In this document: positions 1 to 64,000 of the stretch, piece by piece
Numbering within the stretch: position 1 is the stretch's first letter
Layout of the letters: each line of letters opens with the position of its first letter
Source of the DNA: Escherichia coli
Lineage (GTDB): Bacteria; Pseudomonadota; Gammaproteobacteria; Enterobacterales; Enterobacteriaceae
Direction: 5' to 3' (one strand)
Assembly (NCBI RefSeq): GCF_003334335.1
Contig: NZ_QOWQ01000010.1
DNA: 64,000 nt
Notes under the pieces: generated by a model
What the model was told of the DNA's origin: nothing
The model's database searches: none
What the model saw: only the letters and a program-made list of their open reading frames with translations
Position numbers and translations under genes: made by a program

Positions 1-1
1 T

Positions 2-1285
<1,284 letters not shown>

Positions 1286-1330
1286 TAATTTCACTATTTT
1301 CAGAAGGATAATTAATCTTTCTACGTGCAC

Positions 1331-1384
1331 GAACGGTCCCCTCGCCCCTTTGGGGTGAGGGTTAGGGTGAGGGGAACCCGTTGG
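1331..1384. repeat. GC-rich imperfect palindrome (CCCCTCGCCCC...GGGGTGAGGG with a tandem second GGGTGAGGGG) between convergent tldD and aaeR
   Basis: gaacggtCCCCTCGCCCCtttGGGGTGAGGGttaGGGTGAGGGGaacccgttgg; pairs as an RNA hairpin with one G-U wobble; no flanking T-run. Confidence 0.6.
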
Positions 1385-1418
1385 CACAGGTTTGTACAAC
1401 GTAACAGTACAATATGAA

Positions 1419-2348
1419 TTACTTCTCTTTCCCGCGCCCGTGCATCTCCTGAAACAATTTACCGACCTCAACAAAATAATCCGTCAGCGAGTTGATCACG
1501 ACCTGTACCTTCAGCGGCAGCTTATCTTTTTCGGTATATAACGCATAAACCGGGCGTGGATCTGACTGGTAACGCGGCAGCAGGATCTCCAGCTCCCCAC
1601 GATTGATCTCGTTGATCACCCACATCAGCGGCACGTAGGCGATCCCGGCACCCGCCGTCAGCCAGCGCACCAGCGTCATCGGATCATTAGTCACAAATCT
1701 TCCTTGTGGGATCAGGCGAGTCGAGATCCCTTCCGGTGCGATCAGTTCAAATTCATTGTCGGGCCGCACGCTGTATTCAAGCCATGAATGACTACTCAAA
1801 TCGGCGGGTTTTTCCGGTATGCCGTATTGTGTGAGATAGCTTTTCGCGGCGCACACCACCATTGGCATCGCGCCCAGACGGCGGGAAAACAGGCTGGAAT
1901 CCTGCAACGCGCCGACGCGGATCACCACATCCAGACCGTCGGCAATCAGGTCGGGGGCTGGAATTCCGGTAACCAGATTGACGCTCAAACCTGGGTATTC
2001 TTTCAGCATTTTGGCTGTCAGCCCGGCGAGAACATTTTGTGCCATAGTTGAAGAACAGCCAATGCGTAGCGTCCCGATGGGGGTGTTATTGAAGGCATAC
2101 AGTTGCTCATGAACATCCTGCACTTCATGAAGCATACGACGGCAGCCCTGGTAGTAAATTCTACCGGCTTCGGTCAGGCCAATGCTGCGTGTGCTACGGT
2201 TTAACAGCTTTACCTGCAACTCATCTTCCAGTTTTGATACCGTCTGACTGATGGACGAAACGCTCATCTGTAGCTGTCTGGCGGCGGCGGTAAAAGAGCC
2301 AAATTCAACTACTTTGGCAAACACCGACATGCGTTTTAGTCGTTCCAT
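1419..2348 (-). CDS. aaeR: LysR-family transcriptional regulator AaeR
   Basis: 309-aa ORF with N-terminal LysR HTH (VFAKVVEFGSFTAAARQLQMSVSSISQTVSKLE); convergent with tldD and divergent from aaeXAB as expected. Confidence 0.9.
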   Translation of the reverse strand: MERLKRMSVFAKVVEFGSFTAAARQLQMSVSSISQTVSKLEDELQVKLLNRSTRSIGLTEAGRIYYQGCRRMLHEVQDVHEQLYAFNNTPIGTLRIGCSSTMAQNVLAGLTAKMLKEYPGLSVNLVTGIPAPDLIADGLDVVIRVGALQDSSLFSRRLGAMPMVVCAAKSYLTQYGIPEKPADLSSHSWLEYSVRPDNEFELIAPEGISTRLIPQGRFVTNDPMTLVRWLTAGAGIAYVPLMWVINEINRGELEILLPRYQSDPRPVYALYTEKDKLPLKVQVVINSLTDYFVEVGKLFQEMHGRGKEK

Positions 2349-2530
2349 TATTCACTCTGACTTAAAAGTGATTTAGATCACATAATATAGATAACAGCAT
2401 AACAGTTACGCTAATATATTAAATATCAATCTACAGCAATGTTGCTCTCGCCCGGCTTTCCATGCCCTTCTCTGCGGCGACAGATGCTGAAAATAATAAC
2501 GCCTGCTCTCTCTTTACAACCAAGGTCAAC

Positions 2531-2734
2531 ATGAGTCTGTTTCCCGTTATCGTGGTGTTTGGGCTGTCCTTCCCACCGATATTTTTTGAATTGCTTTTAT
2601 CACTGGCGATTTTCTGGCTGGTGCGCCGGGTACTTGTGCCAACAGGTATCTACGACTTTGTCTGGCATCCGGCGTTGTTCAACACCGCGCTCTATTGCTG
2701 CTTGTTTTATTTGATATCGCGACTGTTCGTTTGA
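2531..2734 (+). CDS. aaeX: small membrane protein AaeX
   Basis: 67-aa hydrophobic product ([23 protein letters not shown]...) starting at the internal ATG 2531 of track ORF 2462..2734; immediately upstream of aaeA. Confidence 0.8.
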
Positions 2735-2741
2735 GGTTGAA

Positions 2742-3674
2742 GTGAAAACACTAATAAGAAAATTCTCCCGTACGGCCATCACGGTCGTATTAGTCATTCT
2801 GGCCTTCATCGCAATTTTTAATGCCTGGGTCTATTACACCGAATCCCCCTGGACGCGTGACGCGCGCTTTAGCGCTGACGTCGTTGCGATCGCGCCGGAC
2901 GTTTCTGGACTCATTACCCAGGTGAATGTTCATGATAACCAGCTGGTGAAAAAAGGACAGATACTGTTCACCATCGACCAGCCGCGCTATCAAAAGGCGC
3001 TTGAGGAAGCGCAAGCCGATGTTGCTTATTATCAGGTACTGGCACAGGAGAAACGCCAGGAGGCCGGACGTCGTAACCGTCTCGGTGTGCAGGCGATGTC
3101 TCGCGAAGAGATCGACCAGGCCAACAACGTACTACAAACGGTTCTGCATCAGTTAGCGAAAGCGCAGGCGACCCGCGATCTGGCAAAACTGGATCTTGAA
3201 CGCACGGTGATCCGCGCGCCAGCAGATGGCTGGGTGACCAACCTCAACGTCTATACCGGTGAGTTTATTACTCGAGGATCAACGGCGGTTGCGCTGGTGA
3301 AACAGAACTCCTTCTATGTACTGGCCTATATGGAAGAAACTAAGCTGGAAGGGGTGCGTCCGGGGTATCGTGCAGAGATCACGCCGCTTGGCAGTAACAA
3401 AGTGCTGAAAGGGACTGTTGATAGTGTTGCCGCAGGGGTCACCAACGCCAGCAGCACGCGTGACGACAAAGGGATGGCGACTATAGACTCTAACCTTGAA
3501 TGGGTGCGTCTTGCGCAACGTGTTCCGGTTCGTATTCGTCTCGACAACCAGCAAGAGAACATCTGGCCTGCGGGCACCACTGCTACAGTGGTGGTCACTG
3601 GCAAACAAGATCGCGACGAAAGCCAGGATTCGTTCTTCCGTAAAATGGCCCATCGCCTGCGTGAGTTTGGTTAA
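2742..3674 (+). CDS. aaeA: p-hydroxybenzoic acid efflux pump, membrane-fusion (HlyD-family) subunit AaeA
   Basis: 310-aa ORF with GTG start at 2742, N-terminal TM helix and coiled-coil region; 8 bp after aaeX. Confidence 0.9.
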
Positions 3675-3679
3675 TCACG

Positions 3680-5647
3680 ATGGGTATTTTCTCCATTGCT
3701 AACCAACATATTCGCTTTGCGGTAAAACTGGCGACCGCCATTGTACTGGCGCTGTTTGTTGGCTTTCACTTCCAGCTGGAAACGCCACGCTGGGCGGTAC
3801 TGACAGCGGCGATTGTTGCCGCCGGTCCGGCCTTTGCTGCGGGAGGTGAACCGTATTCTGGCGCTATTCGCTATCGTGGCTTTTTGCGCATCATCGGCAC
3901 ATTTATTGGCTGTATTGCCGGACTGGTGATCATCATTGCGATGATCCGCGCACCATTATTGATGATTCTGGTGTGCTGTATCTGGGCCGGTTTTTGTACC
4001 TGGATATCCTCGCTGGTACGAATAGAAAACTCGTATGCGTGGGGGCTGGCCGGTTATACCGCGCTGATCATTGTGATCACCATTCAGCCGGAACCATTGC
4101 TTACGCCGCAGTTTGCCGTCGAACGTTGTAGCGAGATCGTTATCGGTATTGTGTGTGCGATTATGGCGGATTTGCTCTTTTCTCCGCGATCGATCAAACA
4201 AGAAGTGGATCGAGAGCTGGAAAGTTTGCTGGTCGCGCAATATCAATTAATGCAACTCTGTATCAAGCATGGCGATGGTGAAGTTGTCGATAAAGCCTGG
4301 GGCGACCTGGTGCGACGCACCACGGCGCTACAAGGCATGCGCAGCAACCTGAATATGGAATCTTCCCGCTGGGCGCGGGCCAATCGACGTTTAAAAGCGA
4401 TCAATACGCTATCGCTGACGCTGATTACCCAATCCTGCGAAACTTATCTTATTCAGAATACGCGCCCGGAATTGATCACTGATACTTTCCGCGAATTTTT
4501 TGACACGCCGGTAGAAACCGCGCAGGACGTCCACAAGCAGCTCAAACGCCTGCGGAGAGTTATCGCCTGGACCGGGGAACGGGAAACGCCTGTCACCATT
4601 TATAGCTGGGTCGCGGCGGCAACGCGTTATCAGCTTCTCAAGCGCGGCGTTATCAGTAACACAAAAATCAACGCCACCGAAGAAGAGATCCTGCAAGGCG
4701 AACCGGAAGTAAAAGTAGAGTCAGCCGAACGTCATCATGCAATGGTTAACTTCTGGCGAACCACACTTTCCTGCATTCTGGGCACGCTTTTCTGGCTGTG
4801 GACGGGCTGGACTTCCGGCAGTGGTGCAATGGTGATGATTGCGGTAGTGACGTCACTGGCAATGCGTTTGCCGAATCCACGCATGGTGGCGATCGACTTT
4901 ATCTACGGGACGCTGGCCGCGCTGCCGTTAGGGCTGCTCTACTTTTTGGTGATTATCCCTAATACCCAACAGAGCATGTTGCTGCTGTGCATTAGCCTGG
5001 CAGTGCTGGGATTCTTCCTCGGTATAGAAGTACAGAAACGGCGACTGGGCTCGATGGGGGCACTGGCCAGCACCATAAATATTATCGTGCTGGATAACCC
5101 GATGACTTTCCATTTCAGTCAGTTTCTCGACAGCGCATTAGGGCAAATCGTCGGCTGTGTGCTCGCGTTCACCGTTATTTTGCTGGTGCGGGATAAATCG
5201 CGCGACAGGACCGGACGTGTACTGCTTAATCAGTTTGTTTCTGCCGCTGTTTCCGCGATGACTACCAATGTGGCACGTCGTAAAGAGAACCACCTCCCGG
5301 CACTTTATCAGCAGCTGTTTTTGCTGATGAATAAGTTCCCAGGGGATTTGCCGAAATTTCGCCTGGCGCTGACGATGATTATCGCGCACCAGCGCCTGCG
5401 TGATGCACCGATCCCGGTTAACGAGGATTTATCGGCGTTTCACCGACAAATGCGCCGCACAGCAGACCATGTGATATCTGCCCGTAGCGATGATAAACGT
5501 CGTCGGTACTTTGGCCAGTTGCTGGAAGAACTGGAAATCTACCAGGAAAAGCTACGCATCTGGCAAGCGCCACCGCAGGTGACGGAACCGGTAAATCGGC
5601 TGGCGGGGATGCTCCATAAGTATCAACATGCGTTGACCGATAGTTAA
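3680..5647 (+). CDS. aaeB: p-hydroxybenzoic acid efflux pump subunit AaeB (FUSC family)
   Basis: 655-aa polytopic membrane ORF, 6 bp after aaeA; followed by an intrinsic terminator. Confidence 0.9.
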
Positions 5648-5650
5648 GTC

Positions 5651-5680
5651 AAAACCGACGCCAAAAGCGTCGGTTTTTTC
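5651..5680 (+). terminator. intrinsic terminator of the aaeXAB operon
   Basis: aaaaccgacgc-caaaa-gcgtcggtttttt: GC hairpin followed by a T-run, 4 bp after the aaeB stop. Confidence 0.8.
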
Positions 5681-5738
5681 ATGGCTATACTTAGCGATGC
5701 ACGGCAGAACTCGCCGCGAAACGTGACGGTGGCAACAG

Positions 5739-6011
5739 ATGAATATTTATACCTTTGATTTTGATGAGATTGAGAGTCAGGAGGATTTTTATCGTGACTT
5801 TAGCCAAACCTTTGGTCTGGCGAAAGATAAGGTACGCGATCTCGACTCACTATGGGATGTGTTAATGAACGATGTCCTGCCGCTACCACTTGAGATTGAA
5901 TTTGTTCATCTGGGAGAGAAAACGCGTCGCCGTTTTGGCGCGTTAATATTGCTGTTTGATGAGGCAGAGGAAGAGCTGGAAGGGCATTTGCGTTTTAATG
6001 TTCGTCATTAG
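5739..6011 (+). CDS. yhcO: barstar-like (ribonuclease-inhibitor family) protein YhcO
   Basis: 90-aa acidic ORF ([27 protein letters not shown]...); sits between aaeB and yhcN as in E. coli. Confidence 0.8.
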
Positions 6012-6012
6012 C

Positions 6013-6040
6013 GCAAAAAAAAGCCCCCGAACCGGGGGCA
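6013..6040. terminator. terminator between convergent yhcO and yhcN (canonical mainly for the minus strand)
   Basis: aaaaaaaa-gcccccg-aac-cgggggc: 7-bp GC stem; the A-run on plus gives a U-run after the hairpin on the minus strand (yhcN). Confidence 0.7.
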
Positions 6041-6066
6041 ATATCGTCGGACAAGACGATGAGGGT

Positions 6067-6330
6067 TTATTTGTACAGTTCAGCCGTAGCGTGCCAGGTG
6101 TCACCGCTACGAGCTTCAGTAATCTGGTAGGCCGTTGCGCCTTTCTCTTCCGCTTTTTTGTTCAGCATTTCACGCATATCCATTGGCGAAGACGCCACAC
6201 CACTTACGGATACGGTCCCGATTGCTTCACGATTTTGTGCTTGTGCAGCATCAATGGAGTCGGCAGCGAATGCACCGAAAGAGAGAACAGAAAGTACGCT
6301 TAATGCAGCAACAGTGGTTTTGATTTTCAT
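6067..6330 (-). CDS. yhcN: periplasmic stress-induced protein YhcN (DUF1471 family)
   Basis: 87-aa product from the internal ATG (MKIKTTVAALSVLSVLSFGAFA signal peptide) of track ORF 6067..6381. Confidence 0.8.
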   Translation of the reverse strand: MKIKTTVAALSVLSVLSFGAFAADSIDAAQAQNREAIGTVSVSGVASSPMDMREMLNKKAEEKGATAYQITEARSGDTWHATAELYK

Positions 6331-6694
6331 GATTTTTACCTCGACATAATCTTTTAGCTGGGCCTTTGTTTCGTGACCCATATCACAAAATCAAGTATAC
6401 GCTAATTATTGAGCTAATTAATACCGCGCTAACTGTTTCAGTTGATACTAAGTGTTAAAAATGTGAATTTTAATAACAAAAAAGAATTAAAAATACGGTT
6501 ATTTATCGTTAATTCTAGTTTTTTCAATTAGATAATGAATTTTGCATAATGTGCTTTTTTTACCTTATGTATTCATTGTGTGAATGACATGTCGCAGTAA
6601 AACGCACTATTCGTTAAATTAATCGCAGGGGAAAGCAGGGGGTTGAGAGGGATAAGCAACATTTTCCCCGCCGTCAGAAACGACGGGGCAGAGA

Positions 6695-7168
<474 letters not shown>

Positions 7169-7188
7169 TCACCCGATATGGTGGTTGA

Positions 7189-7227
7189 TACAACATTATT
7201 GTGCATACAGATGAATTTTTATGCAAA
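7189..7227. promoter_or_regulatory. ARG-box-like operator in the argR promoter region (putative autoregulation site)
   Basis: gaTGAATttttATGCAaa resembles the ARG box consensus tnTGAATwwwwATTCAnw, with a weaker adjacent half-site; lies 25-60 bp upstream of the argR start. Read by eye only. Confidence 0.35.
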
Positions 7228-7524
7228 CAGTCAGCCCTGAAGAAGGCTGAAATAATGTTATGAAAGAGCGGGATTTTATCAAATTTCGTTATTGAGAAAC
7301 ATGCCTGCGTCACGGCATGCAAATTCTGCTTAAAAGTAAATTAATTGTTATCAAATTGATGTTGTTTTGGCTGAACGGTAGGGTATATTGTCACCACCTG
7401 TTGGAATGTTGCGCTAATGCATAAGCGACTGTTAATTACGTAAGTTAGGTTCCTGATTACGGCAATTAAATGCATAAACGCTAAACTTGCGTGACTACAC
7501 ATTCTTGAGATGTGGTCATTGTAA

Positions 7525-8538
<1,014 letters not shown>

Positions 8539-8554
8539 TTGATTAGCGGATAAT

Positions 8555-8588
8555 AAAAAACCGGAGCACAGACTCCGGTTTTTTGTTT
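8555..8588. terminator. bidirectional intrinsic terminator between mdh and degS
   Basis: aaaaaa-ccggag-cacaga-ctccgg-tttttt: hairpin flanked by an A-run and a T-run, between convergent stop codons. Confidence 0.8.
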
Positions 8589-8600
8589 TGAGCGCACGAC

Positions 8601-9668
8601 TTAATTGGTTGCCGGATATTCCTGAATGGTGACCTGCAGCGTTAACTGCTTATCATCACGCATCACTACTACAGGGATCACCGAACCAGGGCGAATTTCC
8701 GCCACCTGATCCATCGTCTCCAGAGCAGAGATGGCCGGTTTGTTATCCACCGAAATAATCAGATCGTTGACCTGAATACCCGCATTCGCCGCCGGGCCGT
8801 CAGGTGACACTTCATTAACCACGATCCCTTGCAGTTGATCTATACCACCGCCCTGCGCGTGCAGTGGTGCGATCTCACGTCCGCCGATACCAATGTAGCC
8901 GCGGATCACGCGACCATCGCGGATCAGCTTATCCATAATTTTGGTTGCTAACTGGAAAGGAATCGCAAAGCCGATACCTTCCGGCGTTTCGCCATCGTTA
9001 CTCTTATCAAACGACAGCGTATTAATGCCCATCAGTTCGCCCAGCGAGTTCACCAGCGCGCCGCCAGAGTTACCGTGGTTAATGGAAGCATCGGTTTGGA
9101 GGAAGTTTTGCCGCCCGGTCGGGTTCAGACCGATTCGACCCGTGGCACTAATAATCCCCTGGGTAATGGTCTGCCCGAGGTTGTACGGGTTACCGATCGC
9201 CAGTACTACGTCGCCAATGTGCGGTACGCGACGTGCATTAATTGGAATGGTAGGTAAACCGCCAGTGGCATTAATTTTAAGTACCGCCAGATCGGTTAGA
9301 GAGTCAGATCCCACCAGCAATGCTTCAAATACACGTCCATCCTGTAAGGCGACGATGATCTGATCGGCGTCGTTGATGACGTGTTTATTGGTGATGATAT
9401 AACCGCGTTGATCCATGATTACACCGGATCCCAGGGTGCGGATCTCAAGCTGGTTGTGAGAGTTGGTGTTCAAACCACGGTTGTAAACGTTAACCACCGC
9501 TGGCGCGGCGCGGCGAACCGCCAGATTATAGCTGGCAGGCGTCTCATCGGTACTGTCAAATTGCGGAGTGGAAAGCGGGTTAAGGCTGCGCAGCGAAGGC
9601 ATGGCAACCAGCAGAATAGCGCCGACAATTAATCCAATCGCAACGGAACGTAAGAGCTTCACAAACAT
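8601..9668 (-). CDS. degS: inner-membrane serine endoprotease DegS (HtrA family, sigma-E pathway)
   Basis: 355-aa ORF with N-terminal TM anchor, trypsin-like GNSGGAL active-site motif and one PDZ domain. Confidence 0.95.
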   Translation of the reverse strand: MFVKLLRSVAIGLIVGAILLVAMPSLRSLNPLSTPQFDSTDETPASYNLAVRRAAPAVVNVYNRGLNTNSHNQLEIRTLGSGVIMDQRGYIITNKHVINDADQIIVALQDGRVFEALLVGSDSLTDLAVLKINATGGLPTIPINARRVPHIGDVVLAIGNPYNLGQTITQGIISATGRIGLNPTGRQNFLQTDASINHGNSGGALVNSLGELMGINTLSFDKSNDGETPEGIGFAIPFQLATKIMDKLIRDGRVIRGYIGIGGREIAPLHAQGGGIDQLQGIVVNEVSPDGPAANAGIQVNDLIISVDNKPAISALETMDQVAEIRPGSVIPVVVMRDDKQLTLQVTIQEYPATN

Positions 9669-9757
9669 GATGGAGGCGTCATTAAAAAAGGGAACGGCAG
9701 CAGCATACCACGAGTTAACCGGACATCACACGTAAGCCTGATGCCCGGTTTACGACA

Positions 9758-11125
9758 TTAACGCATCAGCAGATAGATGCTTTCATTGCCGCGTACAATT
9801 TGCAGGGCGATGATGGCCGGTTTTGCCGCCAGCACTTTACGCATTTCAGCAATCGAGTTCACCCGATCGCGGTTGACGCCAATGATCACATCGTCTTTTT
9901 GCAAGCCAGCCTGAGCAGCTGGGCTTCCTTTGACAACTTCATCGATTTTAATACCTTTGCCGCCATCTTTTAGCTGACCATCGCTCAACGTTGCACCTTC
10001 CAGCGCTGGCGTGATCATTTCAGCGCTGGCCGACGAAGAGGTGCTGGTATCGAGCGTCACTTCTACTTCCAGTGGTTTGCCGTTACGCAGCAGGCCAAGC
10101 TTCACTTTCGTGCCCGGCTCGGTGGTCGCGATACGAGAGCGCAACTCAGCAAAGCTATTCAGCGGTTTGCCGTTGAGGCTGGTAATAATATCGCCCGCTT
10201 TGACGCCCGCTTTTGCCGAGCCAGAACCTGGCAACACTTCGCTGACAAACGCGCCACGCTGCACGTCAAGGTTGAAGGCTTTGGCGATATCGGCACTCAT
10301 CTCGGTGCCTTTGATGCCTAACAAACCGCGTTTGATTTCACCAAAGTCGATAAGCTGCTGCGCCAGTGTTCGCGCCATATTACTGGGGATGGCAAATCCA
10401 ATCCCGACGCTCCCGCCGCCAGGCGCAAGGATTGCAGTGTTGATGCCAATTAACTCACCGTTAAGGTTTAATAGTGCACCGCCGGAGTTACCGCGGTTAA
10501 TGGAAGCATCTGTCTGGATAAAGTTTTCCAGACCTTCAAGATTCAACCCGCTGCGGCCTAATGCGGAAACAATGCCAGAGGTGGCGGTTTGCCCAAGGCC
10601 AAATGGGTTACCGACCGCTACGGCAAAATCACCGACGCGCAATTTATCGGAGTCGGCAATAGCGATTTGCGTTAATTTGCTCGGGTTTTGAATTTGTAAC
10701 AGGGCGATATCGCTCTGGTCATCGCTACCAATCAGTTTTGCATCAAACTCGCGCCCATCATTGAGCTGAATACTGATTTTCTGTGCCTGATTAATCACAT
10801 GGTTGTTGGTCAGCACATAGCCTTTACTGGCGTTGATGATGACACCGGAGCCTAAACCTTCGAAGGGTTGTGCAGGTTGATCCGGTAAATCATCACCAAA
10901 AAACTTTTTGAATTCTTCCGGGATTTTCTGTCCCTGACTGGCCGTTCCTTCCACCCGTACGCTCACCACTGCCGGAAGCACTTTTTCCAGCATTGGAGCC
11001 AGACTGGGGAGAGGGGCCTGATCGGCAACCTGGCCTGGAATCGACGCGACGGCCTGAAATGACGCCGAGAGAGTTAACCCGACACTTAACGCTAATGCAC
11101 TCAACAGCTGGGTTTGTTTTTTCAT
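9758..11125 (-). CDS. degQ: periplasmic serine endoprotease DegQ (HtrA family)
   Basis: 455-aa product from the internal ATG (MKKQTQLLSALALSVGLTLSASFQAVA signal peptide); GNSGGAL motif and two PDZ regions. Confidence 0.9.
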   Translation of the reverse strand: MKKQTQLLSALALSVGLTLSASFQAVASIPGQVADQAPLPSLAPMLEKVLPAVVSVRVEGTASQGQKIPEEFKKFFGDDLPDQPAQPFEGLGSGVIINASKGYVLTNNHVINQAQKISIQLNDGREFDAKLIGSDDQSDIALLQIQNPSKLTQIAIADSDKLRVGDFAVAVGNPFGLGQTATSGIVSALGRSGLNLEGLENFIQTDASINRGNSGGALLNLNGELIGINTAILAPGGGSVGIGFAIPSNMARTLAQQLIDFGEIKRGLLGIKGTEMSADIAKAFNLDVQRGAFVSEVLPGSGSAKAGVKAGDIITSLNGKPLNSFAELRSRIATTEPGTKVKLGLLRNGKPLEVEVTLDTSTSSSASAEMITPALEGATLSDGQLKDGGKGIKIDEVVKGSPAAQAGLQKDDVIIGVNRDRVNSIAEMRKVLAAKPAIIALQIVRGNESIYLLMR

Positions 11126-11249
11126 TATTCCTGCTCTCGTACCTGAATGATAAGAAAAGAGATTCAAAACAGTTTGATGTTATTGAATTTTCAGACGGCT
11201 AACAATGAGACACCAGATTAAATGATAGTCGGGGAGGGAGAGAAGAGGA

Positions 11250-11270
11250 GGGCGCAATGGCTGCGCCCGA
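11250..11270 (-). terminator. hairpin 3' of zapG (putative terminator)
   Basis: gggcgca-atggc-tgcgccc perfect 7-bp stem, 9 bp after the zapG stop; pyrimidine-rich tract follows on the minus strand. Confidence 0.4.
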
Positions 11271-11278
11271 AAAATAAA

Positions 11279-11677
11279 TTAGTCGCGCTTCGCGCCAGTA
11301 CGCAGCAGGCCGGATGCGCCTTCAGAATAGTCGCGAGGCATCTGCACCGGTGCCTGATCGTTGCTGGCTTCAGACTCTGCCAGACGATTACGGAACGGGT
11401 TTGCTTCAGCAGACAGTTCCGGCAGCAGGCTGCTGGAGCTTTTTGCCATGTGCTGATACAGCTGGCGATAGTCGTGCGCCATGGTATCCAGTAATTCCGC
11501 GCTGCGGGCAAAGTGGCTAACCAGCTCTTCGCGATACTCGTCCAGTTCAGCTTTATTCTTTTCCAGTTCGTACTGCAACGCCTGTTGCTGGCGTAGTTTA
11601 CGATTACCAAAACGCATGGCCACAGCACCAATAATGATGCCGACGACTAACCCAATTAGCGCATATTCCCAGGTCAT
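11279..11677 (-). CDS. zapG: inner-membrane Z-ring-associated protein ZapG (YhcB)
   Basis: 132-aa product from MTWEYALIGLVVGIIIGAVAM (single N-terminal TM helix, then coiled coil). Confidence 0.85.
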   Translation of the reverse strand: MTWEYALIGLVVGIIIGAVAMRFGNRKLRQQQALQYELEKNKAELDEYREELVSHFARSAELLDTMAHDYRQLYQHMAKSSSSLLPELSAEANPFRNRLAESEASNDQAPVQMPRDYSEGASGLLRTGAKRD

Positions 11678-11870
11678 GAACATCTCCCGTTGTCTTTTGT
11701 TTCCGTAGGGTGTTGGCTTCAGGCTCCATGCCTGCGGCTGATTATGCCACTATAACCGTTAATTCCACAGAAGTGGAATCCCGACTGCATATCGCGTAGT
11801 GTAGAACGGCCTTTTTTTCGTCAACCGTGAACAACGGCGTACCGATTATTCAAGGAATAACAATAAGATC

Positions 11871-12998
11871 ATGCAAAGCGTTACCCCAACATCGCAATAC
11901 CTGAAGGCGCTTAATGAAGGCAGCCATCAACCCGACGACGTTCAAAAAGAGGCCGTCAGCCGCCTGGAAATTATTTATCAGGAACTCATCAATAGCACGC
12001 CACCAGCCCCCAGGACGAGTGGGCTAATGGCGCGGGTCGGTAAGCTGTGGGGTAAACGCGAAGACACAAAGCATACGCCAGTGCGTGGCTTATATATGTG
12101 GGGCGGTGTAGGACGCGGGAAAACCTGGCTGATGGACCTTTTCTATCAAAGCCTGCCGGGAGAGCGGAAACAGCGCCTGCACTTTCACCGTTTTATGCTG
12201 CGGGTGCATGAAGAGCTAACTGCCTTACAGGGGCAGACCGATCCGCTGGAAATTATTGCCGATCGCTTTAAAGCCGAAACTGACGTGCTCTGTTTTGACG
12301 AATTTTTTGTTTCTGATATTACCGATGCCATGCTACTTGGCGGTCTGATGAAAGCCCTGTTCGCTCGCGGTATTACCCTGGTAGCGACGTCAAATATTCC
12401 GCCGGATGAACTTTATCGAAATGGCCTGCAACGTGCGCGTTTTCTGCCTGCAATCGATGCCATTAAACAGCATTGTGATGTAATGAACGTGGACGCTGGT
12501 GTTGATTATCGTCTGCGTACACTCACTCAGGCGCATCTGTGGCTTTCGCCACTTCACGATGAAACCCGGGCGCAAATGGATAAACTATGGTTGGCGCTGG
12601 CGGGGGGGAAACGAGAAAATTCACCGACGTTAGAAATCAACCATCGGCCATTAGCAACAATGGGCGTCGAGAACCAGACGCTGGCGGTCTCTTTTACTAC
12701 GCTGTGCGTCGACGCCCGCAGTCAGCATGACTATATTGCGCTCTCACGTCTCTTTCATACGGTCATGTTGTTTGATGTACCAGTTATGACGCGGTTGATG
12801 GAGAGCGAAGCGCGGCGCTTTATTGCGCTGGTGGATGAGTTTTACGAGCGCCATGTCAAATTAGTGGTGAGTGCAGAAGTGCCGCTGTATGAAATTTATC
12901 AGGGCGATCGGCTGAAGTTTGAGTTCCAGCGTTGCCTGTCACGTCTGCAAGAGATGCAAAGCGAAGAGTATCTGAAGCGCGAGCATTTGGCGGGTTAA
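11871..12998 (+). CDS. zapE: AFG1-like ATPase ZapE (YhcM)
   Basis: 375-aa ORF with Walker A motif (GGVGRGKTWLMD); divergent from zapG. Confidence 0.9.
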   Translation: MQSVTPTSQYLKALNEGSHQPDDVQKEAVSRLEIIYQELINSTPPAPRTSGLMARVGKLWGKREDTKHTPVRGLYMWGGVGRGKTWLMDLFYQSLPGERKQRLHFHRFMLRVHEELTALQGQTDPLEIIADRFKAETDVLCFDEFFVSDITDAMLLGGLMKALFARGITLVATSNIPPDELYRNGLQRARFLPAIDAIKQHCDVMNVDAGVDYRLRTLTQAHLWLSPLHDETRAQMDKLWLALAGGKRENSPTLEINHRPLATMGVENQTLAVSFTTLCVDARSQHDYIALSRLFHTVMLFDVPVMTRLMESEARRFIALVDEFYERHVKLVVSAEVPLYEIYQGDRLKFEFQRCLSRLQEMQSEEYLKREHLAG

Positions 12999-13010
12999 AA
13001 CCTGTCACAA

Positions 13011-24942: not shown

Positions 24943-25490
24943 TTTGCCTCCACCAGGACCGTCAGATTGCCTGTAATATCTGTCATGTCGGTTAGTTCCC
25001 CTTCATCCTTAAAAGCTGGAGCCATTGTCAGTGTGAGGCTAACGCTTTTACCGCTATCAATTACCACTTCTTGACCATTTTGCATAAACACCAGCCAATT
25101 ATTGGGGGAAGTACTAATTGATGCTGTTCCTGTGCTGCCCGGATTGTCATTTTTGCCACTGGCTAACGCCAGGTCGAGATTGTTACTACCTGAAAATGCA
25201 TCGCTGGCGATCAGATTTAATGAACCATTCGGGCCAAATCCAAATCCGTTGTTGGAAATATTAGCGGTATTCAACTGAACACGAATATGAGCGTCCTGAT
25301 CGCATTGCATTACCAGCGTGATTGTTCTGTCTGCTAATTGTGTTGTTTTACCCCGGTCAACTTGGCGCATGGCAGCACTTCGTTTGCCATAGTCGATATT
25401 TTGTATGCTACTGGAGATATTACACTCTGCCTGAGCGGCCATGGCGAAGTTCAGCAGCAGGCATCCTGTTATTATCCGTTTCATTGGCAC
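24939..25490 (-). CDS. yhcE: fimbrial-like protein (YhcE-like), apparently intact
   Basis: 183-aa ORF with signal peptide (MPMKRIITGCLLLNFAMAAQA); overlaps the yhcF start by 4 nt and the usher stop by 10 nt. Confidence 0.55.
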   Translation of the reverse strand: MPMKRIITGCLLLNFAMAAQAECNISSSIQNIDYGKRSAAMRQVDRGKTTQLADRTITLVMQCDQDAHIRVQLNTANISNNGFGFGPNGSLNLIASDAFSGSNNLDLALASGKNDNPGSTGTASISTSPNNWLVFMQNGQEVVIDSGKSVSLTLTMAPAFKDEGELTDMTDITGNLTVLVEAK

Positions 25491-27862
25491 TCTCCTGTTG
25501 CTGTCTCATAGAACACATCTTTTGGTGCATCTTCTGGGAATGTAAGGTGAATACGGCATGATTGCTGCTCATCTTTTATATCTAGCACCATGTCCGGTTT
25601 GATGTTATTGAGGAATACAACACCGTCATCCACTGATGTTGTCAGATAGTTGCCTTCACTATCTTCAATCGCAACGCCTCTGGGCAGTTTTTTGCCGTCG
25701 GAAAGTGTGATACTGAGTAATGCACGGCGTTGTGTTATCGCACTGAATCCGACTTTCCCTACTGCACCACGGCCTTGTTTGATCATTTTTGTGCCGTTAC
25801 CGATATCGACATTTTTTGGCAAGCTGGCGGTATCGATCTCAACTCCTGATGTTCGCCACGGCTGGATTGATGGAATGACGGCATTACCCCGAAAATCTGT
25901 CCATACTGGGCCTGCCTGAGATGTAATTCTGACACCTGCAATATTGTTATCCATTTTTGCGATGGCGAAAGTGTCATTGATAGTCCACGGTGAAAAGGTC
26001 ACTCCCTGATCATGTACGGCAATACCACCTGACATCGTACCGTTGTAAGTACGGCTATCACTGCCGCTTGCTCCTGCGGCAAGGCTGACTTGGGTGTAAT
26101 GGAGATTGGAACTGATACTGCCGTTCAAGCTCGTTTCACGTTCGTCGTGATCTCGTTCAGCATTCACATAGTAGGACATCTCATCTGAGACGACTCCCAT
26201 GACACCAGTACCATAGTGGGTTTTATGATCGTCATGGCGAGTATACAGTGTGGCGGTGTTTGATCTGCCAAATGGAATACTGATGTTGACGTAGAACAGA
26301 TCACCATCGTCTTCATTATTTTCTGAAGCACTAAGTTGATGCTGCCAGTTGACGGAAACCGTGGCGTGTTTGAACGCTTTGTTCCAGTTAATATTAAGGT
26401 TGCTTGAGTCATTGTCACCGTCGTAACTATATGTTTTATAGCCACTGATGTTGAAACCACCCAGAATGGAGTTAGACCAGTTTAAACCAAGCGCATAAGT
26501 GCTTTTAGTCGGATCGGTATAATCATCATCAATCGCTTCAGACAGTTCGCGATAATGGCGATCAGATCGAGTGAGGCTGGTTGTTAGCCCAAGTGAAAAT
26601 GGGAGATTGTAGTTCGCGTCAAGACGATATTTCTGTCCTTGCAGTGAGTCTTTCGTATCCTGCGATGTACTAATTTGGCTGCTCACTGTTAAATCGGGCA
26701 GGGGAACCAGACTCGACCGGATTGATGCCGCCTGATAATTTTCTGCTACGATAACGCCGCCGTTCATTGCACTCCAGCGTGTCAGATTCCATCCGCTCGA
26801 TGCACTAATTACCCAAGGTGATTCGTCATAGTCATCGTCTACCCGCCCTATCGCGAAGCGATAACCCTGGAAGCTTTCTACATGCTGATTAAACAGGGTG
26901 GAGGGAACAATATAGTTGTGCGAACTACCGTCTGTTTCGACAACGGTGACATTAAGATCACTATTACCATTGCGAACAGGTACATCAGGGATAGTGAATG
27001 CGCCCGCAGGAACCAGAATGGAATGAATTAAAACTCCTTGTTGACGAATCTCGACACGAGCCTGAGAGGTGTTGGCTATACCAGTAACTTGCACACCACT
27101 GCCGCTGGTTTGCAATGCGTTGTCCGGTGCGATTTCGATACCGTAAATACTGGCTCCTTCCAACACGCTATTATTGAGGTTAACTTCACCTGCTCGCATG
27201 AGTGTTTTAAGATCTGTAAAGGTACGTTGAAGGTAGGTTGACGAGTTCTGGTTACTGAATGTGCCATTTGTTTGTGTAAGGAACTGATGGCTGCGTAACA
27301 TCCAGTCATTAATATTAATCCCGCCTTCAAGTGCAGCCTGGGAGTAGTCCGAACTCCCATTAGAAAATTCTGCACGGCTGCTCATCAGAGAGTAGTTTAG
27401 CAGCGCAGCTGTTCCACCAGTTGCTGCGTTTGTGAGATCCAACCCTATGGGAATGATCGCCTGTGGTGAAACGATAATATCTAACGCTTCCTGGTTAGGT
27501 AATGGTGTGATTGTGGTACCCGGGTAGGACAATATATAGTCGTAACAGCCATTTTTTTCTTCAGAAGGAATTTTTAAACCGGCTTGTTGCAGAAATGCCT
27601 GATCAAGACAAATGTCGCCATTTTCATCAAAGCGCGTAGCAATGTTGCCTTTTTTTTCGCCATTTACTGATACTATCAGTGAATATTCACCTGGCAAAAA
27701 ACGGGCTGAACGGGAAAAATAATGCGATATATTAGGATCTACACCTAGTGATTTTAATGTTTCCCGATCAAAATCAACAGCGGCAATCTCTATACCATCT
27801 GCATTGGCTGGGGGAGAAAAGGCAAAACCAATGGTGTAGGCCAGTAACGTTTTTTTTAACAT
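25481..27862 (-). CDS. yhcD: outer-membrane fimbrial usher YhcD
   Basis: About 793-aa product from ATG 27862 (MLKKTLLAYTIGFAFSPPANA signal peptide); the track ORF uses a TTG at 27880. Confidence 0.85.
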   Translation of the reverse strand: MLKKTLLAYTIGFAFSPPANADGIEIAAVDFDRETLKSLGVDPNISHYFSRSARFLPGEYSLIVSVNGEKKGNIATRFDENGDICLDQAFLQQAGLKIPSEEKNGCYDYILSYPGTTITPLPNQEALDIIVSPQAIIPIGLDLTNAATGGTAALLNYSLMSSRAEFSNGSSDYSQAALEGGININDWMLRSHQFLTQTNGTFSNQNSSTYLQRTFTDLKTLMRAGEVNLNNSVLEGASIYGIEIAPDNALQTSGSGVQVTGIANTSQARVEIRQQGVLIHSILVPAGAFTIPDVPVRNGNSDLNVTVVETDGSSHNYIVPSTLFNQHVESFQGYRFAIGRVDDDYDESPWVISASSGWNLTRWSAMNGGVIVAENYQAASIRSSLVPLPDLTVSSQISTSQDTKDSLQGQKYRLDANYNLPFSLGLTTSLTRSDRHYRELSEAIDDDYTDPTKSTYALGLNWSNSILGGFNISGYKTYSYDGDNDSSNLNINWNKAFKHATVSVNWQHQLSASENNEDDGDLFYVNISIPFGRSNTATLYTRHDDHKTHYGTGVMGVVSDEMSYYVNAERDHDERETSLNGSISSNLHYTQVSLAAGASGSDSRTYNGTMSGGIAVHDQGVTFSPWTINDTFAIAKMDNNIAGVRITSQAGPVWTDFRGNAVIPSIQPWRTSGVEIDTASLPKNVDIGNGTKMIKQGRGAVGKVGFSAITQRRALLSITLSDGKKLPRGVAIEDSEGNYLTTSVDDGVVFLNNIKPDMVLDIKDEQQSCRIHLTFPEDAPKDVFYETATGECQ

Positions 27863-27882
27863 CCTTGTCGCTCCAGGCAAAG

Positions 27883-28557
27883 TTATTTTAAGTCAGTGAC
27901 ATATTTATTACCGCGATAACCATATCGGCTGGCTGGGTAAAACTCGACTTTTGTATCCGTAGCGTTTGTTAATGCAGTAGTTGTACTGGTGTGTGGTAGA
28001 AAATAGGTCTTATTTATAGCCCCCGTTTTTCCTGAAGGGAGCGTTTTAAATTGTAAGGTCATACGAACGACATAATTACTGGGGTTGCTAATCTCAATTT
28101 GGTCGCCATTTTTACGCCATTCCAGGAATTTCCAGGTCTCTCGCTCTTCCGGCAGGGAAGCCGGGTGGATCAGTACAGGTAGATCCTGACGAATTGAAAC
28201 AGTAACTCTGCTGCTCTTGTCATCTTTTGGTGGAATACCTTCGAACGTTACGCGTTTCAGCTCTTCTGATTGCAGAGGAACAGTCGCCTGAAGTAAAAAT
28301 CGAACCTGTTGTACTTGACCGGCTTCAACACGAATAACGGGCTGAGTCGGGATTAAACGAATTGATTTATTGCTTTCAGGCAAATCAACAATGGTGGTGT
28401 AAAGCAATGAAGGATGATCATCTGTATTCTTAATATTAATACTAGCTTCACCACGCTTTTCATCAACCAGCAATACTGATGTTTCAGGAACCATCCCTGT
28501 GGCTAAGGTATTCATTGATGTTGTTATAAATACAGTGAATGTAATGTGTCTGAGCAT
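27883..28557 (-). CDS. yhcA: periplasmic fimbrial chaperone YhcA (PapD-like)
   Basis: 224-aa ORF with signal peptide, immediately upstream of the usher. Confidence 0.85.
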   Translation of the reverse strand: MLRHITFTVFITTSMNTLATGMVPETSVLLVDEKRGEASINIKNTDDHPSLLYTTIVDLPESNKSIRLIPTQPVIRVEAGQVQQVRFLLQATVPLQSEELKRVTFEGIPPKDDKSSRVTVSIRQDLPVLIHPASLPEERETWKFLEWRKNGDQIEISNPSNYVVRMTLQFKTLPSGKTGAINKTYFLPHTSTTTALTNATDTKVEFYPASRYGYRGNKYVTDLK

Positions 28558-28728
28558 TTAAATTAAAACTCCTGTAATAATGATAAATAACGCAGAAACA
28601 TATTGTTAATATATGTTATGCACTGTTTGCGATGAGATTGATTAAGACAGACCATGTCATAGGGCATAATCTGTCCGAGTTATAGCTAACTGGTTAATGC
28701 GTAAAAATAAAAACTGTATTACAAGTTC

Positions 28729-29493
28729 TTATAAATACTGAACGCTGATAGTGACGTTACCATCCAGTTTGATCGTTTCATCAGAACCAAGAATAGTATT
28801 GTCATTTACCGCAGCATCAATCAGTAACGGGAAGGTGACCGCTGTAATGGCAACAGGTGTCAGTTCCCCTGTTTTTGCAACAGAATAACCGCGCTCGATT
28901 GCTGAGCAACTTGTCAGCGAGCAGAATGCGCCATTAGATGAGGCTTTCCATGTGGGGGTCGCTGCTGACCAGTGGTCAGTTTGAATCAGGTCGACAGGAA
29001 TTTCACCTGTATCGTCCGCCGCGTGAATCCCACCATTAGACCTGTCAATACCAATGGATGCAGCGCCAATTTTTTGTCCATTAGGCGCAGAACCTAAACC
29101 AAAGGCGTTTTTCGTTCCCTTCATATCTACGAGAGTATCATAAGCTTTTTCAATATAGGATGTGTCGTTTAACGCTACAATGGTCGACTGACGGTTATCC
29201 TTGGAGGTTACAGCAATTAGCGTTGGTGCTGTGCAGGTTATATTTAATGTGCTGTTTTTGCGGCCCAGTTGAACCAGTTTATTACTTTTACCGGTCGGAT
29301 TCAGCGCACTGTTATGATGTTTCCCATAGTCAACAATGCCGCCGCCCGTAACAACTGGGGTACATGCACCAGGGGTATACTCGCCGATGATAGTTAATTC
29401 TGTATCAGTTGAATCTGTTGCCATGGCACTGAATGCTGCAACAGAAAGTGCTGCACAAATAGCAGCTGTTGTGAGGTTCTTTTTGAAAAACAT
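28729..29493 (-). CDS. gltF: GltF (periplasmic, fimbrial-subunit-like protein)
   Basis: 254-aa ORF with signal peptide (MFFKKNLTTAAICAALSVAAFSAMA) and C-terminal ...ISVQYL; first gene of the yhcA/D/E/F cluster in this orientation. Confidence 0.8.
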   Translation of the reverse strand: MFFKKNLTTAAICAALSVAAFSAMATDSTDTELTIIGEYTPGACTPVVTGGGIVDYGKHHNSALNPTGKSNKLVQLGRKNSTLNITCTAPTLIAVTSKDNRQSTIVALNDTSYIEKAYDTLVDMKGTKNAFGLGSAPNGQKIGAASIGIDRSNGGIHAADDTGEIPVDLIQTDHWSAATPTWKASSNGAFCSLTSCSAIERGYSVAKTGELTPVAITAVTFPLLIDAAVNDNTILGSDETIKLDGNVTISVQYL

Positions 29494-30012
29494 ATGAACA
29501 TATCCTTAATAACAAATTTATTTTTTAAAATAAAAAGCTGAAGCAGTATATATATCTGTTTGTGAATGTAAATAAATAACTCGTTCAGAAATAGCCAACT
29601 TGCTGGGATGTATTTATTTAATGAATTTTATAGTTACGATCATGTGAATAATAAGGTGCTGGTGAGGTGGTTTGTGGTGATAATTATTCATTACATGAAT
29701 GTTTGCGCTGAAAAATAGGAAAATATATAGATAATTAAGGATAATATATTGGTTTTTTATATTCATATTTTGTATATTAATATCGAGACAATTTACATGA
29801 AATGAAAAGACTGAATAGCTTGCAGAATCGGTATTGTCAGAGGTGTTAACAAGTAATTGAGACGGATTGTAAATGAGAAATTGCTTGATGTGCTTCACTC
29901 ATCAGACTTGGTGAACAAAGCACAATTTATTGAAAATTATCCCTATTATAGGAAAGGTCAAACGCTCATGCCGCATTTGCCAGAAAACAACGCGCACTTC
30001 GTCAGTAATTTG

Positions 30013-30037
30013 ATTCGCCAGACACAGTCTGGCGAAT
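30013..30037. repeat. CAGAC-N3-GTCTG palindrome unit (perfect 11-bp arms) 16 bp downstream of the gltD stop
   Basis: attcgccagac-aca-gtctggcgaat; arms identical to yhcG unit 3. Confidence 0.8.
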
Positions 30038-30052
30038 TCATTGTTACCTCGC

Positions 30053-31483
<1,431 letters not shown>

Positions 31484-34400
31484 TTACTGCGCCTGCACGC
31501 GCAACTCAGCTGCGCTACGACTACGGTGACCCAGCAGTGCTTTTACATCACTGGACTTCGGTTTAACCAGCGCAAATTTAGTGGCGAAGGTTGACCAGTT
31601 CGCCAGAATCTCTTCACCGCGCTGAGAGCCGGTATGCTGCACATGCTCGGTGATAAGACCACGCAGATGCTCTTCATGGATCGCCAGAGCGTCAACGCTT
31701 AAGACCTCGACCAGTTCCGGGTTAACGCGTTTGCGGAAATCGCCGCTTTCATCGAGAACGTAAGCGAAACCGCCGGTCATGCCCGCACCGAAGTTAACGC
31801 CGGTTTTACCCAGAATGCAGACGATACCACCCGTCATATATTCACAACCGTTGTCGCCAATGCCTTCTACCACGGTGATAGCACCGGAGTTACGCACGCC
31901 GAAACGTTCACCCGCGCGGCCTGCGGCATACAGACGACCACCGGTCGCGCCATACAGGCAGGTGTTGCCGATAATGCTTGCTTCATGGCTGCGGAAGGCG
32001 GAACCAACCGGAGGACGAATGGCGATTAAGCCGCCCGCCATGCCTTTACCGACATAGTCGTTGGCATCACCGGTCAGGTACAGTTCCACGCCGCCCGCGT
32101 TCCACACGCCGAAGCTCTGGCCTGCGGTGCCGTTGAAGTACGCTTTGATAGGATCGGCTGCCAGCCCCTGATCGCCGTGCGTCTGGGCGATATAGCCTGA
32201 AAGCGACGCGCCGACAGAACGGTCGGTGTTGCGAATATCGAACCAGAAGGTTTTGCTCTGGCGCTCATCGACAAACGGTTTCGCCTGTTGCAGCAACTGC
32301 GCGTTCAGCAGGCCGTTATCAAACGGCGGGTTGTTTTCGGTGCAGTAGAGTGCCTTACCTGGATGCGGTTCGGCAGTCTCCAGCAGCTTCGACAGCGCCA
32401 GCTTCTGCTGTTTGGCGGTGAAACCGTCCAGCTCTTTCAGCAGGTCGGTGCGACCAATCAGATCCACCAGACGTGTTACGCCAAGCTGTGCCATCAGCTC
32501 GCGGGTTTCACGGGCGATAAACTCAAAGTAATTCGTCACCTTGAATGGCAGGCCGTGATAGTGGTTCTTACGCAGTTTGTCATCCTGAGTTGCTACACCC
32601 GTTGCGCAGTTGTTCAGATGGCAAATACGTAGATATTTACAGCCGAGCGCCACCATCGGGCCAGTGCCGAAGCCGAAGCTTTCTGCGCCGAGAATCGCCG
32701 CCTTGATGATATCGACACCCGTTTTCAGGCCGCCATCGACCTGCAAACGGATCTTGTGACGCAAGCCGTTAGCAACCAGCGCCTGCTGGGTTTCAACAAG
32801 CCCCAGCTCCCACGGACAGCCTGCGTATTTCACCGATGAAAGCGGACTTGCGCCGGTGCCGCCGTCATAGCCTGCGATGGTGATCAAGTCCGCATAAGCT
32901 TTTGCCACGCCAGTCGCGATGGTGCCTACTCCCGGTTCGGAAACCAGCTTCACGGAGATCATCGCTTTCGGGTTAACCTGCTTGAGGTCGAAAATGAGCT
33001 GCGCTAAGTCCTCGATAGAGTAGATATCGTGGTGCGGCGGCGGGGAGATCAGCGTCACTCCGGGCACCGAATAGCGCAGTTTGGCGATGTAAGGCGTGAC
33101 TTTATCACCCGGCAACTGACCGCCTTCGCCTGGCTTCGCGCCCTGGGCGACTTTAATCTGAATGACGTCGGCATTGACCAGATACGCCGGAGTAACCCCA
33201 AAGCGACCGGAAGCCACCTGCTTGATGCGCGACACTTTGTTGGTGCCGTAGCGCGCCGGGTCTTCGCCGCCTTCACCGGAGTTCGAATTACCGCCGATGC
33301 TGTTCATCGCTTCCGCCAGCGCCTCGTGGGCTTCCGGGCTTAACGCGCCGATAGACATCGCGGCGGTATCAAAGCGTTTAAACAGTTCGCTTGCCGGTTC
33401 AACATCAGCAATGTTGACCGCGTTTTCACCCGGCGTAATTGCCAGCAGATCGCGCAGCGTGGTTGCCGGACGCTCATTAACCAGCTTCGCGTATTCCTGA
33501 TAGTCGCTGTACTCGCCGCTTTGTACCGCTTGTTGCAGCGTGCGCACCACGTCCGGGTTGTAGGCGTGGTATTCGCCGCCGTGGACGTATTTCAGCAGAC
33601 CGCCCTGGCTGATGGGCTTACGCGCCAGCCAGGCACGTTTCGACAGATTCAGCAGATCCTGCTGGAAGTCTTCAAAGCTTGCTCCACCAATGCGGCTGAC
33701 CGCCCCCTGGAAGCACAGGCCCACTACATCATCGTGTAGACCGACCGCTTCAAACAGTTTCGAGCAGCGGTAAGAGGCGATGGTGGAGATGCCCATTTTG
33801 GACATGATTTTGTACAAGCCTTTGTTGATGCCGTTACGGTAGTTGAGCATCACGGTACGATAATCTTTGGCAATCGCATGGGTGTCTACCAGGCGGCCCA
33901 GCGTTTCATAGGCAAGGTATGGATAAATAGCCGTCGCGCCGAAGCCCAGCAACACGGCGAAGTGGTGCGGATCGCGGGCGCTGGCGGTTTCGACGATGAT
34001 GTTGGCATCGCAACGCAGGCTTTGATCGACCAGACGGGTCTGGATCGCGCCAACCGCCATCGGGGCTGGAACCGGCAGGCGATCTTTAGCGATATTCCGG
34101 TCGGAGAGCACCAGCAGCACGGTGCCGCTACGTACCATTTTTTCGGCTTTGTCGCACAGCTCTTTGACTGTCGCTTCGAGCGTGGTTTTAGTGACGTCAA
34201 AGGTGATATCCAGCGTATCTGCGCGGTAGTGCTCCTCTTTCATCGTCGTGAGCTGTTTGAAATCGGAGTAGAGCAGAATCGGCGATTTAAAGCTTAAACG
34301 GTGCGCCTGGCCCTCTGCTTCGCAAAAGACGTTCATTTCACGACCGATACTGGTGGCGAGCGACATAACATGCGCTTCACGCAGCGGGTCGATTGGCGGG

Positions 34401-35944
34401 TTAGTCACCTGGGCAAACTGCTGGCGGAAGTAGTCGTAAATAATGCGCGGCTGACTGGAGAGCACGGCGAATGGGGTATCATCGCCCATCGAACCGACCG
34501 CTTCCTGACCGTTTTCGCCCAGTACGCGAATTACGGAGTCCAGCTCTTCCGCGCTGTAGTTAAACTGTTTCTGGTAGCTGGCAAGCGTGTCGTCGTCCAG
34601 TTCGCGGCTACCCACTTCTTCATCGGGCAGATCTTCAAACGGTACCAGTCGGCGGACGTTTTTCTCCATCCACTCTTTATATGGATGGCGGCTTTTCAGA
34701 TCGTCATCGGTTTCTGCCGAGTGCAGAATACGCCCACTGCGGGTGTCGATAACCATCAGTTCGCCTGGCCCGACGCGGCCTTTTTCGACCACTTCGTCAG
34801 GCTGGTAATCCCAGATACCGACTTCAGAGGCGCAGGTGATGAGCTTATCTTTGGTGATGACGTAGCGCGCCGGACGCAGACCGTTACGGTCGAGGTTACA
34901 GGCGGCAAAACGACCGTCGGACATCACGATGCCCGCCGGGCCATCCCACGGCTCCATATGCATGGAGTTAAAGTCAAAGAAGGCACGCAGTTCCGGGTCC
35001 ATATCCGGGTTGTTCTGCCAGGCGGGTGGTACTAATAGACGCATGGCGCGGATGATATCCATCCCGCCTGCCAGCAGCAGTTCCAGCATGTTATCCATCG
35101 AACTGGAGTCAGAGCCGGTTTCGTTGACGAACGGTGCGGCGTCGTGCAGGTCAGGGATAAGCGGTGTCTGGAATTTATAAGTACGCGCACGCGCCCATTG
35201 GCGGTTACCGGTGATGGTGTTGATTTCACCGTTATGCGCCAGATAGCGGAACGGTTGCGCCAGCGGCCAGCGCGGTACGGTGTTAGTGGAGAAGCGCTGG
35301 TGGAACAGGCAAATGGCCGATTCCAGACGCAGGTCCGCAAGATCCAGATAAAAGCGCGGCAGATCCGTCGGCATACACAGACCTTTATAGATGTTCACCA
35401 GATTCGACAGGCTACAGACGTAGAAGTCTTTGTCGGCTTCGAGACGCTTTTCAATGCGGCGGCGGGCGATAAACAGACGGCGCTCCATATCGCGTGGACG
35501 CCAGCCTGCCGGGGCGTTCACAAAAATTTGCTCAATGCGTGGCAGAGAGGAGAGGGCGATTTCACCCAGCACGCCTTCGTTAGTGGGGACATCACGCCAG
35601 CCCACAATCGACAAGGTTTCGCGTTGCAGTTCTTCTTCAACGATGCGGCGTGCGGCAGCGGCGAGTTCAGGATCTTTATTCAGGAAGAGCATCCCGACAG
35701 CGTAGTTTTTTGCTAAACGCCAGCCGCGCTCCTGCGCAACGATGCGAAAAAAGCGATCCGGTTTTTGTAACAGCAAGCCGCAACCGTCGCCGGTTTTACC
35801 ATCGGCGAGAATCGCGCCACGGTGCTGCATGCGGGCCAGTGCGTGTATTGCAGTACGCACTACCTTGTGGCTAGGTTCGCCTTCTATGTGGGCGATCAGG
35901 CCGAAACCACAGTTATCCCTCTCAAGGGATTTATCGTACAACAT
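31484..35944 (-). CDS. gltB: glutamate synthase (NADPH) large subunit
   Basis: About 1486-aa product from ATG 35944 ([19 protein letters not shown]...; Ntn-amidotransferase Cys follows the propeptide); the track ORF extends 36 codons further upstream to 36052. Confidence 0.95.
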
Positions 35945-36618
35945 ATCGTGAACCTCCCCCAGGCTCTGCGGGAACCCCACTTCCGAACCGCTGCGCACGG
36001 GCACAGAAAGAGCGTGGCGACGGGGTTTGCGTGTCATACGCGCGCCTCGCATTCGCCCCCTTGTTGTCCTTTTCGCATCGGTTAATACGGTGAAGAGGGG
36101 ATCTCAATTACTGCATAAATATGATGAGCAGGCTGCTCATCCAGAAAGCTTCCAGCGGATTTCCAACTTATCGGGAAAGCTGATACAGGTCAAATGGCAA
36201 GCTTATTGGTACAGAAATGTGCTTTAGCGCAAAATTCTTTATTAAATGACTGAAATTAAAATGGATTTTATCTTTAAGGCTAAAAGGGAAGTCGTTAGAG
36301 AAACAGTCAATTCCTGACTGTCATAAAGGTGTGTTAACCCTTATCCTGCCTTGAACTGACGACAAAACCAGCATTTTATACTGCCTTAATTGGTAATGAC
36401 GTTTCATGCTACTGTTTTTGCCTAAAATCCATCAGGAGATAAAAAAATCTGACACAAGATAAGCAAAAGTGATTTATGTGATTATGCATGAAATTTCGGT
36501 AATTTTGATTGATTATGCAGTTGATAAAAGCAGGCCGGGACGATTGATCCAGGTCATCGCCGAATTGAGCTAAAAATGGCAGGCTTTGGCCTCTTTTCAA
36601 GGCGCGGTCTATCAGATT

Positions 36619-37548
36619 ATGCAGTTACAGAAATTAGTCAATATGTTTGGTGGTGATCTCACCCGTCGTTATGGGCAAAAGGTGCATAAGCTGACGCTGC
36701 ACGGCGGTTTTAGCTGCCCTAACCGTGACGGTACCATCGGGCGTGGTGGCTGCACATTCTGTAATGTTGCCTCGTTTGCCGATGAAGCGCAGCAGCATCG
36801 TTCCATTGCCGAGCAACTGGCGCACCAGGCGAATTTAGTTAACCGCGCTAAACGCTATCTGGCCTACTTTCAGGCGTATACCAGCACCTTTGCGGAAGTT
36901 CAGGTGCTGCGTTCTATGTATCAGCAGGCGGTGAGCCAGGCCAATATTGTCGGTTTGTGTGTGGGTACCCGCCCGGACTGCGTGCCGGATGCGGTGCTGG
37001 ATCTGCTTTGCGAATATAAGGACCAGGGTTACGAAGTGTGGCTGGAGCTGGGGCTACAAACCGCCCACGACAAAACACTGCGTCGCATCAACCGCGGCCA
37101 TGATTTTGCCTGTTATCAGCGTACAACCCAGCTGGCACGTCAGCGCGGGCTGAAGGTGTGTTCCCACTTAATTGTCGGCCTGCCTGGCGAAGGGCAGGCT
37201 GAATGTTTGCAAACGCTGGAGCGAGTGGTTGAAACCGGCGTGGACGGCATAAAGCTGCATCCGCTGCATATTGTGAAAGGCAGCATTATGGCGAAAGCCT
37301 GGGAAGCGGGGCGTTTGAACGGTATTGAACTGGAGGATTACACGCTCACTGCCGGAGAAATGATTCGCCATACGCCACCGGAAGTGATCTACCACCGCAT
37401 TTCCGCCAGCGCCCGTCGCCCGACGCTGCTTGCTCCGCTGTGGTGCGAAAATCGATGGACGGGAATGGTCGAGCTGGATCGCTATCTGAATGAACATGGC
37501 GTACAGGGATCGGCGCTGGGACGTCCGTGGCTACCTCCAACGGAGTAG
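36619..37548 (+). CDS. yhcC: radical SAM family protein YhcC
   Basis: 309-aa product from ATG 36619 (MQLQKLVNMFGGDLTRRYGQ...) with Cys cluster (CPNRDG...GGCTFCN); divergent from gltB. Confidence 0.85.
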   Translation: MQLQKLVNMFGGDLTRRYGQKVHKLTLHGGFSCPNRDGTIGRGGCTFCNVASFADEAQQHRSIAEQLAHQANLVNRAKRYLAYFQAYTSTFAEVQVLRSMYQQAVSQANIVGLCVGTRPDCVPDAVLDLLCEYKDQGYEVWLELGLQTAHDKTLRRINRGHDFACYQRTTQLARQRGLKVCSHLIVGLPGEGQAECLQTLERVVETGVDGIKLHPLHIVKGSIMAKAWEAGRLNGIELEDYTLTAGEMIRHTPPEVIYHRISASARRPTLLAPLWCENRWTGMVELDRYLNEHGVQGSALGRPWLPPTE

Positions 37549-37643
37549 GTCGTTGAGGGGAATTCCGCATTTCTCACACAATTTATAACGTAACTGTCAG
37601 AATTGGGTATTATTGGGGCAGGTTGTCGTGAAGGAATTCCCTA

Positions 37644-39980
37644 ATGAAGCAAATTCGTCTGCTGGCGCAGTATTATGTTGACCTGATGATGAAGTTAGGT
37701 CTGGTGCGCTTCTCAATGTTGCTGGCGCTGGCCCTCGTCGTTCTTGCCATTGTGGTACAAATGGCGGTAACCATGGTGCTGCATGGTCAGGTCGAAAGCA
37801 TTGATGTTATTCGTTCTATCTTCTTTGGTTTGCTGATTACGCCGTGGGCGGTCTACTTTCTATCGGTGGTCGTCGAGCAACTGGAGGAGTCACGACAACG
37901 TCTGTCACGGCTGGTGCAAAAACTGGAGGAGATGCGCGAGCGCGATTTGAGCCTCAACGTTCAGTTAAAAGATAATATTGCCCAGCTAAATCAGGAAATT
38001 GCCGTTCGTGAAAAAGCGGAAGCAGAACTGCAGGAAACCTTCGGCCAACTGAAAATTGAAATCAAAGAGCGCGAAGAGACACAAATTCAGCTCGAGCAGC
38101 AATCCTCATTCTTACGTTCCTTCCTTGATGCTTCACCCGACCTGGTTTTTTATCGTAACGAAGATAAAGAGTTTTCCGGCTGTAACCGCGCGATGGAGCT
38201 GCTGACCGGAAAAAGCGAAAAACAACTGGTTCACCTGAAACCTGCTGATGTTTACTCACCGGAAGCCGCCGCAAAAGTCATTGAAACCGATGAAAAAGTG
38301 TTCCGTCATAATGTGTCACTGACCTATGAACAGTGGCTGGATTACCCGGACGGGCGCAAAGCCTGCTTTGAAATCCGTAAAGTGCCGTACTACGACCGCG
38401 TGGGTAAACGTCACGGTTTGATGGGCTTTGGTCGCGACATTACCGAGCGTAAGCGGTATCAGGATGCGCTTGAACGGGCCAGCCGCGACAAAACGACGTT
38501 TATCTCCACCATCAGTCACGAATTGCGTACACCGCTGAACGGTATCGTCGGTCTGAGCCGCATTCTGCTGGATACCGAACTCACCGCCGAGCAGGAAAAA
38601 TATCTCAAGACCATCCATGTTTCGGCCGTCACGCTGGGGAATATCTTTAACGATATTATCGACATGGATAAGATGGAACGGCGCAAGGTCCAGCTTGATA
38701 ATCAACCGGTTGATTTCACCAGCTTCCTTGCCGATCTGGAAAATCTCTCCGCATTGCAGGCGCAACAAAAAGGATTGCGCTTTAACCTGGAGCCGACGCT
38801 GCCATTACCGCATCAGGTCATTACCGACGGGACGCGTTTACGGCAGATCCTGTGGAACCTCATCAGTAACGCCGTCAAATTCACCCAGCAAGGCCAGGTT
38901 ACCGTGCGCGTGCGCTACGATGAAGGCGATATGCTGCATTTTGAAGTGGAAGACTCTGGTATCGGCATTCCGCAGGATGAGCTAGATAAAATTTTCGCCA
39001 TGTATTACCAGGTGAAAGACAGTCATGGCGGTAAACCTGCCACCGGCACCGGTATTGGTCTGGCCGTTTCTCGTCGTCTGGCGAAAAATATGGGCGGCGA
39101 TATTACGGTTACCAGCGAACAGGGCAAAGGTTCAACCTTTACGTTGACGATCCACGCACCGTCGGTAGCAGAAGAGGTCGATGATGCGTTTGATGAAGAC
39201 GATATGCCTTTACCGGCGCTGAATGTGCTGCTGGTGGAAGACATTGAACTGAACGTGATTGTTGCGCGTTCTGTGCTGGAAAAATTAGGTAACAGCGTTG
39301 ATGTCGCCATGACCGGCAAGGCGGCGCTGGAGATGTTTAAACCGGGCGAATACGACCTGGTGTTGCTGGATATTCAGTTGCCAGATATGACCGGGCTGGA
39401 TATCTCTCGTGAACTGACGAAACGTTATCCGCGCGAGGATTTACCGCCGCTGGTGGCCTTAACCGCTAACGTGCTGAAAGACAAACAAGAGTACCTCAAT
39501 GCTGGAATGGATGATGTGCTGAGTAAGCCGCTTTCTGTTCCGGCGCTAACCGCGATGATCAAGAAATTCTGGGATACCCAGGATGATGAGGAGAGTACGG
39601 TGACGACAGAAGAGAACAGTAAATCAGAAGCATTGCTCGATATTCCCATGCTGGAACAGTATCTCGAACTTGTAGGACCGAAGCTGATCACCGACGGGTT
39701 AGCGGTGTTTGAGAAGATGATGCCGGGCTATGTCAGCGTGCTGGAGTCGAATCTGACGGCGCAGGATAAAAAAGGCATTGTTGAGGAAGGACATAAAATT
39801 AAAGGTGCGGCGGGGTCAGTGGGGTTACGCCATCTGCAACAGCTGGGTCAGCAAATTCAGTCTCCTGACCTTCCGGCCTGGGAAGATAACGTCGGTGAAT
39901 GGATTGAAGAGATGAAAGAAGAGTGGCGTCACGACGTAGAAGTGCTGAAAGCGTGGGTGGCAAAAGCCACTAAAAAATGA
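37644..39980 (+). CDS. arcB: aerobic respiration control sensor kinase ArcB (tripartite hybrid histidine kinase)
   Basis: 778-aa ORF with N-terminal TM helices, PAS, H-box (ISHELRTPLNGIVG), receiver domain and C-terminal Hpt. Confidence 0.95.
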   Translation: MKQIRLLAQYYVDLMMKLGLVRFSMLLALALVVLAIVVQMAVTMVLHGQVESIDVIRSIFFGLLITPWAVYFLSVVVEQLEESRQRLSRLVQKLEEMRERDLSLNVQLKDNIAQLNQEIAVREKAEAELQETFGQLKIEIKEREETQIQLEQQSSFLRSFLDASPDLVFYRNEDKEFSGCNRAMELLTGKSEKQLVHLKPADVYSPEAAAKVIETDEKVFRHNVSLTYEQWLDYPDGRKACFEIRKVPYYDRVGKRHGLMGFGRDITERKRYQDALERASRDKTTFISTISHELRTPLNGIVGLSRILLDTELTAEQEKYLKTIHVSAVTLGNIFNDIIDMDKMERRKVQLDNQPVDFTSFLADLENLSALQAQQKGLRFNLEPTLPLPHQVITDGTRLRQILWNLISNAVKFTQQGQVTVRVRYDEGDMLHFEVEDSGIGIPQDELDKIFAMYYQVKDSHGGKPATGTGIGLAVSRRLAKNMGGDITVTSEQGKGSTFTLTIHAPSVAEEVDDAFDEDDMPLPALNVLLVEDIELNVIVARSVLEKLGNSVDVAMTGKAALEMFKPGEYDLVLLDIQLPDMTGLDISRELTKRYPREDLPPLVALTANVLKDKQEYLNAGMDDVLSKPLSVPALTAMIKKFWDTQDDEESTVTTEENSKSEALLDIPMLEQYLELVGPKLITDGLAVFEKMMPGYVSVLESNLTAQDKKGIVEEGHKIKGAAGSVGLRHLQQLGQQIQSPDLPAWEDNVGEWIEEMKEEWRHDVEVLKAWVAKATKK

Positions 39981-40092
39981 CCCCGGCTAGACCGGGGTGC
40001 GCGAATACTGCGCCAACACCAGGGAAATCTTGGCTGCGCCGTAAATTATTATGATGAGTTACAAGGGCACAGCACTGTTTTTCAGGCCGCAC
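39972..40092 (-). ncRNA. arcZ: ArcZ (RyhA/SraH) Hfq-dependent small RNA, convergent with and overlapping the arcB 3' end
   Basis: Minus-strand reading GTGCGGCCTGAAAAACAGTGCTGTGCCCTTGTAACTCATCATAATAATTTACGGCGCAGCCAAGATTTCCCTGGTGTTGGCGCAGTATTCGCGCACCCCGGTCTAGCCGGGGTCATTTTTT matches my recollection of ArcZ; it ends in a GC hairpin plus U6 that overlaps the arcB stop codon. Ends are approximate. Confidence 0.75.
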
Positions 40093-40209
40093 GCAGTTAA
40101 GATAGCAAAACTTAAATGATTTGTTACATGAATCAGTTAAATGTGTGATGCGTACCATTTTTATTAAAAAAATTAATGTGTTTCAGTCAATTGCGAAAGG
40201 ATGATCACA

Positions 40210-40863
40210 ATGAAGAAAATTGGCGTAATTCTGAGCGGATGCGGCGTCTATGACGGTTCTGAAATTCATGAAGCGGTGTTGACGTTGTTAGCTATTTCAC
40301 GCAGCGGTGCGCAGGCGGTCTGCTTTGCACCGGATAAGCAGCAGGTTGATGTTATCAACCATTTAACTGGCGAAGCGATGACGGAAACGCGCAATGTGCT
40401 GATTGAAGCGGCACGAATAACGCGCGGTGAAATCCGTCCTCTGGCCCAGGCCGATGCCGCTGAACTGGATGCGTTGATTGTGCCGGGGGGGTTTGGCGCG
40501 GCGAAGAATTTAAGCAATTTTGCCAGTCTTGGTAGCGAATGCACCGTTGACCGTGAATTAAAGGCGCTGGCACAAGCGATGCATCAGGCCGGAAAACCGC
40601 TTGGTTTTATGTGTATTGCCCCGGCGATGCTGCCGAAAATTTTCGATTTCCCGCTGCGTTTGACCATCGGTACTGATATCGATACCGCAGAAGTGCTGGA
40701 AGAGATGGGCGCGGAGCATGTGCCGTGTCCTGTCGATGATATCGTGGTTGATGAAGACAATAAGATTGTCACCACCCCAGCATATATGCTGGCGCAGAAC
40801 ATTGCAGAAGCGGCGAGCGGCATTGATAAGCTGGTTTCCCGCGTGCTGGTTCTGGCTGAATGA
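40210..40863 (+). CDS. elbB: DJ-1/PfpI-family protein ElbB (YhbL)
   Basis: 217-aa product from ATG 40210 ([23 protein letters not shown]...). Confidence 0.85.
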
Positions 40864-41588
40864 GTAAAAGCCGCTTAACGGTGTTTAGTTTCGTTCGCCG
40901 TTTTCTTTTGCGGTTAATGGTTGTCCTCGCCGTTTTCTGGGGCGGGGGCATCGCGTTGTTTAGCGTTGCGCCTGTTCCCTTCTCAGCGGTAATGGTCGAG
41001 CGACAGGTCAGCGCCTGGCTGCATGGCAATTTTCGTTACGTGGCACATTCTGACTGGGTCAGTATGGATCAAATCTCGCCGTGGATGGGACTGGCGGTGA
41101 TTGCCGCAGAAGATCAGAAATTTCCTGAGCACTGGGGCTTTGATGTCGCTTCCATTGAGAAAGCCCTGGCGCACAACGAGCGCAATGAAAACCGTATTCG
41201 CGGTGCTTCAACGATTTCTCAACAGACAGCCAAAAATCTCTTTTTATGGGATGGGCGTAGCTGGGTTCGAAAAGGGCTGGAAGCCGGATTAACGCTGGGG
41301 ATAGAAACGGTCTGGAGCAAAAAGCGTATCCTGACGGTTTACCTGAATATCGCCGAATTTGGCGACGGTGTGTTTGGCGTCGAAGCTGCGGCACAACGTT
41401 ATTTCCACAAACCCGCGAGCAAACTTACCCGGTCGGAAGCTGCATTACTGGCAGCTGTATTACCTAATCCACTTCGTTTCAAAGTCTCCTCGCCATCGGG
41501 CTACGTGCGTAGCCGTCAGGCGTGGATTTTACGGCAGATGTATCAGTTAGGCGGTGAGCCGTTTATGCAACAACACCAGCTGGATTAA
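40860..41588 (+). CDS. mtgA: monofunctional peptidoglycan glycosyltransferase MtgA
   Basis: 242-aa ORF with N-terminal TM anchor and transglycosylase motifs ([23 protein letters not shown]); overlaps the elbB stop. Confidence 0.9.
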
Positions 41589-42217
41589 GCTTCGCGCGAA
41601 GTGAGGGCCAGCGTTTTGCTCTCACGAGGTTGCAGATCTTTCTGCAGGGCAATAGCCAGCGCCGGTTGGGCGATAAATCGTTTCCATAACCGCTCTTGCT
41701 TACGCAGACAACACCACTTCGACCAGGTCGCCAGTGGAATCAATGTGCTTTCACCAATGTTGTCGCAGACGACCGGGATAACCTCTGACTCACTGATGCG
41801 GTGACAGAGGATATTCTGCGGCTTCAGCGACATCGTCACGATACGGTTATCCTGCAAATAACGCTTCAGCTGTTTCAGTAGCTGGCGCAGTTGTGCAATG
41901 TCTTCTTCGTAACGGCATTGTTCAGCAAATTCGGTCAGCGTAATGGAAGGCTTGCTGTCAAAATCTGCAATCACATCGTAGACATAACCGGTTCCGCAAT
42001 CCGTCTCAACGGTACCGTGATAGCGCGGTATTCCACTCCAGTCTTTTAACCGGCGACCAAGATGCGCGTAGTACTTTAACTCACGGCGGATCTCTTTATC
42101 GCCACCATCGCCACGATGGTAGACAATCTTGATACAGCGTTGGGCATCTTCCGGATGCGCATAACATTTCCGATGTCTTCCGGTGCCCAGGGGACTTTGT
42201 TCAGATAAGCGAATCAT
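41585..42217 (-). CDS. yrbL: YrbL (PhoP-regulated protein of unknown function)
   Basis: 210-aa product from the internal ATG ([28 protein letters not shown]...); the longer track ORF (start 42274) would run into the PhoP box. Confidence 0.8.
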
Positions 42218-42267
42218 GCCATCTCCTGGAAATATTTTCTGACGATCTCCAGTATGGTCGATTAACT

Positions 42268-42284
42268 TAAACAAAACCTAAACA
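42268..42284 (-). promoter_or_regulatory. PhoP box (TGTTTA-N5-TGTTTA direct repeat) upstream of yrbL
   Basis: Minus-strand reading tgtttaggttttgttta, about 50 bp upstream of the yrbL ATG at 42217. Confidence 0.7.
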
Positions 42285-42430
42285 ATGCCTCTTAAGGTTT
42301 TCTTAAGGTTCTTCTGAAAGTGAAAAGCGCACAAAATGTACAAATGACGTTGATTGAGAACGATTTCAGTACGTGATTTTCTTATTGTCGGGGGGAGTTT
42401 GAAGGGAGTTGTATGTCAAAGTGATGAAGA

Positions 42431-42703
42431 TTAATCTTCATCAAAACCAGAATTAAAGAGGGCGATAACGGCGGCCAGTGCTTCCTCTTCCTGTGGACCG
42501 GTCGCTTCAACTTCAATCTGCCGTCCTTTGGCAGAATCCAACATCAGCAGCGCAATAACGCTGTTGGCTTCAGCCTCGGTGCCTTCGTCATTACGTAAGA
42601 GCACTTCAGCGTCAAAACCCTGCATTAATTCAAACAGCTTCATTGCAGGCCGGGCATGCATGCCCAGCTTGTTTGTGATTTCAACAGTTTGCTTGACGGT
42701 CAT
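42431..42703 (-). CDS. ptsO: NPr, HPr-like phosphocarrier of the nitrogen PTS
   Basis: 90-aa ORF ([26 protein letters not shown]...), overlapping the rapZ stop. Confidence 0.9.
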
Positions 42704-43554
42704 GGTTTACGTTTTTCCAGCGTACGATGGCGTGACTGGACGTTTTTACCGCGCGAGCGGAAGTAGTCTGCCAGTTGCTCTGCAATATACACCGAACGGT
42801 GCTTCCCGCCGGTACAACCAATGGCGACCGTCAAGTAGCTACGGTTGTTGGTTTCCAGCATAGGTAACCATAGCTCAAGATAGCTTCGCGTCTGGTAGAT
42901 AAAATTGTGTACTTCTGTGTGGCGGTCGAGGAACGCGGCGACAGGTTTATCAAGACCTGTCATTGGACGCAGTTTCGGATCCCAGTGCGGGTTCGGCAAG
43001 AAGCGCACGTCAAAGACGTAATCTGCATCGATAGGGATACCGTGTTTGAAGCCGAAAGACTCAAAGACCATGGTCAGTTCGCGTTCACGTTTACCCAGCA
43101 GACGGGTACGCAGCATTTCAGCCAGCTCGTGAACGGACATTTCTGAGGTATCGACAATCAGATCCGCTCGCGAACGCAGAGGCTCCAGCAAATCGCTTTC
43201 TTTGTCGATAGCACTTTCCAGCGACAGGTTTTTGCTGGAAAGCGGATGCAGTCGGCGCGTGTCACTGTAACGACGAATTAAGGTATTACGGTCGGCATCC
43301 AGGAACAGGAGTTGCGGTGAGAAAGCGTCAGGCAGGTTACTCATCGCCTGTTCGAATATTTCTGGTGACTCCGGCATATTACGAACATCAATGCTGACGG
43401 CGGCAGAAATCTCGCGATCGGACAGGGTTCGAGCCAGATCGGGTAACAACACTACGGGAAGGTTATCCACGCAGTAAAAACCCATATCTTCCAGCGCACG
43501 CAGGGCGACAGATTTACCTGAACCTGAACGTCCGCTGACGATCATCAGTACCAT
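42700..43554 (-). CDS. rapZ: RNase adaptor protein RapZ (YhbJ)
   Basis: 284-aa ORF with Walker A ([11 protein letters not shown]). Confidence 0.9.
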
Positions 43555-43599
43555 GTACTGTTTCTCCTCACAACGTCTAAAAGAGACATTACCGAATAA

Positions 43600-44091
43600 C
43601 TACGCTTCATCCGGAGTACCTTCGGTATCCGTAATGATTTGATACAGCTCTTCATCGCTCTGGGCTGCGCGTAAACGGCGGCAGATGGTTTTGTCCGCCA
43701 GACGTTTCGCCACCAGCGACAGAGTATGCAGGTGCGTTTTAGTTTGGTCTGCCGGCACCAGCAGGGCAAAAAGTAAGTCCACCGGTTGGTTGTCGATGGC
43801 ATCGAAAGCTATAGGCGTTTCGAGCTGAACGAAAACGCCAACGGCGCGCAGAGTATCTTCTTCCAGTTTGCCATGCGGAATGGCAATACCATTGCCGATA
43901 CCGGTACTGCCCATTTTTTCCCGCGTCAGGATAGCTTCAAAAACCACCTGAGGCGGCAGGCTAAGTTGTTTCGCCGCCAGCTCGCTGATGATTTCCAGGG
44001 CGCGTTTTTTGCTCTGACAGTGGACGCGGCTTCGCGTACATTCCCTGTTAAGAACACTGCTAAGCTGTAGAGTTGTATCATTATTTGTCAT
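43600..44091 (-). CDS. ptsN: nitrogen PTS EIIA-Ntr
   Basis: 163-aa product from the internal ATG (MTNNDTTLQLSSVLNREC...). Confidence 0.9.
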   Translation of the reverse strand: MTNNDTTLQLSSVLNRECTRSRVHCQSKKRALEIISELAAKQLSLPPQVVFEAILTREKMGSTGIGNGIAIPHGKLEEDTLRAVGVFVQLETPIAFDAIDNQPVDLLFALLVPADQTKTHLHTLSLVAKRLADKTICRRLRAAQSDEELYQIITDTEGTPDEA

Positions 44092-44208
44092 AATTTCACC
44101 TAAGAACCTGCCCACTCAAACAGTGGAACAGGCTCGGAGCATTAACCGTACAAATGGCCCGTTGTGCCGCACAACAGACCGCCATGCACATGCTAATTGC
44201 CCGGACAA

Positions 44209-44496
44209 TTAGTGTTGTTTCAGTTTATCTTTATGTTTGGTCAACTGGCGTGCCAGCTTATCAATTAAGCCATCAATGGCAGCGTACATGTCCTGACCTT
44301 CCGCGCTGGCATGAATTTCACCACCGTTTACATGCAGTGTTGCATCTGAGGTGTGGGTGACTTTCTCCACTTTCAGAACAACATAGACCTGGTTGATTCG
44401 GTCAAAATATTGCTCAAGTTTGGCAAATTTGGCTGTAACAAATTCGCGCAGTGCCTCGGTGATCTCGACGTTATTTCCGGTAATGTTGAGCTGCAT
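44209..44496 (-). CDS. hpf: ribosome hibernation promoting factor
   Basis: 95-aa product from the internal ATG (MQLNITGNNVEITEALREFV...); the track ORF extends 28 codons upstream. Confidence 0.9.
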   Translation of the reverse strand: MQLNITGNNVEITEALREFVTAKFAKLEQYFDRINQVYVVLKVEKVTHTSDATLHVNGGEIHASAEGQDMYAAIDGLIDKLARQLTKHKDKLKQH

Positions 44497-44518
44497 AGTG
44501 TCTTCCTTATCGGTTGGG

Positions 44519-45952
44519 TCAAACGAGTTGTTTACGCTGGTTTGACGGCGGAATGGATAAAGACTCTCGGTACTTCGCAACAGTGCGGCGTGCCACCATG
44601 ATACCTTGTTCCGACAGCAAAGAGGTTAACTTGCTGTCGCTCAACGGTTTCGCTGGGTTTTCCGCCGCGATTAATTTCTTCACCAGCGCACGAATCGCCG
44701 TGGAGGAAGCTTCGCCGCCGCCCTCGGTATTGACGTGACTGGAAAAGAAATACTTCAGTTCAAAAATGCCTCGTGGACTATGCAGGTATTTTTGCGTGGT
44801 CACGCGAGATATCGTCGATTCATGCATTTCGACAGCCTGGGCGATATCGGCCAGTACCATCGGTTTCATATATTCTTCACCTTGCTCAAAGAAGGCTTGC
44901 TGCTGTTCAACGATACAGCGACTCACGCGCAGTAGCGTATCGTTACGGCTTTCCAGACTCTTGATCAACCATTTGGCATCCTGCAGATTGCTGCGGATAA
45001 ACTGGCTGTCACCATCGTTGCGCGCGTTATTGCACATCGAGGCGTAGTGCTGGTTGATTTGCAGACGCGGAATGCTGTCACTGTTGAGTTCTACCGTCCA
45101 GTGACCGTTATGCTTACGCACCAGCACATCTGGAATGACATACTCAGGTTCGCCAGTCTGGATCGACTGCCCGGGGCGCGGATCGAGCGACTGGATCAGA
45201 TTGACGGCTTCTTTCAGCACATCTTCTTTCAGACGCGTGACGCGCATTAAAGTGCGGAAGTCGTGATTGGCTAACAGATCGAGATGATCGCTAATGATCA
45301 GTCTGGCCTCTTCCAGCCACGGCGTGGTCTTATCGAATTGGGAGAGTTGGATCAGCAGACAGTCACGCAGATCTTTTGCCGCCACACCGACCGGATCAAA
45401 CCGTTGGATCCGCTTAAGGACGGCTTCAACTTCGTCGATGTCGATCTCTTCATCGCCTATACTTTCGAGAATATCTTCCAGCGGGACAGTCAGATAACCG
45501 GTTTCATCAACGGCATCGACGATAGAGGTAGCAATAGCGCGGTCAGTGTCGGAAAACGGTGTCAGCTCAACCTGCCACATCAGGTAATCCTGCAAGGTCT
45601 GCGTCGTTTCGCCCTGGTAGACCGGCAGCTCGTCGTCAATGTAGTCACCGCTGGTGCCGGATGGTGTACCAGCGGTGTAAATGGTGTCCCAACTGGCATC
45701 GAGCGGCAGCTCTTCCGGCATCTCTTTTTGTTCGAGCGCGTCGGCGGTGTCCAGCGTTTCACTGTCTTGCGTTTCGCGGGTGTCGATTTCTTCATGAGTG
45801 TCGATTTGCTCAAGCAGCGGATTACTCTCCAGCGCCTGCTGTAGCTCCTGCTGAAGTTCCAGCGTCGACAACTGCAACAGACGAATTGCCTGTTGGAGCT
45901 GTGGCGTCATCGCCAGTTGTTGGCTAAGCCTGAGTTGCAAACCTTGCTTCAT
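44519..45952 (-). CDS. rpoN: RNA polymerase sigma-54 factor
   Basis: 477-aa ORF with Gln-rich N-terminus, acidic region and C-terminal RpoN box ([10 protein letters not shown]). Confidence 0.95.
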
Positions 45953-45999
45953 GTTCAGAATCGTACTCTCCTGCTAAAACGTCGCAAACTTCTACCCTA

Positions 46000-46725
46000 T
46001 CAGAGTCTGAAGTCTTCCCCAAGGTATACACGCTTAACGTGTTCGTCTTGTAAGATTTCTGTAGGCGTGCCGTGGGCGATCAAATGCCCCTGACTGACGA
46101 TATAAGCGCGTTCACAAACCGCCAGTGTTTCACGCACGTTGTGGTCAGTGATCAGCACGCCCAGGCCGCTGTCGCGCAGGTGCTCAATGATGCGTTTAAT
46201 GTCGATAACCGAGATCGGGTCAACCCCGGCAAACGGTTCGTCGAGCAGAATAAATTTCGGATTCGCAGCCAGTGCGCGGGCAATTTCTACACGGCGACGT
46301 TCACCCCCGGAGAGTGACTGCCCCATGCTGTCACGCAGGTGCTCAATGTGAAACTCTTCCATCAGCTCGTTCGCGCGGTCTTCACGTTGTTCAGCAGACA
46401 AGTCGTCACGAATTTGCAGTACCGCCATCAGGTTATCGTAAACGCTGAGGCGACGGAAAATGGAGGCTTCCTGTGGCAGATAGCCGATACCGCGGCGCGC
46501 GCGTGCATGCAGAGGCAGCAGACTGATATCGTCATCATCAATAATGATGTTGCCCGCATCGCGCGGCACAATGCCTACAACCATGTAGAAAGTGGTGGTC
46601 TTACCGGCACCGTTTGGCCCCAGCAGACCGACAATTTCCCCGGAGTTGACGGTCAGGCTGACGTCTTCTACCACGCGACGGCCTTTATAGGCTTTTGCAA
46701 GGTTCTTTGCAGTTAATGTTGCCAT
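46000..46725 (-). CDS. lptB: LPS export ABC transporter ATPase LptB
   Basis: 241-aa ORF with Walker A (GPNGAGKTT) and ABC signature ([15 protein letters not shown]). Confidence 0.95.
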
Positions 46726-46731
46726 AACGAA

Positions 46732-47289
46732 TTAATTACCCTTCTTCTGTGCCGGGGTCTGGCCTTTGTTGTTTTTGTCCTGCAGCTGCGACGGCACCAG
46801 AACGGTTGTTACGCGCTTGCCTTTGTCGCTGAAAGCCTGCATTTTCTGCTCTTTCACCAGGTAAGTGATCTTATCGCCCTTAATGTTGCTATCGACCTGC
46901 TGCAGATAAGCATTACCCGTCAGAACGACAAAATCTTTTGCCAGTTCGTAGTGCATCTGGGAAGCGTGACCTTCAACGGGTTTACCGTTGTCCTGCATCT
47001 GGTAGAACGTTGCCGGTTTACCGTAGCCGTCAATCACTTCTTTACCTTGTTCGCCGCCCGGACGGGTAACGACCACTTTGTCGGCATTAATTTTGATGGT
47101 GCCCTGGGTGACGATGACATTACCGGTAAAGGTAACCACGTTGCCTTGCATATCAAGAGATTGCTGGTCCGATTCAATGTGGATCGGCTGATCAGTGTCT
47201 CCGGTTACGGCAAATGCCGGAATGCTGGCGGCCAGAAGTGAGCTGGCAAGCACAAGATTAAGGCTGAGTTTGTTTGTTTTGAATTTCAT
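46732..47289 (-). CDS. lptA: periplasmic LPS transport protein LptA
   Basis: 185-aa product from the internal ATG (MKFKTNKLSLNLVLASSLLAASIPAFA signal peptide); its start overlaps the lptC 3' end by 32 nt. Confidence 0.9.
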   Translation of the reverse strand: MKFKTNKLSLNLVLASSLLAASIPAFAVTGDTDQPIHIESDQQSLDMQGNVVTFTGNVIVTQGTIKINADKVVVTRPGGEQGKEVIDGYGKPATFYQMQDNGKPVEGHASQMHYELAKDFVVLTGNAYLQQVDSNIKGDKITYLVKEQKMQAFSDKGKRVTTVLVPSQLQDKNNKGQTPAQKKGN

Positions 47290-47833
47290 AGGATGTTCTA
47301 ACCTTTTCAATCAGCTCGGCGTTCTTGCTGCGTAAGTTGCCGCGCATTTTCAGACCGCTGGAGTTAAATGTTGTTCCGTATAACGTGACGAGGTCTTCAG
47401 AGGTAACATCCTGCGTCACCAGATTGATCTGCGCGTTATCCGTCGTGATTCTGCGAAGTTGAGAGTCTGGCACAAGTGCGTTGACTTCAACGTGTCCATA
47501 TAAATAGAGCATCCGGTCATTGGTCAGCTTGGCTTTATCTGCTTTTACGGACCATGTCGGGATTTTATCCTTATCAAACGTGGTAAGTACCGGCTGCGTA
47601 AACCACGAAACGGCCTGATCGGAATAATATTCAACGTGTTGAGCAATCAATCGATAGCTTAGTGCCCCTTCTGGGTTATAGACGAGCGTGTCCGTATGCT
47701 CGCTTTTATAGGTGGGATCATTGTTGTTGACGACCACCTGGGCGGTATCGTCTTTTTCGGCCATATTAATGCCGATCATCACCAGAACCGCCAGTGATAG
47801 CACAATGATAACCCAACGTCTGGCTTTACTCAT
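47258..47833 (-). CDS. lptC: inner-membrane LPS transport protein LptC
   Basis: 191-aa ORF with a single N-terminal TM helix; overlaps the kdsC stop. Confidence 0.9.
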   Translation of the reverse strand: MSKARRWVIIVLSLAVLVMIGINMAEKDDTAQVVVNNNDPTYKSEHTDTLVYNPEGALSYRLIAQHVEYYSDQAVSWFTQPVLTTFDKDKIPTWSVKADKAKLTNDRMLYLYGHVEVNALVPDSQLRRITTDNAQINLVTQDVTSEDLVTLYGTTFNSSGLKMRGNLRSKNAELIEKVRTSYEIQNKQTQP

Positions 47834-48396
47834 ATCGATTGCCCTTTGGCTTCATCCAGTTTGCCCTGCGCCAGGAGTAATAAGTCGCAAACTTCGCGCA
47901 CTGCGCCACGACCGCCAGCAATGCGCGTCACGTAATCGGCGCGCGGGATCAACAGTGGATGCGCATCGGCCACGGCGACGCTTAAACCCACTTTTTCCAT
48001 TACCGGCCAGTCGATGAGATCATCGCCGACATAAGCCACATTTTCCGGGGCAATCGCCAGTTTTTCCAGCAGATCGCTAAAGGCGATCAGTTTGTTTGAC
48101 TGCCCCTGATACAAGTGAGTGATCCCCAATGTGGCACAACGATCTTCTACCAGTTTAGCCTTTCGCCCGGTAATGATAGCGACTTCAATATCAGAGGTGA
48201 GCGCACAACGAATGCCATAACCGTCACGAACATTGAACGCTTTCAGCTCTTCGCCATTATTGCCCATATAAATCAGGCCATCTGACAGTACGCCATCGAC
48301 ATCGAGGATCAGCAGACGAATGTTCTCTGCTTTTGCTATAACGTCGGCGCTGACAGGGCCGTAACAGGTCGCAAGCGACGCACCTGCTTTGCTCAT
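47830..48396 (-). CDS. kdsC: KDO-8-phosphate phosphatase (HAD family)
   Basis: 188-aa ORF with HAD motif I (LLILDVDGVLSDG). Confidence 0.9.
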   Translation of the reverse strand: MSKAGASLATCYGPVSADVIAKAENIRLLILDVDGVLSDGLIYMGNNGEELKAFNVRDGYGIRCALTSDIEVAIITGRKAKLVEDRCATLGITHLYQGQSNKLIAFSDLLEKLAIAPENVAYVGDDLIDWPVMEKVGLSVAVADAHPLLIPRADYVTRIAGGRGAVREVCDLLLLAQGKLDEAKGQSI

Positions 48397-48416
48397 TGTT
48401 GTTTATCCTTGAATCT

Positions 48417-64000: not shown

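Follow-up and report, generated by a model that had tools for sequence, protein, structure and literature searches.

A BoxC copy between the convergent tldD and aaeR genes of Escherichia coli: a variable three-block motif on a constant stem-loop

What is the GC-rich hairpin repeat that sits between the converging tldD and aaeR genes of Escherichia coli, and which of its structural features, if any, matters there? The repeat was picked out in the window considered here, a stretch of 64,000 nucleotides of E. coli DNA (contig NZ_QOWQ01000010.1), by a first-pass annotation that suspected a catalogued class of E. coli intergenic repeat without naming it. The suspicion was sound: the class is BoxC, which appears in the tables of both Holder et al. 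(PMC4666352) and Kaplan et al. (PMC5100583). The best overall explanation, to which we assign a probability of roughly 0.8, is that the element is a BoxC copy whose stem-loop lies in the 3' UTR of the tldD mRNA and in that of the aaeR mRNA. The element has been described before; what is added here is a view of one locus across 5,426 genomes.

Position and Structure of the Element

The genes tldD (metalloprotease TldD; 3' part at 1-1285, + strand) and aaeR (LysR-type activator; 1419-2348, - strand) are convergent, and their stop codons at 1285 and 1419 bound a 133-nt spacer in which the element occupies the 3' flank of both, just where it had been placed. The gene names are those of the RefSeq annotation of identical MG1655 DNA. 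On re-reading, positions 1331-1384 carry gaacggtCCCCTCGCCCCtttGGGGTGAGGGttaGGGTGAGGGGaacccgttgg, with the letters as originally quoted, but the unit reaches beyond these limits. Folds of both strands pair 1325 with 1387 in one long hairpin, DNA folds have the same shape, and the full BoxC unit is an imperfect palindrome of ∼63 bp at about 1325-1387 (+), composed of a core and the flanking inverted arms GTGCACGAACGGT and AACCCGTTGGCAC.

The 36-nt core, CCCTCGCCCCTTTGGGGTGAGGGTTAGGGTGAGGGG (1339-1374, +), contains three blocks. Block 1 is the C-rich arm CCCTCGCCC (1339-1347), in which the G at 1344 accounts for the G-U wobble of the proposed hairpin and can equally be described as a G-T wobble or as a 'mismatch' triplet. 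Block 2 is the G-rich arm GGGTGAGGG (1353-1361), which reads GGGAGAGGG in other E. coli in the alignment. Block 3, GGGTGAGGGG (1365-1374), follows a TTA loop and is a tandem copy of block 2, as expected from the reported duplication of the right arm (GGGGTGAGGG tta GGGTGAGGGG, period 12). This duplicated arm is the third block that defines the BoxC family, and it is the source of the triplex and G-quadruplex potential of the element; in the purine-motif triplex that has been proposed, block 3 would supply the third strand.

The hairpin is strong on either strand. For positions 1321-1395, the predicted RNA fold has an energy of -35.9 kcal/mol on the + strand (z -2.3), a value reached by 4 of 200 shuffles; on the - strand the energy is -32.2 kcal/mol (z -3.1), reached by none of 200. 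The three-block pattern has a single match in the window (1339-1373) and none in 100 dinucleotide shuffles. A regex scan finds a canonical G-quadruplex motif, GGGGTGAGGGTTAGGGTGAGGGG, at 1352-1374 on the tldD-sense strand, with four runs of three or more G separated by the loops TGA, TTA, and TGA. Four such runs, loops of 1-7 nt, and a C-rich region on the 5' side are what characterizes the HPG1 group of Kaplan et al., and all are present here. Elsewhere in the window there is just one further canonical G-quadruplex motif, GGGGATGGGAAAATCGGGGCATATTGGG at 49212-49239 (-), and it is unrelated to BoxC.

Two further sets of candidates were set aside. An open reading frame of 137 aa that crosses the element (1061-1474, -) is mechanical and overlaps the ends of both real genes. 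Matches resembling CCCCTC at 11007, 23622, 37412, and 55972 are single arms occurring at chance frequency (9 found versus 5.3 expected).

Identity with a Published BoxC Copy

The element is almost certainly one copy of BoxC, no. 14 of the 23 in K-12. Table 1 of Holder et al. 2015 gives 23 "TMECO" motifs for MG1655, of which no. 14 (type 'A mm', antisense, 3,390,529-3,390,494) is CCCTCGCCCCTTTGGGGTGAGGGTTAGGGTGAGGGG, a letter-for-letter match to 1339-1374 (PMC4666352). The positions agree as well. In NC_000913.3, aaeR ends at 3,390,449 and tldD at 3,390,583, such that window position x corresponds to 3,391,868 - x, and this mapping places 1339-1374 exactly on 3,390,529-3,390,494 of MG1655. Kaplan et al. 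2016 enter this copy in group HPG1 as HPGQ no. 37, with the description aaeR 45 nt, midpoint 3390505, - strand, 67 nt tldD (PMC5100583). This exact BoxC copy is already known from its presence in two published tables.

Several likenesses accompany the shared coordinates. The element follows the three-block consensus CCCTCNCCC-N3-6-GGGNGAGGG-N3-GGGNGAGGG, has the TTA second loop of type A and one 'mismatch' triplet, and is intergenic like the rest of the family. It differs in block 2, which is GGGTGAGGG here in K-12 and GGGAGAGGG in nearly all other K-12 copies. The BoxC class is reportedly treated in the surveys of Bachellier and Hofnung, including that of Bachellier and colleagues in 1999. 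In the account that Holder et al. give of its history, the motif was first named BoxC in the 1990s and was found again by Hoyne et al. 2000 as the PIT (potential intrastrand triplex) element (PMC4666352). Kaplan et al. arrived at the same loci by a search for G-quadruplexes and read them as quadruplexes rather than triplexes (PMC5100583).

The wider family supports the assignment. When nine other single K-12 copies, without the tldD-aaeR copy, are made into an nhmmer profile, that profile matches the window at 1324-1381 (57.6 bits, E=3.9e-17; envelope 1323-1389). Aligned on the motif, these nine copies have in common a left flank of approximately GCAC-N3-4-ACGGTC and a right flank of G-GAA. 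The tldD-aaeR copy also has the family flanks ACGGTC and GAA. Left and right flanks are imperfect inverted repeats of each other, giving an aligned unit of ∼56-63 bp, and all ten copies are intergenic. No target-site duplication is visible across the ten. Rfam has no match at 1250-1450 at gathering thresholds, and a relaxed search of the same interval returns only chance-level hits (E 0.4-0.9). Gathering-level Rfam matches in the window are to the ArcZ sRNA and the greA leader, at 39985-40092 (-) and 61737-61858 (+), both expected as known E. coli features.

Copy Number and Distribution

The first-pass annotation would have been in difficulty had its two sites been the only ones in the genome, and they are far from that. 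By BLAST, each of the 5,426 complete E. coli genomes has relatives of the 54-nt element; the median number of places in a genome is 17 (range 1-31; 19 in the MG1655 record), and only 49 of the 84,567 places are plasmid-borne. In K-12, 7 of 19 loci are in convergent spacers, a modest enrichment whose binomial P runs from 0.016 to 0.17 according to the background taken.

Holder et al. reported 3,610 copies in 262 proteobacterial genomes (PMC4666352). A scan of a genome collection with the TMECO pattern returned at least 120 stretches, nearly all from one Mitsuaria genome and a few MAGs. Among the matches listed, Mitsuaria chitosanitabida (Betaproteobacteria) has more than 100 copies of the pattern, which also occurs in a Methylomirabilota MAG, a Candidatus Contendobacter MAG, and an unclassified MAG (L009-L128); loci of the E. 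coli clade are absent from these matches. Many of the listed copies in distant bacteria form inverted pairs. Their E. coli-like blocks are imposed by the search pattern itself, and the loops and flanks are lineage-specific, as in the listed Mitsuaria copies with the loop GCTTGC and the right flank TCTTCGGG. The Methylomirabilota occurrence, which rests on a MAG, is outside the Proteobacteria of the 2015 report.

Length Variation of the Locus within E. coli

The tldD-aaeR spacer is polymorphic in length among E. coli genomes, and in the alleles compared the length differences are confined to the G-rich blocks. In the alignment, the flanks are almost invariant and nearly all changes fall inside the blocks. 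The three-block allele is found in K-12, O157, and AR_0085, with block 2 as GGGGTGAGGG in K-12 and GGGGAGAGGG in the others, and is matched at ≥95% identity in 2,026 genomes. An allele lacking 6 nt (7 nt in a variant), represented by FAM21845, ETEC1748, and WP5-S18, reads tct GGGG tta GGGTGAGGGG (2,688 genomes at ≥95% identity). An allele lacking 12 nt, represented by Ecol_542, reads tct GGGG tta GGGG (571 genomes at ≥95% identity). The three states account for ∼37%, ∼50%, and ∼10% of E. coli genomes, respectively, and in most genomes block 2 is cut to GGGG or gone. Because ∼60% of genomes lack an intact middle block, they have neither a three-block motif nor a four-run G-quadruplex at this locus.

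Each deletion removes one GGGNGA unit between G-runs, which is the product expected of replication slippage. The tandem G-runs would be prone to slippage, generating the 6-nt and 12-nt deletion alleles. The hairpin, on the other hand, is kept by every allele examined, and the DNA folds all have energies of about -15 to -16 kcal/mol. The intact triplex/G-quadruplex motif is therefore the minority state at this locus and the stem-loop is the constant one. The allele series is a detailed example of the variability reported by Holder et al.: 39% of their TMECO locus-by-strain comparisons showed small changes in the intergenic sequence, versus <1% of controls (PMC4666352).

Two other kinds of change were seen. 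Window position 1356, in block 2, is T in K-12 but A in other E. coli at this locus and in nearly every other BoxC copy of K-12. With T at this position (GGGGTGAGGG versus GGGGAGAGGG), blocks 2 and 3 are identical in K-12, and this identity may have arisen by conversion or slippage between the blocks. In a derivative of EPEC E2348/69 (NZ_LT903847.1, L008 4222-5775), the IS4-family element ISEc13 lies inside the BoxC element at about window position 1356, with ends CTGTCTCTTGATCAG... and ...TGTATAAGAGACAG and an apparent target duplication of CTGGGGTT.

The Same Spacer in Other Genera

A strong palindrome is present in the tldD-aaeR spacer of every lineage examined, and its origin differs each time. 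The 122-nt spacer of Salmonella (L139/L140) has REP-like palindromes, and a Citrobacter-like contig (L149/L150) has two of them. Pseudescherichia (L142/L143) and a lineage of ENA metagenome contigs (L152/L153) each have a plain GC-rich hairpin, and an Enterobacter asburiae-like contig (L144) has a two-arm hairpin with BoxC-like arms. In the lineage of a Logan contig (L151), the spacer contains an extra DUF1440 gene and a classical terminator hairpin next to tldD. The 49-nt spacer of Enterobacter cloacae is almost entirely a three-block BoxC (L141 2133-2175, E=1.4e-12). Its orientation is opposite to that of the E. coli copy and its flanks are unrelated, which implies independent acquisition or inversion.

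Escherichia albertii and Escherichia fergusonii were sought through the AaeR cluster as a means of dating the insertion; the members listed for that cluster were from E. coli, Shigella, and Salmonella only, with no true empty site among them. The recurrence of palindromes across lineages has two readings: either a stem-loop is wanted between the convergent genes, or the spacer is a safe landing site for palindromic repeats.

The stem-loop survives all of the E. coli deletions and is replaced by other hairpins elsewhere, and for these reasons we judge that the hairpin, rather than the potential to form a triplex or quadruplex, is probably the feature retained at the locus.

A Second Site between nanA and nanT

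The element was also said to recur at 19190-19224, and this is true in part. The site is real and has the same arms, but it is a degenerate two-block relative and not a second full copy. It is located between the nanA stop codon at 19185 and the nanT ATG at 19294 and reads TTT-CCCCTCGCTCGCCCC-tacc-GGGTGAGGGG-AAA on the + strand. The arms CCCCTCGC...GGGTGAGGGG and the position of the G-T pair are those of the tldD-aaeR element. Unlike that element, it has only two blocks, its flanks are TTT and AAA, and its sequence does not vary among K-12, O157, ST131, and other strains. Its fold is strong (-31.6 kcal/mol, z -5.4). Its match to the BoxC profile is weak (E=0.063, 8.9 bits), with the middle block absent from the alignment. 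The site is not among the 23 TMECO copies (PMC4666352) and does not show the three-block pattern, and Rfam gives nothing meaningful over it at gathering or relaxed thresholds.

In the nanA-nanT spacer of Pseudocitrobacter faecalis (L155 1601-1730), two BoxC copies forming an inverted pair begin directly behind the nanA stop codon, the first of type A and the second of type B with a mutated middle block. The first copy matches the profile with E=4.4e-11 and the second falls below significance. Given this pair, the E. coli hairpin is best read as probably a decayed BoxC, a suggestive assignment. Holder et al. describe a "palindrome effect" that reduces two paired copies to one simple hairpin, and decay of this kind would agree with it (PMC4666352). 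The alignment of the two spacers is patchy, with short common stretches by the nanA stop codon and before nanT and no clean deletion boundaries.

The same spacer contains a small hairpin, GTGGGC atc GCCCAC (19264-19286), directly before the Shine-Dalgarno sequence (GGGAG) and ATG (19294) of nanT. Salmonella and Klebsiella aerogenes have this hairpin as well as E. coli, with some bases of its stem and loop changed, and all three have the Shine-Dalgarno sequence; the Pseudocitrobacter stretch ends inside the hairpin, of which only the start is seen. The hairpin could be a translational or processing element for nanT.

Neutral Repeat or Retained Stem-Loop

The most serious alternative to a retained stem-loop is that the element does nothing at this locus and is simply a neutral or selfish repeat. 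BoxC copies would spread, perhaps by MITE-like transposition or by recombination, into spacers where their presence is harmless, and would then decay. We consider this possible but doubtful. Decay by deletion in ∼60% of genomes is what such a repeat would show, and ISEc13 entered the element in the EPEC derivative without disrupting the annotated flanking genes. The copy number varies from 1 to 31 places per genome, and the opposite orientation of the E. cloacae copy in the same spacer implies independent arrival. Hairpins in every lineage could likewise mean that these spacers are permissive insertion sites rather than that a hairpin is selected. Published tests of these elements, as they are summarized by Holder et al., found no function (PMC4666352). 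Against neutrality, every deletion leaves the stem in place, other genera have hairpins of unrelated sequence in this spacer, and the ten aligned copies show no target-site duplication. Nor do we know of a transposase or mobile-element association for BoxC.

REP and BIME sequences offer a useful comparison. They are also short GC-rich palindromes, dispersed, intergenic, and often downstream of genes, and REP-like sequences sit in the tldD-aaeR spacer itself in Salmonella. Their sequence is unrelated to that of BoxC, which is present in far fewer copies and carries the duplicated G arm. The enzyme family that mobilizes REPs is known, the RAYT transposases; we know of no mobilizing enzyme for BoxC.

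A variant that combines mobility with selection is that BoxC reaches the same 3' spacers independently in each lineage and is interchangeable there with REPs or plain hairpins. BoxC would then still move, as a non-autonomous element that depends on some mobilizing enzyme and favors 3'-end spacers; the stem-loop would be the selected part, and the triplex or quadruplex potential a by-product. The basis for independent arrival is the pair of opposite copies in E. coli and E. cloacae, together with the BoxC-type sequence after nanA in both E. coli and Pseudocitrobacter. We hold this variant to be unlikely.

Triplex and Quadruplex Potential

Another alternative is a DNA-level switch in the G-rich strand, which on unwinding would form an intrastrand purine-motif triplex or a G-quadruplex that regulates transcription or replication or is an evolved generator of local variation. 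Single-stranded TMECO oligonucleotides of consensus types A and B form very stable triplexes, with a Tm of 70-82 °C (PMC4666352), and circular dichroism gave evidence of a K+/Mg2+-dependent switch between quadruplex and hairpin (PMC5100583). At the present locus, the canonical quadruplex motif at 1352-1374 and the greater variability of TMECO loci relative to controls are in keeping with such a switch. However, the triplex was detected neither in double-stranded DNA nor by in vivo DMS footprinting (PMC4666352), the literature reports no link of these motifs to gene function or position, and the majority of E. coli genomes dispense with the intact middle block here. The triplex and quadruplex potential looks dispensable and slippage-prone, and a DNA-level switch at this locus is quite improbable.

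The account by Holder et al. of the work of Hoyne and Maher, whose 2002 study they cite, is that in vivo the elements acted neither as promoters nor as terminators and affected neither replication nor conjugation (PMC4666352). We know of no phenotype shown by experiment for any BoxC copy.

Transcript Ends

The earlier judgment that the hairpin lacks a U-tract and is not a classical terminator agrees with the present analysis. No T-tract follows the stem on either strand, the tails being AACCCGTT (+) and ACCGTTCG (-), and a terminator scan makes no call at the element. Intrinsic bidirectional terminators are similarly GC-rich hairpins between convergent genes, but the tldD-aaeR element has no flanking A-tract and U-tract, and BoxC has no reported terminator activity.

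For 58 MG1655 RNA-seq sets, ExcludonFinder lists 165 convergent pairs that show transcript overlap in half of the sets or more, and aaeR-tldD is one of these pairs (PMC12288877); the call is based on coverage and does not place 3' ends. This excludon fits both mRNAs running through the element. The TERMITe supplements have no Term-seq entry for tldD, aaeR, b3243, or b3244, and a search for a transcript 3'-end map of the tldD-aaeR spacer found none.

Thus, although a strong GC-rich hairpin lies exactly between the convergent genes and the L151 lineage has a classical terminator hairpin next to tldD, a bidirectional terminator, whether Rho-independent or acting by RNA polymerase collision, is very unlikely given the lack of a U-tract and of a terminator call, the absence of terminator activity in PIT elements as relayed by Holder et al. 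(PMC4666352), and the overlap of the aaeR and tldD transcripts (PMC12288877).

A Possible Role at RNA 3' Ends

We return to the favored reading, a BoxC copy that folds as a stem-loop in transcripts. Because tldD and aaeR converge on the element, it would lie in the 3' UTR of both mRNAs. REP stem-loops in 3' UTRs can protect mRNA. By analogy with these, the shared stem-loop would block 3'-to-5' exonucleases, and it would mark the region where the tldD and aaeR transcripts overlap without being an intrinsic terminator. A role of this kind at RNA 3' ends is tentative, with the odds somewhat short of even. A 2026 REP preprint to be compared on this point (bioRxiv 10.64898/2026.03.23.713779) makes no mention of BoxC or tldD.

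The three-block motif is intact at this locus in only ∼37% of E. coli genomes, and the stem-loop is always kept. The natural three-block, -6, and -12 alleles are suited to a direct test of what each feature contributes. Loss of the motif, together with the kept stem-loop and the unrelated palindromes elsewhere, indicates that any function of the element would lie in the hairpin, probably at the RNA level, and not in the exotic DNA structures that the literature has stressed.

Follow-up and report, generated by a model that had tools for sequence, protein, structure and literature searches.

The Escherichia coli gene yhcO encodes a barstar-family protein at a locus where related Enterobacterales carry a barnase-barstar pair

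INTRODUCTION

The complex of barnase with its inhibitor barstar is among the best quantified protein interfaces. Barstar contributes residues 29 to 46 together with E76 and E80, and its largest energetic hot spots are D39 and D35.

Three kinds of described systems are close to the subject of this report. Barstar itself is the intracellular barnase inhibitor of Bacillus amyloliquefaciens (PDB ID 1BRS and 1BTA). The same domain family is found as Imm-Barstar in polymorphic toxin systems, with the same concept of blocking a barnase-fold toxin (PMC3482391, PMC10469887), and there the immunity genes adjoin their toxin in variable islands. Orphan immunity genes, which are inhibitor genes that have no cognate toxin gene, are typically accessory, clustered, and strain variable. 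To these we add the barnase-barstar pairs of Enterobacterales, whose barstar gene is the positional ortholog of yhcO and lies 3' of tldD, aaeB, or an aldehyde dehydrogenase gene.

YhcO of Escherichia coli shares its fold, length, and acidic character with Bacillus barstar and retains the equivalents of D35, W38, D39, E76, and E80, but the two proteins are only 27% identical, yhcO has no adjacent barnase gene, and inhibition by YhcO is putative. Unlike Imm-Barstar genes, yhcO is a fixed core gene with housekeeping neighbors, and its surroundings contain no toxin, repeat, or cassette. It resembles orphan immunity genes in lacking a cognate toxin gene, but it is universal in E. coli, syntenic throughout the family, and RpoS regulated, and it very probably arose by deletion of its own partner. 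The gene, its assignment to the barstar family, and its crystal structure are already public and are not presented here as new. What we add is a concrete history: sister families still have the complete pair, a precise deletion has removed the RNase gene in Enterobacteriaceae, and the same loss is under way in two other species. We also show how sharply 67 partnered barstars differ from 10 orphans at four positions of the interface.

RESULTS AND DISCUSSION

Family and fold of YhcO

The yhcO reading frame begins at the first ATG past a stop codon in a 64,000-nucleotide stretch of an E. coli contig (NZ_QOWQ01000010.1), referred to here as the window. An initial annotation made from the letters alone had described the product as an acidic, 90-aa barstar-type protein, and this description holds. 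YhcO has 21 Asp and Glu residues compared to 10 Lys and Arg residues, with a pI of 4.48, and the Pfam profile PF01337 (Barstar) matches residues 1 to 81 with an E value of 2.4e-9; nearly all YhcO homologs carry a precomputed PF01337 assignment. The sequence is 100% identical to PDB ID 2CX6, an entry for "hypothetical protein yhcO" that is titled "ribonuclease inhibitor Barstar," and the Salmonella ortholog (PDB ID 5F4C) is 77% identical.

Comparison of a predicted structure with barstar, the check proposed in the initial annotation, gave a barstar fold, with a TM score of about 0.80 and an rmsd of 2.0 Å. An AF2 model calculated from an alignment of 40 homologs has a pLDDT of 96 and superimposes on the 2CX6 crystal structure with a TM score of 0.99, and on the barstar chains of barnase-barstar complexes (PDB ID 1BRS, 1B3S, 1X1W, and others) with TM scores of 0.78 to 0.81 and an rmsd of ~2.0 Å. 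More than 20 barstar chains match the model structurally with a probability of 1.00. A single-sequence AF2 model was dropped in favor of the alignment-based one, as it had a pLDDT of 68.6 and an rmsd of ~10 Å to 2CX6. Given the agreement with both the crystal structure and the barstar chains, we regard the barstar α/β fold, with three parallel strands alternating with helices, as established for YhcO.

The possibility that YhcO is no barstar at all, and that a small acidic protein happens to look like one, draws on the weak direct similarity to Bacillus barstar (phmmer E values of 0.06 to 1; 27% identity by BLASTP) and on the absence of an NCBIfam model that matches YhcO. Such a chance likeness is hardly credible, and we consider it already refuted by the Pfam match, by the structural match just described, by an unbroken series of homologs that adjoin barnase genes, and by the invariance of the DxxxD motif. 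In addition to the profile and the fold, YhcO has the features expected of a barstar in its DxxxD motif with W38 and in the acidic patch of E76 and E80 (barstar numbering). It lacks two features that all partnered members of the family share, namely, a barnase gene next to it and the canonical form of the contact loop.

The YhcO subfamily is narrow, since an exhaustive, profile-free search returned only 112 cluster representatives. Within the window, yhcO is the single segment matched by a barstar-family HMM (E=3.5e-35). PADLOC defense-system models gave no family at an E value of ≤0.01 for either YhcO or a Serratia barnase homolog. The homologs also include a 255-aa protein with a C-terminal barstar domain, encoded on a contig of just 1.5 kb whose context is uninformative.

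Gene neighborhood and transcription signals

The order of genes in the window is tldD, aaeR, aaeX-aaeA-aaeB, yhcO, yhcN, argR, mdh, degS, and degQ. The initial annotation correctly named aaeB as the upstream and yhcN as the convergent neighbor; the coordinates of these genes and of the signals around yhcO are collected in Table 1.

Table 1. Features of the yhcO region, in window coordinates
Feature	Position	Strand	Basis
aaeB, upstream neighbor of yhcO	3680..5647	+	
aaeB intrinsic terminator, 11-bp stem and U tract	5651..5679	+	RNA fold, -16.7 kcal/mol, z=-5.1
CTATACT, candidate sigma-S type -10 element (C at -13 plus TATACT), putative yhcO promoter	5685..5691	+	sequence reading
GGTGG, Shine-Dalgarno-like element, 6 nt 5' of the yhcO ATG	5728..5732	+	sequence reading
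yhcO CDS (90 aa plus stop), barstar-family protein	5739..6011	+	ORF, Pfam, PDB identity, RefSeq annotation
K31-V32-R33-D34 codons, α1-α2 contact loop (F-G-x-N in paired homologs)	5829..5840	+	column comparison
D36-S37-L38-W39-D40 codons, helix α2, DxxxD acidic plug (barstar D35, W38, D39)	5844..5858	+	
yhcN intrinsic terminator, 7 G-C pairs, minus-strand T8 tract	6015..6039	-	terminator scan, folds
Second hairpin, possible yhcO terminator	6042..6061	+	terminator scan, fold
yhcN, convergent neighbor, DUF1471/YdgH-BhsA family stress protein	6067..6330	-	

An intrinsic terminator directly behind aaeB separates yhcO from the aaeXAB operon. It was missed by a consensus terminator scan, apparently because its stem runs into the T tract. 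With so strong a hairpin and U tract ending transcription after aaeB, yhcO is likely to have its own promoter. The CTATACT sequence a few nucleotides farther on is a candidate for its -10 element, of the sigma-S type, and would fit the reported RpoS dependence of the gene (PMC2907692).

The minus-strand terminator that the initial annotation placed immediately downstream of yhcO is real and belongs to yhcN. Its stem, read on the minus strand from 6039 to 6023, is GCCCCCGGTTCGGGGGC, followed by TTTTTTTT; on the plus strand, the hairpin lies 12 nt past the yhcO stop codon. Farther along the plus strand is a second hairpin, followed by GGGUUUAUUU, that may terminate yhcO transcription. The segment from 6010 to 6070 folds with -23.3 kcal/mol (z=-3.4), and an Rfam search over positions 5000 to 7600 gave no match. 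The genes yhcO and yhcN share a hairpin, and both are acid responsive. A functional link between them was considered and set aside, since yhcN is missing from the ancestral context of the pair described below, where darP is found in its place; for the same reason we take the adjacency of yhcO and yhcN to be a product of rearrangement.

Synteny and the origin of the orphan state

A scan of one genome per species yielded 80 loci with a YhcO homolog. Their analysis by tblastn and by extraction of ORFs placed an ORF of the barnase family 4 to 50 bp upstream of the homolog, on the same strand, in 66 of them. The first two distant homologs looked up were each found immediately 3' of a PF00545 (Ribonuclease) gene, and one of these distant loci reads yhdP, CN-hydrolase, tldD, RNase, barstar.

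The loci of Enterobacterales fall into a small number of arrangements. In Serratia, Yersinia, Rahnella, Rouxiella, Edaphovirga, and Hafnia, the locus reads tldD-aaeR-aaeXAB-(aldehyde dehydrogenase)-RNase-barstar-darP-pmbA. A shorter version, tldD-RNase-barstar-darP, is found in Xenorhabdus, Photorhabdus, Proteus, Providencia, Arsenophonus, Pragia, and Budvicia. The RNase is missing from the yhcO locus of Escherichia, Salmonella, Citrobacter, Enterobacter, Lelliottia, Pseudenterobacter, Kosakonia, Klebsiella, and Erwinia mallotivora, where the order is tldD-aaeR-aaeXAB-(aldehyde dehydrogenase)-yhcO-yhcN-argR-mdh, so that the downstream neighbor is yhcN rather than the darP of the pairs. The aldehyde dehydrogenase gene is orthologous in RNase-bearing and RNase-less loci (69 to 95% identity), and in the orphan genomes that still have it, its alignment stops ~30 to 55 bp before the yhcO start. 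The upstream arrangements of Yersiniaceae and Hafniaceae, on the one hand, and Enterobacteriaceae, on the other, differ by the RNase gene alone.

Sequence identity follows the same pattern. The orphans have mean identities of 53% to Yersiniaceae, 50% to Hafniaceae, 41% to Morganellaceae, 36% to Erwiniaceae pairs, and 34% to Bacteroidota, which is the order that would be expected under vertical descent. The paired barstars of Yersiniaceae are 46 to 63% identical to YhcO, and their C-terminal half is almost identical to it.

The RNases of the pairs look like active, secreted enzymes in need of an intracellular inhibitor: the barnase residues K27, D54, E73, R83, R87, H102, and Y103 are kept in 67/67 full-length partner RNases, and 62/67 have an N-terminal hydrophobic leader. 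The E. coli lineage, in contrast, has no RNase gene at this position. Two species outside Enterobacteriaceae show the same loss in progress. Edwardsiella ictaluri has a 48-aa C-terminal fragment of barnase (HMM E=4e-23) and Hafnia psychrotolerans a barely recognizable barnase remnant (HMM E=0.003), each beside an intact barstar gene.

The initial annotation had mentioned a remnant of a lost toxin-immunity pair as one possible origin of yhcO. The synteny strongly supports this origin: relatives keep the series aaeB-(aldehyde dehydrogenase)-RNase-barstar, from which only the RNase is missing in Enterobacteriaceae. We therefore conclude, with high confidence, that yhcO is what survives of an ancestral barnase-barstar pair after loss of the RNase.

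Search for a barnase-type RNase in E. coli

No barnase-like ORF was found in the window by tblastn with Bacillus barnase and two enterobacterial homologs as queries. An HMM built from the 67 partner RNases and run with filters off over all 1,845 stop-to-stop segments of the window gave a best match at noise level (E=0.074, 9.5 bits). Neither tblastn nor this HMM detected a barnase remnant in the window, the 91-bp spacer between aaeB and yhcO included. The HMM is sensitive enough for the purpose, since it detects decayed barnase remnants in other genomes. The statement of the initial annotation that no barnase-like ORF is visible near yhcO is thus supported by both methods.

That annotation also called for a search of the full genome, which we carried out in part, the protein-level search being that of the 64-kb window and the chromosomes being covered at the DNA level, with low power for a diverged gene. 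A blastn search of 5,426 complete E. coli genomes with the Serratia RNase-barstar DNA matched only in the barstar part, at yhcO. There was no Escherichia record among the tblastn matches of the Serratia RNase in 72,556 plasmids, and tblastn for barnase in 50,697 phage records returned nothing. Among the best 120 of 563 barnase homologs, no Escherichia, Salmonella, or Klebsiella names occur, and no N1/T1/barnase-family RNase is known among the catalogued ribonucleases of E. coli K-12.

These searches bear on the idea of a split pair, in which a cognate barnase-type RNase would be encoded elsewhere in the E. coli genome with YhcO as its unlinked inhibitor. With no barnase-family match in the window, in Escherichia plasmid records, or in phage records, and with yhcO the only place matched at the DNA level in the 5,426 genomes, we consider such an arrangement highly unlikely.

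The RNase-contact interface

We aligned the interface region of 10 orphans and 67 partnered homologs with that of Bacillus barstar, whose sequence was verified against PDB ID 1BTA and 1AY7. The acidic plug is retained throughout. D36 and D40 of YhcO are invariant in 40 homologs; the D, W, and D of the plug are present in 10/10 orphans, and among the paired proteins each D is found in 67/67 and the W in 63/67. All 10 orphans have D36, W39, D40, E75, and E79. In barstar numbering, the residues common to orphans and paired proteins are L34, D35, L37, W38, and D39, plus E76-A77 and the region of E80.

The residues around the plug differ between the two groups. F30, G31, N33, and A36 are each present in all 67 paired homologs, whereas in the orphans F30 is replaced by K (10/10), G31 by V (10/10), N33 by D (8/10), and A36 by S (10/10). 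T42, found in 57 of the 67 partnered proteins, is mostly lost in orphans, all of which have one extra residue after position 44. The YhcO of the window accordingly has K31, V32, D34, S37, and M43 at the canonical loop positions, and compared to Bacillus barstar itself, it has D, K, V, D, S, and M in place of Y29, Y30, G31, N33, A36, and T42, with one residue inserted after 44. The motif FGxNLDALWD..TG of the Enterobacterales pairs corresponds to KVxDLDSLWD in the E. coli lineage. The Klebsiella ortholog shares the K, V, S, and inserted residue, yet N33 and T42-G43 are retained in it, indicating that remodeling of the loop is not uniform across the orphan clade. The recently orphaned barstars of E. 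ictaluri and H. psychrotolerans retain the canonical FGxNLDALWD..TG.

With the hot spots D35 and D39 kept and other interface residues replaced, the orphan clade has preserved the electrostatic plug and changed its surroundings. The orphan-specific loop residues have remained constant while synonymous sites became saturated. Their fixation may go back to chance and owe its persistence to constraints of the fold, with no adaptation to a new partner. As the RNase-contact loop has been rebuilt, it would be unsafe to treat YhcO as a canonical barnase inhibitor; as the strongest hot spots of barstar are retained, it may have kept some affinity for enzymes of the barnase type or even bind them well.

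Conservation, selection, and expression

All of the 5,426 complete E. coli genomes searched contain a 1.3-kb region with yhcO, annotated there as "yhcO: barstar family protein," and the reading frame is undisrupted in each of the Enterobacteriaceae genera examined. Between genera, synonymous sites of yhcO are saturated (pS, 0.59 to 0.89) and dN is 0.12 to 0.33. Where it could be measured, the median dN/dS is 0.119 for orphans compared to 0.114 for paired barstars. Purifying selection on yhcO is thus as strong as that on paired barstars, and the gene is not decaying. Matches to YhcO labeled as plasmids were considered as evidence for mobile copies and rejected, as they are mislabeled chromosomes or large chromosome-derived records.

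Published transcriptomes give a picture of regulated expression. In O157:H7, yhcO is among the RpoS-dependent genes (PMC2907692); its expression rises on entry into stationary phase (PMC2241611) and is induced after a rapid acid shift (PMC2270276). It is activated by LldR, in a paper that gives the function of yhcO as unknown (PMC10272880). The open-access papers that name yhcO and coli contain no functional study, phenotype, or biochemistry, those on E. coli and Salmonella being transcriptome or genome surveys, and a literature search for "orphan barstar" gave transcriptome listings at most.

This silence of the literature, together with the loss of the RNase partner, might suggest that yhcO is a functionless leftover that has yet to decay. 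The selection data already contradict that reading, which we consider very improbable: dN/dS is about 0.12 across genera with saturated synonymous sites, the ORF is intact in all of the Enterobacteriaceae genera surveyed, the gene is present in all 5,426 E. coli genomes, and expression is regulated by RpoS, acid, stationary phase, and LldR. The barnase genes that did lose their function, in E. ictaluri and H. psychrotolerans, have visibly decayed. Continued function of YhcO under selection is, in our judgment, quite probable.

Possible targets of YhcO

The account that we favor, and that we regard as probable on balance, is that YhcO is the retained inhibitor of an ancestral pair, that the RNase was deleted, that the contact loop was rebuilt, and that the target shifted. 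The ancestral pair would have combined a barnase-family RNase that is secreted with a barstar that stays in the cytoplasm, both inherited vertically, and most other Enterobacterales still have the complete pair at this place in the chromosome. The RNase gene was very probably deleted cleanly in the ancestor of Enterobacteriaceae, and the inhibitor gene kept as a transcription unit of its own, whose expression belongs to the stress response of RpoS, acid, and stationary phase. YhcO most likely still works as barstar does and would be a 1:1 stoichiometric blocker, with the acidic face of helix α2 inserting into the basic active-site cleft of a cytoplasmic RNase-like protein.

Since the loop that is invariant in barnase-linked homologs was rebuilt and then fixed, canonical barnase may well no longer be what YhcO binds; a shift of target away from the canonical secreted enzyme is plausible, falling just short of what we would call probable. 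Barnase in the cytoplasm kills laboratory E. coli unless barstar is coexpressed (PMC8403359), and Salmonella strains with RNase effectors have dedicated barstar immunity genes (PMC10469887). The need for a cloned barstar and the existence of these dedicated genes agree with a shifted target but do not prove it, and the failure of chromosomal yhcO to protect may reflect just a low, RpoS-dependent expression during growth.

The main rival to the account given above, and the second possibility named in the initial annotation, is that YhcO, acting as barstar does, has been kept to neutralize the barnase-family RNase toxins of competitors, such as T6SS Rhs effectors and CDI toxins. Several observations are in keeping with such a defense. 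The plug residues that touch the catalytic site of barnase are retained, barnase homologs occur in many Enterobacterales that share habitats, and barnase-domain toxins are common in T6SS, T7SS, and other polymorphic toxin systems, where they are paired with Imm-Barstar (PMC3482391). Salmonella SPI-6 encodes PAAR-Rhs effectors whose C-terminal domain is a microbial RNase, together with immunity genes of the barstar type (PMC10469887). However, the orphans differ at all four of the interface positions at which the 67 barnase-linked barstars never vary, a change that one would not expect if the selected target were still a canonical barnase domain, and E. coli is not protected from cytoplasmic barnase, as noted above. 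Expression of yhcO is RpoS dependent rather than constitutive. The dedicated immunity gene of the Salmonella Rhs-RNase strains likewise speaks against a protective role for YhcO; yhcO is at its syntenic locus in the Salmonella genomes examined here and presumably in those strains as well.

The genomic setting also differs from that of an effector-immunity island. No Rhs, CdiA, VgrG/PAAR, or toxin cassette marks the locus, yhcO belongs to the fixed core genome and has housekeeping neighbors whose order is conserved across Enterobacteriaceae, and its presence in all of the complete E. coli genomes is the opposite of an accessory, strain-variable distribution. Being core, syntenic, and outside islands, yhcO is unlike a typical orphan immunity gene of polymorphic toxins, and we consider defense against injected RNases rather unlikely as the reason for its retention.

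A more specific version of the account that we favor, with a shifted target, is that YhcO has been retargeted to an endogenous basic RNase or RNA-binding protein of Enterobacteriaceae, within the RpoS, acid, and stationary-phase response. The acidic plug would have been kept and a clade-fixed contact loop gained, with K31, V32, and S37 and one inserted residue. We offer this only as a tentative possibility; if true, it would mean that a toxin inhibitor has been domesticated into a housekeeping regulator of RNA metabolism.

Whichever target it has, yhcO is a testable case of the fate of an immunity protein after loss of its toxin, whether that fate is drift, a role as guard against foreign toxins, or a new partner. 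Because the barnase-barstar interface has been quantified so well, the natural K/V/D/S variant should be easy to test. Where barnase is employed as a lethal or counterselection gene, it may be of practical interest that E. coli hosts have a diverged, stationary-phase-induced barstar homolog of their own.

Gene order around the barstar gene
Gene order breaks directly after the barstar gene. In Yersiniaceae, Hafniaceae and Morganellaceae this gene is followed by darP-pmbA, versus yhcN-argR-mdh in Enterobacteriaceae; a rearrangement breakpoint falls at the very locus from which the barnase-family RNase was lost. In Salmonella, Klebsiella, Enterobacter and others, yhcN is accompanied by a tandem paralogue, yhcN-B; E. 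coli has a single copy. The yhcN-argR spacer beyond it is 313 bp long and AT-rich and gave no family matches in an Rfam search; the region's one sigma-70-like consensus match lies within it. Positions are collected in the table.

Loss of the RNase
Erwinia mallotivora (locus L018 of our scan of one genome per species) has the orphan order of the Enterobacteriaceae type, aaeB-aldehyde dehydrogenase-yhcO-yhcN-argR, with 63% identity. Either the RNase deletion is older than the split between Erwiniaceae and Enterobacteriaceae, or the locus was transferred. The other matches in Erwinia, Pantoea and Mixta (L047, L050, L053, L075, L079, L081, and L088) are barnase-barstar pairs that are less closely related and have other surroundings, with neither tldD nor aaeB within 7 kb.

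Decay of the RNase gene beside an intact barstar gene is seen in two species. In Edwardsiella ictaluri the barnase is reduced to a 48-residue C-terminal fragment, and in Hafnia psychrotolerans there is only a faint remnant; both barstars keep the canonical FGxNLDALWD..TG motif. These are independent events, and they are natural intermediates of orphaning of the E. coli type.

The aldehyde dehydrogenase gene and the yhcO promoter
In Citrobacter, Enterobacter, Lelliottia, and Kosakonia a gene for a 508-residue aldehyde dehydrogenase separates aaeB from yhcO; in Yersinia, Rahnella, and Hafnia the gene stands between aaeB and the RNase and barstar genes. E. coli, Salmonella, and Klebsiella lack it. 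Salmonella arizonae retains roughly 60 bp from the 3' end of the gene directly upstream of yhcO. Because the E. coli CTATACT, a candidate sigma-S-type -10 element, aligns to this remnant, the yhcO promoter may derive from a fragment of the aldehyde dehydrogenase gene. The Yersinia pestis copy of the gene is broken into two open reading frames and is apparently a frameshift pseudogene.

Features compared at the yhcO locus (L-numbers, homologue loci, each with its own coordinates) and chromosome-like PLSDB records
Feature	Sequence	Position
Gene-order break	window	6011-6067
Gene-order break	L021-L036	around 7270-7400
yhcN region(s)	L012	7336-7966
yhcN region(s)	L090	4327-4955
yhcN region(s)	window	6067-6330
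Barnase fragment, E. ictaluri	L063	6849-6995
Barnase remnant, H. psychrotolerans	L042	6783-6992
Aldehyde dehydrogenase gene	L013	5428-6954
Aldehyde dehydrogenase gene, Y. pestis	L033	4818-6316
Split ORF, 387 aa	L033	4818-5981
Split ORF, 112 aa	L033	5978-6316
Matching aaeB-yhcO spacer, E. coli	window	5648-5738
CTATACT	window	5685-5691 (+)
yhcN-argR spacer	window	6382-6694
Sigma-70-like match	window	6521-6550 (+)
Chromosome-like record	NZ_OL790696.1	
Chromosome-like record	NZ_CP134663.1	
Chromosome-like record	NZ_CP141089.1	
Chromosome-like record	CP125156.1	
Chromosome-like record	NZ_OL790811.1	

Doubtful database records
Several PLSDB records of 4 to 5 Mb, listed there as plasmids, are evidently chromosomes, and nearly all "plasmid" matches of yhcO and the Proteus barnase come from them. 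A 422-bp contig (L019) of a Hydrogenophaga intermedia assembly bears the 3' end of aaeB together with a yhcO at 71% identity; the contig is almost certainly a contaminant of enterobacterial origin in a betaproteobacterial assembly. Three 137-residue variants from metagenome assemblies (P0029, P0031, and P0032) are 99 to 100% identical to YhcO over residues 1 to 80, differ in the tail, and have an additional precomputed Pfam match, PF04397; a frameshifted or chimeric gene call probably accounts for each.

Follow-up and report, generated by a model that had tools for sequence, protein, structure and literature searches.

The palindrome immediately downstream of gltD in Escherichia coli is an extragenic copy of a hairpin of the yhcG family and lies at a haplotype junction, probably placed there by palindrome-mediated rearrangement and now probably serving as a passive 3′ stem-loop. 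We base this reading on sequence comparison, in which the hairpin emerges as common to the family of yhcG/DUF1016 genes across many phyla and not as a repeat peculiar to E. coli. The stretch analyzed, called the window below, is 64,000 nucleotides long, and the features that matter for the argument are the following.

22390..22854, plus strand: nanQ (yhcH), convergent with gltD in island-less strains
22874..22898, no strand assigned: PAL_L, an orphan hairpin unit, ATTCTGCAGAC-ACT-GTCTGCAGAAT, between the convergent nanQ (yhcH) and yhcG stop codons
22899..30012, no strand assigned: strain-variable insert with yhcG, the yhcF-E-D-A fimbrial genes, gltF and an AT-rich spacer, bounded by PAL_L and PAL_R
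22914..24041, minus strand: yhcG, encoding DUF1016_N (aa 19-184) and a YhcG_C PD-(D/E)XK nuclease (aa 208-360); PADLOC PDC-S02
23629..23667, minus strand: yhcG in-frame unit 1, 18-nt arms, 94% complementary, encoding K-I-W-Q-T-L-S-A-K-S-F
23671..23703, minus strand: yhcG in-frame unit 2, 15-nt arms with one mismatch, encoding G-I-P-Q-T-P-S-A-E-F-P
23713..23739, minus strand: yhcG in-frame unit 3, 12-nt arms, encoding E-I-R-Q-T-M-S-G-E-L; arms identical to those of PAL_R
29494..30052, no strand assigned: gltD-gltF spacer, 559 bp, GC about 0.30
30013..30037, no strand assigned: PAL_R, an orphan hairpin unit, ATTCGCCAGAC-ACA-GTCTGGCGAAT, 3′ of gltD
30053..31471, minus strand: gltD, an open reading frame whose 3′ end is followed by PAL_R

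The palindrome downstream of gltD and its relatives in the window

PAL_R has perfect 11-bp arms, the loop ACA and the ends ATT...AAT. The 15-nt spacer tcattgttacctcgc separates it from the gltD stop codon, its first base being the 16th nucleotide downstream, and the surrounding gltD-gltF spacer has a GC content of 0.30 over positions 29500-29999. The stem folds stably as RNA (about -20 kcal/mol in context; z = -3.8 to -4.4) and as DNA (-12.1 kcal/mol, z = -6.4). No feature lies between gltD and gltF in the NC_000913 annotation.

Exact matches to the 11-nt arm of PAL_R occur in the window only at 23714/23728, which is yhcG unit 3, and at 30013/30027 itself. Despite their identical arms, the two units have different loops, ACA in PAL_R and ATT in unit 3. 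When up to one mismatch is allowed, the arm has 9 matches against 1.41 expected, a number that none of 100 shuffles reaches. The core CAGACNNNGTCTG is found without any mismatch at exactly five sites (22880, 23642, 23681, 23720 and 30019), and CAGAC-N3-GTCTG is common to all five copies, which together span 7.15 kb. Furthermore, we searched the 64 kb with a covariance model, R1, which was built solely from linker hairpins of yhcG homologues on unrelated viral contigs. Exactly five sites match it; their E-values, taken on the better-scoring strand, lie between 6e-9 and 1e-6, and that of the next candidate is 0.17. The match to PAL_R covers 30010-30040 (29.6 bits, E = 1.3e-6) and that to PAL_L covers 22871-22901 (36.4 bits, E = 6e-9).

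PAL_L folds as DNA at -11 kcal/mol, and its arms differ from those of PAL_R (TCTGCAGAC versus TCGCCAGAC). It is present in the inspected yhcG-bearing strains that keep the yhcG 3′ end (the K-12 window, JSMCR1, O157:H7 and 536) and is missing from the BE2-5 allele. The three copies within yhcG are spaced 39 bp apart and encode the 13-aa repeats IRQTMSGELTPLG, IPQTPSAEFPSAK and IWQTLSAKSFPLP in the linker of YhcG. Each of them folds separately, and the 123-nt array has z values of -12.4 as RNA and -13.1 as DNA; in O157:H7 yhcG, unit 3 is the sole hairpin unit.

Identical arms and the fit of all five copies to one covariance model indicate that the copies are homologous and not independent. The first-pass annotation, made from the letters of the window, had already argued against independent origin, and its description of the locus holds as well. 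It had placed a palindrome with arms identical to those of yhcG unit 3 at 30013-30037, as the exact arm matches bear out, 16 bp past the gltD stop and inside an AT-rich region of about 560 bp before gltF. It had also recognized that the five copies lie within about 7 kb of each other and that two of them, PAL_L and PAL_R, sit directly 3′ of genes.

The hairpin inside yhcG genes

YhcG belongs to a very large family, which at 50% identity forms over 21,000 clusters of proteins, and it matches the PADLOC candidate defense family PDC-S02 with E = 3e-131. The hairpin-encoded repeats correspond to aa 101-139 of the protein. AlphaFold2 models residues 101-135 of these repeats with a pLDDT below 50, between domains that are confident on both sides, and the linker peptide is predicted to be disordered.

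To see how widely the unit occurs, we scanned one genome per species, 100,044 species and 298 Gb in all, for the exact 18-base pattern TCGCCAGACNNNGTCTGGCGA. This yielded 95 loci where about 4 are estimated by chance, in Burkholderiales, Pedobacter, Acidobacteriota, Chloroflexota, Planctomycetota, Patescibacteria, Clostridia and others. At almost every one of these loci the palindrome extends to (A)ATTCGCC...GGCGAAT(T) despite unrelated flanks. About 75 of the 95 are inside yhcG homologues, and many carry further units whose arms are different yet complementary.

Since loci found by exact match are a biased sample, we took two samples blind to hairpin DNA. The first comprised 53 yhcG homologues on viral contigs, retrieved by a C-terminal peptide pattern. 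The best palindrome of the gene with a 3-nt loop falls at aa 97-117 in 48 of the 53, with 9-12 of 12 arm positions paired; the background, taken over about 50,000 centers, peaks at 3 of 12. The covariance model, which was derived from the sequences of this same sample, finds a linker unit in all 53. The second sample consisted of eight plasmid homologues, 28-36% identical to E. coli YhcG, from Methylomonas, Deinococcus, Citrobacter, Klebsiella, Rhodococcus, Curtobacterium, Legionella and Acaryochloris, hosts that belong to Actinomycetota, Deinococcota, Cyanobacteriota and Pseudomonadota. The model matches at the same place in the linker in 8/8, with E from 1e-9 to 5e-4. The arms differ here as well, reading AATTGTCGCGAC-ACT-GTCGCGACAATT in Klebsiella and AATCGTCCAACA-ACC-TGTTGGACGATT in Rhodococcus. 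Across both samples, the linker unit is present in 61/61 homologues and has 10-16-bp arms and a 3-nt loop. The units usually have AATT ends and often the CAGAC-N3-GTCTG core, their consensus being caAAUUgggCAgaCAgUGucUGcccAAUUga. Judging by the hit coordinates in the viral-contig sample, most units apparently start in one codon phase.

We then considered whether the arms covary, using an alignment of 34 distinct units, the best palindrome being taken from each gene. Changes on both sides are seen in 12 of 12 pairs, against a shuffled mean of 8.9, and 2 of 500 shuffles reach 12. Double-change cells number 113 (shuffled mean, 33.8) and the covariation score is 0.705 (shuffled mean, 0.173); none of the 500 shuffles reaches either value. 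In controls in which the 3′ partner was slid by 1-3 columns, the score was 0.04-0.12. Choosing the best palindrome inflates the percentage of paired positions, while the positional coincidence and the variety of pair types are independent of that choice.

The covariation can be read in the protein. In the peptide I-x-Q-T-x-S-x-x-[LF], residue 2 and residues 7-8 covary exactly as reverse complementarity dictates, the observed combinations being R-GE, W-AK, P-AE, G-DQ, Q-VE, C-GK, V-EQ and F-GK. The arms vary between genes and between units of one gene, yet they remain complementary, and in some homologues even the core is replaced by compensated sequences. Since the arms differ but stay complementary, the constraint is on nucleic-acid pairing and not on the peptide. 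A test of palindrome compatibility based on the protein only was worthless: because of codon degeneracy, scores of 11-12 of 12 are as frequent among shuffled proteins as among real ones. Mismatches in 73 unique units comprise 14 C.A/A.C and 8 G.T/T.G, with no usable strand bias, so this count does not tell action as RNA from action as DNA. In a comparison of 4,371 homologue pairs for signs of module shuffling, N- and C-domain identities are discordant in some (N 0.33 versus C 0.69), with modest nearest-neighbor conflicts.

PAL_R resembles the units of the family in its R1 score, its arms of at least 10 bp, its 3-nt loop and its A/T-rich outer ends. It departs from them in being intergenic and not in frame in a linker. 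A profile search for a decayed yhcG in the gltD-gltF spacer returned negative scores, and colinear weak tblastn matches to YhcG in this spacer (AFDLSYN, IVLCS..EAH.A) fall in the 3-8% tail of 300 dinucleotide shuffles. Since PAL_R is intergenic and its flanks have no significant similarity to YhcG, we regard it as an orphan copy and not as a resident unit; for the same reason, an origin as a relic of yhcG is not demonstrated.

As far as our searches reach, a hairpin embedded in the coding sequence of yhcG is undescribed. Full-text literature searches on yhcG/DUF1016/PDC-S02/COG4804 and on gltD-gltF gave no description of it; the papers on the family that we consulted deal with a fold prediction, the neighborhood of inversion targets and occurrence on mobile elements, and the hairpin is absent from them. 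None of the 4,227 Rfam models matches at gathering score, and at a permissive E-value only chance miRNA-like matches appear (E ≥ 0.09). Structured elements hidden in open reading frames mostly escape notice, since it is usually intergenic regions that are searched for structured RNA or DNA.

Haplotypes between nanQ and gltD and the origin of the gltD copy

The nanQ-gltD interval is hypervariable among the 5,426 complete E. coli genomes that we surveyed. In 946 of them the haplotype is island-less, consisting of nanQ, 67 bp and gltD, with a single palindrome, AATTCGCCAGACACTGTCTGGCGAATT. This 27-bp palindrome is identical to the single O157:H7 yhcG unit over 27/27 nt, loop included, and the island-less arrangement is also found in another Escherichia species. 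Genomes of the K-12-like haplotype, about 1,290 in number, carry one copy at each end of a 7.1-kb insert with yhcG, yhcFEDA and gltF, and the gltD-gltF spacer is present in only 1,293 of the 5,426. The GC content of the insert is 0.40-0.47, versus 0.55-0.58 in the flanks. The remaining genomes have yhcG-only haplotypes (O157:H7, 536 and BL21 types), in which yhcG lies directly downstream of gltD; no palindrome of the family follows gltD there, and another GC-rich hairpin occupies that place. The commonest haplotype has yhcG with PAL_L and without PAL_R. Among non-coli Escherichia, both the island-less and the yhcG-next-to-gltD arrangements occur.

A BLAST search of the 5,426 genomes with three of the units gave a median of 2-3 and a maximum of 6 places per genome, counts in which one palindrome may be scored on both strands. 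All the places that we inspected lie in the nanQ-gltD interval. By this search, the copies are confined to this locus and not scattered. The cross-strain comparison proposed in the first-pass annotation gives a divided picture, with a palindrome adjoining gltD in 2,237/5,426 genomes and none in the majority. Since most E. coli lack a unit after gltD, the unit is not required for gltBD. The suggestion of the first-pass annotation, local spread of one element, stands insofar as the copies form one local family; however, the three units within yhcG are in-frame code, and we found no evidence of active spread.

The point at which haplotypes lose homology is exactly the edge of the palindrome (30011/30013) or the stop codon (30051). 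On its left side the single copy of island-less strains has the flank of PAL_L, and on its right side that of PAL_R, so that it maps to both ends of the insert. Because the arms of PAL_L and PAL_R differ, it is not a simple PAL_L × PAL_R recombinant of K-12 sequences. The units also mark other rearrangements of the locus. Alleles of yhcG have either one or three units. Roughly one sixth of matched genomes, BL21 and BE2-5 among them, have another sequence in place of the C-terminal half of yhcG, and in the BL21-type replacement the break is at the outer edge of unit 1. The 101-aa “transposase” open reading frame next to unit 1 in the BL21 type matches no family in Pfam or NCBIfam. In one strain 50 bp are deleted, from the center of unit 2 to the end of unit 3, and in three strains IS1 lies inside unit 1, with nested deletions toward gltD.

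These data point to a history that we consider the probable one. Palindrome-mediated rearrangement of the adjacent yhcG locus would have left or placed a copy at the 3′ end of gltD. Deletion or insertion joints may form at hairpins, and dedicated transposition machinery would not be needed. PAL_R would now be passive, a stable stem-loop that lacks a U tract and lies at the 3′ end of the gltBD mRNA and, in island-less strains, at that of the nan message too; there it could shield the end of the message or hinder some of the read-through into gltF.

A different origin, which we judge unlikely, is that the units are a miniature mobile element mobilized by YhcG, in the manner of REP and RAYT, and that the gltD copy transposed. 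The nuclease gene indeed carries units and is flanked by one. Elsewhere, the unit of locus L154 starts at the stop codon of its yhcG homologue, at locus L090 a perfect unit, whose arms are unlike those of the resident unit, lies 7 kb away from yhcG, and extended units with no yhcG in the retrieved DNA are seen at about 10 exact-match loci of other taxa. Recognition of branched or hairpin DNA by YhcG would fit what is known of its fold: the nuclease domain has been predicted to resemble archaeal Holliday-junction resolvases (PMC1189080), and its nearest solved folds are NucS/EndoMS, Bax1 and Can2/Card1; a sequence search of solved structures with YhcG returned no relative. By this analogy, it is plausible that the nuclease and a hairpin or cruciform are linked. 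However, the units do not proliferate. In E. coli the orphans number two at most and lie at the yhcG locus, and extragenic matches are rare elsewhere, with only 3-4 in the 53 homologue loci with their 3-kb flanks. Of these, the orphan pair of locus L109 belongs to a duplicated gene fragment and is not an isolated unit. Target duplications are not evident, and the unit is retained in strains without yhcG. Rearrangement at the palindromes themselves remains the preferred account of the gltD copy.

Even less probable, in our estimate, is that the palindrome is an att-like site, with the island-less copy as attB and the flanking copies as attL and attR of a yhcG-fimbrial island. The way the flanks of the single copy are divided between PAL_L and PAL_R is what such a site would give, and the yhcG homologues of the Citrobacter and Klebsiella plasmids each overlap a gene for a site-specific integrase that lies upstream. 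However, no integrase is evident among the open reading frames of at least 100 aa in the insert (yhcG, the yhc fimbrial genes and gltF). The 3-nt spacer is, to our knowledge, too short for known tyrosine-recombinase core sites. The difference between the PAL_L and PAL_R arms does not fit a simple exchange, and in the commonest haplotype yhcG is accompanied by PAL_L but not by PAL_R. Inversion between units was not seen in any of 5,412 genomes.

We give very little weight to two further readings. One is that the palindrome would be an operator, a dyad-symmetric site for a dimeric regulator, possibly the N-terminal domain of YhcG. The near-perfect dyad and the recurrence of CAGAC-N3-GTCTG in all five copies and many homologues suit this, but the outer arms differ among the three units of one gene while each stays internally complementary, a property needed for intramolecular pairing and not for binding, and the core itself gives way to compensated sequences in other homologues. 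The other is that PAL_R evolved independently of yhcG as an intrinsic gltBD terminator, bidirectional with nan in island-less strains. It has a GC-rich stem-loop 16 nt past a stop codon and lies between convergent genes in 946 genomes. However, it has no U tract in either direction (the PAL_R tail in the gltD direction is CAAAUUACUG), and a consensus terminator scan made no call in K-12 or at the island-less site. The possibility raised in the first-pass annotation that the unit terminates gltBD transcription therefore has no support in the sequence, and neither this role nor insulation of gltF is established. The identity of the island-less palindrome to a yhcG coding unit and the majority of genomes without a unit after gltD also speak against an independent terminator.

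Possible role of the hairpin and comparison with known elements

Our best guess is that the primary role of the family hairpin is at the DNA level, as a hairpin or cruciform on which the nuclease, or else the replication and recombination of the host, would act. We can go further only tentatively: the linker hairpin of yhcG might be an ancient selected cis-acting element, the cognate substrate or sensor of a junction-resolvase-like nuclease, with the gltD and nanQ orphans as its footprints. We consider this possible but doubtful. Such a hairpin could be used for autoregulation, for the exchange of N- and C-terminal modules or for self-mobilization. If so, this would be a nuclease family whose open reading frame carries its own recognition structure, with covariation readable in amino acids.

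The finding matters in several ways. It accounts for an otherwise puzzling group of palindromes. The palindrome is a precise marker of the nanQ-gltD structural variants that split E. coli into at least three haplotypes. It also exposes a conserved, covarying hairpin in the coding sequence of a very large, uncharacterized candidate phage-defense family. If the hairpin is functional, it would offer an experimental handle on the recognition and control of YhcG-type nucleases. If, instead, template-switch self-correction keeps it in place, it would show with unusual clarity how, in nature, a palindrome can dictate the sequence of a protein over deep time.

Several known elements resemble the unit in part. 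Like intrinsic and bidirectional terminators, PAL_R is a GC-rich stem-loop soon after a stop codon and between convergent genes; unlike them, it has neither U nor A tracts and is homologous to the coding sequence of a neighboring gene. The resemblance to REP/BIME elements and their RAYT (TnpA-REP) is closer. REPs are short, stable palindromes at the 3′ ends of convergent genes, they accompany a nuclease or transposase gene and flank it, and they can stabilize mRNA 3′ ends. However, REPs exist in hundreds of dispersed copies, whereas the yhcG units are found at one locus by BLAST with three units. REPs carry a conserved 5′ GTAG, and none of the five units in the window adjoins GTAG. RAYT is an HUH/Y1 enzyme, whereas YhcG is a PD-(D/E)XK nuclease, and the main yhcG copies lie in frame inside the coding sequence.

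Integron attC sites share with the units the conservation of structure over sequence, with covarying arms, and both bound exchangeable DNA segments. The R and L boxes (GTTRRRY), extrahelical bases, long variable loops, need for IntI and untranslated state of attC have no counterpart here. Neither RYYYAAC nor GTTRRRY cores occur at the palindrome ends, and the identified open reading frames in the 7-kb segment include no integrase. The omega RNA or reRNA of TnpB, which overlaps the 3′ end of tnpB, is likewise a case of a nuclease gene with a conserved nucleic-acid structure in its own coding region. The yhcG hairpin differs in being simple and located in a linker, with no sign of a processed RNA or guide, and its mismatch types show no sense-strand preference for G-U.

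Replication template switching in E. coli quasipalindromes corrects imperfect palindromes to perfect ones. This process could keep the arms complementary without selection and could create rearrangement joints. It is a mutational process, however, and alone leaves the fixed position of the hairpin in a family of this size unexplained.

Finally, Rickettsia palindromic elements (RPEs) are, like the yhcG units, palindromic DNA translated within a protein, in a tolerated surface or linker region. RPEs are 100-150 bp long and inserted in many unrelated genes of one genus, whereas the yhcG unit is 25-35 bp long, has an apparently fixed codon phase and position and is found in one gene family across many phyla.

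Breaks in yhcG at the hairpin units

In some other E. coli genomes, yhcG is broken at its hairpin units, the in-frame palindromes that encode the interdomain linker repeats of the protein. The loci compared were as follows.

L001 8228-9004, L156 and L157: IS1 in yhcG (E. coli JSMCR1, PM4 and S1-INA-02-A)
L003 7945-8414 (BE2-5) and L005 6256-6727 (BL21): replaced C-terminal half of yhcG (E. coli)
L158 3001-3060 and 3546-6049: yhcG deletion and neighboring genes (E. coli 18KM2445)

In JSMCR1, the sole junction read, IS1 lies within hairpin unit 1, with GTCTGCCA running directly into the element. The annotated yhcG truncations of PM4 and S1-INA-02-A have the same coordinates. On the gltD side, the deletion ends of these strains vary, falling about 2, 126, and 262 bp from the palindrome 3′ of gltD (window 30013-30037), as in nested IS1 adjacent deletions.

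Roughly one-sixth of the matched genomes carry a segment of about 480 bp that substitutes for the C-terminal half of yhcG, and the breakpoint is the outer edge of unit 1. The segment encodes a 101-amino-acid ORF annotated as a “transposase,” for which we found no Pfam or NCBIfam match. In BE2-5, the allele read, the palindrome between the nanQ and yhcG stop codons is missing along with the C-terminal half. In 18KM2445, a 50-bp deletion, starting at the center of unit 2 and reaching the end of unit 3, shifts the frame, and the yhcG remnant adjoins VWA-domain and DUF5682 genes at the place expected for gltD.

The fimbrial segment and the gltD-gltF spacer

Window 24226-29493: gltF-yhcA-yhcD-yhcE-yhcF fimbrial segment
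Window 29958-30041, − strand: 27-codon ORF (MNSPDCVWRIKLLTKCALFSGKCGMSV, then stop) running through the palindrome
L004 about 5965-6000 (O157:H7), likewise L003: GC-rich inverted repeat directly 3′ of gltD
Window 39985-40092, − strand: ArcZ sRNA
Window 61737-61858, + strand: greA leader

The fimbrial segment looks horizontally acquired, since its GC content is 0.40 to 0.47, against 0.55 to 0.58 in gltBD and nan, and of 5,426 E. coli genomes only 1,293 carry its gltD-proximal spacer. In strains that lack the palindrome, gltD is followed directly by another inverted repeat (CAGCGCCG, 17 nt, CGGCGCTG). ArcZ and the greA leader were the only Rfam matches across the 64 kb.

The short ORF starts 12 nt past the gltD stop and has a Shine-Dalgarno sequence, GAGG, 6 nt 5′ of it. 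It is probably not conserved, because strain SF-088 has ATA in place of its ATG. Within the spacer (window 29870-29990, − strand), the frame shared with the palindrome's IRQTVSGES reads AFDLSYN and IVLCSPSLMSEAHQAISHL, which loosely resemble, in the correct order, the YhcG motifs AFPLSWS and LILCAEKGAAEAHYAL. This likeness is not significant (3 to 8% tail of shuffles), and a profile search gave a negative result.

Homologues of yhcG and an orphan unit

L090 9380-9408: perfect orphan unit, AGATTCGCCAGAC-GGC-GTCTGGCGAATCT
L163 1-2199 (Citrobacter) and L164 1-2205 (Klebsiella): plasmid yhcG homologues with an integrase gene

The orphan unit, which appears to be noncoding, lies 7 kb from the yhcG homologue of the same contig, whose resident unit has unlike arms (GGATATGCCAGAC...). 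On Methylomonas and Deinococcus plasmids (L161 and L162), the homologue sits inside type I restriction-modification loci. On the IncHI1B/IncFIB plasmids of Citrobacter and Klebsiella, it overlaps by 4 nt an upstream gene annotated as a “site-specific integrase.”

Follow-up and report, generated by a model that had tools for sequence, protein, structure and literature searches.

A palindrome in the gltBDF leader of Escherichia coli is very probably a selected RNA hairpin and is flanked by candidate sites for the small RNAs RyhB and FnrS

The gltBDF leader and its palindrome

The window, by which we mean the whole 64-kb stretch of DNA analysed here, comes from the E. coli chromosome: 5417 of 5426 complete genomes match a 751-nt probe that spans the region of interest, and this region is single-copy. 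The gltB gene is encoded on the minus strand, its modern start codon being the ATG at 35944, and all leader features given below are on that strand. Its Shine-Dalgarno sequence, GGGGGAGG (35953–35960), and start codon (35942–35944) fall within a strongly structured segment (35942–35960). A mechanical open reading frame extends gltB through 35945–36052 to an ATG at 36052, and the old 1517-codon annotation starts at an ATG at 36037. Since relatives do not keep 35945–36052 as coding, and partly lack it in several genera, the comparison supports the modern start at 35944.

The transcription start (+1, an A) was placed at 36160 from published promoter numbering. Paul et al. (2007, PMC1784095) give the CRP site as −76 to −55 (centre −65.5) and print the mutagenesis primer gltcrp1, through which we located the 22-mer of the site at 36215–36236; this fixes +1 at 36160. 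The ArgR footprint (−361 to −318) then coincides with two ARG boxes at 36478–36521, in agreement with that assignment. The core promoter (36166–36193) consists of TTGACC (36188–36193) and GATAAGT (36166–36172), both of which are kept in all Enterobacterales loci that we anchored by the GltB protein. A consensus promoter scan called no promoter at 36166–36193, where the −10 element is weak, which fits the dependence of the promoter on Lrp and IHF.

Within this leader the window holds the inverted repeat GATGAGCAG-G-CTGCTCATC at 36123–36141, with arms of 9 nt around one central base. The sequence-only reading of this DNA had described it as a perfect 19-bp palindrome about 180 bp upstream of gltB, and both sequence and position are exact, the repeat lying 179–197 nt 5' of the ATG at 35944. 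Counting arms of 9 nt and a loop of 1 nt, the 64-kb window holds three such palindromes, where a first-order Markov simulation expects 0.32 (and 1.8 if loops of 0–5 nt are allowed). For the roughly 570 bp in which the palindrome had been judged unlikely to arise by chance, the simulated expectation is about 0.003–0.02, which bears out that judgement. The palindrome is real and no chance feature.

Because +1 is at 36160, the palindrome occupies +20 to +38 of a 216-nt gltB leader and is transcribed. The comparison with mapped start sites and regulator footprints that the sequence-only reading had called for therefore has a clear outcome as far as the text of Paul et al. describes them: the element is within the transcript, and the mapped sites of Lrp, IHF, CRP and ArgR are all upstream of +1. 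The earlier placement in a divergent control region was imprecise, as the element sits inside the gltB mRNA, downstream of the promoter. The text of that paper mentions no footprint at +20 to +38, on fragments that reached +51 to +161. Among its constructs, the plasmid fusion made with primer gltP2 stops at +6 and is without the hairpin, and the −406 to +246 fusions include it. For Nac, an ATA-N9-TAA match directly after the hairpin was considered and set aside, the ChIP peak being 510 bp upstream of the ATG (−294 from the transcription start). YiaU (LpsR) was likewise set aside: its ChIP-exo site is listed for gltD, not for the leader, and although the discussion of that work also names gltB, it gives no position near +20 to +38.

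Several other elements were seen in the window. The block CGGCGATGACCTGGATCAATCG beside the yhcC start (36528–36580) is conserved as far as Yersinia and looks like a pair of FNR/CRP half-sites. A gltB-sense 3' end from Term-seq maps to MG1655 3354141 (window 36528), within the unnamed EcoCyc RNA object G0-10702. Near-perfect palindromes of 23–29 bp form a family, GAATTCGCCAGACAnnGTCTGGCGAATTC, at 22875–22897, 23637–23659, 23677–23705, 23715–23737 and 30014–30036; one copy lies just past the gltD stop at the gltD 3' end mapped by Term-seq, and three lie within a 375-codon open reading frame (22914–24041). The antisense sRNA ECS018 (Shinhara 2011) is annotated by its authors in the gltBDF spacer (3358818–3358907), elsewhere than the leader.

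Pairing in the stem and fold of the leader

As RNA, the element at +20 to +38 (36123–36141) is a stem-loop with the 5' arm GAUGAGCA (36134–36141), the loop GCC (36131–36133) and the 3' arm UGCUCAUC (36123–36130). It has eight base pairs and a 3-nt loop, since the innermost ninth pair of the palindrome cannot close a 1-nt loop. The E. coli hairpin has a minimum free energy of −9.7 to −11.1 kcal/mol and a pairing probability above 0.99 in the ensemble of the full leader.

We compared 94 distinct Enterobacterales leaders, 15 of them reached via GltB protein loci and 79 from metagenomic rows. The metagenome search pattern specified only the flanks, with N{18,30} in place of the hairpin, so invariance of the flanks in those 79 rows follows from the pattern and is not evidence, and the stem was free to vary. 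Seven of the eight stem pairs have changed on both sides. Pair 22–36, for example, is U-A in 72 leaders and C-G in 19; pair 24–34 is A-U in 65, G-U in 18 and G-C in nine; and pair 26–32 is C-G in 59, U-A in 11 and U-G in nine. In all, 92.2% of stem cells are paired, against 20–55% when the partners are slid by one to three columns, and the covariation score of the stem was reached by none of 500 shuffles. G·U pairs account for 56 cells when the stem is read on the gltB-sense strand and for four on the antisense strand. The perfect 9+1+9 DNA palindrome is kept in only 28 of the 94 leaders, 48 have a complementary ninth pair, and all 40 hairpin haplotypes fold (−4.9 to −13.2 kcal/mol); in Yersinia and Photorhabdus the hairpin is retained in a shifted register.

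These compensatory and sense-strand G·U changes, together with the small number of perfect palindromes, lead us to conclude that selection acts on an RNA stem-loop and not on a symmetric DNA site, and that the palindrome is very probably a selected hairpin of the gltB leader. The element lies in the transcript and carries its compensatory changes on the sense strand, as a conserved cis-acting RNA stem-loop does. The two possibilities offered by the sequence-only reading have accordingly fared differently. A leader RNA hairpin is strongly supported, as the element is transcribed, its compensatory and G·U changes work on the gltB-sense strand only, and its pairing is nearly complete. A dimeric regulator site is contradicted by arms that change together, by the scarcity of perfect palindromes and by mapped regulator sites that all lie upstream. 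Conservation among relatives, which that reading had proposed as a check, holds for the RNA pairing and fails for the perfect DNA palindrome. A search of the Rfam 15 covariance models matched no family, yielding chance-level matches with E-values of at least 0.3, far under the gathering scores.

The flanks of the hairpin are nearly invariant in the protein-anchored loci and in the Salmonella and Klebsiella records. The 5' flank (+1 to +19, AUCCGCUGGAAGCUUUCUG) spans 36142–36160 and the 3' flank (+39 to +67, AUAUUUAUGCAGUAAUUGAGAUCCCCUCU) spans 36094–36122. Within E. coli, 5378 of 5417 genomes match the window without a mismatch (at least 99% identity) over the 76 nt around the hairpin, and only 3229 of them reach 99% identity over the 751-nt intergenic stretch. 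The comparison shows a gltB leader that is more constrained than the region upstream of the promoter, where the mapped protein-binding sites lie. Further downstream, a second hairpin with covariation is found in most Enterobacteriaceae leaders at window about 36068–36094 (about +68 onwards), of sequence AGCAAGUCCUCAA.ACUUGU, with GCAAG/CUUGC in some leaders. It is absent in E. coli, Salmonella and two metagenomic leaders, which looks like a lineage-specific deletion. We also considered a mini-ORF, AUG-CAG-UAA, at +45 and rejected it, its stop being unconserved in several leaders and no Shine-Dalgarno sequence preceding it.

RNAalifold predicts two further helices. A weak outer helix (36110–36156) joins GCUG at +5 to +8 (36153–36156) with CAGU at +48 to +51 (36110–36113), enclosing the hairpin and an internal loop of 11 x 9 nt whose strands beside the hairpin are predicted to be unpaired in the ensemble. 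Its eight bases are paired in about 78–91% of the ensemble, and it is present in the predicted folds of the first 70, 110 and 150 nt. Its pairs are invariant and hence beyond a covariation test, except pair 5–51, which goes from G·U to A-U in Photorhabdus. A long-range helix (36054–36100) joins CCCCUCU at +61 to +67 (36094–36100) with AAGGGGG at +99 to +105 (36056–36062), the latter belonging to a 9-nt motif, AAGGGGGCG, that reaches +107 (36054). In the alignment this helix pairs columns 62–68 with 126–132, and its changes are mostly one-sided with pairing retained. The fold of the whole leader is no more stable than that of shuffles (z = 0.13), and opening the segment from the Shine-Dalgarno sequence to the AUG costs about 10 kcal/mol in all variants tested.

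Candidate RyhB and FnrS sites in the flanks

The leader was screened for complementarity to about ten sRNAs. With a verified RyhB sequence, an accessibility-aware duplex scan over the whole leader gave its best site at +4 to +14 (36147–36157; MG1655 3354512–3354522), pairing with RyhB nucleotides 52–62 at a hybrid energy of −16.2 and a total energy of −10.4 kcal/mol. The predicted duplex has nine contiguous pairs (+5 to +13 with RyhB 53–61) and an opening cost of 3.0 kcal/mol on the leader side, so that a seed of at least seven contiguous pairs with a single-stranded core, accessible on both RNAs, is present; a longer predicted duplex can reach into the hairpin's 5' arm. The total energy is reached by 0.8% of random genomic pieces and by 5.3% of dinucleotide shuffles, against which the candidate is marginal.

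There is independent background for such a site. In E. coli Ribo-seq data gltB is listed as repressed by RyhB in translation (log2 1.06, p 0.014; RNA 0.23), as a novel entry outside the validated set of targets, and from these data repression is the suggested direction of regulation. Nucleotides 45–65 of RyhB are used on the validated target fepB, and gltB1 of Vibrio cholerae is a RyhB target. Like the iron-sparing targets of RyhB (sodB and fepB in E. coli, gltB1 in V. cholerae), gltB is the mRNA of an Fe-S enzyme with a conserved, accessible complement to the RyhB core (nucleotides 52–62). Glutamate synthase is an iron-sparing sRNA target elsewhere too, through RyhB on gltB1 in V. cholerae, FsrA on gltAB in Bacillus subtilis and IsrR on gltB2 in Staphylococcus aureus. 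We observed that in Vibrio, Salinivibrio (three loci with Vibrio) and Aeromonas (one locus) the ribosome-binding region of gltB, GAAGCAAAGGGAGAAUUGCAAUG, is complementary to the RyhB core at about −30 to +5. The putative RyhB site thus appears at a different place of the leader in different orders: the validated fepB site and the predicted Vibrio gltB sites overlap the ribosome-binding site, whereas the E. coli gltB candidate is about 200 nt upstream of it, beside a structured element.

On the other side of the hairpin, +42 to +60 (36101–36119; MG1655 3354550–3354568) is complementary to nucleotides 58–76 of FnrS, the sequence of which was verified by BLAST and Rfam. This stretch includes a perfect 12-nt complement at +44 to +55 (36106–36117). 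The predicted duplex has 13 contiguous pairs (one of them G·U) plus three more, with a hybrid energy of −18.1 and a total energy of −12.3 kcal/mol. That total was reached by none of 150 shuffles and none of 250 genomic pieces, a significance that needs an about tenfold correction for the number of sRNAs screened. FnrS nucleotides 1–80 are identical in seven genera of Enterobacteriaceae, and Salmonella, K. pneumoniae and K. aerogenes share the same leader block at the site. The candidate combines an accessible seed complement with two partners that are both invariant in the Enterobacteriaceae genera sampled. Known FnrS target sites use mainly the C/U-rich stretch of FnrS and overlap ribosome-binding sites. 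With the targets of this sRNA (Rfam RF01796) the gltB candidate shares a long, contiguous and accessible complementarity to the middle part of FnrS, which is single-stranded or weakly paired.

The reach of this match may be limited to Enterobacteriaceae, because the Rfam consensus of FnrS differs here from the E. coli sequence (GAGUCA against GAAUUA at FnrS 62–67) and pairs poorly with typical leaders. Leader variants at +51 to +62 include GUGACA and UAAUUUAAGACUC. FnrS relatives found via the neighbouring ZntB gene came from Enterobacteriaceae alone, where FnrS is invariant and offers no variation for trans-covariation. The motif UAUGCAG was sought beyond Enterobacterales and discarded: of 65 loci, 1.04 would be expected to carry it and four do (p about 0.045), two of them implausible ones. 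We found no FnrS–gltB link in the open literature; BioCyc records an effect of Fnr on gltBDF for which a DNA site was never confirmed. OmrA and OmrB, with about 5 bp of complementarity by eye, were also dropped as candidates, a 2026 preprint in which GltB and GltD protein are lowered by these sRNAs proposing an indirect route through ppc.

Term-seq (Adams 2021) places an RNA 3' end within the gltB leader at window 36012 (+149; MG1655 3354657), after a long predicted hairpin (about +101 to +145) and before UCUUUCU. Its authors called it internal to gltB because the old start codon was used. Such an end points to a leader RNA some 149 nt long that includes both candidate sRNA sites and might titrate RyhB and FnrS.

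A possible docking domain and its alternatives

We suggest, at slightly less than even chances, that the hairpin serves as the structural core of a 5' leader domain that docks Hfq-dependent sRNAs and through which these act at a distance. Nucleotides 1–67 would form this 5'-terminal domain, with single-stranded flanks that are almost invariant in Enterobacteriaceae. The domain would serve as a docking module for sRNAs that lower the synthesis of glutamate synthase, an iron-sulfur flavoenzyme: RyhB, made when iron is scarce, would bind directly 5' of the hairpin, with a possible extension into its 5' arm, and FnrS, made without oxygen, would bind directly 3' of it. Action at a distance is invoked because the ribosome-binding site is about 150 nt downstream and buried in structure. 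As the candidate sites precede the start codon by 150–210 nt, repression would have to be indirect; an sRNA at the accessible 5' domain could keep ribosomes from standby or entry, or bring in Hfq and RNase E. That predicted docking of RyhB and FnrS is what the hairpin domain is for is, in our view, quite possible while falling short of probable. The analysis shows the place of the element in the transcript, the selection on its pairing, its folding, the complementarity with its statistics and the conservation of both partners; binding of these sRNAs at the leader in vivo, and what the hairpin contributes, we infer.

Distant action of sRNAs near a structured ribosome-binding site is familiar from IstR-1 at the tisB standby site and from DsrA, RprA and ArcZ on the rpoS leader. 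The gltB leader likewise combines an accessible 5' region, where the candidate sites lie, with a start region that is far away and costly to open. The tisB and rpoS systems work through standby or inhibitory long-range pairing, whereas the likeness of gltB to them rests on predicted structure. One version of the proposal, with the hairpin as an insulator that keeps its flanks accessible, was rejected: when the hairpin was broken by arm mutations or deleted in silico, the opening energy of either flank shifted by at most 1.8 kcal/mol. Since accessibility of the flanks barely changes without the hairpin, the docking model does not account for the need for it.

What the hairpin itself does might instead be to stabilise the mRNA. 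Together with the outer helix it would leave about 4 unpaired nt at the 5' end, hindering RppH and 5'-end-dependent entry of RNase E and so protecting a long, poorly translated leader in the manner of the ompA 5' stem-loop. Selection on pairing and not on arm sequence would fit, as would the folding of hairpin and outer helix in all co-transcriptional windows and a gltB mRNA half-life of 7.9 min (data set of Potts et al.). The hairpin starts 19 nt from the 5' end, however, and would rely on an outer helix of 4–5 bp without covariation. Stabilisers of the ompA type lie only a few nucleotides from the 5' end. The gltB hairpin shares with them a structure near the 5' end that is kept by pairing and not by sequence, but their stem lies within about 0–4 nt of the end; here the hairpin begins at +20, and of the two helices only the invariant outer one, at +5, would be close enough. 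The invariance of the single-stranded flanks would also be left unexplained, and we regard stabilisation as an unlikely explanation.

That invariance would be accounted for if the 11 x 9 nt internal loop, whose conserved nucleotides lie between helices, were read by a protein (CsrA, Hfq alone, ProQ or another factor) or by a metabolite. A GGA motif at +8 to +10, the co-purification of gltB mRNA with His-CsrA (Edwards 2011) and a drop in the stability of this mRNA in a csrA mutant would point to CsrA in particular. As a CsrA site the element was nevertheless rejected, there being no CLIP-seq peak, an unchanged translation efficiency and a second GGA that is not conserved (CGA or AGA in several leaders). 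A riboswitch is opposed by an architecture too simple for known aptamers and by the lack of any Rfam family even at an E-value of 10, and the unremarkable stability of the whole leader against shuffles (z = 0.13) speaks against a protein or ligand site in general, which we consider improbable.

It is more unlikely still that the stem and its tail, AUAUUUAU, act as a pause site or weak intrinsic attenuator that slows or ends RNA polymerase around +46–50. A consensus terminator scan does flag this hairpin and tail on the minus strand (stem plus AUAUUUAUGC), and at 8 bp and about −10 kcal/mol with four G-C pairs the stem counts as stable. Four G-C pairs are few, however, and the U-containing tail that the stem shares with intrinsic terminators is a short, interrupted and unconserved U-run: AUAUUUAU becomes AUAAUUAU in Yersinia and Photorhabdus and AUAGUUAU in Acerihabitans, while UUAUGCAG stays. 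Term-seq in three conditions gives no 3' end, and no Rho region, between MG1655 3354141 and 3354657, although Term-seq could miss RNAs as short as about 45 nt. A working terminator was rejected on the missing 3' end at the tail together with the nature of the U-run. Finally, a DNA operator at +20 to +38, from which a dimeric transcription factor would obstruct elongation or escape from the promoter, is barely credible: in E. coli the inverted repeat has no mismatch and roadblock repressors typically bind just past the start, but few leaders keep the repeat perfect, its arms co-vary with G·U intermediates nearly confined to the sense strand, and the footprints reported in the text of Paul et al., the Nac peak and the YiaU data all point elsewhere.

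We return to the docking domain. The fullest form of the proposal, that the first 67 nt constitute a new Enterobacteriaceae-wide RNA domain in which the hairpin separates a docking site for RyhB (iron) from one for FnrS (oxygen), so that the assimilation of nitrogen by the Fe-S enzyme GOGAT is tuned post-transcriptionally to the supply of iron and oxygen, at a distance from the buried ribosome-binding site, we put forward as doubtful. The gltBDF operon is a textbook example of an operon whose transcription is controlled by the global regulators Lrp, IHF, CRP, ArgR and Nac, and its 216-nt leader has been largely ignored so far. An RNA-selected hairpin in a constrained leader points to a missing layer of post-transcriptional control. 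Should the predicted pairings prove correct, they would provide a mechanism for the unexplained entry of gltB in the RyhB Ribo-seq list, would explain an FNR effect that lacks a confirmed DNA site through an FNR-induced sRNA, and would link iron and oxygen status to ammonia assimilation.

Follow-up and report, generated by a model that had tools for sequence, protein, structure and literature searches.

ArcZ and its terminator at the 3' end of arcB in Escherichia coli: a probable constraint on the ArcB C-terminus

When the terminator of a small RNA and the last codons of a convergent gene occupy the same base pairs, one may ask which of the two determines the bases that they share. The arcB-arcZ locus, which raises this question, was examined in a 64,000-nucleotide stretch of Escherichia coli DNA (assembly GCF_003334335.1, contig NZ_QOWQ01000010.1), the whole of which is called the window here. 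An Rfam 15 scan of the whole window gave a match to RF00081 (ArcZ) on the minus strand at 40092..39985, with a score of 120.8 bits (E = 4.1e-27; gathering score 66 bits) and covering the full model (positions 1-106 of 106). The segment 39940-40210 aligned with E. coli K-12 MG1655 with 100% identity across 191 aligned bases, and through this alignment the end points of K-12 arcZ (b4450, "small regulatory RNA ArcZ", 3350577..3350697, 121 nt) fell exactly on 40092..39972. Read on the minus strand, this segment begins with GUGCGGCCUGAAAAACAGUGCUGUGCCC and finishes with CGCGCACCCCGGUCUAGCCGGGGUCAUUUUUU. The comparison with b4450 showed sequence identity over gene and promoter, and the length, end points, neighbours, terminator, seed and RNase E site are all alike; no difference was found between the two. 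ArcZ and arcB adjoin on opposite strands with their 3' ends facing each other, and the neighbours are arcB (convergent) and elbB (divergent), as annotated in K-12. The 301-nt stretch that holds ArcZ was found in 5417 of 5426 complete E. coli genomes, in 5396 of them at 99% identity or more.

The Rfam score and the complete identity to K-12 arcZ rule out a chance match or a misidentified sRNA. A 62-aa open reading frame that runs across ArcZ on the same strand (39970..40158) was rejected as a gene: its ATG lies 66 nt upstream of the annotated transcription start, and ArcZ itself contains no AUG. The arcB product scored 1483 bits against the ArcB equivalog model NF008302 (cut-off 838), and over its last 125 residues it matches the solved ArcB HPt domain (1a0b/2a0b) without a difference. 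The window is thereby anchored to the arcB-arcZ-elbB locus of the E. coli chromosome, and the gene is almost certainly E. coli arcZ at its usual site, where it converges on arcB and shares 9 nt with it.

Table 1. Features of the arcB-arcZ locus in window coordinates.
Feature	Position	Strand	Basis
arcB coding sequence, 778 aa, stop TGA at 39978-39980	37644..39980	+	ORF list and NCBIfam NF008302
ArcZ primary transcript, 121 nt (alias SraH, RyhA)	39972..40092	-	Rfam RF00081 and identity to b4450
arcZ promoter	40099..40127	-	read from the sequence
5' stem-loop of full-length ArcZ, lost on processing	40033..40073	-	structure line of the Rfam alignment
Predicted RNase E processing site GA/UUU, cut between 40028 and 40027	40027..40028	-	fit to the RN/WUU consensus
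Processed active ArcZ, 56 nt (inferred)	39972..40027	-	cleavage rule and 56-nt size (PMC11331407)
Conserved seed block CCCUGGUGUUGGCGCA, ArcZ nt 69-84	40009..40024	-	exact match to the sequence in PMC11331407
Terminator hairpin ACCCCGGU-CUA-GCCGGGGU	39980..39998	-	terminator scan and folds
U6 tail of ArcZ	39972..39977	-	complement of AAA AAA, Lys777-Lys778 of arcB
Shared stretch, 9 nt, arcB end (+) and ArcZ 3' end (-)	39972..39980	both	gene coordinates

We then examined how the two 3' ends fit together. A terminator scan of 39700-40400 returned a single site, on the minus strand, whose stem has 8 pairs (6 of them G-C), closed by the loop CUA and followed by CA and U6 (tail CAUUUUUU). Opposite the CA spacer (39979..39978) stands the TG of the arcB stop, and opposite 39980, the final base of the stem, stands the A of TGA. 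Base 39980 is the sole hairpin base inside the arcB coding sequence, the other 18 nt (39981-39998) lying downstream of the stop. Within the annotated gene limits, ArcZ and arcB are complementary over at least 9 nt, which makes ArcZ cis-antisense to arcB; in K-12 the reverse-strand span of arcB (b3210) begins at 3350689, which gives the same 9 nt of annotated overlap with arcZ. A review describes the arcZ terminator as Rho-independent and its overlap with arcB as usually about ten bases (PMC11331407).

An earlier sequence-only reading had taken the minus strand at 39972-40092 for ArcZ, with a terminator that overlaps the arcB stop, and had called this known biology. The covariance search and the reference alignment both bear out the identification and the coordinates, and the overlap is real and already published, as arcZ is already annotated. 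Its statement that hairpin and U6 tract are encoded by the last codons and the stop of arcB is right for the U6 tract and the stop; the body of the hairpin (39981-39998) lies beyond them. A known sRNA could in this case be recognised from the letters of the DNA. The sRNA has been described in print, as have its processing, the overlap with arcB and the feedback between ArcZ and the Arc system, and none of this is new biology.

The 5' side of the gene was read in the same way. The promoter consists of a -35 hexamer GTAACA (40127..40122), a 17-nt spacer and a -10 hexamer TATCTT (40104..40099), preceded by an extended -10 TG at 40107..40106 (whole element TGcTATCTT, 40107..40099); the K-12 annotation places the transcription start at the G at 40092. 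It is absent from the list of a generic promoter scan because it fits only 8 of 12 hexamer positions, which is under the threshold of that scan. The -35 hexamer and a TTTG-TAT core are kept in 16 genera, from Escherichia to Providencia and Photorhabdus, unlike the 5' half of ArcZ, which is poorly conserved among the same genera. Upstream of the -35 sits a conserved block, TCACAnATTTnAnTGA, in which no convincing match to the ArcA direct-repeat consensus was seen by eye, and in an ArcA ChIP study the region upstream of arcZ yielded no ArcA site (PMC3798270).

In full-length ArcZ, GCUGUGCC (nt 20-27) pairs with GGCGCAGC (nt 53-60) in the 5' stem-loop. RNase E follows the rule RN/WUU and the active ArcZ form is 56 nt long, according to the review PMC11331407, which cites Chao et al. 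2017. The predicted cut at GA/UUU (40028/40027) yields a 3' product of exactly 56 nt, 40027..39972. Folding of this 56-mer (-20.6 kcal/mol) left the 5' seed single-stranded, followed by a small stem and then the terminator hairpin. An exact 29-mer around the seed is present in at least 120 species of Enterobacterales.

According to PMC11331407, synthesis of ArcZ takes place under aerobic conditions and in stationary phase and is repressed by ArcA-P at low oxygen; the 3' part of the RNA is bound by Hfq, processing by RNase E leaves 56 nt, and the seed then pairs with targets, activating rpoS and repressing flhDC, mutS, sdaC, tpx and others. The processing, the dependence on Hfq and the control by ArcA are on record for the identical sequence in E. 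coli K-12. The same review describes reciprocal repression of arcB and ArcZ, and PMC4152358 presents ArcZ as a cis-encoded 3'-end antisense RNA which destabilises arcB mRNA. The main text of the eLife 3'-end mapping paper does not mention arcB. On the present coordinates, the 121-nt ArcZ transcript would start at 40092 and would stop at the 8-bp G+C-rich hairpin, CA and U6; a cut by RNase E at GA/UUU would free the 56-nt 3' fragment (40027..39972), and its single-stranded seed would pair with the target mRNAs. Since arcZ lies antisense to the arcB 3' end, ArcZ and arcB mRNA would each lower the other, and a loop of mutual repression with the Arc system would be closed. Mandin and Gottesman 2010 is reportedly the primary paper on this cross-regulation.

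The shared 9 bases may be only a part of the complementarity. After the hairpin the plus strand reads UGCGCGAA, without a T-tract, and the scan of 39700-40400 found no plus-strand terminator before elbB. Since a plus-strand T-tract is missing after the hairpin, arcB transcripts, judged from the DNA, probably read on into arcZ, and such readthrough would give them complementarity to ArcZ far beyond the 9 shared coding bases.

To see how far the arrangement extends, we collected loci by the exact ArcZ-core 29-mer, one genome per species, which gave at least 120 loci and, with the window, 121. The sampled genera include Escherichia, Salmonella, Citrobacter, Klebsiella, Enterobacter, Pantoea, Erwinia, Rahnella, Yersinia, Photorhabdus, Xenorhabdus, Proteus, Providencia and Morganella, among others. 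The species are phylogenetically related and the sample is conditioned on the exact 29-mer, so that the counts below are not counts of independent events. Among the matches listed, 121 of 121 loci had a hairpin followed by T(C/T)A and a T-run of 5-9. The hairpin occurs in 40 variants in these 121 listed loci, and RNAfold gave a hairpin for all 40 (-8.6 to -16.9 kcal/mol), with the outer stem disrupted in two of them by the loss of one or two outer pairs. Across the variants, stem pairs 6 and 7 alternate between G-C and A-U via G-U, which are compensatory changes.

Enough flanking DNA to place the end of arcB was available at 116 of the listed loci, the window included. At 98 of these 116 the arcB stop (TGA or TAA) lies exactly between the hairpin and the T-run. 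The overlap, counted to the end of the T-run, is 9 nt in 12, 10 nt in 39 and 11 nt in 47 of the listed loci, values in line with the overlap of about ten bases given in the literature. The conservation of a known overlap is thus given a number, 98 of 116 among the matches listed, which is what the present comparison adds.

The 18 remaining listed loci are mostly from Pantoea, with Mixta, Pluralibacter, Morganella and Chimaeribacter. Nine have an arcB that stops within the T-run or right where it finishes, which leaves 0-2 nt of overlap, and in six (Pantoea, Mixta) arcB ends 4-10 nt beyond the T-run; in Chimaeribacter it ends 58 nt beyond. In Pantoea sp. 1.19, arcB continues through the hairpin for 23 nt, which looks like the result of a 1-nt change in a homopolymer run. 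Two exceptions, L046 and L088, look like frameshifts or alignment artefacts. All 18 keep the T-run, and in none of them does ArcB end in Lys-Lys. When ten exception loci were scanned with Rfam, five reached the ArcZ gathering score; those below it were Morganella, two Mixta, Chimaeribacter and Pantoea sp. 1.19. All ten carry the exact 3' core, and the Rfam model is tuned to the enterobacterial 5' half. Outside this sample, the review reports no arcB/arcZ overlap in Pectobacterium carotovorum (PMC11331407).

We turned to the codons that the U-tail covers. In the window the translated ArcB tail is VLKAWVAKATKK and ends in KATKK. In the 98 canonical loci among the matches listed, the two terminal lysine codons were AAA in 196 of 196 cases and never AAG, and the third-last codon ended in A in 86 of the 98; its commonest forms in the listed loci were GAA (43), the rare codon AGA (17), GGA (11) and ACA (8). 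ArcB was also searched against 1.84 billion cluster representatives. Full-length ArcB-like proteins were recovered at up to 62% identity (40-62% among the best 18 matches), and among the matches listed at or below 62% none ended in KK. Their tails past the conserved L..W(L/I) helix differ in every protein listed.

For three of these ArcB-like proteins the DNA was inspected as outgroup loci, in which a convergent gene follows about 40-85 nt after arcB; where Pfam annotation was available, at two loci, this gene encodes an OmpR-type response regulator. No ArcZ match was found in these three loci, even at E ≤ 1. The sequence downstream of arcB was read in two of them (L124 and L125), and both have a symmetrical terminator made of an A-tract, a hairpin and a T-tract.

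These results suggest, on sequence grounds, that the U-tail of ArcZ, and not the function of ArcB, fixes the last codons of arcB. A U-rich tail is needed for termination and is the usual Hfq-binding 3' end, and arcB would therefore have its last codons fixed as AAA AAA. Our reading is that the ArcZ terminator probably dictates the ArcB C-terminus, its U-tail forcing Lys-Lys in the form AAA AAA and drawing the third-last codon to NNA. If this is true, a conserved sensor kinase owes its final residues to the 3' end of an sRNA and not to the function of the protein, and a 1-nt slip in the homopolymer run can rewrite the ArcB tail, of which Pantoea sp. 1.19 is a likely example. The statement was not found in the literature that we consulted; it is plausibly a small corollary of the known overlap, and the invariant AAA AAA codons make a minor example of a constraint acting on both strands.

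Three other explanations of the shared stretch were weighed. In the first, the 9-nt overlap is itself a functional element, selected since pairing between the ArcZ tail and the arcB end, or collision of the polymerases, would couple the two genes. The placement of the stop between hairpin and T-run at 98 of the 116 listed loci, from Escherichia to Photorhabdus and Providencia, is consistent with this, as is the published reciprocal repression of arcB and ArcZ. Nine bases with 6 A-U pairs would however form a very weak duplex, and the overlap is absent in lineages that have an intact ArcZ core and terminator (Pantoea, Mixta, Chimaeribacter) and in P. carotovorum (PMC11331407). With no terminator on the plus strand, an arcB 3' UTR running across arcZ is also more likely to be what matters than the 9 bases. 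We regard this explanation as unlikely.

Still less probable is that the hairpin serves as a shared, bidirectional terminator for both arcB and arcZ, although the stem is a near-perfect palindrome that forms on both strands and stands directly after the arcB stop. The plus strand offers UGCGCGAA where a U-tract should be, and the site found by the scan is on the minus strand only; a bidirectional intrinsic terminator with a U-tract on both strands was rejected by sequence criteria. The outgroup arcB loci L124 and L125, by contrast, are of the symmetrical type, with A-tract, hairpin and T-tract. PMC7815308, citing Ju et al. 2019, describes bidirectional terminators as likewise consisting of one palindromic hairpin between converging units, and likewise with an A-tract on one side. 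The ArcZ hairpin differs from them by the missing T-tract on the arcB side and, from its sequence, would terminate only arcZ.

Least probable of the three is that the overlap is incidental to genome compaction, ArcZ acting only in trans and the Lys-Lys tail being kept for ArcB function: the characterised ArcZ targets are indeed all regulated in trans, and an arcB translational fusion in E. amylovora did not respond to ArcZ (5' fusions being blind to 3'-end effects), but a tail that served ArcB should show AAG codons where the 196 of 196 among the matches listed are AAA, ArcB proteins of the outgroups and of the lineages without overlap lack the KK end, and secondary sources report that ArcZ destabilises arcB mRNA.

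The arrangement of ArcZ and arcB can be compared with that of GadY and gadX, where, as with ArcZ and arcB, an Hfq-associated sRNA lies opposite the 3' region of a regulator gene and pairs with the mRNA 3' end (PMC4152358). GadY differs in that it overlaps the gadX 3' UTR and directs RNase III cleavage which stabilises the products (PMC4152358), whereas ArcZ has a 9-nt overlap with a coding end, is reported to destabilise arcB mRNA and plays its main role in trans through the processed seed.

Finally, the window was searched for other RNA elements. At gathering thresholds, the whole-window Rfam 15 scan gave two matches, ArcZ and a greA leader (RF01769) on the plus strand at 61737-61858 (127.5 bits; gathering score 60), and no tRNAs were found in the window. 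ArcZ had been called the only RNA gene supportable there, which holds insofar as it is the sole free-standing sRNA above the Rfam threshold and has to be widened for the greA leader, likewise an element with Rfam support. Further RNA genes were looked for by a scan at E-value level and rejected, as it added only sub-threshold matches (REP elements and a terminator). The sub-threshold naRNA4 and ES036 matches at 60133-60215 fall on REP palindromes.

Scanning the window against Rfam showed that ArcZ is not the sole RNA element with Rfam support in it, since the greA leader constitutes a second one. The sequence-only reading, which had presented ArcZ as the only RNA gene that it could support in the window, holds in the sense that ArcZ is the only free-standing sRNA gene above the Rfam threshold there. 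On the REP/BIME palindromes, the Rfam matches to naRNA4 (40.5 bits) and ES036 (31.5 bits) were under their gathering scores of 59.5 and 37.6, respectively. The element with aaaaaacccgcttcggcgggttttttt lies immediately 3' of an ORF with the C-terminus ...RRPQFSKR* and, from its sequence, looks like a bidirectional intrinsic terminator. Weak Rfam matches to STnc370 and rsmX at this place appear to be due to chance.

Features of the window and of two ArcB-encoding outgroup loci (L124, L125)
Feature	Coordinates	Strand	Sequence or evidence
A-tract, hairpin and T-tract	14087-14117		aaaaaacccgcttcggcgggttttttt; sequence
Conserved block upstream of arcZ -35	40128-40150	-	TCACAnATTTnAnTGA
Two palindromes, REP/BIME type	60110-60215		gcctgatgcgctacgcttatcaggcctac and taggccggataaggcgtttacgccgcatccggca
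Enterobacterial greA leader	61737-61858	+	Rfam RF01769; 127.5 bits vs gathering score 60, full model
arcB downstream regions, genomes without ArcZ	L124 3868-3945; L125 3811-3851		

The block upstream of the arcZ promoter is kept across genera, from Escherichia to Providencia, and may be bound by a regulator. Inspection by eye gave no convincing match to the ArcA direct-repeat consensus, and a ChIP study reported no ArcA site at arcZ (PMC3798270).

We compared the 301-nt stretch at 39900-40200 with E. coli genomes, of which 5417 gave a match, with a coverage below 80% in 54 of them; one match place was a plasmid, and nine E. coli genomes had no match. Such deviations may stem from DNA inserted or deleted at the arcZ locus, or from problems in the assemblies there.

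In Pantoea sp. 1.19 (L022), arcB runs through the ArcZ terminator hairpin because the A-run at its end has 7 As instead of 8. Five codons are thus added, with a TAG stop within the hairpin loop and an overlap of 23 nt; the shorter run may have arisen by genuine slippage in the homopolymer, or else be an artefact of sequencing. At both outgroup loci, the next gene, which lies within 42-79 nt of the end of arcB and converges on it, encodes a response regulator of the OmpR family and may be arcA; the two genes have in common a symmetrical terminator composed of an A-tract, a hairpin and a T-tract.

Follow-up and report, generated by a model that had tools for sequence, protein, structure and literature searches.

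yrbL is a textbook PhoP target, and its PhoP site and its short start codon had both already been established. The closest described system is the yrbL promoter of Salmonella, which belongs to ‘architecture I’: a single direct PhoP box, TCGTTTAGGTTTTGTTTAA, lies 11 nt from the hexamer CATACT, and the box is covered by PhoP-P in DNase I footprints (Zwir et al. 2012, PMC3335776). S1 mapping revealed one transcription start, located at the third nucleotide after CATACT and preceding a leader of 32 nt; it was seen only in the wild type at low Mg2+ and was absent in a phoP mutant (PMC3335776). The same promoter carries a PmrA box about 24 bp from the PhoP box (PMC3335776), and PmrA has been reported in the literature to bind and repress the E. 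coli yrbL promoter. In Shigella flexneri, PhoP-P shifts a yrbL promoter fragment in EMSA, and a phoPQ deletion leaves yrbL expression at 0.02 of the wild-type level (Lin et al. 2018, PMC5775216).

The stretch of E. coli DNA analysed here, hereafter the window, is 64 kb long. Its minus strand carries ptsN-rapZ-npr and then yrbL, after which come mtgA and elbB on the plus strand (ORF list and RefSeq annotation). The 1 kb around the PhoP box matches E. coli K-12 at 99.9% identity and was found in 5,426 of 5,426 complete E. coli genomes. In RefSeq, K-12 yrbL (b3207; NC_000913.3, 3348452..3349084) is a CDS of 633 nt and 210 aa, listed at NCBI under the product name ‘PhoP regulatory network protein YrbL’, and its start maps onto the ATG at 42217 of the window. 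Two sets of relatives were compared with this locus. Eleven syntenic loci came from a collection of species-representative genomes (Escherichia clades, E. albertii, four Citrobacter and S. enterica subsp. arizonae), and five further loci were reached via homologous proteins (S. enterica, Pluralibacter, Siccibacter, Cedecea and an Erwinia sp.). Table 1 lists the features discussed below.

Table 1. Features of the npr-yrbL region, in window coordinates, ordered from the coding sequence upstream.
Feature	Position	Strand	Basis
yrbL CDS, 210 aa; protein-kinase-like fold family YrbL-PhoP_reg	41585..42217	-	RefSeq, NCBIfam, Pfam
Probable 5′ leader, ~31 nt	42218..42248	-	homology to the S1-mapped Salmonella start
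Shine-Dalgarno AGGAG, 5 nt 5′ of the ATG	42223..42227	-	sequence
-10 hexamer CATACT, 11 nt 3′ of the PhoP box	42251..42256	-	sequence
PhoP box TGTTTA-GGTTT-TGTTTA, direct repeat overlapping the -35 position of the yrbL promoter	42268..42284	-	sequence, conservation, literature
TTG opening the 229-aa ORF; not the real start, belongs to the PhoP box	42272..42274	-	ORF list, loss in relatives, weak anti-SD
PmrA (BasR) box CTTAAG-AAAAC-CTTAAG, repressor site, 6 nt upstream of the PhoP box	42291..42307	-	sequence, literature
TTGTACATTTnGTGCkCTTT, invariant element	42324..42343	-	conservation

The PhoP box reads TGTTTAGGTTTTGTTTA from 42284 to 42268 of the minus strand, with half-sites at 42284-42279 and 42273-42268 separated by the spacer at 42278-42274. 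It is oriented as the gene and matches the PhoP-box consensus, (T/G)GTTTA-5 nt-(T/G)GTTTA in direct orientation, with no mismatch. The original prediction had recognized this repeat from the letters alone, and its placement proved accurate. The ATG was said to lie about 50 bp from the box, and the measured separation is 50 nt (42267..42218). The prediction had also put the box inside the longest ORF. This part stands only halfway: the ORF start at 42274 does fall within the box, but only 7 of the 17 box bases lie within the ORF, and the box straddles the start codon. Between the box and CATACT are 11 nt (42267..42257), which is the geometry of a class II (architecture I) promoter. The box is found at the same position in the aligned loci of Escherichia, Citrobacter, Salmonella and Siccibacter, and box, CATACT, Shine-Dalgarno and ATG can all be aligned across the relatives. 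This box is the published site at which PhoP binds the E. coli yrbL promoter; its sequence features are observed here, while binding and PhoP dependence come from the literature.

The -10 hexamer is unchanged in 13 of 13 Escherichia, Citrobacter and Salmonella loci and is also present in the Erwinia sp. locus. CATACT follows the box by 11 nt as in the mapped Salmonella promoter, and transcription should therefore begin downstream of the TTG. By homology, the E. coli start would lie near 42248, although a position a few nucleotides further downstream fits the usual spacing from -10 to +1 equally well. The gap between CATACT and the ATG is 33 nt in the window and 34 nt in S. enterica (locus L015). 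Subtracting the published 2 nt between the -10 hexamer and +1 from this 34-nt gap gives exactly the published 32-nt leader, so that the start codon used by Zwir et al. 2012 is the ATG homologous to 42217. The published 2-nt distance is unusually short, and the exact E. coli start could therefore shift by a few nucleotides. A PhoP-dependent RNA beginning 25-30 nt 3′ of the TTG cannot encode the extension that the longer ORF adds to YrbL. A generic sigma-70 promoter scan of 42100-42500 detected none; for a promoter that lacks a -35 element and depends on an activator, this outcome is expected and says little. Minagawa et al. 2003 reportedly mapped the 5′ end of E. coli yrbL. Among published start-site data, the Kim 2012 supplement has no yrbL entry in its start sites. 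A 5′TNET-seq paper presents the yrbL start site as a figure, and a nascent-RNA study describes a promoter-proximal pause and a start site at yrbL in log phase.

Together, these elements suggest how the promoter would work. Phosphorylated PhoP would occupy the two TGTTTA half-sites, which would stand in for the -35 element, and would recruit RNA polymerase to CATACT by class II activation, the ‘architecture I’ of the PhoP regulon. The transcript would start about 25-30 nt 3′ of the TTG, and its leader of ~31 nt would carry the AGGAG Shine-Dalgarno from which translation of the 210-aa YrbL would be initiated at the ATG at 42217. The 229-aa ORF would then be an artefact of carrying the reading frame back to whichever in-frame NTG first follows a stop. 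This account as a whole, with a PhoP-activated promoter, a transcription start 3′ of the TTG and a 210-aa YrbL from the ATG at 42217, is held with high confidence.

The longest ORF (41585..42274) opens with the TTG and encodes 229 aa, with the ATG internal to it at 42217-42215; the TTG itself (42274-42272) consists of the last spacer base and the TG of the second PhoP half-site. Pairing of the 20 nt upstream of the ATG with the 3′ tail of 16S rRNA yields -8.1 kcal/mol, within the top 2.2% of random positions on the same strand. The corresponding value upstream of the TTG is -5.8 kcal/mol, at a distance of 12 nt from the codon, and is reached by 13.6% of random positions. The Shine-Dalgarno is conserved as (G)GAG in the aligned relatives. 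Protein families agree with the shorter start. The NCBIfam equivalog NF007671 (210 positions) scores 396.2 bits against a cutoff of 227, and its positions 1-210 cover residues 20-229 of the long ORF, which places model position 1 on the Met at 42217. In Pfam PF10707, model positions 1-184 fall on residues 21-204 of the long ORF. Homologous sequences fall into 116 clusters, of which the large ones span 210-211 aa at full coverage, and representatives from Escherichia, Citrobacter, Salmonella, Siccibacter, Superficieibacter, Pluralibacter, Enterobacter and Cedecea share an N-terminus of the form MI(R/Y/H/L/P/S)..., with LS commonly following as MI(R/Y/H/L)LS. A search for a solved structure that fixes the YrbL N-terminus found none, its sole match being a marginal one to a kinase, and a literature search for N-terminal proteomics of YrbL or start-site ribosome profiling found none.

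An exact-sequence look-up showed that the 229-aa form has been deposited as an unnamed ‘hypothetical protein’ (EFJ67126.1, EFJ87211.1 and others, from HMP-era E. coli assemblies; 19 contigs), together with one JGI/IMG entry. These records belong to a cluster of 2,869 members that is otherwise composed of 210-aa proteins, and they are residual mis-annotations from old automatic pipelines.

Comparison with relatives points the same way. The position of the TTG is occupied by TTC in Escherichia sp. MOD1-EC7003, three Citrobacter and Siccibacter, by TTA in Salmonella and by CTG in E. albertii, and in total 9 of 14 compared sequences lack the TTG. Reading upstream in the frame of the ATG, the first stop comes after 5 codons in S. 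enterica subsp. arizonae and after 16 in E. albertii and C. amalonaticus; in-frame stops also occur in S. enterica subsp. enterica and Siccibacter. The gap between box and ATG is 50, 51, 52 or 54 nt across genera, with indels that shift the frame. Variable columns are spread evenly over the three codon phases of the 57-nt extension (13/12/13 of 19 in 14 sequences), compared with 3/4/15 in the first 57 nt of the CDS. Even within Escherichia, the extension peptide changes from ID to SP, from R to S or C and from F to P, and the first 19 residues of YrbL are identical in five of six Escherichia relatives, with a single residue differing in the sixth. On these patterns, the 57-nt stretch upstream of the ATG is non-coding. 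That E. coli retains the TTG is due solely to its place in the PhoP box.

The prediction that the longer ORF is an artefact and the short start correct is thus upheld by promoter geometry, the Shine-Dalgarno, RefSeq, family models, homologue N-termini and relatives, all of which favour the ATG at 42217. The conclusion that yrbL begins there and encodes 210 aa is well supported; it is already the accepted annotation, and its confirmation is therefore not new.

The TTG at 42274 might nevertheless be an additional real start, used on PhoP-independent read-through RNA from rpoN-hpf-ptsN-rapZ-npr to produce a minor 229-aa isoform in E. coli and its closest relatives. The frame between TTG and ATG is indeed open in E. 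coli, E. whittamii and three other Escherichia lineages, and the 229-aa protein figures in some GenBank records, although these are the unnamed calls of old pipelines described above. Neither folding nor the scan of 42100-42500 identified an intrinsic terminator in the npr-yrbL spacer of the window (42344-42430), where just an AT-rich hairpin spans the npr stop codon; in contrast, folds of C. amalonaticus, Pluralibacter and Siccibacter contain canonical hairpin-plus-T-run terminators at this place. The pattern scan missed clear terminators of this kind in relatives, and its negatives weigh little. Lacking a terminator between npr and yrbL, read-through RNA containing the TTG may exist. Its translation from this codon, however, would depend on weak anti-SD pairing 12 nt away and would yield an extension that has no codon periodicity, changes radically even within Escherichia and is absent from the family models and from all well-populated protein clusters. 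The codon itself gives way to TTC in Escherichia sp. MOD1-EC7003 and to CTG followed by a stop in E. albertii. Such an isoform is accordingly considered very improbable, and the ATG at 42217 is retained as the start of yrbL.

A fortuitous resemblance to the PhoP consensus, in a repeat that would not regulate yrbL and whose position would be uninformative about the start codon, is hardly credible: short motifs are generally degenerate and a looser consensus does give chance-level matches in the window (KGTTTA-N5-KGTTTA with one mismatch allowed, 2 sites against 0.9 expected), but the exact TGTTTA-N5-TGTTTA occurs a single time in the 64 kb, both strands counted, where dinucleotide shuffles predict 0.01 occurrences, box and -10 hexamer are positionally conserved across genera, PhoP-P binds the same sequence in Shigella, whose yrbL is strongly PhoPQ-dependent (PMC5775216), the orthologous Salmonella site has been footprinted (PMC3335776), and the NCBI product name cites PhoP. 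The second of the two looser sites is a one-mismatch PhoP-box-like repeat, TGTTAATTGTTGGTTTA, at 50359-50375 on the minus strand, inside the 5′ end of the ORF 49417..50394; a count of two is at chance level.

Immediately upstream of the PhoP box, the minus strand reads CTTAAGAAAACCTTAAG from 42307 to 42291. This is the only site in the window that follows the pattern YTTAAK-5 nt-YTTAAK, for which 0.10 occurrences are expected, and the aligned loci conserve it across genera. The centres of the PmrA and PhoP boxes are 23 bp apart in the window. Regular-expression matches of a ‘PmrA-like’ kind that overlap the PhoP box were set aside as artefacts of a loose pattern.

Further upstream, a 20-bp element is located 126 nt 5′ of the ATG, about 95-75 nt 5′ of the probable transcription start. 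Escherichia, Citrobacter and Salmonella share 19 of its 20 positions without variation, and Siccibacter and Pluralibacter keep it in part. Its conservation is stricter than that of the PhoP box, and none is seen in the surrounding spacer. Its position 3′ of the npr terminator in three genera (C. amalonaticus, Pluralibacter and Siccibacter) places the element on the yrbL side. The 64-kb window holds no second copy, and an Rfam scan of the npr-yrbL spacer gave no match to the element, returning only a sub-threshold chance snoRNA. Binding sites of OmpR (C1), RstA (RstA box), MarA/SoxS/Rob (marbox), Fis, CRP, NtrC, TorR and sigma-54 were considered for the 20-mer and rejected, as no consensus among them accommodates both halves or the necessary spacing; a search of the literature for a link between these regulators and yrbL found nothing. 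The element may conceivably be a third, so far undescribed operator that serves a further regulator or signal at the PhoP/PmrA-controlled yrbL. This proposal, drawn from conservation, is a tentative one and on balance doubtful, and the minor TTG-initiated 229-aa isoform from npr read-through is a less likely alternative still. The 20-bp element is the only part of the locus that could lead to something new.

Several observations concern the yrbL gene and its family more broadly. mtgA is convergent with yrbL, and the 3′ ends of the two genes share 4 nt at 41585-41588; in a published RNA-seq survey, the pair is named as a candidate ‘excludon’. Codon 88 of YrbL (about 41954-41956 of the window) specifies Ser88 here and Gly88 in K-12, and the exact 210-aa variant of the window is already in public databases. 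Some E. coli carry a 213-aa YrbL with a GDG duplication within the GDGGDK loop. YrbL-family genes of ~50% identity occur in a human gut metagenome contig as a convergent pair adjoining a Kdo-kinase-like gene and dnaE; they sit outside the npr-mtgA context, and the family therefore has paralogues in other genomic settings. A fragment 98% identical to E. coli YrbL is encoded on the 420-bp contig NZ_JUET01000135.1 of the Tannerella forsythia ATCC 43037 assembly, where E. coli contamination is almost certainly the explanation.

The analysis is of limited importance outside annotation hygiene, where it upholds the reference 210-aa start. The locus also illustrates why longest-ORF callers overshoot: an in-frame TTG is held by selection on a transcription-factor site and not on protein. 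What emerges is a compact and well-conserved promoter with two response-regulator inputs, in which a PhoP activator site abuts a PmrA repressor site.

This arrangement is shared with the Salmonella yrbL promoter, which has the same 11-nt spacing from box to CATACT, the same overlap with the -35 position, a PmrA box just upstream, the same start codon and the same npr-yrbL-mtgA order. The leader is 32 nt in Salmonella and about 31 nt, by homology, in the window. The half-sites differ: both are TGTTTA in the window, whereas the Salmonella loci (L015 and L012) have CGTTTA followed by TATTTA, the paper giving TGTTTA for 14028s. Where E. coli has the TTG, Salmonella further reads TTA, and stops interrupt its extension frame, so that no long-ORF ambiguity arises there. 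The PhoP site of Shigella flexneri yrbL, a 19-nt tTGTTTAggtttTGTTTAa, is identical to that of the window, with no difference detectable at the site. Among the class II PhoP promoters of E. coli and Salmonella, mgtA, phoP, slyB and pmrD resemble yrbL in their direct (T/G)GTTTA-N5-(T/G)GTTTA box one helical turn 5′ of the -10 hexamer. yrbL differs from these four in that its box stands 11 nt from the -10 hexamer instead of 12, and in its additional repression by PmrA through the adjacent box.
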